Below, piece by piece: positions 1-64,000 of a DNA stretch of 64,000 nucleotides; position 1 is the stretch's first letter; each line of letters begins with the position of its first letter. The notes under the pieces were generated by a model. That model worked only from the letters and a program-made list of their open reading frames with translations. It searched no databases and was not told the origin of the DNA. Made by a program: the position numbers and the translations under genes. Source of the stretch: Balanoglossus misakiensis (taxonomy: Eukaryota > Animalia > Hemichordata); assembly GCA_040954595.2 (NCBI GenBank), contig CM082593.2, positions 4,791,434 through 4,855,433 of the forward strand, given 5' to 3'.

Positions 1-32
1 GCCTGGTTCTTCAGTGATGTCCACATGCTCTT
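1..32 (-). CDS. ANK: Start of a further exon (EHVDITEEPG...), truncated by the window edge
   Basis: Acceptor ctgcattctcag; phase 1 entry matches upstream exons. Confidence 0.65.
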
Positions 33-747
33 CTGAGAATGCAGATGAAAATGTGAAATATTAATATTCAATACTCATGAATATTCAGTAAAATCAGTAA
101 AAATTATGAACCTACAGACTAAGGGACAATATGAATTATCAATGTTGTAGCTAACTTCCTTTTTCCCTACAAAACATTACATACAGTGTATTGTTGCCAG
201 ACATGTGTTATCTTGTGTTCAAAGAAATGCAAAATGTTGGTTAAACCATAGACTGTCTATGGTTAAACAGAGAGACAAAGTCTGCCTGTTCGTATCTGAT
301 AAAATACATTTCCATCAACTCATTTACACATACATGTACATTCACGAATTCTCTAACGAATAAGTATTGGTTTATTCCAAATACAATGCACAGTATTACA
401 AAAATCATGCTTCTACATTTTGTCATGCAAAGTCGCAATCACTGTAGGGAGTCGTTTTATTGGGTGGTGACGTGAGAAACGATGCAATCAGCAAGCTATA
501 CAACAATCTAGTGTTAACACTGTTAGCCATGGGATGAATATAGTAGTAAGGACTCTGACCCTTTTTTCAATAATTCAGAATGCAATCATGGCAACAGTTG
601 ATGATGATTTGATGAGAAGATACAGAGAATTTGAATTAGAGATTGGCAGCATTTGCGAGGGTGGGGGGGGGGGTAAGTTAGCAAAGGTCTGGGAGGGGGA
701 GGGTACACTACAGGTGTGAGATTGTCACCGTTCTAAGATATGGTCAC

Positions 748-819
748 CTTTTAAATATTTCGCAAATGGGTCAAAGGAATCAACACCGTCTGCTGTGCTT
801 TGGTTGGAATACACTCCCT
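748..819 (-). CDS. ANK: Candidate cassette exon (GVYSNQSTADGVDSFDPFAKYLK)
   Basis: 72 nt, phase 1-1; read-through past the donor gives a stop at 725. Confidence 0.55.
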
Positions 820-1164
820 CTGTGAATAGTAATGTTAGCTTAGTGATAAGACAACAAAAGTAAGATGTGCTGAGGGGAGGGTAGAACTTAGTGACAAAGA
901 CCCAAGGGATACTCGTTTTTATCAAAAGAGGTGGCATAGCATTGAAAAAGAAAACTTTATGAAAAAGAGACAGTGTTTTATTGACATTAACACATTTAAC
1001 ATCAAACAATAATAACACAGGAGTAATACACAATTTGAATTTTTTTTTCTAAAATTGTGTTTCACAGATCTACCAAACATGAGAGTCAATTTGGGCAAAA
1101 CATACTAACTACATTGTATCCTGTAAACCCCAGTAAAACCCAAGACGATCTAGAGATACTGTAC

Positions 1165-1389
1165 CTGTATATTCACTTGTTTCTGGGTCTTCGGTCGGTT
1201 CTGGGGCAGCAGCTTCAGTCTCAGTTGTGAAATCTCTGTTCAGTAAATCCTCCATTTCTCTTTCGTCCTCGGGACTGATTTGATCGTTGTCCACTTCAGG
1301 CTCAGCTTGAACGTAGTCGATCACGTCATGATCCACAGTTTCGTGCACAGGGCTGTCATTGATTTCTGGTGCGGCAACTCCTTCTGAGT
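1165..1389 (-). CDS. ANK: Exon (SEGVAAPEINDSPVHETVDHD...DPETSEYT)
   Basis: 225 nt, phase 1-1. Confidence 0.8.
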
Positions 1390-1582
1390 CTATACCGCAA
1401 ACAAAATGATTATTGTTATTGTAAACACAAGACCAGACGTGATGTAAGAAATGTTGGTAAACAGCTTGTATGGAAATATGTAGTCAGGTACAATTATCTT
1501 TTACATGTTTCTATTTTCTAATTGGAAGACAAAAACACATTGAGATTAAGGCAATACAAGGGAAAGTTTTGTATATTCTTAC

Positions 1583-1712
1583 CATCCATAGGCAAGTCAT
1601 TCATCAACGCGGCCAAATTATCAAAGTCTTCTTGTGTTCGTTCTTTCTCAGCATCATCTTCGAATGATTCCGATGTTCTGACAATGTCTCGTTCCTCCAA
1701 TACAGGTTCAAT
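1583..1712 (-). CDS. ANK: Exon (IEPVLEERDIVRTSESFEDDAEKERTQEDFDNLAALMNDLPMD)
   Basis: 130 nt, phase 0-1, donor G|GTAAG. Confidence 0.8.
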
Positions 1713-2192
1713 CTAGTTGAAAACACAGCAGAGCACCAGGAATTAAGCATTGTTATCAAGACCTGTGCACCCTGAAACTGTTGAATTTTCGTACTTTTGC
1801 TTCTTGGTTTCGTGGGATATTTTTGACCGATGGCCGACTTCTCATGTAAAATTCTAGCAGTTTGACTTTTGCTTTCATTCTAAACTCAGAAAGCCTTATT
1901 CAAAAACAAGATTTTGGTGCAGGTATTGGTCAAAGCATTAGGGCTAGTCTCACATATCTCAGAGTGATGGTTTGGATTCAGATATCTTGAAAAATTGTAT
2001 TAGGTTGTACTGAAATATATATAATTATATTAATATTGGGTTTAAGATTTTCAAAGAAATTACTCAATTTGTTCCTATAAGACATATTGTTGTCTTTGTA
2101 TCTCAAGGAAACAATTGGTTTGTTTGCAGAAGATTTCAACAGTGCAGGATTTCTAGTAAGCCTCCCACAGCTGCTCACATCACTGGTATATG

Positions 2193-2246
2193 CACTCACT
2201 CACTCACTCACTCGCTGGCTCACTCACTCACTCACTCACTCACTCA
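2193..2246. repeat. (CACT)n microsatellite
   Basis: Directly visible, with one interruption. Confidence 0.9.
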
Positions 2247-3060
2247 AACCTCACCATGGGAGACTTATCACAGTCACAATGCCACACATTCACCATCAGA
2301 CACAGTGTATACACACACAGTGACACTTAAACATCTACACAACATTTACGTGTAGGAGCAAGAGATGGTAAGAACACAGGAGTTGGCAGAAAGAGTTTGG
2401 GGGAGAAGACAGCAAAAGCTGCAAAGCGCTTTTGCAAAATGTTATAAAGATATTTTTTTTATGACATGCAATACAGGAAAACCCTTGGAACAACCATGAT
2501 AGGGATTGTCCACTGGATTACAAATGAAAAAAAAACGGCATTTGATTTTTAAGACTATCCTGCAAATAAAACAGTGATTCTGAAAATGGAAATGAAATGG
2601 CAATGGCAGTGCATGGCTTCTTTTGGAAACAAGGGTTATGTATGAAAAACAAAAAACAAACAAAAAACGATGGCTAAGAAGTGATAATTGTTGGTAGTGA
2701 AATGGCTATAAACGACTTAAAAAACAAATCTACTTTCAACCAGCAGTTATAGCATTTCCTGTAATAATAACGACAACAAAACAACTTGCACAGCAAAATA
2801 TTTTTGGACAACAGTATTGCCCAATATAGTCCCAGTTCCTGACCTCTTCTCCTTCTGCAGAAACAAAGTGAATTTTCTGACTGTACTTTATTTGTCTTCT
2901 AACTATAGTTTCTGTAAAGCCCTACAAGAAAATACATGGTTAATGAGATTGGGAGAGTGGCCAGGGTCCAGGGTTAATGCCACGTTAAAAAAAATTGGCA
3001 AAAGAGCAACACCATCAACAAATCACAAATGTAAGAAGACAATTCAAAAATCACCACTGG

Positions 3061-3111
3061 TTACTCAAATAGAAACATTTCATGCTTTTCTGTTATTTGA
3101 GACTGCACTTC
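3061..3111 (-). CDS. ANK: Candidate alternative terminal exon (EVQSQITEKHEMFLFE-stop)
   Basis: Long pyrimidine-rich tract ending cattacag; phase-0 frame ends in TAA. Confidence 0.35.
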   Translation of the reverse strand, partial: EVQSQITEKHEMFLFE

Positions 3112-3555
3112 CTGTAATGAGTTGATGGAGACAAAGAAGTTCGGTGAGATGTAGATGGATGGTTTTGTTGAGCTGAAAGCAGAACAGGTGAACATGCAGT
3201 CTTGGTTTGCAAAAAAGTGACAACAAATGCAAACTAGGTTTAACATGGGCAAACAATGTCATAGGCAAAGCAACATGCATTTTTAAAGTAAAGAAAAAAA
3301 AGCAAAACGACAAAAATGCAGTAAGCCTAGTTTGAGAACTGAAACACACAGAAGGGTTTATCTTAGCAAAGTAAATTCAAATAAGGTTATGGGTTATATA
3401 TATACACACAAGTACAAAGAATGTCATATGGAAATGACAAGCTACTAAAGATCAAAGAAAAAGGTACCAGCAATGGACTGAAAGGTTTACACTCATGCAC
3501 TAGTGCACGCAAACTAATAGTTTGTTTTTTGTAAAGCACAGAGTGCAATGTGTAC

Positions 3556-3606
3556 CTCGGAAGGAGGAACCTCATGATCATCGGCAACCTCAGCGGATTC
3601 TGTCTC
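3556..3606 (-). CDS. ANK: Cassette exon (ETESAEVADDHEVPPSE)
   Basis: 51 nt, phase 0-0. Confidence 0.75.
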
Positions 3607-3724
3607 CTGAAACAATGCGTGAATAAGATACCATGGGGTTAGTTTTCCCACCGAGGAAAGCTTTGACGCAAAAGTCAAGAAATACAGCAGAAACTCAAGA
3701 AAGGACAACAGGTAAACCCAGTAC

Positions 3725-5998
3725 CTCTTGGGCACCTTCTTCCTCGGGTACACCAGGCTCATCTACTGGTTCTTGAGCCTCCTGAGGAACATCCTCATCC
3801 TCCAGTTTCTCTTCTTCGTCAACTACTTGCTCTGCACTTTGTTCCTCAGCTTCAATTTGTTCTTCAGGTTCCGGAGCATCGACTACATCGTCGATGGCAA
3901 CCACAGGCTCTTCAATGCCCGCTTCTTCCTCTGACGGTCCCTCTGGTTCCAACAGAGCATCAGGAGTTCGCCCATCGACTTCACTGATGACTTCGGGTTC
4001 CTGCTCTTCTTCCATTGCCACCGGCTCTGCAGAGAAACCAGGCTCCTCCTCCGGCTCAGGAATGGCTGCTTCCTCTTGAGTCGGGGCTTCTGGTTCGTCC
4101 GACGGTTCAGGAACAGATGCCTCGACGACCCCACGGGTCTCAAAGGCAATGACTGTTTCTTCGTGAATAACTCGCTCTGCAACAGGAGCTTCAATTGCGA
4201 TTTCTTCTTCGGTCGGGGACTCGGGGTCTTCAGAGCGTTCTGGAACGGTTGCCTCGACGGCCGAAACTCCTTCAACTGAAATAAGTGGCTCGGTAATAAC
4301 CTCTGCTTGTGACGGCACTTCCTCGTGGGGTTCAGCCACTTCTTCAACTGGTTCCTCTTGCTGAATTTCTTCGGGGGCAGCTTCCTCTGTTTGTTCTGGC
4401 TCTCTGTCTTCTGTTCCAGTTGGTTCTACTGGCTCTTCCTCTGTCACTGCATCAGGCTCATCTTCTGGGGCGGGTTCAGACACTTCCACCAATGAAACAC
4501 TCTGGACAACGGTAGTTGATTCAACTAGTACGGTTTCTTCTCTAACAGTAGTCTGAGTAGTGAATTCTTCATCAACTGCCTTTTCTTCCTCTGATGGTAC
4601 ATCAGGTTCTGTAGTCTCCTCTTGATAATCAGACTCTGCGGAAATGATAGACTCCCTTGTTATCTGAACTATTTCCTCATGTTGAACAATGGGGGTTTCA
4701 ATGGCAATCTCTTCCTCAGTAGGCTGTTCAGGTTCTTCACGTGGCTCTGGTACAGAGGCTTCAATAAAATCGGCTGTGTCCACTGACACAAGCGGTTCCA
4801 TGACCACCTTTTCTTCCTCCTCGGGTTCCGGCATCGGCTGTTCAATGGCAACCTCGTCCTCTGTTGGTTCTTCTGGTTCTTCTGAAGGTTCTGGTGCCAC
4901 TGCTTCCACGGCGGATGTTGACTCAAACGTCAGGAGTGGTTCGGATGCCTCTGGCTGCTCGATGGCCATTTCGTCTTCTGTGGGCGCCTCCGGTTCCGAA
5001 GGTCCAGGAGCACTTGCCTCGATTGTTCTCGATGTCTCAACTGTGATCAGGGGTTCTGCAGAAAACGCTGGTTCTGCGACCGGTGCTTCGATGGCCACTT
5101 CTTCGTCTGTCGGTGCTTCTGGCTCACCGGGTTCGGGGAGGACCGCCTCGACGCCGGACAGAGTTGTCGGTGCCATGATAGGTTCTACGCAGACAAACTG
5201 AGTCTTCTCTTGTTCGGATGGCGGTTCCAGTGCGGCCTCTTCTTCTGATGGGGCGTCTGGTTCACGCTGTTCAGGAACTGTTGCTTCAACAGGTGCAATC
5301 GATTCAGCTGCAATCACTGCTTCGACCTCTTCTGGTTTGGTTTCCTCGACCGTCTCCACTTCCACCTCATAGGGCTCATCAACTTCAACCGGACCATCAA
5401 CCTGTACAACGATCTCTTCGTCTCTGCTTGTTTCAATGTCTTCTTCGGTTTCTTCAGTTTCCGGCATTGGTGGGGCCTCGGGGGAAGGCTCTAGTGGTGG
5501 CGGTTCCTCAATGCCAAAAGAGACTTCATCTTCAGCTGATATCGAATCCTTACTTACCTCACCATCATCAATCGGCTCATCAACCAATTCTGGTGTTGTT
5601 GCCTCTCTTTCTTCTTCTGAGAGCACAACATCTGAGGCCTTGTCTACTTCAATGGTCGGTGTGGTTAGCACATGTGACTCGATTCTAGTTTCTGTAACAA
5701 CTCGTGTTACTTCTGTCCTTTCAGTATACGTAGAGGTTTCTTCAGGCACTTCTTCTGTTGATGGTTCGACTTCAGTCTCTCCTACTTCCACATGTTCTTC
5801 TACAGATTCCTCAATCACTGCAATCGGCTCTGGACTGGAGACTTCTCTCTCTGGTTCACCTTCTTCTTCTTGCACATCAACAGTTTCTTGCACCTCTGAA
5901 GATTCCTTTTGATCATCAAGAATTTCTGGTTCCTCAGGAGGCTCAGGAGTGGACGGTCTTTCGTCTGAAGGCTCAGCCGCTACTTCCTCAACCTGCTC
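3725..5998 (-). CDS. ANK: Second large acidic exon, 2,274 nt / 758 aa, with diverged ~35-45-aa repeats
   Basis: Open frame covering ORF 3695-5893; acceptor ttggtag|GAGCAG, donor GAG|GTACT; phase 0-0. Confidence 0.88.
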
Positions 5999-6056
5999 CT
6001 ACCAATTCAGTTTGGGAGCAGAGAAAGTCAGAGTACAGAAAATATGTAAATGTTTG

Positions 6057-6075
6057 GAGAGAGAGAGAGAGAGAG
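6057..6075. repeat. (GA)n microsatellite, forming a (TC)n pyrimidine tract upstream of the 5998 acceptor
   Basis: Directly visible. Confidence 0.8.
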
Positions 6076-6269
6076 TAAAAGACTAAGTGGAGTAAAACCT
6101 GAGATATGTTAAGATTGACAGATGAGACCCCTAACATGCAAACAAACCACAGGCAAGAATCAAATGAAATGAAGGTTGTTTTCAATCAACAATGAGAAGA
6201 CATACACAGGCAATTAAATTAATACACCACTGAAATTAAACGTTGTTGATACTACACTAATAAGCATAC

Positions 6270-6317
6270 CTCCAGCGCAACAAGCTCTGGTTCTACAGTC
6301 TCCTCCTTGCCTTCCTG
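6270..6317 (-). CDS. ANK: Cassette exon ((Q)EGKEETVEPELVALE) with tandem CAGCAG acceptor
   Basis: 45 or 48 nt, phase 0-0. Confidence 0.7.
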
Positions 6318-6426
6318 CTGAGGAACAAGGAAATGAGATACAACGAACCAGAGATATCAAACATTTAGACATTTTGAAGACACGAAGGTACAGGGAAAAA
6401 GCAACATAAAATCCATTTACTCATAC

Positions 6427-6477
6427 CTCTGCACCATCTGTCTCTGCTGGCTGTTCCTCCTTCTCTTCCTCCTGCAC
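6427..6477 (-). CDS. ANK: Cassette exon (VQEEEKEEQPAETDGAE)
   Basis: 51 nt, phase 0-0. Confidence 0.75.
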
Positions 6478-6650
6478 CTGTAGAAAAATATTCTCCATTC
6501 ATACATAGAGCTTATACATGATCAAAAGACTGCAAAATAATTACATGTACTCTAACATACGTGATTAACATGACTAGCAGTACAAAGAAAATACTAGTAA
6601 ATTAATGTTATGGGGAGTTGGATAATTTTCCTTTGTATAACGTGAAATAC

Positions 6651-6779
6651 CTCAACTTCAGGTTCTGGTGTTGTCTCCTCTTCTGGCTCCTGTTGTTCTG
6701 GTTCTACTTCTTGTTCTGGTTCTGGCTCCTGTTCACGTTCTGGTTCAGGTTCAGGTTCAAGTATCTCTTCTCTTGGCTC
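6651..6779 (-). CDS. ANK: Cassette exon (EPREEILEPEPEPEREQEPEPEQ...PEPEVE)
   Basis: 129 nt, phase 0-0. Confidence 0.8.
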
Positions 6780-7337
6780 CTAGTGGACAAACACAATGGT
6801 GAGTATACAATGCAATTCCTCGAGACATCAATAAGAGTAATCTCTATAAGGACATTAATTTTGTACTTACACTTTACAATACAACACCACACAACATGGG
6901 GGATGAGAAATAAACAGTGGCATTATTAGTCATAAACATGGCAACACCTGTGAATATGCAGGAGGTTATTGCAATGGCACAAAATTCAATGATGCAATTG
7001 TCACAAATGGCTGCGAGTCCTCAATCAGCTCCTGCCATCTGGAACATCTGAAAGGGCAACTTGGATGTAAATGCAAGCACCGAAGTTTCCTTGCAGGGGA
7101 AAAAATGCACAAATCAGCAAGTCTTGCAAAGAATGGCCGGTTAGTGTAGCAAGAGAATCTGTGAACAGCTGAACATGACCTGTTAGCGAGTGATAAGTCT
7201 TTAACACATGATTGATATTATGTCAAATGAAGAACAGAATGCTGGGAAAACAGATGAGCTGGTATTTTGTGTTCCACATACACGCGTGCGTATCTGACAC
7301 TCGTGCAGAAACGTTTTTAATGCAGAACTCGTAATAC

Positions 7338-7403
7338 CTCATCTGACATTACGAAAGCACTAGTTGGTGGTTCGGGGACCACACTGGCTTCACACACAGG
7401 TTC
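7338..7403 (-). CDS. ANK: Cassette exon (EPVCEASVVPEPPTSAFVMSDE)
   Basis: 66 nt, phase 0-0. Confidence 0.65.
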
Positions 7404-8039
7404 CTGCAAGATAGAAGTGTGCTGAGGATCATGATGGAATGTCTAGTCTACATTAATGATAGATGTACATGTAAATGAATGCAATGTGTATGGCACAACC
7501 AAACCATCTTGATCTAACTACCAACCACACACTTTAAAGTGAACCAGTTAAAACCAAATCACACGTTTGTGTCAATAGTGTACACTCTTTTTATAGTGCC
7601 ATCTATCTATTTAGCTTAATGCGACAAAACCAAAAAAGAATTACACAGCAGAGCCTTTCTGCAAGAAGTAAAATATGCACTAAATAGTGAAGAGAAACCA
7701 CAATGTGAAACACTCACACAGAGAATACAATTCCGTGACTATTTGTTAATAGATTGATTCAACCTGTCTGGGGCAAACAGAGCTACAAGCAACTAATTAC
7801 GGCAGCTGCTGCATCCATAAGATAGGATACAACTCTTTTACCAATGCCAAAGTCTGCTTTACAAGATTTCCATCAAGCATGTTATAGCCCTGGTTTCACA
7901 CTTGACAGGACTAGAACTTGCAGAGCAATCAGCCACCATTACCCCATACTATTTCACACATGTTTAACAAAGCTTGCATTTGTAACTGCAAAGTGAATTT
8001 ACTTGCATTAGTTCGAGAATATGTCAAGTTTAGCTCTAC

Positions 8040-8159
8040 CTCGACTACTTGAGATGCAGATACTTCAACATCTGCTGCCTGTTCTTCTGTTAGTACTGGT
8101 GCCCCCTCCTCTGTTGGCAGGTCAAGGTCGAGGCCTTTGACCAAGTCACCGAGAAGATC
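8040..8159 (-). CDS. ANK: Cassette exon (DLLGDLVKGLDLDLPTEEGAPVLTEEQAADVEVSASQVVE)
   Basis: 120 nt, phase 0-0. Confidence 0.75.
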
Positions 8160-11077
8160 CTAACATTGGAACACGTAATGAAAATGGTGATTGACATCAT
8201 CAGAGCAAAATATCAAAACGCTATCTGCCACAGTGAGACAGAACATCTGTTTGGTCAAGTTTAAATCATATAATCAGATTAATTGAATATCATCTTGTGT
8301 CTGAAATACAAGAATCACTACCAGATGAAAAATCTCCCACATCTTCCATGATAATTACATCATCCGATACAAAGAGATCAATTAACCTGTGTCCAGTAGA
8401 TCTTTTAATTCGAAGCATTGTGAGTCAGACTGTCGGCCATTTTGACACTTATCGTACTCTTTCTGCGAGTCACTCTCATGGAATATTGCACACTATTTCG
8501 AAGGTCCAACTCACTGTCATGGTCACTCATCTCTCTAATCACATACTAGTAATCACTGCTCTCTATCACATCACCAAAATCACACAAAGCAGGCAGTCAT
8601 TTTGTTTCTACACAAGCATAAACGCGCAAGCAGTAAAAGATATTCATTGCACACACAATACTAATATTTTTAGTCATAAATGTTGATAGATTGGCAAGCA
8701 TAAAGTAAAGATGAAATGAGAATACATCAATATTGTTGTGGAAGGATGAAAATAAATGTTTTATTAATACAATGAAGATTTGTTTTATGACACCACATTA
8801 GTGAACTACCTGTAAGGGAGGGAAACAACACGTGTTAGAACAAGAAACAGCACATCCTGTAAGTGTTACAAAGAACATTAGGATACAATCACCAATGAGT
8901 TAAAATGCATTCATCTTTATATGGACCATATAACCTACAGTTATACAGATCAGAACACCACCTATGTCTACAACATCAAGTTAGGGGTTCATTTCTATCA
9001 CAGATCATTATTGGTGATATGGTGTTAAACTAAGTGGTTCCAGGAGACATATTTGGGTATGTATATCACTAATCAGTAATCTACCTACGTCAGTGGTAAC
9101 TAACTTATTATACAAATGAAATTACAGTGAAGAAAATAGCAACATGATGAATGCTTTCCGTTAACACTTTTAAACAGAGCTAGCTGGACAGGCAGTTAGT
9201 GGTGGGATATGATCTGTTAACTTCAAAAAAATTGAGATGATCAAGATTATATGATTTGACATGAATGTAACTCCACGTTTGGGTGCATGAATTACCTTGA
9301 TCTGTCTCTCTAACTCCTCGCAGACCTCGCATGTAACAGCAGGCGAGTGCTGAGTCGCCTGAAAACCGCAAGTTTCTTAGAGTTCTTACACAAGTGGTGC
9401 GAAGATGGGGGAATGGAATGACGATTAAGTGGAAGATGGCAAAAAAATTTATGGGAGACTGATTTTCTGTTCTACTGTAAAAAAAATATAAGTCAATGTC
9501 ATGCAGAATGCTCTGTGCAAGTTGAGAGATAAAAATGTCTTCAAGACATGCAAACAATATTTTCTTTGATTTCAGCAGCATTCCTGACGGTATGATGATT
9601 TTGTGATGATTAAAAATGAAGTAAAAAATTCCATGCTCATGATTGATAGATTATACCTTTTGATGTGCTTCAGAAAGTTGGGGACTTCCATGTTCGTGAC
9701 AGTGAACTGGGCATACCACCTGTTGAGGAGTTTCATTTAAGAAAAGATTATAGCCGATTTGTAACATTTTATGAGGTAAACCTACAGCATACTTTGAGAA
9801 AAAACTTATTCCCAAAAGGTAGAAGTAAGTCATTCAACACCACCACAATCGATTTTTGGGAACAAACGAAACAACGTATGACAAGCATTTTTGTTTCTCG
9901 TATGCTTCTGGTTGTTATACTGTGCGCTGGCCAGTTCACACAACTCGACTATTAAACGAATATCAGACATGAAAACTTCCATCATTTTATCTTTGACCAA
10001 TACCCAAACTTGTGTCATACTACTATTCACAAGTTACAGTGTGTTGAATTCTGACAAATTCAGAGATAGAGTAGAACATGAGCCTGCCTTATCAAAAGAA
10101 ACTAATGTCAAAAGTGAGCGACATTGTCCCTTTAAAAACCCAATGAGAGAAGACCTATACACTTCACTATCCACATAGCTGTATGACTAAGCATACACGC
10201 TGGACATTGCTCGAAGCTCAGATCACATGACAATTTTGTGTGGTGGTATATTTATAAATGCACTCAAAAATTCAACTTGAGCAAAAGAGGACACAAGGAA
10301 ATGAAAGCTTCTTTGTACATGTACCTCATGATGAAGCAAGAGTTTCCTATATGAACTTTCAACATCCTGTGAATGGAAAACAGAGTGAACCAAACAAAGT
10401 CCGAAGAATCATTTTAAGATTAAGCAACACTCAAGAAACCAATAAACACCCTTGGGGAAAAGTTTTTAAGCCATGCGCCTTCATGGAATGGTTTCTTGCA
10501 ACCCACTCTGGCTGTTATGGCCTGCGAATTGGGAGCAAGCACTTGCTGAGAACAATCCTTTCCAAAATCATTTGCCAACAACAAACGGAAACACTGAAAG
10601 CATGAGGAAAGAAAGTCGGAGAGCTGCGCTTTTCAACAGAAACTCAGCAAGGTGGTAAACAGAAACATTCCAGGGATGACACTCCTGTTGAGGAAATCCG
10701 GCATTATTATATAGATCACCCCAAAACACAAGCAAAGTATAAATGATCTTGCATTGGAAACAATATTAATCGGAGCTGCTTCTTTGTTGGGAAAGCAATG
10801 AAACTCCTAAAAGTCCTAATACATAAAAGGGAAAAATGGTTCAATTAAAAATGGTTCGTAAATCACCCCAGCAGTGGATTGTGTTAGTCGCAAAGATGTT
10901 ATCGCAAACAATTTTCTAAACCATGCCAGGGAGCAATAATATGCACAAAAACAATAGCATCATCATAACAGCATATGATTTGTTGTTAACAGTGGCATGA
11001 AATAATGCTCCTGTGAAAAAAACGCAATAAATACAAATATTTAAAATGTATGTATAAAGGCGGCACACCATCCTGTG

Positions 11078-11083
11078 TTTATT
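11078..11083 (-). promoter_or_regulatory. Candidate polyadenylation signal AATAAA ~55 nt after the giant-exon read-through stop
   Basis: tttatt on + strand at 11078-11083; the hexamer is common in AT-rich DNA. Confidence 0.3.
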
Positions 11084-11145
11084 TTTGCCATGCATCTGCA
11101 GAAGGAAGGATCTTCAAATTTCAACGTATTCCAAGGCTACTTTAC

Positions 11146-14100
11146 CTCTTCGTCACCATCCTCTGCAGGCAAAACACTCTTTGTAATCTCCTCCTCTACA
11201 ATTTGCACCCCTTGAGAGGTGTCATCTAATTCTTTTTCGGTTTCTATTTCGTGACTAACCTCCTCTTGTCTAATTTCACCAGACTCAAGATCGGCCATTT
11301 CTACAGAAATTTCTTTAAACCCTGAATGACTTTCTTTTATTTCTGGGGATTTCTGACTTTCCTCAACTGATGGAAACTGCTCTAATGCCTTTGATTCTTG
11401 TGTCTCAAGGGGCCGTTCATATTCCATTTCCCTTCCCAGAATTTCTACAACATCTTCTTCCTGCTCATCTCCTGAACCCTTTTCAAGAATGTCCATGACA
11501 TCCTCAAGCTCGACATCTTCAGGTTTTTCTTTAACGCACAGAAAAGAGTCAACAGGCCCAGCAACATCTTCTGGTGGCTCAAGTTCTTCAAGTGGTTCAG
11601 CATGCAGACTTTCATCAGCCACTTCGGCAATCTCAATATCACCGTCTTCCTCAAATTCGTGCTTCACCACAGGTTGCTGTGCCACAGCAAGAGTCACATC
11701 AAGCAACTGAACCTCAAGTTGTTGCTCCTTCTGCTCTCTTTCAAAAGACTGCTCAAGTTCACTCATGGCTTGTGGATCCGGCAATATTTCCATTTGGTCA
11801 GAAGATTCACAAACTTTTTCTGTTTCATCAGTGCGATCATGTACCACGGCAGTTTCAAGTTCGTGATGCTCAGATTGTATTTCTTCTACCTCCCCAACAG
11901 TTAGTTCGTCTAGTCCCCTGCTAGATGCAGGTGCAGCATCTGGTTCTGTATCAGTTTGTCTTGGTTTCTCATCGGTTAAAACTTCGTGAGGAGTCTCTTC
12001 AGAAGTTGCTTCTTGTTCCTTAATATGGATTACAGCAGTCTCTGGTTCAGCTTTATCTTCTCTTGGTTTCTCATCGGTTAAGAACATTGTGGGAGAGATC
12101 TCATCAGGTGCAACCTCTGCTTCAACATCAGGTTCAAATATCTCCTCGCTTACAATTTCTTGAAGAATTTCATCAGTAGGTACTTTTGTTTGTTCCTCCA
12201 TTTGGGTCGCAGTAGTCTCTAGTTCGACTTCTGTTGGTTTCTCTTCAGTGACAACTTCACTGGGGACCTCTTCAACGGGTGTTGGGGCCTCCTCTACTTC
12301 TGGTTCAAGTTTAGAAGGTTTCTCCTCAGTTACAACGTCACTAGGGACCTCTTCAACTGGCGTAGGGGCCTCCTCTACTTCTGGTTCAGCTTCTGTTGGT
12401 TTCTCTTCAGTGACAACTTCACTGGGGACCTCTTCAACGGGTGTTGGGGCCTCTTCCTGTTCTGGTTCAAGTTCAGAAGGTTTCTCCTCAGTTACAACGT
12501 CACTGGGGACCTCTTCAACTGGCGTAGGGGCCTCCTCTACTTCTGGTTCAGATTCTGTTGGTTTCTCTTCAGTGACAACTTCACTGGGGATCTCCTCAAC
12601 GGCTTTTGGGGCCTCTTCCTGTTCTGGTTCAAGTTCAGAAGGTTTCTCCTCAGTTACAACGTCACTGGGGACCTCTTCAACTGGCGTAGGGGCCTCCTCT
12701 ACTTCTGGTTCAGATTCTGTTGGTTTCTCTTCAGTGACAACTTCACTGGGGACCTCTTCAACGGGTGTTGGGGCCTCTTCTTGTTCTGGTTCAAGTTCAG
12801 AAGGTTTCTCCTCAGTTACAACGTCACTGGGGACCTCTTCAACTGGCGTAGGGGCCTCCTCTACTTCTGGTTCAGATTCTGTTGGTTTCTCTTCAGTGAC
12901 AACTTCACTGGGGATCTCCTCAACGGCTTTTGGGGCCTCTTCCTGTTCTGGTTCAAGTTCAGAAGGTTTCTCCTCAGTTACAACGTCACTGGGGACCTCT
13001 TCAACAGATGTAGGGGCCTCCTCTACTTCTGGTTCAGATTCTGTTGGTTTCTCTTCAGTGACAACTTCACTGGGGACCTCTTCAATGGGTGTTGGGGCCT
13101 CTTCCTGTTCTGGTTCAAGTTCAGAAGGTTTCTCCTCAGTTACAACGTCACTGGGGACCTCTTCAACAGATGTAGGGGCCTCCTCTACTTCTGGTTCAGA
13201 TTCTGTTGGTTTCTCTTCAGTGACAACTTCACTGGGGACCTCTTCAATGGGTGTTGGGGCCTCTTCCTGTTCTGGTTCAAGTTCAGAAGGTTTCTCCTCA
13301 GTTACAACGTCACTGGGGACCTCTTCAACTGGCGTAGGGGCCTCCTCTACTTCTGGTTCAGATTCTGTTGGTTTCTCTTCAGTGACAACTTCACTGGGGA
13401 TCTCCTCAACGGGTGTTGGGGCCTCTTCCTGTTCTGGTTCAAGTTCAGAAGGTTTCTCCTCAGTTACAACTTCACTGGGGATCTCCTCAACAGGGGTAGG
13501 GGCCTCCTCTACTTCTGGTTCAGCTTCTGTTGGTTTCTCCTCAGTTGCAACGTCACTGGGGATCTCTTCAACGGGTGTTGGGGCCTCTTCCTGTTCTGGT
13601 TCAAGTTCAGAAGGTTTCTCCTCAGTTACAACGTCACTGGGGACCTCTTCAACTGGCGTAGGGGCCTCCTCTACTTCTGGTTCAGTTTCTGTTGGTTTCT
13701 CTTCAGTGACAACTTCACTGGGGACCTCTTCGACGGGTGTTGGGGCCTCTTCCTGTTCTGGTTCAAGTTCAGAAGGTTTCTCCTCAGTTACGTCACTGGG
13801 GACCTCTTCAACTGGCGTAGGGGCCTCCTCTACTTCTGGTTCAGATTCTGTTGGTTTCTCTTCAGTGACAACTTCACTGGGGATCTCCTCAACGGGTGTT
13901 GGGGCCTCTTCCTGTTCTTGTTCAAGTTCAGAAGGTTTCTCCTCAGTTACAACGTCACTGGGGATCTCCTCAACAGGGGTAGGGGCCTCCTCTACTTCTG
14001 GTTCAGCTTCTGTTGGTTTCTCTTCAGTGACAACTTCACTGGGGATCTCCTCAACGGGTGTTGGGGCCTCTTCCTGTTCTTGTTCAAGTTCAGAAGGTTT

Positions 14101-17100
14101 CTCCTCAGTTACAACGTCACTGGGGATCTCCTCAACAGGGGTAGGGGCCTCCTCTACTTCTGGTTCAGCTTCTGTTGGTTTCTCTTCAGTGACAACTTCA
14201 CTGGGGATCTCCTCAACGGGTGTTGGGGCCTCTTCCTGTTCTTGTTCAAGTTCAGAAGGTTTCTCCTCAGTTACAACGTCACTGGGGATCTCCTCAACAG
14301 GGGTAGGGGCCTCCTCTACTTCTGGTTCAGATTCTGTTGGTTTCTCTTCAGTGACAACTTCAATGGGGACCTCTTCAACAGATGTAGGGGCCTCCTCTAC
14401 CTCTGGTTTAGATTCTGTTGGTTTCTCTTCAGTGACAACTTCACTGGGGACCTCCTCAACAGCTGTAGGGACCTCTTCTTGTTCTGGTTCAAGTTCAGAA
14501 GGTTTCTCCTCAGTTACAACGTCACTGGGGATCTCCTCAACAGGGGTAGGGGCCTCCTCTACTTCTGGTTCAGCTTCTGTTGGTTTCTCTTCAGTGACAA
14601 CTTCAATGGGGACCTCTTCAACAGATGTAGGGGCCTCCTCTACCTCTGGTTCAGATTCTGTTGGTTTCTCTTCAGTGACAACTTCACTGGGGATCTCCTC
14701 AACGGGTGTTGGGGCCTCTTCCTGTTCTTGTTCAAGTTCAGAAGGTTTCTCCTCAGTTACAACGTCACTGGGGATCTCCTCAACAGGGGTAGGGGCCTCC
14801 TCTACTTCTGGTTCAGATTCTGTTGGTTTCTCTTCAGTGACAACTTCAATGGGGACCTCTTCAACAGATGTAGGGGCCTCCTCTACCTCTGGTTTAGATT
14901 CTGTTGGTTTCTCTTCAGTGACAACTTCACTGGGGACCTCCTCAACAGCTGTAGGGACCTCTTCTTGTTCTGGTTCAAGTTCAGAAGGTTTCTCCTCAGT
15001 TACAACGTCACTGGGGATCTCCTCAACAGGGGTAGGGGCCTCCTCTACTTCTGGTTCAGCTTCTGTTGGTTTCTCTTCAGTGACAACTTCAATGGGGACC
15101 TCTTCAACAGATGTAGGGGCCTCCTCTACCTCTGGTTCAGATTCTGTTGGTTTCTCTTCAGTGACAACTTCACTGGGGATCTCCTCAACGGGTGTTGGGG
15201 CCTCTTCCTGTTCTTGTTCAAGTTCAGAAGGTTTCTCCTCAGTTACAACGTCACTGGGGATCTCCTCAACAGGGGTAGGGGCCTCCTCTACTTCTGGTTC
15301 AGCTTCTGTTGGTTTCTCTTCAGTGACAACTTCAATGGGGACCTCTTCAACAGATGTAGGGGCCTCTTCTTGTTCTGGTTCAAGTTCAGAAGGTTTCTCC
15401 TCAGTTACAACGTCACTGGGGATCTCCTCAACAGGGGTAGGGGCCTCCTCTACTTCTGGTTCAGCTTCTGTTGGTTTCTCTTCAGTGACAACTTCACTGG
15501 GGACCTCCTCAACAGCTGTAGGGACCTCTTCTTGTTCTGGTTCAAGTTCAGAAGGTTTCTCCTCAGTTACAACGTCACTGGGGATCTCCTCAACAGGGGT
15601 AGGGGCCTCCTCTACTTCTGGTTCAGCTTCTGTTGGTTTCTCTTCAGTGACAACTTCAATGGGGACCTCTTCAACGGGTGTTGGGGCCTCCTCTACTTCT
15701 GGTTTAGATTCTGTTGGTTTCTCATCAGTGACAACTTCACTGGGGACCTCTTCAACGGGTGTTGGGGCCTCTTCCTGTTCTGGTACAAGTTCAGAAGGTT
15801 TCTCCTCAGTTACAACGTCACTGGGGACCTCTTCAACTGGCGTAGGGGCCTCCTCCACCTCTGGCTCAGTTTCTGTTGGTTTCTCTTCAGTGACAACTTC
15901 ACTGGGGACCTCTTCAACGGGTGTTGGGGCCTCTTCCTGTTCTGGTACAAGTTCAGAAGGTTTCTCCTCAGTTACAACGTCACTGGGGACCTCTTCAACT
16001 GGCGTAGGGGCCTCCTCTACTTCTGGTTCAGATTCTGTTGGTTTCTCTTCAGTGACAACTTCACTGGGGATCTCCTCAACGGGTGTTGGGGCCTCTTCCT
16101 GTTCTGGTTCAAGTTCAGAAGGTTTCTCCTCAGTTACAACGTCACTGGGGATCTCCTCAACAGGGGTAGGGGCCTCCTCTACTTCTGGTTCAGCTTCTGT
16201 TGGTTTCTCTTCAGTGACAACTTCAATGGGGACCTCTTCAACAAGGGTAGGGGCCTCCTCTACTTCTGGTTCAGCTTCTGTTGGTTTCTCCTCAGTTACA
16301 ACGTCACTGGGGACCTCTTCAACAGATGTAGGGGCCTCCTCTACTTCTGGTTCAGCTTCTGTTGGTTTCTCTTCAGTGACAACGTCACTGGGGACCTCTT
16401 CAACAGGGGTAGGGGCCTCCTCTACTTCTGGTTCAGCTTCTGTTGGTTTCTCTTCAGTGACAACTTCACTGGGGATCTCCTCAACAGGGGTAGGGGCCTC
16501 CTCTACTTCTGGTTCAGCTTCTGTTGGTTTCTCCTCAGTTACAACGTCACTGGGGACCTCTTCAACAGATGTAGGGGCCTCCTCTACTTGTGGTTCGGCT
16601 TCTGTTGGTTTCTCTTCAGTAACAACTTCACTGGGGATCTCCTCAACAGGGGTAGGGGCCTCCTCTACTTGTGGTTCAGCTTCTGTTGGTTTCTCCTCAG
16701 TTACAACGTCACTGGGGACCTCTTCAACAGATGTAGGGGCCTCCTCTACTTCTGGTTCAGCTTCTGTTGGTTTCTCCTCAGTTACAACGTCACCGGGGAC
16801 CTCTTCAACAGGGGTAGGGACCACCTCTACTTCTGGTTCAGCTTCTGTTGGTTTCTCTTCAGTGACAATTTCACTGGGGATCTCCTCAACAACTGTAGGG
16901 ACCTCTTCTTGTTCTGGTTCAAGTTCAGAAGGTTTCTCCTCAGTTACAACGTCACTGGGGACCTCTTCAACAGGTGTGGGTGCCTCATCAACTTCTGGTT
17001 CAGCGTCTGTTGGTTTCTCTTCAGTGACAATTTCACTGGGGATCTCCTCAACAGCTGTAGGGACCTCTTCTTGTTCTGGTTCAAGTTCAGAAGGTTTCTC

Positions 17101-20100
17101 CTCAGTTACAACGTCACTGGGGACCTCTTCAACAGGTGTGGGTGCCTCATCAACTTCTGGTTCAGCGTCTGTTGGTTTCTCTTCAGTGACAATTTCACTG
17201 GGGATCACCTCAACAGCTGTAGGGAGCTCTTCTTGTTCTGGTTTAAGTTCAGAAGGTTTCTCCTCAGTTACAACGTCACTGAGGACCTCTTCAACAGGTG
17301 TGGGTGCCTCATCAACTTCTTCTTCAGGTTCTGTTGGTTTCTCCTCAGTTACAACGTCACTGGGGACCTCTTCAACAGATGTAGGGGCCTCCTCTACTTC
17401 TGGTTCAGCTTCTGTTGGTTTCTCCTCAGTTACAACGTCACTGGGGACCTCTTCAACAGGGGTAGGGGCCTCCTCTACTTCTGGTTCAGCTTCTGTTGGT
17501 TTCTCTTCAGTGACAACTTCACTGGGGATCTCTTCAACAACTGTAGGGACCTCTTCTTGTTCTGGTTCAAGTTCAGAAGGTTTCTCCTCAGTTACAGCGT
17601 CACTGGGGACCTCTTCAACAGGTGTGGGTGCCTCATCAACTTCTGGTTCAGCGTCTGTTGGTTTCTCTTCAGTGACAATTTCACTGGGGATCTCCTCAAC
17701 AGCTGTAGGGACCTCTTCTTGTTCTGGTTCAAGTTCAGAAGGTTTCTCCTCAGTTACAACGTCACTGGGGACCTCTTCAACAGGTGTGGGTGCCTCATCA
17801 ACTTCTGGTTCAGCGTCTGTTGGTTTCTCTTCAGTGACAATTTCACTGGGGATCACCTCAACAGCTGTAGGGAGCTCTTCTTGTTCTGGTTTAAGTTCAG
17901 AGTGTTTCTCCTCAGTTACAACGTCACTGGGGATCTCTTCAACAGGTGTGGGTGCCTCATCAACTTCTTCTTCAGGTTCTGTTGGTTTCTCCTCAGTTAC
18001 AACGTCACTGGGGACCTCTTCAACAGATGTAGGGGCCTCCTCTACTTCTGGTTCAGCTTCTGTTGGTTTCTCCTCAGTTACAACGTCACTGGGGACCTCT
18101 TCAACAGGTGTGGGTGCCTCATCAACTTCTGGTTCAGCGTCTGTTGGTTTCTCTTCAGTGACAATTTCACTGGGGATCACCTCAACAGCTGTAGGGAGCT
18201 CTTCTTGTTCTGGTTTAAGTTCAGAAGGTTTCTCCTCAGTTACAACGTCACTGGGGATCTCTTCAACAGATGTAGGGGCCTCCTCTACTTCTGGTTCAGC
18301 TTCTGTTGGTTTCTCTACAGTGACAATTTCACTGGGGATCTCCTCAACAACTGTAGGGACCTCTTCTTGTTCTGGTTCAAGTTCAGAAGGTTTCTCCTCA
18401 GTTACAGCGTCACTGGGGACCTCTTCAACAGGTGTGGGTGCCTCATCAACTTCTGGTTCAGCGTCTGTTGGTTTCTCTTCAGTGACAATTTCACTGGGGA
18501 TCTCCTTAACAGCTGTAGGGACCTCTTCTTGTTCTGGTTCAAGTTCAGAAGGTTTCTCCTCAGTTACAGCGTCACTGGGGACCTCTTCAACAGGTGTGGG
18601 TGCCTCATCAACTTCTGGTTCAGCGTCTGTTGGTTTCTCTTCAGTGACAACTTCACTGGGGATCTCTTCAACAGGGGTAGGGACCTCTTCTTGTTCTGGT
18701 TCAAGTTCAGAAGGTTTATCCTCAGTTACAACGTCACTGGGGACCTCTTCAACAGGTGTGGGTGCCTCATCAACTTCTAGTTCAGCGTCTGTTGGTTTCT
18801 CTTCAGTGACAATTTCACTGGGGATCGCCTCAACAGCTGTAGGGACCTCTTCTTGTTCTGGTTCAAGTTCAGAAGGTTTCTCCTCAGTGACAACTTCACT
18901 GGGAATCTCTTCAACAGATGTAGGTGCCTCATCAACTTCTGGTTCAGCGTCTGTTGGTTTCTCTTCAGTGACAATTTCACTGGGGATCTCTTCAACAGGT
19001 GTAGGGACCTCTTCTTGTTCTGGTTCAAGTTCAGAAGGTTTCTCCTCAGTTACAACGTCACTGGGGATCTCTTCAACAGATGTAGGTGCCTCCTCCACCT
19101 CTGGCTCATCTTCCGTTGGTTTCTCTTCAGTGACAACTTCACTGGGGACCTCCTCAACAGGTGCAGGGGTCTCCTCCACTTCTGGTTCAGTTTCTGTTGG
19201 TTTCTCTTCAGTGACAACTTCACTGGGGACCTCCTCAACAGGTGTAGGGACCTCTTCTTGTTCTGGTTCAAGTTCAGAAGGTTTCTCCTCAGTTACAACA
19301 TCACTGGGGACCTCTTCAACAGGTGCAGGGGTCTCCTCCACTTCTGGTTCAGTTTCTGTTGGTTTCTCTTCAGTGACAACTTCACTGGGGATCTCTTCAA
19401 CAGCTGTAGGGAGCTCTTCTTGTTCTGGTTCAAGTTCAGGTTTCTCTTCAGTGACAACTTCACTGGGGACCTCCTCAACAGCTGTAGGGAGCTCTTCTTG
19501 TTCTGGTTCAAGTTCAGAAGGTTTCTCCTCAGTTACAACGTCACTGGGGACCTCTTCAACAGGTGTGGGTGCCTCATCAACTTCTGGTTCAGCGTCTGTT
19601 GGTTTCTCTTCAGTGACAACTTCACTGGGGACCTCCTCAACAGCTGTAGGGAGCTCTTCTTGTTCTGGTTTAAGTTCAGAAGGTTTCTCCTCAGTTACAA
19701 CGTCACTGGGGACCTCTTCAACAGGTGTGGGTGCCTCATCAACTTCTTCTTCAGGTTCTGTTGGTTTCTCCTCAGTTACAACGTCACTGGGGACCTCTTC
19801 AACAGATGTAGGGGCCTCCTCTACTTCTGGTTCAGCTTCTGTTGGTTTCTCCTCAGTTACAACGTCACTGGGGACCTCTTCAACAGGGGTAGGGGCCTCC
19901 TCTACTTCTGGTTCAGCTTCTGTTGGTTTCTCTTCAGTGACAACTTCACTGGGGATCTCTTCAACAGGTGTAGGGACCTCTTCTTGTTCTGGTTCAAGTT
20001 CAGAAGGTTTCTCCTCAGTTACAACGTCACTGGGGATCTCTTCAACAGATGTAGGGGCCTCATCAACTTCTGGTTCAGCTTCTGTTGGTTTCTCTTCAGT

Positions 20101-21513
20101 GACAACTTCACTAGGGATCTCTTCAACAGGTGTAGGGACCTCTTCCTGTTCTGGTTCAAGTTCAGAAGGTGTCTCCTCAGTTACAACGTCACTGGGGATC
20201 TCTTCAACAGATGTAGGGGCCTCATCAACTTCTGGTTCAGCTTCTGTTGGTTTCTCTTCAGTGACAACTTCACTAGGGATCTCTTCAACAGGTGTAGGGA
20301 CCTCTTCTTGTTCTGGTTCAAGTTCAGAAGGTTTCTCCTCAGTTACAACGTCACTGGGGATCTCTTCAACAGATGTAGGTGCCTCCTCTACTTCTGGTTC
20401 AACGTCTGTTGGTTTCTCTTCAGTGACAACTTCACTAGGGATCTCTTCAACAGGGGTAGGGACCTCTTCTTGTTCTGGTTCAAGTTCAGAAGGTTTCTCC
20501 TCAGTTACAACGTCACTGGGGACCTCTTCAACTGGCGTAGAGGCCTCCTCTACTTCTGGTTCAGATTCTGTTGGTTTCTCTTCAGTGACAACTTCACTGG
20601 GGACCTCTTCAACAGGTGTAGGGACCTCTTCCTGTTCTGGTTCAAGTTCAGAAGGCTTCTCCTCAGTTACAACGTCACTGGGGACCTCTTCAACAGGTGT
20701 GGGTGTCTCCTCCACCTCTGCTTCAGCTTCAGATGGTTTCTCTTCAGTGACAATGTCATGAGAAATGTCTACAGGTTGTTCTGCTACCTCTTCAATTTTG
20801 ATCGAAGCAGTCACCGGTTCACTTTGTACTATTTGTTCAGTAAGTTGAGTTTGTTCTCTATCAAGGTGTGCATCTTTTTCAACCAATGGGTATTCACTTG
20901 TCATGGCTATTTCTGCACAGACTGTTTCAACAGGTCGAGATAGCTCAGTGACACAGACCATTTCTCTTTCCTGATCATCCTGTCTTACATCTTCGACCTT
21001 TACCTGTGGTGATTCGGCCTTAACAACAGTGATCTGAAGATGCTGAATGTCTAATCCACTAACTTCCGTTGCTTGTGATTGTTCATGAGTCGTTGCAGAT
21101 GAGGTAACTGCTGCTTGGTCAACTTGTGGCTCGCGGAGATGAGCAGTGTCTTTTTCACTAACCTCTGTGGTATCACTTTTATATTGTTCGGGCATGTCTG
21201 AATCCGACTGAGGAATTTGCTTCATGGCTTCAGTTGGAAGTTCTGACTCTGATGACTTTTCTACCTGTTCTGGGGGACCCTGACTCACTTCACTAGATTC
21301 TAATGGGGTAGTTTGTTCAATGTGCGGACTTTCATCTGTGTCAAATGTTATGCCATCAACAAAAGCTGTTTCAACAGATTGCATTTGTGTGAGAGTTATA
21401 GTTTGCTCAGAGATTTTATCTATGACTGGGGGAGATACAAGAAGAGTGTCAAGCTCTACAGACATGTCTGCAGGCTCAGGAGGTATCATTTCTTGATCGG
21501 GAGAAATTTCAAC
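11146..21513 (-). CDS. ANK: Giant exon, 10,368 nt / 3,456 aa, Glu/Pro/Val/Thr-rich with a long tandem repeat array
   Basis: Uninterrupted ORF 11137-21612; acceptor tattcag|GTTGAA at 21513; donor GAG|GTAAAG at 11146, or read-through VK-stop at 11137; phase 0-0. Confidence 0.9.
12239..20750 (-). repeat. Coding minisatellite: about 105 copies of an 81-bp (27-aa) unit, mostly alternating A (VEEVPSDVVTEEKPSELEPEQEEAPTP) and B (VEEIPSEVVTEEKPTEAEPEVEEAPTP) types
   Basis: 81-bp spacing read directly (e.g. 12248 vs 12329); copy number estimated from span/81. Confidence 0.95.
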
Positions 21514-21658
21514 CTGAATACACCAGGAAGAACAAGTGTTAGCCAGAAAAGAAAATTCAATTCCGAAGATACCTGTAGAAGAGGGGGGGGATTCAAAACC
21601 ACAATAACACAAATATTACAACCAAAACAAAACATCGACAAATATTGAGAAATCATAC

Positions 21659-21724
21659 CTCTGGGGAATAGTCAGCAGCACGTGAGCTTGTGGCGTAAGG
21701 TCCTATGGCAATTTCTGCTCGACC
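21659..21724 (-). CDS. ANK: Candidate cassette exon (GRAEIAIGPYATSSRAADYSPE)
   Basis: 66 nt, tctccag acceptor, GAG|GTATG donor, phase 0-0. Confidence 0.55.
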
Positions 21725-22062
21725 CTGGAGATTCAAATGAACAGAGTATACGCTCTATACATATGCAATACAGCAGCTTGGCAATCTTTTTATAGCATTT
21801 GAATGGAGTGAATTCAAACTGAAAAGATGCTTTGGTGAAAATATGCCATTCAGGCTTTAAACGCCAAAAAACAAATAGAAATTGATATGTGAATATCATG
21901 AGGCTCAAGACTTTGCAAAAATTAAAGTCATTAGGGCTAAAGATGCTAAGCATGCTCATGTTTTGAATGTGACTTCATCTAGTTTTGGCTGTGACTTCCT
22001 CTAAGTAATGCTGGTTAGTTGAAGTGAGCATACAATAATGGAATTAAGAAGCAGCTGCATAC

Positions 22063-22122
22063 CTCGCTGACTGCCTCGGGAGTTGTTGGACTCTCTTTAC
22101 TAATGGCAATCTCCACAGGAAC
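22063..22122 (-). CDS. ANK: Cassette exon (VPVEIAISKESPTTPEAVSE)
   Basis: 60 nt, phase 0-0. Confidence 0.7.
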
Positions 22123-22514
22123 CTATATAATTAGAGTTAGTGAAAAGTGCTCACGTCTTTCTTTTTTATAAAACGATATGCAACTTAAACGTATTCAGCT
22201 ATGATAAATTTGACGGCAACAACATGCCAGTGGTTGAAAAGCTGATTTTTTTTGCGAACATGACAAGCTGAACTGTGCGATATCAAATCTGATGTAATGA
22301 GAATGTATAACTGAAAAGAATCAAAACCTGAAATAAAATTAAAACCTTTATAAAGATTATTCATGACAGCTTGATAAAAACAAAACTTGTAAACACTGTG
22401 TTTGCTTACAATGTCAATATGAGACCGATGTAAAGAATATCCACTCTCACAAGCTGAAATAAAAATCTAAAACAATTGTGTGTGGTGTAACAACTGTAGA
22501 CATGGCAGAAATAC

Positions 22515-22568
22515 CTCTGATGGGCCGAGAAAATCATCAGCTGCATGTTCCCTTTCTGGAGTGACATC
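22515..22568 (-). CDS. ANK: Cassette exon (DVTPEREHAADDFLGPSE)
   Basis: 54 nt, phase 0-0. Confidence 0.7.
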
Positions 22569-23408
22569 CTACAGAGAAAATTATAGATTACAGGTTTATG
22601 CAAAGCAGCAGGTATGCTCAGTCTTTTGGGGGGAAAACCTGCTATCTGTCAAGTGTCTCATGGATTGTGTAGTATTATTTGTCTGTTAGTGGTTAATCAT
22701 GTTATCATTTTGACTGAGATTACACATTGGTAGGCTCGTCATTTGAAATCACAACCGAAACTGGTCATCATGCTTAATTAATAAAGAGAAAAGTATTCTT
22801 AGAAGCCTGACCAATTTTGGCAGCGCATAATGCATGATTGCAAATTATTATCAAGAGGAGCAAAATATTTATATAGTTATCATTTTGTACATATCTTCAA
22901 AGATTTGTTATCTACTATTGGTTGATATAATAGTAATCCTGAATGCACTGCTAAGTTACTTGTTCAAAAATACCATTGAGTGCCACGAAGTGCAAAAATA
23001 TAACATGCAATACATATATATAATCAGCATACAAATAATACAGCATATTATATACAATACAAGCAGTTTTCCTTGCATGTGAGATATCTTTGAAATACAA
23101 CAGCAAATGTAATACTACAGCTCTGCAGGTGAGTTACATTTGACTGCCAGAGAATCTACTCATGCAGCACATATAAATATATTCACTTTACACAGTCACT
23201 AAATACAAGTCATGCAATTTCATGTGCATGGGAAAACAGTAATCACAGTCACAAAGCCTGCAAAAAAATCAAAGGAAAATTACTGATGCCACAGTAACTA
23301 ACTGATACAGTGCAATGTCTAAAACATCAACTTAGGGGGAAGCATGGATACTAAATACGACCACATCAATAGCAAGTTACAGACAGAAGCAATTGTTGGT
23401 TAGGGTAC

Positions 23409-23459
23409 CTCAGATGTCATTTCTTGCTCTCCAGGTGTTTCTATTTCGTCTCTGTACTC
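23409..23459 (-). CDS. ANK: Cassette exon (EYRDEIETPGEQEMTSE)
   Basis: 51 nt, phase 0-0. Confidence 0.7.
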
Positions 23460-23694
23460 CTGGTCAAAATAAAGTGATCAGTGAATGAGTTAACGGCTGG
23501 TCGGCAAACTTGGTCCATCAAATAGAAAGGGATGCATGCTCAGGGGGTCTATGATGAGTACATCACAACCACCACAGTTCAAATAAAATACAGAGGACAC
23601 ACTTGTACAACTGATATCACAGTGTAATACACACTATCAGGTTCACATGTATACAAGTGTCACAGACATTTAAGTTAAAACTGTATAGAGTTAC

Positions 23695-23733
23695 CTTGTG
23701 GTAACTTTCAGTTATTACAATTTCTTGCCGGAC
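23695..23733 (-). CDS. ANK: Cassette exon (VRQEIVITESYHK)
   Basis: 39 nt, phase 0-0. Confidence 0.7.
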
Positions 23734-23850
23734 CTATAATCATCAACGAAAAGACGGAAAATTCGTAATGCTGTATTGTACATGAAGGAAGCCTAGGAAA
23801 TCAACTCGAAAATGAAAATAGCTTGGTATCACTAAAATCTAGTCATCTAC

Positions 23851-23913
23851 CTGAGTTTTAGTTTGAAATTGTTCGTCTTCAAAGCTGACAACTTTTTCTT
23901 TTTCTGGAGTTTC
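23851..23913 (-). CDS. ANK: Cassette exon (ETPEKEKVVSFEDEQFQTKTQ)
   Basis: 63 nt, phase 0-0. Confidence 0.75.
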
Positions 23914-24031
23914 CTGAAGTAGGTTAAGAAGGAAAGTAGGCATTTCAGAGATTGCTGCTTGAGCAGGCAGGGTGGGGGTGGGGGACGCTGAAGTGAAGAC
24001 AGAAAATGCAAGGGGCATGAAGAAAAGTTAC

Positions 24032-24067
24032 CTCTTCCATTTTCTCCATGACATCCTCATCAAACTC
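24032..24067 (-). CDS. ANK: Cassette exon (EFDEDVMEKMEE)
   Basis: 36 nt, phase 0-0. Confidence 0.75.
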
Positions 24068-24199
24068 CTGAGAAGGCAAAAGGGGGGCAAGAATAGAAAG
24101 GGTTAAAGATTAGTTGCCTGGGCAGGATCAAGAAGCTTTGCAGGCGCTGCCTTCAAATTCACAATCATACTTTTGACTTATCATGACTTTAGAAATTAC

Positions 24200-24256
24200 C
24201 TCCGTTCCAGCTGCGTCAACTATTTCCCACTCTTCATCTTCCTGTTCCTCAGTTTC
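24200..24256 (-). CDS. ANK: Cassette exon (ETEEQEDEEWEIVDAAGTE)
   Basis: 57 nt, phase 0-0. Confidence 0.75.
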
Positions 24257-24382
24257 CTATTTAGAAATTCGACAGTTTAGCCTGCAAGTCACGACTGTAT
24301 GATTTCAAACACAGACAAACATCAACACATGGGTGAAAACAGCACAGAACTGAACAAGGTATTAAATGCACAGGGTTATTAC

Positions 24383-24424
24383 CTGCGGAGCGGCCATGGC
24401 TCCCAGTATCTCTTCCTTGGGTTC
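24383..24424 (-). CDS. ANK: Cassette exon (EPKEEILGAMAAPQ)
   Basis: 42 nt, phase 0-0. Confidence 0.7.
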
Positions 24425-24791
24425 CTAGGGATGAATATTTGTAAGTTTAGGCCGGGATGACAGGACTGGATAATTACAAATCCAACACCAATAGACGCAA
24501 AGACATTCGGCCATTGTGTACACTCACTTTATTTTTCTAGTGTTTTAACTTGGGTGCATGTAACAAGATCTGAAGTGAATACATGACCAGGTTCAACAAA
24601 TTGATACCATGTTCACAAGGTGCGAGGGTAGATGTTACAAGTCTTAAACATTTATACGTTGTACCTTTGCCAATCCCATGTACAATACTGAAATGAAAAT
24701 CACCTTCCTCACTACTGAAATACATGTAACATCTGCCCAAACATTTCACAGTTTTTAACCGTTCATAATTCCTAGCCTGGCATTCAATTAC

Positions 24792-24866
24792 CTCAGATCC
24801 TTCAACAACTTCCCAAGACTCTGTTAATCTACGTTCGTCACGTTCTTCTTCTTCTTGTGGCGGTTC
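24792..24866 (-). CDS. ANK: Cassette exon (EPPQEEEERDERRLTESWEVVEGSE)
   Basis: 75 nt, phase 0-0. Confidence 0.8.
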
Positions 24867-25466
24867 CTGCAAGGCAATCTCATTCGGTTAGAACACAAAG
24901 TGATGATGTATGGCACACTAACTAAACTCAAGTCACCTGAACACTAAGACATCATTCTCATCCTCCAGACGTGTACTGGCATTTCTGATCATGGACGTAC
25001 CATGTGGTACATCCATGGTCTGATCAAGACAAAGCACTCTCACCAAAGTTAAAATTAATACACATTGATCAATGATCACTAGTCATTTCTTTAGTGGGGC
25101 TCTTTTGGGCACACCTTGGTTTTAAAACATATGGAAATTCTATGCAAATTGACTGTTTACTAGCCAAATGACATCTATCCCAAACAGTATGGATGACATC
25201 TATAAAATATGCTTTTATCTGGATATTTTATGCCTGTGAAAATGGTAACATTCTGATGGTAGAATTTAAGGGATGATTATGTCATTCTTTGAAGTTGATG
25301 TCACAACCAAATGCATTGTTTTCAAGTGACTTGATTTGGATCTACCCTTTCTGGGACCGTGGTCTCTCTCAGTGTGAGAGTGGACCGTCTATGGGGACAC
25401 AAGACTGAAGGTACACCAATAACAGGACACTGACACAACACAGATAAGCAAGTACAATATATGTAC

Positions 25467-25517
25467 CTCATCTGCTTCTGGGGCAGCGTCCCCTGGTTCT
25501 GTGACAACCGTAGTTAT
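25467..25517 (-). CDS. ANK: Cassette exon (ITTVVTEPGDAAPEADE)
   Basis: 51 nt, phase 0-0. Confidence 0.7.
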
Positions 25518-26605
25518 CTGTGAAGTTCAAAATCACAGGCAGATTTGATATCAGCTCTTTGGGTCCTGACCCAAGTTGCTAATACAAAGGCCAAGTGAGA
25601 AGTGAAACACGTTCACAGTTAAGCTCAGTGTTTCCTTAACAGGACTCACAGTATCCATATACTGTGATGACCGTGACAAGTTTTACAGACATTCTTAATC
25701 AGGCGGTGAATGTGTGTATCAATTTGCTGAACTTTTCTGTTGGTGTAAAAATCTAAGCATAAAATCAATTTTTTATAGCACTGATCAACTTGTACATCTG
25801 ATTTTGAGATTAAAATGGAACTTTAGACGTTATTATCAAGTGCCACCTGAAAAATGGAAACAAGTAGTACACCATTGCAGTTCATAACAGCCAGATTGAA
25901 TACACAACCATACCCAAAAGGCACATGGCTTCTTAACAAGTATTGAAAATACTCATATTGACAGAATAACAACAGATTGCAGAGGTATGAGCAGTACACG
26001 TTTGAAAACTTTCTGTTATGGTTTAGTCTAACAGCCACACTTTCAAATGCTCACTCATAGTATATCACACTTTAATCAAAAACATATCCAGGTATGGTTA
26101 GTTCATGTACAGGTCTCAACTGCAGTCAGGTTATCACTACAAAACTGTATGTGACATACATACAGAAATGCACAACAACACTATTTAAAACACTGGGTTT
26201 TGCAACATTCCAAAATCCATGGTATTTCAGCCCCCTTATACCAGTATTATTCTTTTTTCGCAGATCAAAATTGGAAACAATTTCATCTTTACATTCCTTC
26301 TCCATCATGTCCAAAAGGTTGAATTTGAATCAGAAACTTTCTTTAGAAAGATACTGGTTATGAAAGGGTTGATGTAGCCTAACAGTTTGACAGCACACAG
26401 GATTTACAGGTCAACTTTACTTTTTGCACAGCATTGCAGGAAAAAGAGAAGGGGTTGGAGGTATCAGTGATAGACACACAAGATAGAATCGTACAGCTAA
26501 AGGGAACACTGTCGGGGTGGACAACGAACTCGGCAAAAATACAGGTGGTTTGCACAGGAGAATTGTTCATGCTCAACGAACTCATTCATGCGGATCAGAT
26601 AGTAC

Positions 26606-26665
26606 CTCTACTCTAGTGTCCAGTGCTGGTGTTTCCTCGGTTGTTTCGTGGTGTGTTCGGATGAT
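26606..26665 (-). CDS. ANK: Cassette exon (IIRTHHETTEETPALDTRVE)
   Basis: 60 nt, phase 0-0, strong pyrimidine tract. Confidence 0.7.
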
Positions 26666-27141
26666 CTGGACAGTGACAGAGAAGAAGAGAAGAAAAGGTG
26701 GTGCAAAATGACAGGAAAGGGCAGAGAGAATGATACAAACATCTCTCATCAAGTTCCATTACACAGCAGCTTGTGGGTGTGCTGGTACATTTAGACTATG
26801 AAGATGCTGGGAGACACCAAAGGATCAAGGGCAGAGAATGGAAACCATAGAAGAAGGCAGTAACAGAAAATGGCCTTTTTGCTAAAAACGGCTGCACTAG
26901 TTTAAGACACATATGTATAGAGAAACAGAGACCGAAACTTGGTAACTCAAAGGCAACAGATTCCTGCCACAGCACTGTAGTAGAACCTAGCACATCCAGT
27001 GATGAGAGTAAGACCTCTTGTTCAAAGATGAAGAGAGCACAGAGACGCTCAGGCTGACAGACGGAGAAACAGCTGTTGTACGAAAATGCACCAGGTAAGA
27101 AATAAGACGCAATGCTGTACATAATGCCAGCTGATCAATAC

Positions 27142-27177
27142 CTGTGTAACTTCTTTTGTAACTACCTCCCTATGCAC
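27142..27177 (-). CDS. ANK: Cassette exon (VHREVVTKEVTQ)
   Basis: 36 nt, phase 0-0. Confidence 0.7.
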
Positions 27178-28039
27178 CTGAAAGCAAGAAATGGGGTGGG
27201 ATCAATGATGTTGCCATCAACCTGAATGGAAAGCTATCTTTTCACTGTACAACAGTGGCAAATAGGGACAACCTGCAGTACGTCAGAAGGTATTATCACA
27301 CAGGTTCACTGTGTAACTTCACAGATTGGTCTGATAAAGAAATATAATGAGCAGGATGCTTCTACGCAACATGTATGTTAACTTAATTACATTCCTCTTT
27401 CCTCTATAATTGTGCAAACAAAATATTACAAATAACATAATCACTGTCATAAAGGACAGTCAAAATAATATCATTTTTTCATCATAACAAAATACTCATA
27501 CATTACGCACTAACATACAATCACATATTTAGCATACCCATAAGATGTGTTTACACTACTAGATGCAAGATCTTAGTTGCACTTTAATCCAGTGACTTGA
27601 CTAGATCATTTCAAATAATATAAATCATATGGCATACAGTGCCGGATATATGCGGACGAGTATCTATTGACAACGGAAGCATTTACACAGACAATCTAGT
27701 CTAATTTTACATACAAGACAGATAAACGGAATTCAAAGTTCTAATCACATGCTCACTCTTTCAAACACGTAATTTGTGCAATGTGTATCAAATCAATAAA
27801 GACTTTCAAAGCAAGAATTGCCCAGAAAGACAGGGCAGATATTGTGGACCATAGTGGGCATGTGACTGTGAACTTGGAATCCACCTTACAGATACCGGAC
27901 ATGACTAATTAATTAGTTGCTGTTTCACAGTGCAAATTGCAGTACCCGAACAGCACATGTGTCCAGGCAGCAGTTGACATAACAGATAGTCATGCAGATT
28001 ACATGGCAAGGAGAGAAAATGGCAATTATGCAAAGATAC

Positions 28040-28090
28040 CTCGGTACGTCTTTCAGCGTCTTGGATTTCTTCTTGGAATTCAACATGTTC
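28040..28090 (-). CDS. ANK: Cassette exon (EHVEFQEEIQDAERRTE)
   Basis: 51 nt, phase 0-0, AG/GT flanks. Confidence 0.7.
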
Positions 28091-28602
28091 CTATTCATGC
28101 AAGCAAGGTTAACAGAGAAAACAGTCGAGGAGAAAAGGGGTTTGGGGGATGGTTACTTTTAATAATCCTGCTGATGAAGGAAACATTAGTGTTGTTTTTT
28201 GTTTTAATAATGCATATGCATAGAGTTAATGAGCGAGCTGCTTGTGAAGCTTATTCCTGGCTGTGTGAAAATGACAAAAATTATGTGAACTGGCGGGGGA
28301 GCAAGTTTCATGCCTGTTTGAGATAAATGTCACATTACTATTATACAATGAGCTTGCTAGTGGAAAAGGAAACAATAAGATATATGCTGGAAAACTGAAA
28401 TAAAATCTATAATGCTGTTTCTTTTTGAAAATATAAAATTTCATCTGCAAAATGAAATCATTTTCATGCAAAATATGGCAGAATTGGCAACAAAATATAC
28501 TTAATAATAATACAGATAAATGCGATGAACTTGCAAGAACTATTTTGCTTGCTTAAACAAAGTTAGCGTTCTCCTTTTTTGGTGATCGAGAGTTATTTTT
28601 AC

Positions 28603-28695
28603 CTCTTTCGCAATGGCGACTTTTTGATCTTTAAACTCCAGGGTTTCTTCAAATTCACACCTGTCCAGTTTATCCAGCTGGTCAAGGGCGGGTTC
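28603..28695 (-). CDS. ANK: Cassette exon (EPALDQLDKLDRCEFEETLEFKDQKVAIAKE)
   Basis: 93 nt, phase 0-0; read-through past the donor would stop at 28540. Confidence 0.6.
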
Positions 28696-29091
28696 CTGGT
28701 TATTAGTTGACAGATGGAGGATGGAAAATGGAATGGGCAACGAGAGAAAGGGGAGAGAGAGTCCATGATGATGAAGGTGATGGGCAGAGACGAGAGGATT
28801 ATTCATGAGCTGTAGTTGGACTACTTTTTTTTTATTAGATGGTGCAGAGGGTGATTTCTGAGAAATCAGTCACATAGTCATGACAAGAACTTTAACAGAG
28901 ACACGTGACAGAGCCAAGCACAGACAGAAAACAGCACTGTGAATATACACTACACGATTACACATTTACACAACACTGAACATCAATGCCAGCACAAACA
29001 AACACCTATCATCATCATCGTCCAGCCATCCTGCACTGTTTTCAAACCATCCTGCCCACACTGTTGTTAACAGTCATGTCCAGGTACTTAC

Positions 29092-29177
29092 CCCATCCAG
29101 GGTACCGTCCAGGGTCTCATCATGGGTCGCCCTGGGAGGTTTCTTGGGTGACTTCAGATCAGGTATATCGTCTGATG
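29092..29177 (-). CDS. ANK: Post-death-domain exon (SDDIPDLKSPKKPPRATHDETLDGTLDG)
   Basis: 86 nt, phase 1-0, good splice sites. Confidence 0.8.
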
Positions 29178-29381
29178 CTGAAACGCAAGAAAAGGGGTTG
29201 TGTTTCCATGGATTCTAGGGATTATGGCAAACAATTCACGCTCCAACTTGGTGACATTCAAATGGTACAGTGCCTTGCATGTTTGGCTTCAAACACTCTC
29301 CTGGGCAGTGCGTAATCAATACACACACACATACATCAGACTTTCAAGTATACAACCATGTCAGACGGTATTTCTGTTTAC

Positions 29382-29537
29382 CTTCCATGCGTGCTTTGTA
29401 CATTGCCTTCTCCATGTCTTTGTAGAAATCAATTGGATGTTCTTCATCTTCGATTTCAATGGTGTAGGATTTTCCGAGCAGTTCTCTTGCTAGATCTTCT
29501 TTGCCAGCTCTTCTTAGTGCTTCTTCCAGTTTGTCAC
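29382..29537 (-). CDS. ANK: Death domain exon 2 (GDKLEEALRRAGKEDLARELL...KARME)
   Basis: 156 nt, phase 1-1; LxxALxxxGxxDL motif. Confidence 0.9.
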
Positions 29538-29717
29538 CTATCAATGAGAATTTTATCAGGACAAGGAATTACATGAGTTGATCTTATTCTTATACATCTG
29601 AAATACTTCACTCCATACTTCAACCCATCAAGGCAAGTATGAAACTCACAAATTAATAAATATTTATCTACATATTTTTATCCAAGAGTTGACCATAGCT
29701 GCATATGATGCGTGTAC

Positions 29718-29924
29718 CTGTGGCATTCTTGCCAGCTCTTTCAGCCCACAAGTGGAGGGCAACAAAGGCTTGCTCGTTGACATTGTCATCATTTTCACTC
29801 TTGATTATTTCAATTTCTCTGTTGTTCAAGCCAAGCTCCCTGCCCAGCTTCGGCCAGTCCTGACCGAGTTTTTCTGCAAGGTGCCACAGGCGGATTTCAG
29901 CTCGCTCATGAGCACTGGTAGGAC
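29718..29924 (-). CDS. ANK: Death domain exon 1 (SPTSAHERAEIRLWHLAEKLGQDWPKLGRELGL...LHLWAERAGKNAT-G)
   Basis: 207 nt, phase 1-1; death-domain motifs LGxDWxxLxRxL and LxxWxxR. Confidence 0.93.
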
Positions 29925-30072
29925 CTGGATTTGGAAAAGATACAATTTACATAAGTGTTGATGAAGTCCTTTGGCTAAAACAGTGAGTATGACCATTAAT
30001 ATCCTGGTACTTTCAAATCACAATGGTTCCATACATTGGAAACTTTTTGCACAGAAAGAGGAGGTCACTTAC

Positions 30073-30113
30073 TGAGTACTGGATCCTGCAAGAAGGTGTA
30101 CTTCTGTCGAAGT
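30073..30113 (-). CDS. ANK: Pre-death-domain exon (LRQKYTFLQDPVL-S)
   Basis: 41 nt, phase 2-1; resembles ankyrin-G LRKRYSYLTEP; donor GTAAGT. Confidence 0.8.
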
Positions 30114-30320
30114 CTAATGGAAGCAAAGTTCATTTTGTGTGTATAGCTGGTCTGTGAAGGCAACAGAAATAGAGGGAGTAAGACTTGGATTATACTCGAC
30201 GATTGCAACTTTTGGCCTACCATGATAAATAATGCATGTACAGTGTAGGCTCCATCTGCAAAGGGTGATTACAGCTTGGAACATGGAAAAATGTGACACG
30301 CTCATGAAATGACAACTTAC

Positions 30321-30325
30321 CTGCC
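30321..30325 (-). CDS. ANK: Candidate 5-nt microexon GGCAG (phase 0-2)
   Basis: gtcttaattcag|GGCAG|gtaagt; would supply the phase shift needed before exon 30073-30113. Confidence 0.4.
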
Positions 30326-31990
30326 CTGAATTAAGACACCATAGTTTTGTTAATGTTTGTGACAGGTGGCATATTTGTTTTTTGCCAAAATCCGAGGTTG
30401 AACATGTGACAAAGCTTACAAGAAGCTGCAATGAGTTTGGCATTATGAATGTCTTAAATTTTCTTGGTTAGCTTCATGCTATGTGAATGAACTTGCGAAA
30501 TGTCATACACGTGTAAAGTGTAAGATACCAACTCGTAACTTAGGTAAACTAAACTTTTTAAATGATATTCCATAAATAAAATGCTGGAAATGGATCAGTG
30601 TATAGTATGTGTTTGTATGTTTAATCAACAGAAAAGTACTTTGTTTTCCAGTGTAAAAGTCAAGACTTGACATGTTGATGTGTATGTACATAATAGGAGA
30701 TAATTCTCACATCATTCCCACTTAGTTTTCTTTCTAATTCTTTGAGTAGAAATAATTTCCTTTTCCAATACAGAGAATGGGTTTGAGTGTATATGACAGG
30801 ACGTGCTGGGGCTAGATACGGGTAGACATAAACGAACACACACAAACAGTTGTACAGCTTAGAAACAAACAGGAAAATCACAGTAAACACTGCCACTGTA
30901 TAAACACAGAACAAATCTAGCTGTAACATCAATTGTCCAAAACAACATACTGACAAACACAAAACGTATCTAAGAGCTTAATGACAGATTCATTATGGAG
31001 GCCATGCTTGCCAGCAATTTCAGCCATTTCCTGACATCACAGCACACCATGACAATCTCAAAATCTACCCACACATACACACATTTCGCAGCACATACCA
31101 CTGTTTCAAAGTCATACCCTTCCACATTTGAAAGGTACTTGCTCAGATATTTTCAGTAGGAAACCATGAACCGTATCATTACTACATCGCAGAAAGACGA
31201 TATCTATATTTGTAGTGAGCTTCAACATCCTACAGTTACCATACAAAACATGTTCATCACTATACACATACATGTAGTGACTATATTTGGGGGCTTTGAC
31301 TTCATACCTTATCAAATTTTTGAATTCTCTGTTTCTTTTCCTACACAACCATGTGCAGCAAAAATGATTAGGGTGGAGAAAAAAAGAAAATGGACAGAAG
31401 ATTTTAGATGGTGCAGACAGTTAAAGAAGTGCTTGTGATGGTTAATCTGGAAATAAAGGGGGGAATTAGAACATGGAGTTTGGAAAAAGACTTACACCTA
31501 TGGAAATACATGTAATATACAAACCTGTTGGCATGCATTTGGTGAGGGTTTGGTTGATGTGTGACCAGGGCAATATGTTCTTAGTGTCTGTCATTATGCT
31601 GTGTCAACCACTTCTCAGTAAATCCAATCAAATTTTTTGATCACAGATATAGAAGGAAATTTAGACTATATATCAGGAAAGGCCAATTTCTTAGTACAAA
31701 ATTTCGTGGGTTTGTTCTACTATCATTGAAAACCTGTAGATGGCAAACATTTTTACTTTTTTTGGACTGACACCCCACAGCAAACTGACTTGGACACCAA
31801 AACAGAAATAAACTGAAAACTCTCGTCTTACCTGGGAATGGGTTCACATTGGATCAATTTACTAGAACTTTGCAATGTGGTTAAAACTGTGTCATAACTC
31901 AAAAAGACTAAATAAAAACCCATGCAAAGTCTGGAAACTAAACTACTCGGGTGTGTAGATGGGGGCTGTAGGCATTCACGAAATTCTCAC

Positions 31991-32017
31991 CTCATCAGCA
32001 AACTTTTGAAATTCCTT
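31991..32017 (-). CDS. ANK: Microexon (KEFQKFADE in phase 0, or RNFKSLLM-R in phase 2)
   Basis: 27 nt; ttctacag acceptor, GAG|GTGAG donor; frame ambiguous. Confidence 0.6.
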
Positions 32018-32694
32018 CTGTAGAATGGCCATCGACGTACAAGAAACAATACTACATTTTTAGTACTTGGAAACTAACTAATGACTACCCAGCTTTCTAA
32101 AAAAGCTAATAAGGACATCTGAGATGTTTATCTAAAGTGAACTATTGTAGTCAAAATTTATGACAACACAACACTGGCTTATTGTTGACAACAAACATCT
32201 CAGATGTTATCAGCAAGTACTTTAGCAGAAACACAGCCTCAATGATAATGCTATGAACCTTAAAACACATCCATGATTAATAAATAGAAAAAAATGATAA
32301 TTGCAAATGGTAAATTTTACTAAATATAAACAGCATTTTGCATAATTTTTGTCAACAAAAAGTAAAATGCTAGACTTCTGAGTTAGTGTTATACATTTTG
32401 CAATTCTGTAACATGCCACGATTACTGCCTACAGATATTTTGATAAGGATCCAATATGTCATTGCATTTTTAATTTTTTTTTTTTAAGTTTTGTAAAAAT
32501 AGATAATTCCTGTGCACAAACCTCTAGCCATAAATTCTCATCCTCCAAAAATTAATTGAAAAACAGAAAAATCATATTTTAGTATAAATAGACCCGATAT
32601 CATTGATACAAACACAGGATGAAACAGACCTTCTGGACACAATGAATTTTACCACAAAATTTCACTAAAGACGTTTGACTTCTCGCATGCTTAC

Positions 32695-32742
32695 CTCGAT
32701 GGCCATATCTTCGTCAATCGGAGTGAGTATATACATGTCAGT
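32695..32742 (-). CDS. ANK: Small exon (TDMYILTPIDEDMAIE if phase 0)
   Basis: 48 nt; tgttgtag acceptor, GAG|GTAAG donor. Confidence 0.6.
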
Positions 32743-33757
32743 CTACAACAGTTGTAGACAAACAGAATGGATAGACAGAATAGACAGATAGACAGAATGA
32801 AAGGCATTACATTTCATCTCAACAGGGCAATAATGGTGATTGCAAATCAGACAACAATATTGCACTGGTGGGACGAGAGTTCAAAGGTTAAGATTTACAC
32901 CCCTTCACAAGAGCCTAGATTGATACAGGGTGCTATAGGATAGAATCTGCCTGAATCAAATGGTTGAACTACACTTCTAGAGTCCTAATATGAATGGCTG
33001 TACCACTAACCTGCATGCAGAGTATAGACCTTACATGAAATGCAACTTCTTCAATATAGTCACGATATAACATCACATAAAAACATCACAAACACAACAC
33101 ATACAGACCACGGCATGCTTATTCACGACACAGTCACTTGTACAACAACACAGGAAAATGTTAATAATCTGAACGGATTCATCTGAGGAATATTAAAGTG
33201 CTGAAGGTTTGACATGGAATTGTTAGGTTATCATGATGTGTTTGGAAATTCCTAGGTGGGGATTTGGGTTGATAGGTTTCATTGCAAAAAAAAGTGTTGG
33301 TTAATGAAGGGATATTCGACTTTTTTTATCCGGTTCACTCTTCAGTAAATTTATGGATTGTTGCTTCCTGACAGTCCAACAGACTTTTCAAAGATCTGAC
33401 ATTTTTTTGTGCTTTAAAGACTTTCAATTTTATTAGCCCTTACTTAATAACCTGATATTATTCATCAGCGCCATGGAATGGCAATACAGGGCCACCGTAC
33501 ATTTAGCAAAGCCATCAAATGTGAATACAGAGACATTGTACACTCATCTTTACCATATAGATTCACTGTTTATCATTATGGTTGACCAAAATATGCAGTG
33601 CAGAAGCTCAAAAGTCAAAAATGTGGACACCAGGAAGAATGAACCAGGAATAATTTGGTCTACAAATGTGACATTACTCTAAAACAGTCTTTGAATATAA
33701 GGGGATGACTACTCCATGCACTATATCTGGCAATGCAGTACTCAAGAATTAGCATAC

Positions 33758-33781
33758 CGGTGTGAGAAGTTTTTCAGTTTC
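33758..33781 (-). CDS. ANK: Candidate microexon (ETEKLLTP if phase 0)
   Basis: 24 nt; acceptor ttttctaatttttaatggcag, donor CCG|GTATG. Confidence 0.45.
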
Positions 33782-34186
33782 CTGCCATTAAAAATTAGAA
33801 AATATCATTTTTTCTTTTAATTTCACAGAAAGCATTTCTTAACTAAAATGTTGCTTTAATGTTAAGCTCTTTTCATTCTTCAAAAAAACTTATGCTCAAG
33901 TATTTAAATGACACATTTAAAAGTTCTTCCTACATCTTCATCAACATTACTCGAGGGGGAATGATTTGCTTCAAAGTTTTCACTTTCATGGGACAAGCCA
34001 CTGTCTTCTGACATTCAGGTTATATTTTCAATGAAAGTCTCCAAAAGTTGTAAATAATTTCTCATGTGAAAGAATAATTGTCAGAAGACAGTAACTTTTC
34101 TCCCGATCAAAAGGCAGATAAAACATCAGATGAGATACTAAAAATATGAAGTCATAGATACAGAGTTTTAATGGTATGGTTTATAC

Positions 34187-34204
34187 CTGTTCCATCACCT
34201 CTCT
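34187..34204 (-). CDS. ANK: Microexon (REVMEQ)
   Basis: 18 nt; acceptor tctcttactctttgcgcaccctaacttcag, donor CAG|GTATA. Confidence 0.6.
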
Positions 34205-34500
34205 CTGAAGTTAGGGTGCGCAAAGAGTAAGAGAAATAGAGAAAGAGATACTGTATTAGTTAAGAAGTCAAAGAAAATACACCATTGTGTTCATTCTTTT
34301 TGATGGTCGGGCTTTGTGAATCAGACTACTCAATCAAGAGTCATGCATTCAGAATTGGAGGAAAGAACTCCAAATGGTTGAGGCTACACAGACTGGGGAA
34401 TCCTCCGCAGACTGGATGTAAGGAAACATAATCTCTTAATACACAATGGTGACTGATCCATCTAACAAGAGTAATAGAGAGATCTCATGGTAAGGTTTAC

Positions 34501-34509
34501 TCTAGAGAA
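34501..34509 (-). CDS. ANK: Candidate 9-nt microexon (FSR)
   Basis: Strong pyrimidine tract ctctttctttttcgtcgttcacccttag; weaker donor GTAAAC. Confidence 0.3.
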
Positions 34510-35219
34510 CTAAGGGTGAACGACGAAAAAGAAAGAGTTGAGTATTCAAGATGCGATGGAAAGATGAGACTACAGACTACAGGCCGGTTTGATCTCTAGT
34601 TCTATGACTCTCACACATCCACCATCTGAGGAGACTGAACACAGAAATCTTGCATACAACTAAATGTTCCGTGTCAGTGATGATATATATGAAACAAGTA
34701 CACATACATTCCAACTGGTCTGCACACAAATTACGTATACATGTACTATTATACAAATCTACACCTGAAATTCTGACACACAAAGCAAAACCAAAAAAAT
34801 GCAATGCAACGCACTTGCACACACAAAATCTGTAGACACAACAAAAGCAGCAATTCCCTAGATGGCTAAGGGAGTGGTTCTACAGCTAAAGTGACAGAAA
34901 AAAGATGCTAAACTAACGTTTCTATTTCACTGCTTGGCCCTATCATCCATCACATAATAAAATTATACCATCAAACTTTGGATGATTTAAAAGTGTTTAA
35001 ACATATTGTATCAGATGTATTTTCTCCATATTTCAGAGAATTACAAGACTCGTCTTGCAAAGTTCAGGCCAGGTCGTACTACATATGGCAGATTCCATTT
35101 GTAGTAGAGGGGTGACTAGGATAACATGCCAAGCAGTGAAAGTTTATGAAAGTCTCTACTCCAAAATATCGGAGAGAAATGAAATATGCAAATGTCTGTA
35201 GCTAGGTGCTAAACCCTAC

Positions 35220-35240
35220 CTCTCCCTTCTCCATCTCCTC
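35220..35240 (-). CDS. ANK: Microexon (EEMEKGE)
   Basis: 21 nt; acceptor ttcttgtttctttgccatggcaacag, donor GAG|GTAGG. Confidence 0.65.
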
Positions 35241-36963
35241 CTGTTGCCATGGCAAAGAAACAAGAATGCTCATGAGACAAAACGTAACAAGCCCAAACAC
35301 TAACAGCAAATAAAAGGTCAGTGAAGGCACAGCAATTCAACAACAGAGTGTAATTCACACACCAACAAAGGTCACAATACACTTCTATGTGTGAGGCTCA
35401 ATAAATGGATTTAAATTATGTTTTTGTATGTGTGTTTGTGTGTGCATGTGTATGCATGTACATGTATGCGAGTGTGTGCATTTAACTGCATAGCATACTG
35501 ACCACTTGGGCATTACATAAGTCTGACTTAGACATATTGGTATGTCACCAAAGTTTAGCAGTATCGCTGTTAAAAACTGCTTGTAACTCAGACAGGGTGT
35601 TCTTCATATGACGTTTATATATAATAACATGCTTGCAAGAGCAGATTGTTTCAAGTACTCTTTTTGGCCATTCATGAGTTACATGATAGTGGCCAACAAA
35701 TCCAGATCATATACAACACAGTCATACGCATACATCAATGCCTCTTTGCTTAGAAATATCCTTTGTTTTATACAACTGATCAAAATGGAACGCTTGTGAA
35801 GATGACCTCAATGATAAGCAGCGAATGGATAGCTGTGATCTGCTTTTATTTGCACGTTTGTTTTTTTTATTGCACATAGCGAACAATTATACACCTGCAG
35901 CTGATGGAATTTCAGTGGCAGCCATTGATTGCATTATTGCTCAGGCACGCACAGTCGCATTGGTGAGTTTTTGTCAGATCAGCACGAGATGTGTTCACCA
36001 GCAATGAAAACATATGCACAGTATTGCGGATTTGATGAAGTACTGTCCATTCCGAGCACTAAGCACTAATTGGTTACATTTTTTTCAGGCAAAGCCGGTG
36101 TCGCAAGTGAGAATATGAGAAAGTGTTTAGCCCAAAGAAGAACAAGTCTTTTATCCCCCCCCCCCCCACGAAGCCAGATGACTCCATGATCAGACGACCA
36201 TGTCAAAATGAAGTAGTGAGGTGGAAATTTGCGTAAAAAATATTAGATGAAAACATACATGTACCATACATGGTTATTGTTAGTTATATATGAACATTAT
36301 CAACTACTTTCAACAACTGTTCAGAGAAGTCTTCATATTGTTGGCGTACTGTACTGTCTACAGCATGCGTGTAGCGGGTACAGAGATTTTAGAGTGATTG
36401 AGAGAAAATATCAACCAGTGCACAGAAAGTGTGTCTAAGAAAGATGGCAGGCATGTGTTCTAATAGTCATAAATTCATTGATCATGATCACCAGGAAGAT
36501 GAATCTGATCTATTGTTAATGAAAATCCCAAAACAGAAACAATCAGCACTTAAGAAAACATGGTATTGATTATGATTACAACAATAAATGATGATTTGTT
36601 TTGTCAGCCTTAGTTAAGAACACTATATTTGGCCATAGTGCACTAAATATAATTACGTAATTAAAAATATATCTCCGCGACATTCTGTTCTCCGGTTCAG
36701 CAGTGCACCATGCACATATCCTAAATTCCTTTTTAGAAGTACTGTGAAATGTAACCACCACCAAAAGTCATCAAAATCACACAAGAGTTTCACATGCACA
36801 GTGTCAATTTGTGAAATCTGAACACATCAAACACTTCTATTAATAATCGTAGTTTGAAAGCAATTTCATGCATTAAGACCTGCCAACAATATGAAGACTT
36901 GTCCACATTAGCTGTTGATACTAATGCACTAGATAACTATGCTCTATTGCAATTGTCAGTTAC

Positions 36964-36999
36964 CTCATCGTCACTACTGGTTTCATCTTCTTTTTTGAC
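36964..36999 (-). CDS. ANK: Small exon (VKKEDETSSDDE)
   Basis: 36 nt; pyrimidine tract, AAG acceptor, GAG|GTAAC donor; resembles the post-UPA acidic stretch of vertebrate ankyrins. Confidence 0.65.
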
Positions 37000-37803
37000 C
37001 TTTTCCGTCAAATGATAGGTAGTAAGGAGAGAAAAATCAGTGGGGCTGTTAGGTCGACCGACCAAACAGTAGTACTACGTCACAGCACAGCAGAGCAGAG
37101 CACAGCACAGCAGAAGAAGCACACACCAACAGTCAAGAAATAAAAAGTTCCCAAGATGATAGTTCAAAATAGGAAAAAAGAAAAAGAAAATAAAGAAGCA
37201 TTGCTTGTTTCTTAATTTAAAGAAAAAGGCAAAAAGGACAGTTTAAAGATCAGCTTTTTTTTTCTAAGTGCCTGGCTTATTGCCATGCGAAGCAGCAGGA
37301 GCTCAAGACAAAACTTCACATCAACACAATACTACACAAAAACTGAAATAAACATTACATTTTCTGTTTTATGGAAACAAGATATCATCATTTGATTTTC
37401 ACATGTGAAATCATTAACATGAACACCATGAATCTTTAACAAGAATTATTTTTAAAGATAGGAAACTTAAAACATAACACCAACATGAATGATTGTTAAC
37501 AATTTTCATATGATTGTGACACTGATGATAAAAATATGGATTTTATCAAATATATATTGCAAATATAAACAGTTTAAAACAAATGGAAAATTAGACTAAC
37601 TGTTGTAAGTCTCACACAAAATAACTTTCTCATTTATAAGTAGAGTGTATCTGATTTTGCAGACAGTTACATTCACAGTAGTTCAATCGTTGTTTTTGAT
37701 ATCTTTCAGAAATTGCAGGCTTGGAAAATACAAAATCACAATAATCGAGCAGTTGTAACAAAACGTTTAGTAGCAGCTTTACTGTGAAATACCACTTCCT
37801 TAC

Positions 37804-38055
37804 CTTGACATATTCTGGAATAGTTATGTTTAAATTACACATTGCTTTCTGCGGCGGTAACCCCCTCTGAACTTTGGGTTCCCTCATGAACGACAGCCTT
37901 CCGCATGGCTCCTGTGTCTGGTCCCGTACTCGGACGAAGAATGGCAAGCGGTTTTCGCGGAAGGCGTGAAAGTTGAGGTGGAGTTGTTCCCCGGATTTCT
38001 GCACGGGTATGAGGTTCCCGGCTAGTTCTATGTACTGAGGTTTGTCTTCTAAAAC
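37804..38055 (-). CDS. ANK: UPA exon ([18 protein letters not shown]...[12 protein letters not shown])
   Basis: 252 nt, phase 0-0. Confidence 0.95.
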
Positions 38056-38350
38056 CTGTCAGAATAAAAATCAGTTTGTGGTTTGGTCAAAAAGATGATT
38101 TTAATGAAGGGTCAAACATTGGCTACCAGGAGTGGGCGTAAACTGTGATTGTCACAATTTCACATGATCTACCACTTTGATTTTTTATTATTAGCGAAAC
38201 TCTCCACAATTTCAAGACTGACAAGTTAATAGGAAATGGAAAGTAAAATCAAGAAAATTCATTTGTGTAGTGTTTTTAGCATAAAGGAACAGAAAATAAT
38301 CATTATTTTGAAGAAAAAATTGTGCCAAGTGTGAAATTGTCCACACTTAC

Positions 38351-38579
38351 TTCAACATCTCGACTGCGAGCAATTTCATTAAAATGCTCTTGAACTTCTA
38401 AAGTTTTGTCCATCTTGTCATCTGTCATACAGAATACACGTAGTTGGGCTTCGATGGGATCGTGTGTTTTCGCAAAGACAACAAACTTGGCCATGAAGGG
38501 CACTGCGATGACTTCGTGGTACAGCTCACGGGCAAAGTTGCTGGCTTGGTTAATTTCTCTACAGTCCATCAGCCAAAAC
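38351..38579 (-). CDS. ANK: UPA exon ([13 protein letters not shown]...EIARSRDVE)
   Basis: 229 nt, phase 2-0. Confidence 0.95.
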
Positions 38580-38698
38580 CTGGAAGAGTTCACAAATTAC
38601 AGGTGAATGTGCATTAATGTCACGTGCTATGGAAAATTATTCAAGGCTTAGAATGCAATATCACAACAGCCAGGATTTTCACTTTAGGCATACTCTAC

Positions 38699-38795
38699 CT
38701 TGCTGAAACTGTTGTTGTGAATGAAACACAGTCGTTGACAAATGTTAGTGGTGTGGTTCCAGTGATGTCTTCCCATTGTGCTGGTGCTGTACCAC
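38699..38795 (-). CDS. ANK: ZU5-B exon ([32 protein letters not shown])
   Basis: 97 nt, phase 1-2. Confidence 0.95.
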
Positions 38796-39191
38796 CTGGA
38801 AACAAAAAAATCAACAGTTTAATGCAAAAGTTCCCAGATGAGATTTACTTACACAGCAACAGTGCTACGGAAGATAGCTTAAAATGAGATGAATATTTTT
38901 TGATCAGACATGAAACATCCCGACAGTTGATCCACCTTAGTTTCTACATACAAGTATGAAAGTGTATTGTAAAATGAGTTTATAAATTGTCCAATCCACA
39001 CGAAATTCTCTGTTTTCCAAAATCATTTGAGATGAAAAAATACTGCAATAGTGCAGTCACAAAACTGTCACATTCAATGTCATGTTCGCCAAATTAATTT
39101 GCAGGACTTTCCAGTGATGTAATTCATCCCGGACAGTCAAGGATGTTTCACGAGCTCTACACATCATGCCCACACACTCCACACTGCCTAC

Positions 39192-39396
39192 CTGTGATAC
39201 TGCACAGCAGTCTGAGTGTGGGCGTGTCACCACCATAGCCGTTCATCACCCCCTGTGTGTTGGCTGATGGCACTGGAATGGTGACTGTGATCGCCTTGTG
39301 GAACTTCCGTCGCCTGGGCTCTATGGTTACGATGGGAGACACCATGACTCTGTTACCCAGGATTCTCTTCACCAGGTCATGTGGTACCGGCTGTGC
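39192..39396 (-). CDS. ANK: ZU5-B exon ([34 protein letters not shown]...LRLLCSIT-G)
   Basis: 205 nt, phase 0-1. Confidence 0.95.
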
Positions 39397-39495
39397 CTGT
39401 TGGAGTCCGAACAAATAATTGACATGAGTACACTTAGTCTAGCAGATGGTGTATTTCTCAAATCTCACATTTGATCAATAAGCTAAAACTCTTAC

Positions 39496-39707
39496 CTGAA
39501 GGCCTACTTTAATTTTCTTGGTCAGAGTGCCTTCTGGGAATACAGCCTGCACTTGTGGTACTACTGTGGAACTGAGCATGCCCCCTGATGGTCCAATTGT
39601 GTTTGTCTCTTGTCGTACGCGGGAAATGATTGCAAGGTATTGTGGGAAATCCCTTGTTAAAATTCTACAGACACGTTTTTCTGCTAAGTCGTCGCATGAT
39701 TCAATTT
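39496..39707 (-). CDS. ANK: ZU5-A/ZU5-B exon ([29 protein letters not shown]...[15 protein letters not shown])
   Basis: 212 nt, phase 1-0. Confidence 0.95.
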
Positions 39708-40013
39708 CTGCAGAGAAAATACATACAAATATTTCTTGTTATCATTCATCATCCAGCATGTCAGGATGAAGTTTCTGAAATCATGGCATATTTAGATTTT
39801 AGATTTCACTGACTTCCAACACATGAAATTCTCTTTTATTTTCAATATTTTTACAACCATTAAAATGGCTGCAGTTCTTCTGAAGCTGCAGCCATTTTGA
39901 AATAAAATACAATACAGGCCTTCCTGAAAGCAGAACGTGAAAGAACAATACATAATATAAAAAAGAACGAAATATCAACACTTCCAGATCTGTTGTACAG
40001 GACATAGTCTTAC

Positions 40014-40174
40014 CGTCTGAATCAGAGGTCCCATTCAGAGCTTCGTGCACCAAATCGTCTGTTGTTTCAATGGCGTGCTCTTTCCACGTCTCGCCGGTGT
40101 CGCTTCGTAGAACCACAATTTCTCGCTCTTTCTCGCGCAGCGAGGCAAAGTGTGGAATTTCAATGATGACAGGA
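40014..40174 (-). CDS. ANK: ZU5-A exon ([33 protein letters not shown]...SDSD)
   Basis: 161 nt, phase 2-1. Confidence 0.95.
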
Positions 40175-41398
40175 CTGTAGGGGAGAAGACCAGGCCAGAT
40201 GTTAAAGCAAGAAATAGACAAAATTATGGTGCGGTGAGGCATGACGCCGATTAACAAAATCTTGGAAATGGAAAAGTCAATGTTTTGGATTCAACTACAT
40301 GTACAAGATAGCAAAACTTCATGTATCTTTTTCAACTGACTGGACTAGAAACCACAAGTCGCCAAGGGACCAGGATTCAAAGGGTTATGCACAGTACCAA
40401 CAAGTTTTTGTAACTGATGATAAAATAGTGACATTGTATTTATATGCTTACATGAAAAAGTATTTCCAAAAAAAGGACAACTATGCTTATACGTTTGGTC
40501 ACCATTTTTGCAGAAGCCGGAATAGGAAGTATTATTTTCATTAAAGATCAAAGCCCATAAAGTATATTAAAGTAACCAAGTGATATGTTTTTGGTCAGTG
40601 TTTACCCTCACATGCATCTATTTTCTACTAAATGTACAAAATGGACCAAACATTTGGTAAACTTCTGCAATGCAGGTGCCAACCAGACCGTACATGTACA
40701 AATAAGAATTTATATTCAATAATACATATTTATTTTTAAAAAGGCAAATTTATAAATACCAAAAATTGTTATAAGCAGTGCAGGTATTTCAAAACATGCA
40801 GTAAGCTTTTGCCAGAAATGCATACAGCATGGAATCATACATCATCAAAATCAAACACCATTAAAAACCCTTTCAGTCAACATCTTCGGAGGGAAAAAAA
40901 CGGAATAAATGACCACAGGCTTTCATATGACTGACTGCTCTGTTCCATTTTACTGGAACAAGGCAGTGAAAGGTATGTTTCTCATGCCAAGCAAAGTAAA
41001 GTTAGTGCACTTAGCCGATAATTATTGTGTGGACAAAATGAACTTCACGAATACAAGAACTATACTGAGAACAAGTTCAGCGCATGACAACCAACAGAAC
41101 GTAGGCATCCGAAAATAAGCAATCTGCACCCACTTTGCAGCCTTTCTTCACCCCCATCTCAAGCACAACGTGGAATGGCCCAGGCATATATAGACACTGC
41201 TGGGCCATACCAAAGAATGAGGCAGACAGGGGTGGAAAGGTTCAAAGGGAGGGGCAGAGGGCGAAAAAAATACCACGCAAAATAAAACTGACTCGGGATG
41301 GGGAGGAGTGAACACCTTGGTATGGGCCAGCACAACATAGCAACGACCTTTGAACTTGCAGGACAAGTCGTTTCACGGAGCAATGTACGCTTACATAC

Positions 41399-41500
41399 CC
41401 CAAGAATTTTTCTTGAGCCGGACCTATCTCTACAATCCTGCTGACCAGGGCCTCTCCTTCATTTAGAGGAGGGTAATAATAGATCTTGTTGCCTAACCCC
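41399..41500 (-). CDS. ANK: Alternative half-ZU5 duplicate exon (GLGNKIYYYPPLNEGEALVSRIVEIGPAQEKFL-G)
   Basis: 102 nt, CTGAC branch-like motif then cccgcag acceptor, GG|GTATGT donor, phase 2-2; paralogous to the 3' half of exon 43151-43375; absent from the ORF track. Confidence 0.8.
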
Positions 41501-42648
41501 CTGCGGGTGTCGGGCGGTCAGTGGATGATAGACAGAACCATGTATGAGTTATTCGGAAATGTTAGCCCAGCTTTTTGTCCTGTTCTCAATCTTTGCTATA
41601 TGCCCATAGGTGGGTGAGGGGTGCCATGATTAGGGGGGAGGGGTGGGGGTGTAAGTACGCAACTACTGTCTGTTTTTGTCGAGGGGCTAAGTAGTTGGTG
41701 ATCTGAAATCAAGGAGGGTGAATATTCCATGGCATGCGGAGAAGTAGTTTTATAATAAAGTTTGTTGATCTTGGCTTGTTATTTGGGTGTTTGTTGATTA
41801 GGGCTAATCGATGGGCGTGTAGATTACAGGGATTGCAATTTGCGATTGTTCAACTGAGCTGGTACATCGTTTCGAAGTGTTGAAATGGATTGATAATTTA
41901 GCAGAGAAAACAAGTTTCATGTTTCCTTGGTAACGATCACTCCTCAGAATCAAATCTTGTTTTGCTTTGACGAGAGCTGGTTGTCCCAGCCTTCATTCGC
42001 TGCCAAACTTTTCATTCAGTACACAAATTAAGTTACAACTGTAATCCAATGAACACGTAAACTGATGTATAAAAGACCAAGGTATTGATTTCTATGTGCT
42101 ATGAGTTGGTTATGTTTCAAATCATAATAATTTTCTATCAACTACGGTAAACTTACAAATGACACCACTACCATGCATAGTTAAATCTAGTTTTAGTCTA
42201 CTCTAAGCACTGATCACAGGCAAGAGGTCAAGGCAGGTCAAGGCCAGATTGAGAACAGGATATAAGCAAGAAGCAAGATGTCAATGTTGAAAATGCCATA
42301 GAGAAGATACACCAAACATCACAAACAGCACTGAGAGATGTTACAAAGATAATATTAAAATACATGACCATTTATCTTCAAACAGTTTTTACTGATAAAA
42401 TTTTAATAGAGTTAACCATAAGTGTATGTTAGTATACACAACATATTGATTCTATTTGATTATGAATACCTGTTAGAAGTGCTGGTTAAGAATGTGTGCA
42501 TAGAAATATTTATTGTGCTGTACATAAACATGAACATAAATGTGTATAGAGAAAGGCAGTTACTTGGGTATGAGACTACATGTATAATAGGGATGCCAGT
42601 GTATGTATGCTGGTACTAGGTATGTACCTGGGAACACATACATGTAAA

Positions 42649-42705
42649 TAGGTAGGTAGGTAGGTAGGTAGGTAGGTAAGGATGAAGGGAGGGAGGGAGG
42701 GAGGG
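42649..42705. repeat. Compound microsatellite (TAGG)n followed by (GGGA)n
   Basis: Directly visible. Confidence 0.85.
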
Positions 42706-43150
42706 TTTGACATGCAGTATCCATGCAATTCTCAGAGACAGGATAGGTTGAAATATATTTTCTCTGTTGTTTTATTTTTACTGCTGGGAGAATAACAATA
42801 CATATGGAAATCACAGGTCTCAATAAAGTCAGTTGACAAACAAAACACACACATGACATTGTAATACAAAATGATTAATATATTCATTTGACTTCAGTAG
42901 AACAGTCAGGGGTGTGTCACATGTAGAAATGTGCATAGTTTCATAATTATACGCTATATATGTGTGTTCGTATTAGAAATAGACAGATCATACTATTCCA
43001 AAAGGGGTGTTAAGGTGTAATACCGCTTGCTGCATTTCTGAAAATGTACACGACCCATCATGTGGATATTATATTTCATACAAGCGACACAAGCCCACCT
43101 TGTCTGCTGATGTGTGTTGGAGAGGGCGTAACGAGAAATTGGCGACCTAC

Positions 43151-43375
43151 CCTAAGAACTGTGCACCGGAGGGTCCAACCTCGAGGACGCGGCTGGCCAG
43201 AGCTTCGCCCTCCATCAGCGGCGGTGGGTTGATGAGTTTCTGCCGCTTGATGAGTCGGCAGGTGATGCGAGTGGGCCCGGTTGCCTTCCCTGGCGGCACG
43301 ATGATTCGGAGTCCAGGCAGACGGCAACCGCGCATGGCGCCACCACGGGCGTCCACCATGAAACTGATCAGGAAG
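43151..43375 (-). CDS. ANK: ZU5-A exon ([30 protein letters not shown]...[18 protein letters not shown]), spectrin-binding domain
   Basis: 225 nt, phase 2-2, canonical ZU5 sequence. Confidence 0.96.
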
Positions 43376-43422
43376 CTGCCGCAAAGAGAACAAGGAGCAA
43401 GTCACAAAACTGGAAGTCACCA

Positions 43423-43572
43423 AAATGGGACGAAAGAAACAATCATTTATGATGAATTATTTACACTGGTGCAATAATGTTGAGTTCGTAGTCATATTAA
43501 ATGGGATGAAAGAAACAATCATTTATGATAAATTATTTACACTGGTGCAATAATGCCAAGTTCGTAGTCATA
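43423..43572. repeat. Intronic direct tandem duplication, two copies of a 76-bp unit
   Basis: aaatgggaygaaagaaacaatcatttatgat...gttcgtagtcata starts at 43423 and 43499 with few mismatches. Confidence 0.9.
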
Positions 43573-43721
43573 ACTGAATTTCAATTGGGACATACACACA
43601 CAACAGATAGCGACTGATCTCATATGCCCCTTATAGCGTACATACATGTATACCCTACCCTACGATACGTGTACATGGTCTTGTCAAGGTCACGAAAGAG
43701 ACCAACATGTACAATACTTAC

Positions 43722-45580
43722 CCTGCGTGAACTGGAATGGATGTGAGAGCTACATTATCTTGTACAAATGGCACAGGCTTGCCATCTGCTCCGTAGACCA
43801 TGCCCGGCACGATCTGTCCGTTCTCGTCAACCACGGAGTCGCCGACGTAAATCACCTTGCCATCGGGCCTCCTCATGGGCTTTCCATCGGGTCCGATCAC
43901 CGGCTCCACGATCGTTCGGGTGGTCACGGTCTCGGAATAGAAAGTGCTGTAGGTGACTGGCTTGCCACTGTAGCCGTACACCATGCCGGGAACGTACTGG
44001 CAGTCGTCGTCCATGTAGGGGTCGCCGGCGTAGATGTACTGTCCGTTGGGCGTCTTCATGGGGAGTCCCTCGCGGTCTTTCACCGACTGCCGCAGGATGG
44101 TCGTTGTCGTTGTGGTTGTGGTGGTCGACGTCGTCCTTCTCGAATAAAACTCACTGTACGGCACCGGGCGCCCATCATAACCATACACAAGACCTGGCTC
44201 CACCTTCCCGTTCTCGTTGACGACCGGATCGCCGGCATACATGATCCTCCCGTCCGGGGTCAGTTGCGGCTCGCCGGTGGAATCGATCACGGGGGTTCTG
44301 GTCACGCCGTGAATGGAATAGTAGACCTCGTATGTCACGGGTTGGCCGTCTTCGCCGTACACCATGCCCTTCACGACAGTGCCGTCTTTCTCGACGACCG
44401 GATCTCCTGCGTACATCGGCCGGCCGTCTGGAGTCTTGGCCGGCTTGCCGTCGGGCCCGATAATAACCTTTCTTGTGATAGTGACGGTGATGTAGTACTC
44501 GGTATATGTGACAGGTCTACCATCACGGCCATACACCATGCCACTGACAATCTTTCCTTCCTCATCAGTGACGGGATCTCCCGGGTGGATGACGCGGCCG
44601 TCTTCTGTCTTCATCGGCTCGCCGTCGTATCCCCTGATGACCGGTCTGGCGATGCTCGTCGCTGTGTAGTACTCGTCAACTGGTACAGGTTTGCCCTCGA
44701 CGCTGTACACCAGTTTCTCGTTGATCACGCCCGCCTCTTCGACCGGGTGCCCTGCGACGATTGGTCTGCCGTCAGCGTGATGGAGAGGCAGACCGTCTGG
44801 TCCTCTGACGATGTGTCTAGTGACGATGACGGTAGTGTAGAAGACAGTGTACTTGACTGGGCGACCGTCGAGTCCGTACACCATTTCCTTGACGACCTTA
44901 CCGTCTTCATTGATTTCGGGATCGCCGGGACGAATGTGTCTGCCATCGGCCGTCTTCAACAGCTCGCCATCCGAACCCTCGATCGGTTCTCGAGTTTCCA
45001 CAGAGCTGGCGAGGTAATCATCGTACGTGATCTTCGCTCCGTCCACACTGTAGACCATTCCCTCCACGACTCGTCCTTCCTCGTCGACGACCGGATCACC
45101 GGCGTACATGGGACGTCCGTCGGGAGTCTGCATGGGCTCGCCGTCGTTGCCGCGGACGAGGATCCGGGTCACTTTGGTCATTGTGATGTACACCGTGTAC
45201 TTCATGGGTTTGCCGTCGGGCCCGTAGACCATGCCCTCGACTTCTTTGCCGTCTTCGTCGATGTACGGGTCGCCGACGTGCATGTCCGAGCCGTCCGGCT
45301 TCTTCATGGGCTCGCCGTCTTGATCGTAGACGAGTCTTCGCAGACTGACGATGATGGTCACCTCGGTGGTTCTCGTCACCATGTCCTTCTCGGCCATGCT
45401 GGGAGGGGCGCTCTCCTGGACGCCCACTCTCTCAGCTTTGATGATTTCCGGTTCCACGCTACTGGTCTTGGAGTACGAGGTGTACGCGGCAGACCGGTAG
45501 TAGTTTGGCATGGATCCCTTCTGGGATGAAGATGGTGACTCAACACCCGCGGTTGGTGGGTAGGCAGCACTGAGACGTGT
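43722..45580 (-). CDS. ANK: Large linker exon carrying nine ~58-aa Asp-Gly repeats and ending in conserved DNVALTSIPVHAG
   Basis: 1859 nt open frame, acceptor ttttcag, donor GG|GTAAG, phase 0-2; joins in frame to the ZU5 exon ([13 protein letters not shown]). Confidence 0.9.
43766..45331 (-). repeat. Nine diverged coding tandem repeats of ~58 aa (~174 bp), consensus approx. VxGxDGEPMKTPDGRxxYAGDPVVDEEGxVVxGMVYGxDGxPVxYxxYY...TR
   Basis: Manual alignment of the 597-aa ORF translation. Confidence 0.9.
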
Positions 45581-45950
45581 CTGAAAAGGAAATGTGGAGA
45601 GAGAAAAATCTATAACAATGACATAAAAAAAATCTTAGTTTCCAATTACTATGATGATTTTTAATGTAGCAATTCACCTTATATGATGCCAAATTTCACA
45701 TACCAAATATTTAAAGTAGATCTTTTTTCTCCAATGGTCACAACACAGTTAACTAGCCAAGACAGGAATCCCACACTAGTATTCTCACATCAATGAAAAT
45801 GCCAGGATATCTAAAGTAATTTTCTCATACATTAATGCCGAAAGGAAGCTTTATACGTAGAAACCTAAGCGTGATTCATGCCATGAATTCCATCGCCGTA
45901 TCTCCTTAAAATGATTTGAGAAGGTGCCCAACTAGCGCTCTGACACATAC

Positions 45951-46069
45951 CTGGTCTCTTAGCCAAATTTCATCAATGGTCATTGAGTGAACAGGCATCG
46001 AGTCGTCGGCCATGTTTTTCATTTCATCGACTGTTAGACTAGGCATATCTCCAGTCATTGTGTCCTCAC
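45951..46069 (-). CDS. ANK: Ankyrin linker exon (GEDTMTGDMPSLTVDEMKNMADDSMPVHSMTIDEIWLRDQ)
   Basis: 119 nt, phase 1-0; resembles the ankyrin-B linker GDDTMTGD...LGDDSLP. Confidence 0.9.
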
Positions 46070-47522
46070 CTGTAAGCGACAAAAATAATTCACAGACATT
46101 TACTAAAAGAATACTGGGAAGATCTTTTCTCAAGCTGAGATCACAATGTATGATGAAAATTTTTCAGATGAGTCTTGAAGCTCCAGGCCAATTTTATGAT
46201 CTGGTGATGATTTCTGATTTAAAGCATGGCCGCAACACCTGAATCCTGATACGCAGGCAGCTGTAATATGGAATCAGTATTTTGAAACTAAATGTCATGA
46301 AGAAACAAATCTGCAAACAGCATAAGTAAAATAACAAAATAAACACAAACATCATCAATGGACATGAGAAAATTAACAAACAGAAACATGAAAATAATGT
46401 ATGAATGTGTCAACTCTATAATATTCCACTGATGGTTTTGAATCTCGATGGTCGGTGAAAATTTTCACCATGTTCAGAGATGCCATACATGTATGATGTA
46501 ACTTTGCTCCATAGCATTGATGGCACCCTCCCACACAGATTTCATTAGTAGCTCAAAGCACACCATAAGCATTGCACAAATACACAAAAACCATGCACTG
46601 GCATTTATGGGGAAGTGGTTACTTTGATGTTCTCTGAAAGTATGATTGTTTTTGGTATGTGGTTAGTGAAACTCAAAGCTGGTTTGGATGAAGCTTATTG
46701 AGATGTTAAAGTTGCCACAAACACTCGAAATACTGTGAAGAAGCAGGGACTTCACAAAAGGGTTACAACCAGGGCCCTCTCCTAACAAAACAGGCACGCT
46801 TAAGAACTTACTTCACTTGTATACATCATAAAACTGAACCATTTTTTACACGATAAATTTGCCACTATGTCACTTAAACGATCCAATCTACACTTCAAAA
46901 TCCTGATACCGGTTACCATACATGTAGTTATTTATGATTTACTTTTTTAAAAATAGCGATTAATTTCAATCTGAATGTTACTATGCAAATCCAGTCAGCT
47001 GTCAGTTTCATTTGCAGTTCATATGGTTATATATGCTTAGTCATTCAAGATTCCAGGACTATACTAATACACATTAACAGTTTGTTGAACAACCCTACTG
47101 GGAAGACATCAGAAAACACAAATTAAGTTTAATTGAGAAACCAAGCAACAAACTTTCCTGTTATACTGTCTGTGATGATTGCAATGTTTTTATTAGTATA
47201 GGGAAGGATACTGATACTTTACATGTTATGCTTGAAGTGCAAGGGAGGGATTCCTTTAACTATTTTGATGAAACCAATTCTGTTATGAGTATTAGTTGTG
47301 TTTAATATGAAATGTACACCATCTGATTGTTTTGTGAATAATTAGGGATTCGATGCACATTTAACAAATTCCACCTTCTAACATTAGCCCTCTTTAGAGG
47401 TCCAACCTTACTATAGAAAACAATGGGTTTGGACTGAACCATGTGGTGAAAGTTAGATAGGGTTAAGGGGCATGCCTAGATTTGCTGGGAGGGGCCCTGT
47501 GCACAGACAGGCATGCACTTAC

Positions 47523-47624
47523 TATACAACTTTGTGGTGAAGGTGCTGTCGTTCATGCCATAGCCCCTGAAGGAAGGCAACCAGATTGGGGACTGGGGCA
47601 TGAAGACGATCTTATCCATCTCTA
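47523..47624 (-). CDS. ANK: Candidate alternative linker cassette exon (V-EMDKIVFMPQSPIWLPSFRGYGMNDSTFTTKLY-S)
   Basis: 102 nt, acceptor ctgttctgtacag, donor GTAAGT, symmetric phase 1-1 matching the flanking exons, open frame. Confidence 0.55.
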
Positions 47625-48159
47625 CTGTACAGAACAGTACAGAGTGCAACATATGGGAGACGGAAGATATAACAGAAATAATAGAATTGGGGTTGTTATT
47701 ACGCACATGCTAAAAATCAAAGGCAAACCGCTTACAGTTAAATCCACAACACAAAACGGTGCACACCAAAAGACAGACAAAAATTTAAAAAAAATTACAA
47801 TTAGAGATATCTATATACCACTTCATAAATCAAAGAAAGATGTTGGGGATGGTGTTAATGATAACTACAAACATGTTATCACTATATTATAACAGTGCAA
47901 GAGGGAGAGGTTGCTATTACTGAAGTTAACATGTGGAGATTGTAAGTGCTCAAGGAAAAGTCAAAATTTAACAAAAGAGGGAGAATGGAACATGATATTC
48001 AACTTCACATGCCATTGGCATTCATATAAAACACCACCGCAGAGAAAACTCTGTGGCCATTTCTGACAAATTCTAAAAAACACATCAATCAGTAAAATAA
48101 CTCACTGACACACAAGGAGTTTGTGACAGCTGGTATTAATGTCTAGTTAGGATACGTAC

Positions 48160-48238
48160 CCTCATCTTCAGAATCAGACATGAAAGTTTCTTGCATCACT
48201 TCTGGTACTTGAACCTTCAATTTCTCATCTTTCTCAAC
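48160..48238 (-). CDS. ANK: Ankyrin linker exon (VEKDEKLKVQVPEVMQETFMSDSEDE-G)
   Basis: 79 nt, phase 0-1; resembles the conserved VPETMxE...SDEEG linker of ankyrins. Confidence 0.9.
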
Positions 48239-48474
48239 CTGTGAATGATAAGGTAGGTTTATATTGCAGTGCAAGACAGTGCTTTAAATTTGAACTACTT
48301 GGATTTTCTCATGATAATACAATGGGTCTTATCACATTTTTTCCAGGCTTTCATAAAGCATATAAAACTGGTACAGCAACATTAAAATCTTTCACCATAA
48401 AATTTAATGACCAGAACTAGTATCACTAGATTCGTTCTGATTGGTCAACTTCTTTGTGGACAACTTGCACATAC

Positions 48475-48672
48475 CTGTGTGGTTTCTGTGGTAACAGTTG
48501 TCACGGTGACAAGCGTGTTGACGACCGAGATGTAGCCAAGTCGCTTGGCAATGGCCAATGCAGTGTAGCCATTGTTGGTCACCTCGTTGGGGTCAGCACC
48601 GTGCTGTAAGAGTAGATTGATCAGTGCTACGTGTCCTTGCTGTGCTGCCTGGTGCAATGGAGTTAATCCAGC
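48475..48672 (-). CDS. ANK: Ankyrin exon, ANK repeats 23-24 ([14 protein letters not shown]...[22 protein letters not shown])
   Basis: 198 nt, AG/GT flanks. Confidence 0.95.
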
Positions 48673-49052
48673 CTATTGGGGGAAAAATAGCCATAACAAA
48701 GTCATTGACAGGACAGGAACATGTTGTTTAATAAGAATAATAATATTTAATTCTTAAAAAACGCTTTCCATGTAAAATGACATTCCAAAGTGCTGTACAT
48801 AGCTGCTTAAAAATAAAAAATCTAAAAAGTTGTTTCTCAGGTTATACTGTTTATATCTATAGATATGCCTATGTCAACAAACACATGCCTTTAATACAAC
48901 TTGTGTATATGTGTAGTGCTGCTGTTGTTGTTGTTACACTTTAAGGTGTCAACAATAACAATCTTGGCTCCCTAAACTGTCTTCTTCCCAACCCCCCCCC
49001 CCCCCCCCCCTCCCCATAACAAGCTAGCCACATGAAAGAGAACCGTCCATAC

Positions 49053-49250
49053 CTTAGTCTTGGCGTCAACCTTAGCACCTTGCTGCAGCAAGAAGGTAGC
49101 GGTCTTGATGTTGCCATAGTGACAGGCAACATGGAGTGGGGTGTATCCGGCCTTGGTCGGGGCGTCGATGAAAGCGCCGTTGTTCAGCAAGATTGCGGCG
49201 CAGTTGACACAGTCTTCCTGGGCAGCCAGATGCAGTGGAGTCAGTCCATT
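49053..49250 (-). CDS. ANK: Ankyrin exon, ANK repeats 21-22 ([13 protein letters not shown]...GAKVDAKTK)
   Basis: 198 nt, AG/GT flanks. Confidence 0.95.
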
Positions 49251-49938
49251 CTAAAAAATCATTAACAGAAAATAATAGCATTTTAGTTTTGATTTCAGTC
49301 GGCAAATCTCTTCCAGGTTTCTGATTGTCAGTGATTTCATCATGGTTGTAATTATTTCCTTTAATCTGATATACGTCTAATAATGAAGAAAGATGGACAT
49401 AAAATTAATCCTGTATATGTTTCTGTGATGAAAACTAAATGCGGACAAAGTATAGACTGCTCAGCAACAAAAATTTGGTAAAACTATGGAAATTATTGCA
49501 TTCATTATTACAATATACTGATGAGGACCATTATCTTCTTTTGCAAGAAATGGACACATTGTTCCCTCTCTCTCAAACCAATAGCTACATTGGTCATACA
49601 TGCAGGATGAAAAGTGCGACCTCTAACCTCAGACCTCCCAATTAGAATTACAGAGATTGTGTTTCATGTACATGTATACTGGAGGTTTTAATATAAGATA
49701 GAATTACACAAACTTTACATGAATATCCATGTAAAAAATTAATTTTGATGAAATTTGGTTTGAAGAAATGACTCACACAATGTGATCAATACATAAATAT
49801 ATGGTGTTTTTTTGCAATTTCAGGAAAATGATCCGAGTTTAATAGAGAAGTCATTAATATGTGACTTTGGACTGGCATACAAAGGGCAGTGGTGTAGTCT
49901 ATTTTAAAAGTGAGATCAACCAATTTTCAAAGTTGTAC

Positions 49939-50136
49939 CTTGGCTGTAATGTCCGACTTGGCGCCGCGTTCCAGCAGCAGTGTCAACATGTCTGTGTGTC
50001 CCTCCTGGGCGGCCAGATGCACGGGGCTGATGCCGTGCTTGGTTGTTGTGTTGGGCTCGGCGCCGTACTCCAGTAAGGTGGTGGCGATCTCCATCTGGTT
50101 CTTCTTGGCCGCAATGTGCAGTGGGGTGAATCCGTT
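49939..50136 (-). CDS. ANK: Ankyrin exon, ANK repeats 19-20 ([14 protein letters not shown]...GAKSDITAK)
   Basis: 198 nt, AG/GT flanks. Confidence 0.95.
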
Positions 50137-50949
50137 CTAGGAGTCAGAGAGGAGAGACGCGGTCAAAATTGACTCGAGACGTTCGACAATCAAGGGACCG
50201 TGAGAGAAATTGATCCCGGTTTTCAGGAAATGAAACTTGGAAATGATATTCATATATATAATAGACAAAACCAATTTGGTTAACGGGGTGACAGGAAGCA
50301 GAACAGAAACTACACAGGAAGTTGTGTTTTAAAGATCTTCGTGTAAAAAATCATGTTGTTTCACTACGGTGAAAATATTCTATAATTTTATGACTGAGAA
50401 TCTGTTAAAGGAAGTATTTTGAATAATTTCTTCTCAAAAGTAAAACTCCACCAACAGAAATATTCGAGGTTTATCACATTTTGGTGATGGTAATGCATGT
50501 ATTTGATGAAATTGAGATGATAAATTTACTCATTTTTGTCTCTTCCTTTTCAGTGAAGAAAAAAACTGCTATGCTTTCACATTCAGTTTGAAAAAGTAAC
50601 AAGTACATTTGCATCCACGATACTACTGGTAATTTCTGTATTGGCAAATTTCTGTGATCGCTTGGATTGCAACTGTTTTCAGTACGCATATCTCTGTGCC
50701 AAAGTACTGCAGCACATTAGAAATTCCAAAGAGTTGACTGATAAAATAATCAAGATTCCTCACTGGATGTTTATCTGGCCAACATCCTAGATGGCATAAC
50801 AACTGCTTGACGTAATTCTTAAACAAATCCACCCTTTCCCAAGTAGCGACTACATTAATCCCCCAAAAAGAATGTCGGTGTTGGTGAACTAATCCATTCT
50901 GAATAGGGGAGGGGAGGGTAATATGCAATGAGGGACCCCAGGTTCCTAC

Positions 50950-51048
50950 CTTTGCTGAGGAGTGTGGAGAGGCTCCTTGCTCCAGCAACAGCATTGCAAC
51001 ATTGACGTTGTCGTAGTGAGCTGCAACATGCAGTGGAGTCAAACCATT
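50950..51048 (-). CDS. ANK: Ankyrin exon, ANK repeat 18 ([33 protein letters not shown])
   Basis: 99 nt, AG/GT flanks. Confidence 0.95.
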
Positions 51049-51323
51049 CTGTCATGGAAAAACAACAATGAAGTTAAGGCCAAAAGTAGAAAAACAAATG
51101 ACTGTGAAAATTCAAACTCAAGGGGGCGCTGTACCCAAAAGTTCAAACTTTTGTTTTTATTTTTATAACTCTTTTCACTGCAGTATCAAAATTCAGCATG
51201 TCAACTCAACCAATGACAAAACTGTGAAGACAATTCGGTGACGAAATAAAAGGTCGAGAGAAAATTTGACCTGCAAGAGGACATTTTCAGGTTCTGTACA
51301 TAAGTGTAGATTCAGATACTTAC

Positions 51324-51422
51324 ATGGCCAGCTGCGTCTGGGGAGGCATATTTCTTGAGAAGCAAAGAAGCCACTTCCAAACTTCCATATTTGGCTGCCA
51401 CATGCAAAGGAGTAAACCCTTT
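51324..51422 (-). CDS. ANK: Ankyrin exon, ANK repeat 17 ([33 protein letters not shown])
   Basis: 99 nt, AG/GT flanks. Confidence 0.95.
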
Positions 51423-51589
51423 CTGTAAAGTGGAAAAAAAAAAACAGACAGTGATCAACTTCAAATTTCAATTGTCAAAGTTGCTTTTATGACATTTGAT
51501 GGTTACACAGTCATGTGCTACACTTTTCACGGAATGTTGTGGAATGGATCATTCCACATACAAATATCAGGGGTGTCCCTGTTTCTGAC

Positions 51590-51886
51590 CTTGGTGGTGG
51601 TTGAGAGGGACGCGCCATGTTCCAGGAGAACAGAGGCTACGTCTTCCTGTCCCTCCTTGGCGGCAATGTGGAGAGCGGTGTACATGTCCTTGGTCTGGGC
51701 GTCGGGGGAGGCGCCGTGCTGCAGCAGCAACAGAACGATCTCCACGTTGCCCAGACGCGAGGCGATGTGCAGCGGGGTCTGGTTCTCGCGGGCCCGGGCG
51801 TCCACTGCGGCGCCGTTACGCAGCAGGATACGAATGATGTCAATCTGGTTGGCTCTGGCAGCAAGATGAAGTGCTGTCTCACCACG
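51590..51886 (-). CDS. ANK: Ankyrin exon, ANK repeats 14-16 ([14 protein letters not shown]...GASLSTTTK)
   Basis: 297 nt, AG/GT flanks. Confidence 0.95.
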
Positions 51887-52138
51887 CTACAGAAAAAAAT
51901 AATAGGAATATACCATGATTTGTCAGTTAACAAGAAAACGGTAGCTGAAAATTATGCTTTGCGTATGAACATACGTATTCCACCTGATCAACAGTGCCCT
52001 CTATTGACTTGACAAAGTAACCTCTGCAGACACGTGTATAACATTGGTCGTCAATAACCATGACTTTGGGTATATTACTTTGCATTGAATCTCGGAATCA
52101 GAACTTCTGAAAATAATTCTCACGCCACTGCAACTTAC

Positions 52139-52237
52139 CACATTAGCAGTGTCTGGGGATGCGCCGTGTTGCAGCAACTGCAACACAATCTGTACGTGTC
52201 CCATGAAGGCTGCGACGTGCAGTGGTGTCAAGCCAGA
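52139..52237 (-). CDS. ANK: Ankyrin exon, ANK repeat 13 ([33 protein letters not shown])
   Basis: 99 nt, AG/GT flanks. Confidence 0.95.
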
Positions 52238-52357
52238 CTGCAACACAAGAAAATCATCTCTCATGTTACAACACACACAACGATAATCAAGAAGAATATA
52301 ACGGAGGGTATAGAAGGATGAAATCAAGATGGAGAAAATTCACAGGGCGCGGCTTAC

Positions 52358-52555
52358 CTCAGTCACGGTGTGAATGGATGCGCCGTATTTCAGCAAGAGT
52401 TCGATGACCTTGAGACGGTTCTTTTTACAAGCGACGTGCAACGGAGTGAAACCGTTGAGAGCTCGGGCGTCCGGGTTCGCCTTTCTGTCCAGCAGCAGTT
52501 TGGCCACTCGGTGATGTCCGCAATGGGCTGACACGTGCAGTGCGGTCAGGTAGTC
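52358..52555 (-). CDS. ANK: Ankyrin exon, ANK repeats 11-12 ([14 protein letters not shown]...GASIHTVTE)
   Basis: 198 nt, AG/GT flanks. Confidence 0.95.
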
Positions 52556-52975
52556 CTGAGAAAGACCAGGAAATGTTAATATGTGTTCTCATGTACGGTA
52601 TATATTTCTACCATATATCAACTCCAGCTTCTTGTTCTACTCTCAATAGCCTTATGAAATGTAGTCTTTAGCTTCTAATCACAGCCTGTATATGAGTAAC
52701 TGCCACTGTCATTGTTGACAGGAATTCAAGTCCGGACTTCATTACAATATTAATTTATGTTTTACAGAGTAGAACAAGAAACCACAGACGGTACCCAAAA
52801 CGAAATTCTGAGTAAAATAGTCCAATTTTAAACACAGCATGTGTGTTAGAATAATATGTTTCTGAATCTGAATGCACTTTTTTTGCTTTTAATATGAAAG
52901 AAAAACAAGACTTCGGATAAAGAGAAAAATGTGATAGCCCTTGAACACTTCATACAATGGCCTGGCCAAACTTAC

Positions 52976-53173
52976 CACAGTGACATCATCCACAGGTGCC
53001 TTGTGGTACAACAGAAGACGGGCACTGTCCACATGGTCTCCTTGTGCAGCCATGTGCAAGGGAGCCAGTCCATTCTTAGTCTTAGCAAGGATCGGTGCCC
53101 CTCGCTCAAGCAACAGGTCTACCACTTGATCATGGCCGCTTCGCGCTGCGCAGTGCAGCGGGGTTAGTCCATC
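52976..53173 (-). CDS. ANK: Ankyrin exon, ANK repeats 9-10 ([14 protein letters not shown]...APVDDVTV)
   Basis: 198 nt, AG/GT flanks. Confidence 0.95.
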
Positions 53174-56000
53174 CTGCTGAGAACGACATAAATGTTTAAC
53201 ACTGGCTTAAGTACAAATCTACGATGCAATTTTATGTACATGTACCTGTAAATCAAAACATTTGGTGATAAGCTTCCCGGTTATTGATTTTCACCTGCCT
53301 TCCTGTTTTCAAATGATTTTGAAATATTTAGAAAATGTTAGCCCACTTTTTGTCTTACAGACCAAGCTCCTCATCAGCTATTATGTCTCTCATGTCAGAT
53401 TCAATTTCCGACGTCACTTTGTACCCCATTCTCACATCTGCTATCAATGTGACTCCTTGCTCTAAAATCTCCAACAATCTGTCATTTTGAAAGGGTTTTA
53501 AACCATGTGAACTGTTTAGTGTGCAATGTCCTCTAGCAACTCTTTTAAGTGTGGTTCTATTGCGACTTCTCCTTAATAATCAATATTTTACATAAAGTAC
53601 ACTGATATTCAATGTGTTACAAAATACAAGTCATTATTTTCATACATGAATATTTTCATTACATATGGCACAGGATTATAATTGACTAAATCTGGCACAC
53701 ATTGGCACAGATGTTGAATTTGCAATGAAAATGAGTAAAGCCATCAAAAAATGATGAAAACATGCTCCATATTTGCCCGAGAAATCTTGGGAACAATCAG
53801 TAACCAACCAACTGACTGTCCACACAGAACTGCATTTTCTGTCGTTTCAGACATCCAGGAATGTTCGCTTTTCTCTTCAACACACACACATGACAGAAAC
53901 CTGACTTTGAACACTTTGTAATGGGGACATTAGGCATTTTACTGTGTCTTTTACTGCGGTAATTTATCTCAAGTGCCGTTTTTCACGGCACCACTCTACG
54001 CTCCCCGGTTAGCGCTAATTGCCCACCTGTCCACCAAAGTCGTATTTATTGCCACCTTAACCGTCGTAACCACGGTGATCCATCTTTCTAGATTGTCAGA
54101 GAGTGCACCTGAAATACCTGGTGATTAGTTTAGTATTCAGACTCTTTCAAGCTGGACATGAATTTTACAGGAGAAAAAAGACACGACTTGATGGTATATA
54201 GGAACTCAAAATAAAGACTGGATCAGTCCAAGGGATATATATTTAATTTTTTTTTTCAACTTCTTCCCTGGATATTACTTTATCTGACATGTTTATCAAA
54301 ATAATCCTTGAAATCTCCACTGTGCTATAGGAATGATAAATACTTAATGAGTGAACAAATTGGCTACATGTAGCTGCTAGACAGAGTAAACAGATTGGCC
54401 AAAACTGATTCTGTTGCGTGACATTTTCAAGGAAGTTCATGATGAAACAACCGTCCAAATATGGAATGTCAAAGGTCACACTTCTGTCGAAGAGAGTGTT
54501 GAGGGTCAAGCCATTTGCCAAATCAGAGATGCAAAGTGTATTAATGAGTATTAATTATTAAAATTTGGTGACTCATTATCATTGGTGATATACCACAGAT
54601 CATGTATCGCAAATGTAATGAGAATGAAGATAAACAGTTTAGTATCACATCAATGTATCATTCTTGTCACCATGCAGTTGCACCTGCTACGCATTTCATA
54701 AGTGAATTCTCTGTGGGTTTTCCTGTCTCCGAAACAGGTCACTTGATCCATTACTCAAAATTTGAAAAGACCTAAATCAACTTTTATCATCAGCAGAACA
54801 TACAGGAGCTTTTGCAGGTGAACACCAGATGTCAATCTCTTGATTGTCAAAATGGACGAGATCTCTAAAGTTCTCTTCGTGAGGAAGAGATCAATTGGCT
54901 ATCTCCGTTTATTTGAGGGCAAACTTTCCGTTTCTTATCTCTGTGCAAACCATATACAATCTCAGTTTGGAAGACTCTCACAGTGATTTTATTTTTAGAT
55001 CAATCTTTCCCTTCTCAAAAATTCCAGGGTGGTCAAAAATCTAGACTGGTATCTTGTAGGAGTGCAAGAACACTACATTTACCATCTTCAGATGATATTC
55101 ACCCTACATCCCCGAATGATATTGTATGACCTTGACACCATACATGTAACTATAGCTAGGTCATACGGGTAGACAGATTAAGATCATGTCCCTTTCTAAT
55201 TTCCTATCCTACAGATATCTTCATTCAGTTAGGAAGCCACAGAATCCGTCATACATGCACCCCGGGTTCTATTTTCACTTCAGGTCATCCAATGTTGGAA
55301 AGAAAAGCCAAGCCCCCAAATTAAACCCACTTTCAGATGAAAATGACTAGCGGCTCTACAGCAATAAAACGTACCCAGCTGTTATAATCAATTATAAGCC
55401 ATTTTCATCTGGGAGATAAGTGGCTGACCCATAAGGCATGGCTTGCAGTAATTGCCGTAATACAACCCCATTTTGGTATCAGAATGTATCCATTTCACGA
55501 GATTACACATAATGATCTAACTACCCTGGTTAGTCCCCTACACTTTATCTGACCTTAAAAACCACAAAAATGACTTGTGTAAGTCAGCGGTTACGGTAGC
55601 TTCTAACAGTAACTTGATTATACGGTTGCCTTCTTTCCATTTCGCCAGAACCCAACACCTGTGTTTTATTATCTTCTACTCAAGAGCTTTATGAAATATA
55701 ATAAACTTTTACAGTTTCCTCTGGCAAGTTTTCTGCACTATTCAAAACTGTTTTTCATTTGCAAGTGCATACATACATGTATGTGAACTGTCACCCAGCT
55801 AAGAAAGCTACATGTACCAAAATCTATAGTGTAGTAAGTTTAGTCACCGTGGATACCGTTTCAATTTTTCTGGAGCATGATCTATAGCAGCCTTAACATG
55901 TGAAGACTCCACTCCAAGACTTAAGCGCCACGGAAAGGAATTAATGATCGGAGTTGACCTGTCAGTCAAGCCGGGGTCGCAATAATTATCCCACACTTAC

Positions 56001-56099
56001 CCTTGTTCTACCATCAATCTTGGAACCTCTATCCAGCAGTAAGGTCACCATATTGACACGACCCCATTTGGCGGACACATGCAGCGGTGTGATTCCACT
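56001..56099 (-). CDS. ANK: Ankyrin exon, ANK repeat 8 ([33 protein letters not shown])
   Basis: 99 nt, AG/GT flanks. Confidence 0.95.
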
Positions 56100-57037
56100 C
56101 TGTCAAAAGACAAGATGATGAAATATTAATATTTGTAATTGATTTACAAACTGAAATTTAACCGATGATGGTTGAAGGCACAGGATTGCTGACTGCAGCG
56201 CAAGTCCATGAAATACGGTCCCAACATTTGCCAACAATTCAGTATATTTTGGTGTGCAGAACGATGTAATACAACACTATTTGAAAGAAACATCAAGTGA
56301 TAACAATTTTGCCCTGTTATGCTAATGGCTTCAACATAGAATGTACAATGTACATGTGTGTACTGCTTCACAACAGTATATATAGAGATTTTGATTATGT
56401 GTGAAAAACACACATACATATGCTGAGACTTCACTCTGTTTATTTTTTTAACATTGGCCATAAACCACTTTTTGATCAACCAACAAATGCATTGCCACCT
56501 AATAATAATATCAGCTTTGTATGTTGTCATACTGAAATAACACCATCTCATCAACACAAGTACCATTTTTATCAACAAACTGAAGGAGGGATTAATATTG
56601 ACAATTAACAGATTTTGTTCATCCTTCTATGAGAACCATCCAAGGCCTACCTAACATCAAAAGAATTTGACATGGCTATGATACCATTCTAGTCAAGGCA
56701 GTGTCACATTTCACATGTCAAGTTCAGCTGTTGCATTTCGTAGTTTATTCAATTTATGGCGTCTGTGGAAATTCACGTTGTAAATTAAAGGCAAACCCTG
56801 CTTCAATAGCCTACAAAGATTTTAATGCATCTGTCAACATCACATTATCCTGAAAAAGTGCCTCAGTCTTATTCATAAAACTTTCATTTCACACTTCAAA
56901 TTCATTACTTCGGGGAGTTTACTGAACTACCGGAGCATTCAAAAAGCGGAGCTAAAATTTTTCCTCCTGGAACCGACAAGGAGAATGTGTAATGACCCCT
57001 GACCTCTGACCCCCTAGTATCGCAAACATGACCTTAC

Positions 57038-57136
57038 CCTGGCGGCGAAGTCTGCTGCGGCTCCCCTTTGTAGCAGCAGAGTTGCAACGTTGGTGTTTCC
57101 ATAGTGAGCAGCAATGTGTAAAGGTGTGAATCCACT
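57038..57136 (-). CDS. ANK: Ankyrin exon, ANK repeat 7 ([33 protein letters not shown])
   Basis: 99 nt, AG/GT flanks. Confidence 0.95.
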
Positions 57137-57821
57137 CTGGCATAAAAAAAAGCAAAAAAATACCCAATCACAATCAAGGAACTTCATCAATGCATGGCTG
57201 ATTTCTGAAATGCGTTGGAGGGGTCGAACGCTTTCATGTTAGACAATTACGTCGTCAAGAATGCAGGACTTAGTAACGGTCGGAAAGCTTCCGCCAGTGC
57301 CTACGCTTTGATCTCCCCTTTTTGCAAAATTACCGCTTTTCATCAAATCAGCATCAACTCAATTGTGATGTCCTGCACTGAGAACTAAATTTATAGAAAC
57401 CTTCACCACTGTTATTAGCAGCATTTCTGCTCGGTGGATCAGAAAAGACCTACTGCTATAGTAGTTGTGATCATGTCTGACATGATTTATACATTTTGAT
57501 TCAAAATAACCTAGTATTCAATAAAAAAAAACACTCAGGTTTCTAATACAATGTAGATTGATCATGACTTTCACTTCCCTTTTATAAAATTCACATAAAA
57601 CGCAAAATGACCATAAAAAGTCCTACTGCTGTCACAGTTTGTACAACCTGATAAAAGAAACAGGAAGAGTAGTAGAAGCATTCATGAGGCATACTAGAAA
57701 AAAAGATTTAAAGAATGTCAATTTGATTTACACCCACTAGTATTGGTTAGACAGGCCATACTGGTTTTCAGGACACTGATATTATGAAAATTGAATTAGA
57801 CTTTGGAAATTTCGATCTCAC

Positions 57822-58007
57822 CTTGGAATTGACATCAGGGTTGTGGTCATTCTGAAGCAACAAGGCAGCGGCCTTCGTGTCGTCTTTACGTGCAGCGATG
57901 TGCAGAGCGGGAAGTCGCACTTTGCCGGCGCGATCGTTCTCTAACAGCAGTGCGACTACTTTGTCGTGTCCTTGTTGGAGAGCTACAGCTAGTGGAGTGA
58001 ATCCATC
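57822..58007 (-). CDS. ANK: Ankyrin exon, ANK repeats 5-6 ([16 protein letters not shown]...[14 protein letters not shown]...DVNSK)
   Basis: 186 nt, AG/GT flanks, diagnostic ankyrin R5/R6 sequence. Confidence 0.95.
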
Positions 58008-58712
58008 CTGTTTGGGGGAGAAACGAACGTATGAATCAATATTAACTCAAGAATTTAATCAAAATTTGTCTGAAATTATTAATAAGGGGTTCACAATCAT
58101 TCTTGCTGCATTCAGGCCTGTGCATTACAGGAGTTCCCCATCATACATGTGGACAATCCCATTTCAATTTCCCTTTTTTGTTTCTCTAAACGATTAACGC
58201 TATAAAATTATGAAATATCAATATTCTGCATTGCTTGTTGTGTCGCTGTTACTGGATCTTCTGAGAGCTTTGTAAATATTGTTCAAACTAAAATCACATC
58301 CTATCAGTTTTCACAAGAAATCATTAACACAGAGTCTGTACACTTTAGCCCGCAGCAATATTAACAAAAGTATTTTGATCACTGGATGCAAATGTCAAAC
58401 ATATGGTCTGTGTGTGCCCTCTGATTGCAAATTGGGTCAACAGATGTTATTCTGGTAATATTTTATGAATGAAGTGGGACTGTAATGGGTAAACACTCCA
58501 AATTCAACACGGGGGAAAAACCCACTAATTTTCATCCTTCATTTATCATTTATTACAGCAGATCAAAGTACTACAAGATAACATATTAGCTCGCAGGGGA
58601 AACCCTACAGTAACACAAGAGACCAGACAACATGGTCTGTATTTCTGAACAATCTGATATGATGCTGGTTTCGACAGATTCTTGCTGCGGTCAAATTCTA
58701 CGAGAATCTCAC

Positions 58713-58811
58713 CTCAGTTGCCAGGCTCTGGTTGGCTCCGTTGGCAAGCAGGAATCTGACGACCGACTCGTGGTTTTCTTGAGCGGCCATGTACAGTGGA
58801 GTAAAGCCATT
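58713..58811 (-). CDS. ANK: Ankyrin exon, ANK repeat 4 ([33 protein letters not shown])
   Basis: 99 nt, AG/GT flanks, phase 0-0. Confidence 0.95.
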
Positions 58812-60231
58812 CTGAAAGAGAAATTTCGTGAAAAACGTCAGTAAATTTCAATCCGATCATTCATATATTGGAGTCAAAACAGCAAAAAAATGACCTGAGA
58901 TTGTCTCAGAGTACCTCAAAAGCATACAAGCTCGTTAGCCTGATTCAATTAGCCAAATTTACTTTAAGCTATCATTATTTTAACAATTGAACAATTTATT
59001 TCCTTCAGACCAAAACGTGCATGAACCTTTGAATGTGGGTAATTTCATGCTTGTTAATAATTCACTCAATTACTCTGGTTTATTCGGGGGTTTTTTTCAA
59101 ATATCTGCTTGGGATTTTTTGTGCATCGTGGATTATGAATGAATAATTGGTAAATACGCTAATTTCATCCGCTCCAGAACAAAATCACTACAAAAAAGCC
59201 AAAACAGCTTAAATTTGTCCATTCAAGATTGAAACTACAGAGAGCAGACGATGAAAACTGTAGACATTTCATTCAATGTCTCAGACAACTCCAAATTTTC
59301 TTTTATCTTCTCAACCATTCTCCAGTGTATTGGTCAGACTGATCAAAGAAAATGATATTGAGTCTGGGGCCAAAACAACCAAACCCCTCATATTATTCTC
59401 ATAACTTTTAAAAACATGGTTTATGATCAAACATAAACGTGCAAAGGGGCAGAATAAAATTACGTAGTCCCAAACGAGACAGTGGAAAATGAAGATCAAA
59501 GACAACGCAGTACATCTACACAAACAGCCAGGCTTAACTAAAATGAACTTCCCCCATCCTAGCCTCTGAAGTATCGCAATCAGAACAGCATGCAAACTTT
59601 CTCATCAATTCTTCAATGTTCCACGATATCATATCTAGCCCCAAGCCGACAACATTCCTGGCCGATAACACCTCAGTATCAATTATAAAGTATGCACACA
59701 CACACACAGCATTCGTTTATCTGTTTTCAAACTATTGGCTTACAACATTTGGTTTGCATTTATTCAATCGCAAGTTTCAGGAGTAAGTGCAGCTGGACTT
59801 ATGGTCAGGGAAATGAATTTGTCCCCCCTTGATATCAGCTTCTGTGCAGAGGACTTCCCTGGAGTGACATATCTCGAGCTCTGAAAGGAAGGCGCATGCA
59901 ATCCTGAAGCCATAAAATTAACTATCACTGATGAGAACTGTTTTACTGCACAGCAATTTCTTAAAAAGGTAATAGCTTCAGCACTTGACCAAATGGAAAT
60001 TGGATATTTGGCGAGAGCGGTCACACCGTTGCACATTCAGCAAATTAAATTTTGATACAATCTATCAATGCCTTGGGCATCGCAATTCTTTTTTCTTACC
60101 AGTCACTCATTTGTTTTCACAGGTGCAGTGTGTTTTAACATGCAAATTGGGGTGGAGTCAGTATGGGAGGGGACCGAAGGAATGGGGGTGTGGGGGTGGG
60201 GAGGGGAGAGAACTGTCGAATATGGACTCAC

Positions 60232-60330
60232 CAGAGACTGAACATTCACATTAGCTCCATGCTCGACCAAAATCTTCACAATGTCTTTCTGGCCAGCCAG
60301 GGATGCAATGTGCAGAGCTGTGTTTCCTTT
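60232..60330 (-). CDS. ANK: Ankyrin exon, ANK repeat 3 ([33 protein letters not shown])
   Basis: 99 nt, AG/GT flanks, phase 0-0, canonical ankyrin sequence. Confidence 0.95.
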
Positions 60331-60560
60331 CTGTAATTCAATAAAAAACAGATTTCCAGATTAAAAACTATCACCATAAGTAGTAACACACATTATATTA
60401 TACCAGTATATTGATGGTGTAAATCACGCTATTTGATTGGTCGAGACACGACACGTGACCGTGATATATTAGCCATATACCACAGTCATATATCATAGTA
60501 AAAGAAAATGCCTTTTTAATATGTTTTATGCAAAGTTTCAATATACTGGCATAATATAAT

Positions 60561-60703
60561 AGCAATAAAACACCCCCAGCCATGGTATACCACTCGATTT
60601 TGACCAGTTCAACTCCATATACGCACTCGCTATCGCTCGTGCGTATATGTCGTGAACTGGTCAAAATCTCGTGGTATACCATGGCTGGGGATGTTTTATT
60701 GCT
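60561..60703. mobile_element. Near-perfect 143-bp palindrome, probably part of a non-autonomous DNA element that may start near 60397
   Basis: agcaataaaacacccccagccatggtataccac...gtggtataccatggctggggatgttttattgct; arms pair almost to the centre. Confidence 0.6.
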
Positions 60704-63548
60704 TAAATATAACACATCATACCCAGATAATCTTACTCTAACCACATATAATCCCATATTGATATCTTATCAGAAATTTCATCCAAATAAATTGCACAGA
60801 CTAGCACTTTTCCCCCTCCAAACAAATGCATATTACAATTATACGAGAGACATGTGCTTTTATGTGTTAGTTTAAAAATTGAACTATTTACATGGATTAT
60901 TGATTTCTTATCTGTAGAAGATACAGATTATATTCTGTGGTTAGGTCCTCACACCATATCAACATGTGTACTTCATTATTATATTATCTTTTCCACTTAA
61001 TAGAATCAGGAAACTGCATTCTCCATTAATATTGTACAGATATACATTTAGGGGCATTTCACCTCTAATGGTAGCAAGTACACCACAAACGCAAATACAC
61101 CAGACCCGCAACAGAGACTTTCTGAAGTTTCTCTGAAGGTCTTGAAGTATTTCTGTCTACATTGAATGGTGACCGCAGAATGACATTTCAGCTCATTTGT
61201 TGGTTTCTGGATCTAAACACGGATATTTGCGGACTGTGATAACCAGGAACGGGAACAAAGGTTAACAATCCACGCACCAGAAATACTACGGAATATTTAC
61301 GGAATTATCGTACGGAGCTGGGATAAAAGAGGAGCTGGATACAAGGGTTATCATGTCACACCGGGAAAGAGGGTGACAAAATTGTCTCTCTTCTATATCT
61401 GGCATTAGTGAGGAAATAAATCAAATCTAGAGACAGTGTCTGGTCGTAAATCTTGATTACTGCTACCAACATCTACGTAAATCTCGTAAAAATTGGCCCG
61501 AAAGACACAAATGTCTACCATCAATCTACGCAGGAAGAAAACACAGTTTAGCTCTGTTTTGACAAATCTGTTCAATGGCAACAAAGGTACCAAAATAGCA
61601 GACATGTGCTTTACTGAAAATGAAAAACAAGTACAATGTATTCTACTTTCTGCAAATTCAGCCGGCGTAATATTTATAGCATATTTCAAGACCGAAAAAT
61701 GGCACTTGGGAAACCAAACTATTCGCAGAACTTGGATATCCTCATCAAAATCCTGGCGACAGTCTAGCCAGCTTCCTTCAGAGAACGCTTCCACGAAGTC
61801 AATTTTTTCCAGTTCCCCAATTTCACCCACATCAAACCCGACACGCAATTCTCAAATTTTCCTAGAGTAAGCCCTCGGGTACAGAGAACAGAGGGAAACG
61901 TGATAGATCCCACAACGTCTGTGTAAATACACCGCTCAAATTTTCAGAACAATCAGTCTTTTTTTCTAACAGAAATCTGTTTGATGTCCGCGTGTGTTTG
62001 AGGATTGAAAATATACAGGGTTTCATTCTCTGGGGCATTTCTCAACTTTCCGGCATCCCGTCCTAATTCGTGTTTCCTTGAACTGGGTTTTGCAAATCAA
62101 ATATCACCCTCGATTGAATTCGGCCGCCCTGGATGACAATTACACACCCTCAGGAGTAAAAGCTCATAATTATTCTCAAATTCACCACCAAATTATCGTT
62201 TTGGCAATCTCCAGTACCCAATCAAAATTACTATCACCTACATGTATCTATAAACATCAATGAAAAATACCCCCAGATTAATAATTTACGAAGTATTATT
62301 TTACAGAAGCTAAAGGGACCGAAGTCTGACTGGCCCGAGGCTGATGTTTCTAGCTGAAAATGTAGGCGTTCATAATTGTGTCAGAATTCACCATCTACCT
62401 GGTACCTCTTCAGGCGTGTGATACACTGATTGTGAATGGTGATAATTTTTACAGTGAGTTCAGTTGTTTTTCACAGATGGGAAAATCATGTGCACCAGCT
62501 CAATATATGATTTTCCGCTCATTGCGAGATCTCGCGAGATTCGGTTATTACCACAGCAACGGTATGCTAGCCAATGTGGGTATCCCATAATGCATTTCAC
62601 CAGTGGAACTTATATCAAATCTGAAGGCAGGGTAAATTGCATTAACTTCTTTTGTCTCCCTGTAATCCAATTTTCCAATCACCCTATCTAAATTACAAGA
62701 AGATTATGAAAGCATCATAATTCCGTACTGCCTGAAAGTCTTGGCAAAACAAATCTCTGCGAGTCTAAAATTTCTTACCATTAAAGCATTGTCCCATCTA
62801 ACGAAAAACAAATAGCTATACATATTTGTCAGGCTACCTTTTAAAATTTTATTAGTCAAAGAATCCTTTGAGCACCACATGTCTTCGATAAAGCCCACAG
62901 TCAACGCGGTCCCTAACCTCAAAGGCTTGTAAAACAATCACAAAAACTCGGCGTACATAAATTTAATGGTGTTCTCTTTCCAAAAGACTTGCTACTTCCA
63001 CTTTTGCTGCTAGGTTACCAGGGGAAGGACCACAAGAACAGTTTGATTGTTTGGTGGACGCTGAAAACAACTTTCGTTATTTACAATGGAACCTCGACAG
63101 AAAAAAAATGCAGAGAGAAGACAGATGCTCTGTTATTTCTCACGGCCCTTCAATCATGCCATTAACTGTAGATGGTTTATACATGTACCATCACTATTGA
63201 CTGTTTCACTTTAAAAGTGAATGGAAGACACCAGTATTAGTCGAATCTAGCAAAACTGCTGACGGCATGTTTTTAGCAGCATAACCTTAGCACATTTTAG
63301 CACCTCTTTCATACAAACTCAGCTCAATGCCAACACAAACAGGTACGTGACATGCTAGTGTTAAAACAATACCGTTTGTACTATGGAAATGTTGGTAGAG
63401 AATCATGAGAGTGCTAAGGAAATGCTGGCAGTGTACGTTGCTAGCATAGTGCTGGCATATTATGCTAGATTCTACCATAACCGTGAATGTTCTGATTTTA
63501 AAGGTCCAGAAACCTTCATTCTTAAAGGGACAAAGTCTCTCTCCAGCT

Positions 63549-63849
63549 GCCCCTTTTCCATTAATTATGTTTGATACAAGACACCATTTATTTTAATGTA
63601 AATGTGGATATATAGTGAATCAATGATCAACCACACAAAACTTGCATCCCACTTGTATGATATGAGAGTAAAAACTCGCCCAAAATGAATAAATGGTAAA
63701 GAACGATTCTTCATTTTGGCGAGTTTTTTCACTCTCCTGTCTATAAGAGGGATGGTAGTTGTGTGTGGTTGAACGTACATTCACTATTTATCCACATGTA
63801 GAATAAAAAACGGTGTCTTGTATCAAATAAAATTAATGGAAAAAGGGGC
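63549..63849. mobile_element. MITE-like element with ~70-bp imperfect terminal inverted repeats
   Basis: gccccttttccattaatt..tttgatacaagacacc..atgtggata..tagtgaat pairs with attcacta..tatccacat..ggtgtcttgtatcaaa..aattaatggaaaaaggggc. Confidence 0.6.
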
Positions 63850-64000
63850 TGCGAGAGACAGACTTTGTCCCTTTAATACTGTCGGATGCTGAACTCCAGA
63901 CAGGAATTTTACTTTGAAAACCAAACAATATTTATTTTAAATATATTGGCCTGGTCAATTAATTTAACACTGAACATCAGCATGCTTTAGGGAGTAGAAG

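Follow-up and report, generated by a model that had tools for sequence, protein, structure and literature searches.

Known ankyrin linkers and repeat arrays

The linker between the ANK repeats and the first ZU5 domain is a regulated region in vertebrate ankyrins, where it is the seat of autoinhibition and of a mini-exon that switches the affinity for spectrin (PMC5779224 and bioRxiv 2020.03.04.976142, in the portions available). In ankyrin-B the linker comprises 138 residues (828-965), with segments described as disordered in the accessible text of PMC5779224; within it, the segments AI-c (828-852) and AI-b (865-896) bend back onto the groove of the ANK repeats (accessible parts of PMC5779224 and PMC3663501). 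Strand beta0 of ZU5-N is made by the last 15 linker residues, which increase the affinity for spectrin more than 20-fold, according to the available part of bioRxiv 2020.03.04.976142. Ankyrins of some lineages also contain giant exons, which follow the death domain in protostomes and echinoderms, and not in tunicates or vertebrates (Jegla et al. 2016, PMC5135030, available sections). The same sections report the proposal that the repeat arrays of these exons act as spacers in Drosophila Ank2.

The repeat array described here belongs to a predicted ankyrin of the acorn worm Balanoglossus misakiensis and lies in the ANK-to-ZU5 linker. It resembles the giant-exon arrays of other bilaterians in being lineage-specific; unlike it, those arrays adjoin the death domain and are biased toward Ser, Glu and Thr (PMC5135030, as far as the accessible text goes). 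The window analyzed is a stretch of 64,000 nucleotides (assembly GCA_040954595.2, contig CM082593.2, positions 4,791,434 to 4,855,433). Coordinates given below are positions in this window, and features are on the minus strand unless otherwise stated.

The acorn-worm ankyrin gene

Most of a minus-strand ankyrin gene lies inside the window, with its domains in the order ANK-ZU5-ZU5-UPA-death domain. The N-terminal ANK array is marked by 14 phase-0 exon boundaries between 60330 and 48475, and the last ANK-repeat exon (48475..48672) matches Pfam Ank. The ZU5-ZU5-UPA cassette extends from 43375 to 37804 and was recognized by tblastn with three ankyrins, by Pfam ZU5 and UPA_2, and by matches to ankyrin-2 and -3 in the PDB. 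Its ZU5-N exon (43151..43375; Pfam ZU5, PDB matches) retains VDARGG intact. The UPA exon (37804..38055; PDB chains, Pfam UPA_2) contains EPCGRLSF, a motif common to vertebrate ankyrin-2 and -3 that is present in their PDB chains and in none of the 128 ankyrins fetched for comparison. The death domain exon (29710..29910), found by tblastn and by Pfam Death (E 1.3e-12 at 29910-29710), follows the UPA domain.

Downstream of the death domain are two giant acidic ORFs (21615-11137 and 5998-3695), predicted exons of the very long, Glu/Ser/Thr/Pro-rich kind that adjoins the death domain in giant ankyrins; the first exon is placed at 21513-11137. The first is an array of EEAPTPVEE-type units with a period of 162 nt and 52.7 copies (Tandem Repeats Finder, 91% matches); this array is young and homogenized. 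Long antisense ORFs over the giant exon are by-products of its array. The EPCGRLSF motif of the UPA exon and the placement of the giant exons after the death domain point to a hemichordate or an echinoderm.

Three linker exons separate the ANK exons from ZU5. The first (48160..48238) ends in QETFMSDSEDEG and, by sequence and by comparison with the available part of PMC5779224, resembles the autoinhibitory AI-c segment. The second (45951..46069, phase 1-0) occupies the position of the vertebrate AI-b segment as given there, and may by that position share its function. The third is the expanded repeat exon (43722..45580). The gene is thus like ankyrin-B in its AI-c-like acidic segment, its DN[VI] lead-in, its ZU5 with VDARGG, its UPA and its overall architecture, and unlike it in having about 520 aa of predicted folded repeats just before beta0. 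In place of the canonical short, disordered linker there are 708 aa from the last ANK repeat to ZU5, a large part of which is predicted by modeling to be folded.

Several smaller features accompany these exons. A candidate optional linker exon of 102 nt (47624-47523, phase 1-1, splice scores 5.6 and 6.3) sits at the site of a P..P..G-rich linker segment that is optional in protostome ankyrins. Two 76-nt tandem copies (43423-43572, 93% matches) lie in the intron that separates the repeat exon from the ZU5 exon. A second, partial ZU5-N exon (41500-41399) covers Pfam ZU5 positions 46-70, has a strong donor (9.1), a weak acceptor (-2.5) and the phase of the main ZU5 exon, and would be in frame after the repeat exon, without the FLISF/VDARGG spectrin-binding strands; upstream of it, an ATG lies seven codons before an in-frame TGA at ~41520. 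This partial exon may be an alternative, a first or a decayed exon.

Structure and splicing of the repeat exon

The repeat exon (45580-43722) is 1,859 nt long, stop-free and of phase 0-2, and is bordered by an acceptor ...TTTTCAG/ACA at 45580 and a donor GCAGG/GTAAGT at 43722. Splice sites and frame delimit it, and it consists of an 80-aa low-complexity lead, nine repeats and the ZU5 lead-in. The lead (45341..45580) is Ser/Pro/Glu-rich and, from its composition, likely disordered like an ordinary ankyrin linker; its S+P+E+Q+K+A fraction is 0.53, versus 0.29 in the repeats. The lead-in DNVALTSIPVHAG (43722..43759) shows the DN[VI]..P..G motif of protostome linkers and corresponds in position to the beta0 extension of exZZU (bioRxiv 2020.03.04.976142, available part). 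The GC3 of the exon is 0.72, like that of the next ZU5 exon. A 630-codon antisense ORF on the plus strand (43637-45529) was rejected as a gene because it is explained by the codon usage of the sense frame, which has no TTA or CTA and only two TCA, both near its start.

A first-pass annotation, made by a model from the letters alone, had described a nine-copy repeat exon at these borders, unskippable as a whole because of its phases and its ZU5 lead-in, and had seen no short alternative copy in the flanking introns; all three points stand. Six joined exons (48672-48475, 48238-48160, 46069-45951, 45580-43722, 43375-43151 and 40174-40014) form an uninterrupted frame of 880 codons that connects the last ANK repeats with ZU5. 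The same join without the repeat exon contains three stops and loses the ZU5 frame, and the frame is lost in 7/7 tested exon combinations that omit it. Skipping would also remove the beta0 strand, on which tight binding of spectrin depends in vertebrate ankyrins. A scan of five introns turned up no short alternative lead-in exon; its sole pattern match spans a stop. Scored against a matrix built from further splice sites of the gene (21 acceptors and 21 donors), the exon has an acceptor of 6.1 (leave-one-out range of the others -0.1 to 14.1) and a donor of 11.4 (4.8 to 11.1). We infer that transcripts joining ANK to ZU5 would carry the array.

Internal splicing of the exitron type, which the first-pass annotation had suggested looking for, is a separate matter. 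Among the 122 internal GT sites of the exon, none before repeat 1 scores above 3.2, and the only acceptor just before DNVAL is an AG scoring -0.8; a clean exitron removing the whole array is therefore not evident. A partial route is possible from the sequence: a phase-1 donor at 44902 (8.7, in repeat 3) and an acceptor at 43731 (4.7) would splice in frame, dropping about six and a half repeats, splitting repeat 3 and deleting most of beta0. This pair of sites favors a different reading of the locus, in which the array is mostly spliced out or confined to a minor isoform, by way of internal sites or a downstream start, and the main ankyrin has an ordinary linker. The optional nature of long snail linkers (see below) and the partial ZU5 exon at 41500-41399, which points to alternative routes in the gene, are also in its favor. 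Nevertheless, this reading is rather unlikely, given the loss of frame in every exon-skip combination, the poor sites at either end of the array, and the damage that the internal route would do to repeat 3 and beta0.

Age and constraint of the nine repeats

The nine units of ~58 aa follow one another at anchor spacings of 58, 58, 57, 58, 58, 58, 69 and 61 aa. Repeats 1 (45167..45340) and 2 (44993..45166) are followed by repeat 3 (44819..44992), which has a high splice score at the donor-like site 44902 noted above. Repeat 4 (44648..44818) has only 57 aa, with one residue missing, and the longest branch in the repeat tree. Repeats 5 (44474..44647) and 6 (44300..44473) were those chosen for modeling. 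Repeat 7 (44126..44299) is followed by an 11-residue Thr tract (44125-44093), after which come repeat 8 (43919..44092) and repeat 9 (43760..43909), the latter shortened to about 50 aa and continuous with the ZU5 lead-in at DNVAL. No tenth copy was found by the repeat profile in six frames of the 64-kb window. Compared with itself at a lag of 58, the protein has an identity of 0.33, whereas 500 shuffles never exceeded 0.135 at any lag.

The copies are well diverged, with pairwise identities of 32-60% (mean 45%, 36 pairs). Six columns are invariant (G9, G17, G23, V38, Y39 and G43), five of them Gly or Val, which look structural. The sixth is Tyr39, and Tyr48 and Tyr52 are frequent. The motif description in the first-pass annotation holds for the four D/E/N-G turns and the conserved Tyr; the GDP and GMVYG motifs that it ascribed to every copy are present in 7/9 and, in exact form, 5/9.

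Identity between repeats is 0.60, 0.66 and 0.39 at the three codon positions. In the eight repeats other than repeat 4, which was left out owing to its deletion, pS is 0.71 and pN 0.33 (28 pairs, first 50 codons). Because synonymous sites are nearly saturated at this contrast of pS with pN, the array is old and constrained at the protein level, unlike the young repeat of the giant exon. Tandem Repeats Finder reports 14 rows in the window and none in the repeat exon. In the tree of the nine repeats 0/6 branches are supported.

Predicted fold of the repeat unit

Repeat 6 alone was predicted by AlphaFold2 with a pLDDT of 84.9 and a pTM of 0.63 (five models, 82-85), from a shallow, paralogous alignment of nine rows, all from this exon. 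In the model, four Gly turns are flanked by short strands, and residues 48-55 form a helix. Repeats 5 and 6 together, from five rows of the same origin, show the single-repeat pattern twice, each at ~85, with residues 55-57 below 50 and a pTM of 0.45. Each repeat is thus predicted to be a small self-folding beta-hairpin domain, with the caveat that AlphaFold2 predicts Asp-Gly hairpins readily, and neighboring repeats are predicted to be independent beads without mutual packing. The proposal of an old, diverged beta-hairpin module under selection, put forward in the first-pass annotation, agrees with both the substitution pattern and the models. Its alternating Val/Ile/Thr strands do not: the four turns of the unit are Asp/Asn-Gly, the Tyr-rich segment after the fourth is modeled as helical over a short length, and the Val/Ile/Thr residues joining one repeat to the next appear as a low-confidence linker rather than a strand.

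The structural comparison also recommended there, carried out on one and two repeats, gave predicted folds and no Foldseek match at E<=0.001 in the PDB or BFVD. In a VIA-align/fold comparison with 48,161 chains, two reached Z>=2; their scores, 2.4 and 2.2 at best, were treated as background. The 58-residue unit is small and tractable and, on the strength of these models, a candidate for an undescribed fold, of which a lack of matches is no proof.

The lack of a matching solved fold can also be taken to mean that the repeats have no stable fold and are a tolerated expansion of Asp-Gly turns, the confidence of the models coming from local hairpin propensity. The shortness of the regular strands in the models and the scores of unrelated Asp-Gly repeat proteins against the profile are in keeping with this. 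We regard it as very unlikely, in view of the strong amino-acid constraint alongside nearly saturated synonymous sites, a unit length that most copies hold at 57-58 aa, the agreement of the five models and a globular-like composition. The hydrophobic fraction of the repeats is 0.33, compared with 0.34 in the ZZU core, 0.21-0.22 in the giant exons and 0.24-0.27 in snail linker inserts.

Relatives of the repeat

No recognized family was assigned to the repeat in the first-pass annotation, and the family searches are in agreement. For the repeat unit, Pfam gave four weak rows and NCBIfam two, all below cut-off, and PHROGs gave two weak rows with no stretch passing. A search of 1.84 billion representative proteins returned 34 matches at E<=0.001 and none at 1e-30, and no animal homolog of the repeat was found among these representatives. 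The repeat profile was run on all 34 matches, and the 14 that were inspected are bacterial-type YD-like or GPDG repeat proteins. Among candidates of 1,085-3,095 aa, 2 of 7,991 matched, both weakly and both of bacterial type. There was no usable Atlas match for three repeats or for one, PDB sequences matched only at E>=0.007, and no match to the repeat was found in prokaryote genomes, viral contigs or plasmids. Metagenomes yielded two loci at 29% identity; one inspected metagenome locus was rejected as a different low-complexity repeat.

The top whole-protein matches (E 5.6e-14 to 2.7e-12) are YD/RHS-like FG-x-DG proteins (P0004-P0006 and others), and they arise through summed G-x-D-G-x-P motifs. 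These proteins differ from the ankyrin array in their ~32-aa period and other spacing, and their profile scores (28.6-32.8) are within the range of block-shuffled controls; they were rejected as homologs. The repeat may also resemble the Gly-Pro-Asp-Gly-type central repeats of nematode DIG-1/mesocentin; no DIG-1 sequence was among the inspected protein-search matches.

The best match to a single repeat is the tail of a Tad-pilus CpaB/RcpC protein. In marine bacteria, a 57-aa Asp-Gly hairpin repeat is present in these proteins in 4-7 copies and is above no Pfam cut-off (loci L003 2885-5017, L004, L005 2998-5145 and L006 3304-5079; protein P0009). The two repeats share a period of 57-58 aa, seen in five proteins, and Asp-Gly turns in the same order, with profile-profile probabilities of 95.9 and 95.5 over 48 and 45 of 58 columns. 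They differ in that the CpaB/RcpC tail scores at most 24 bits per repeat, has no GMVYG and no Tyr helix, and has five turns per unit. The CpaB profile score was reached by 0/100 column shuffles and by 0/100 (run 1) and 1/150 (run 2) block shuffles. Since the match was picked from 1.84 billion proteins, it indicates a shared hairpin grammar, common descent not being established, and homology of the ankyrin repeat to the CpaB tail repeat is unproven on these sequences. CpaB is presumably a protein of the bacterial envelope and not cytoplasmic. It is quite unlikely, in our judgment, that the unit represents a small novel fold, inherited from the CpaB tail repeat or held in common with it, captured by the acorn-worm lineage and acting as a titin-like spring in every link from membrane protein to spectrin.

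Comparison with other ankyrin linkers

The ankyrins fetched for comparison comprise 8 of 29 candidates and the best 120 of 2,855, for a total of 128, and the named ones are all protostome. None scores above 3.2 bits with the repeat profile. The stretch separating ZU5 from the last ANK repeat could be measured in 117/128 and spans 113-1,080 aa (median 217). Six linkers exceed the 708 aa of the acorn worm, all in isoforms of the snails Pomacea (716 aa) and Babylonia (1,070 and 1,080 aa), and the same genes also have short isoforms (304 aa in Pomacea, 262 aa in Babylonia). The protein word search that supplied candidates spanned 1,085-3,095 aa, and clustering could hide a longer isoform; annotated acorn-worm ankyrin models may already hold the repeat unnamed.

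The gastropod inserts (Pomacea canaliculata XP_025109082.1, Babylonia areolata XP_076460003.1) are like the acorn-worm array in adding hundreds of residues to the same linker. They are unlike it in being optional, Ser/Pro/Glu-rich and of low complexity, and the Asp-Gly profile does not match them. Tandem repetition is shared by the Babylonia insert and the acorn-worm array, although the Babylonia copies are near-identical. These snail inserts form a class of their own: they are optional, 400-800 aa long (P0055 and P0059 from Babylonia areolata; P0048, P0049, P0051 and P0053 from Pomacea canaliculata), and absent from the long exons in the available part of Table S4 of PMC5135030. By eye, none of the consensus units in the accessible portion of that table is like the acorn-worm repeat. 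A literature search found no published description of such an insert, the echinoderm and lancelet linkers of Table S2 of PMC5135030 being beyond its reach.

The first-pass annotation had regarded the architecture as one not known in any ankyrin. That view needs to be divided: a long linker has precedent in snails, whereas among the 128 fetched ankyrins, the named ones all protostome, there is no precedent for an unskippable exon with an array predicted to fold.

Proposed role of the array

The array is preceded by the AI-c-like segment and by the exon that takes the place of AI-b, and beta0 follows it directly. With the putative autoinhibitory segments ahead of it and beta0 behind it, the insert would fall in the one stretch carrying neither function. 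It would also lie in series on the load path, because the ANK repeats bind membrane proteins and ZZU binds spectrin; in that position it would add tens of nanometers of reach, by a rough estimate, and could unfold bead by bead. From these positions and the predicted fold, we propose that the array is a constitutive, lineage-specific tether of beads on a string between membrane cargo and spectrin, a reading whose chances we put at about even. The nine folded modules would lengthen and cushion the link from membrane cargo to spectrin, and under strain they would unfold one at a time, leaving autoinhibition and spectrin binding intact.

Counting against a tether is the fact that disorder would be enough for a spacer, as the snail inserts and the giant exons illustrate; the long retention of a fold in all nine copies may therefore be a sign of binding. 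Each unit would then dock a cytoskeletal, membrane or signaling partner, with up to nine copies displayed beside the spectrin-binding module, and repeat 9, fused to beta0, may also tune the affinity of ZU5 for spectrin. The invariant Tyr39 and the frequent Tyr48 and Tyr52 are consistent with such docking, as is the position of repeat 9, which abuts beta0 near the splice-tuned switch of spectrin affinity (bioRxiv 2020.03.04.976142, available part). On the other hand, most invariant residues look structural, the rest of the unit varies as widely as the mean identity implies, and the partner is purely hypothetical. Multivalent docking is possible, if doubtful, and the tether is the reading preferred here.

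Significance

The predicted gene is an architectural variant of ankyrin, new and built from a repeat without a recognized family, and is known from one genome. The vertebrate ANK-to-ZU5 linker is treated as disordered. If this position does hold an obligatory array of folded domains, the layout linking membrane cargo to spectrin can be remodeled with neither control element lost, and the acorn-worm array would offer a natural construct with which to probe linker length and stiffness in ankyrin-spectrin lattices.
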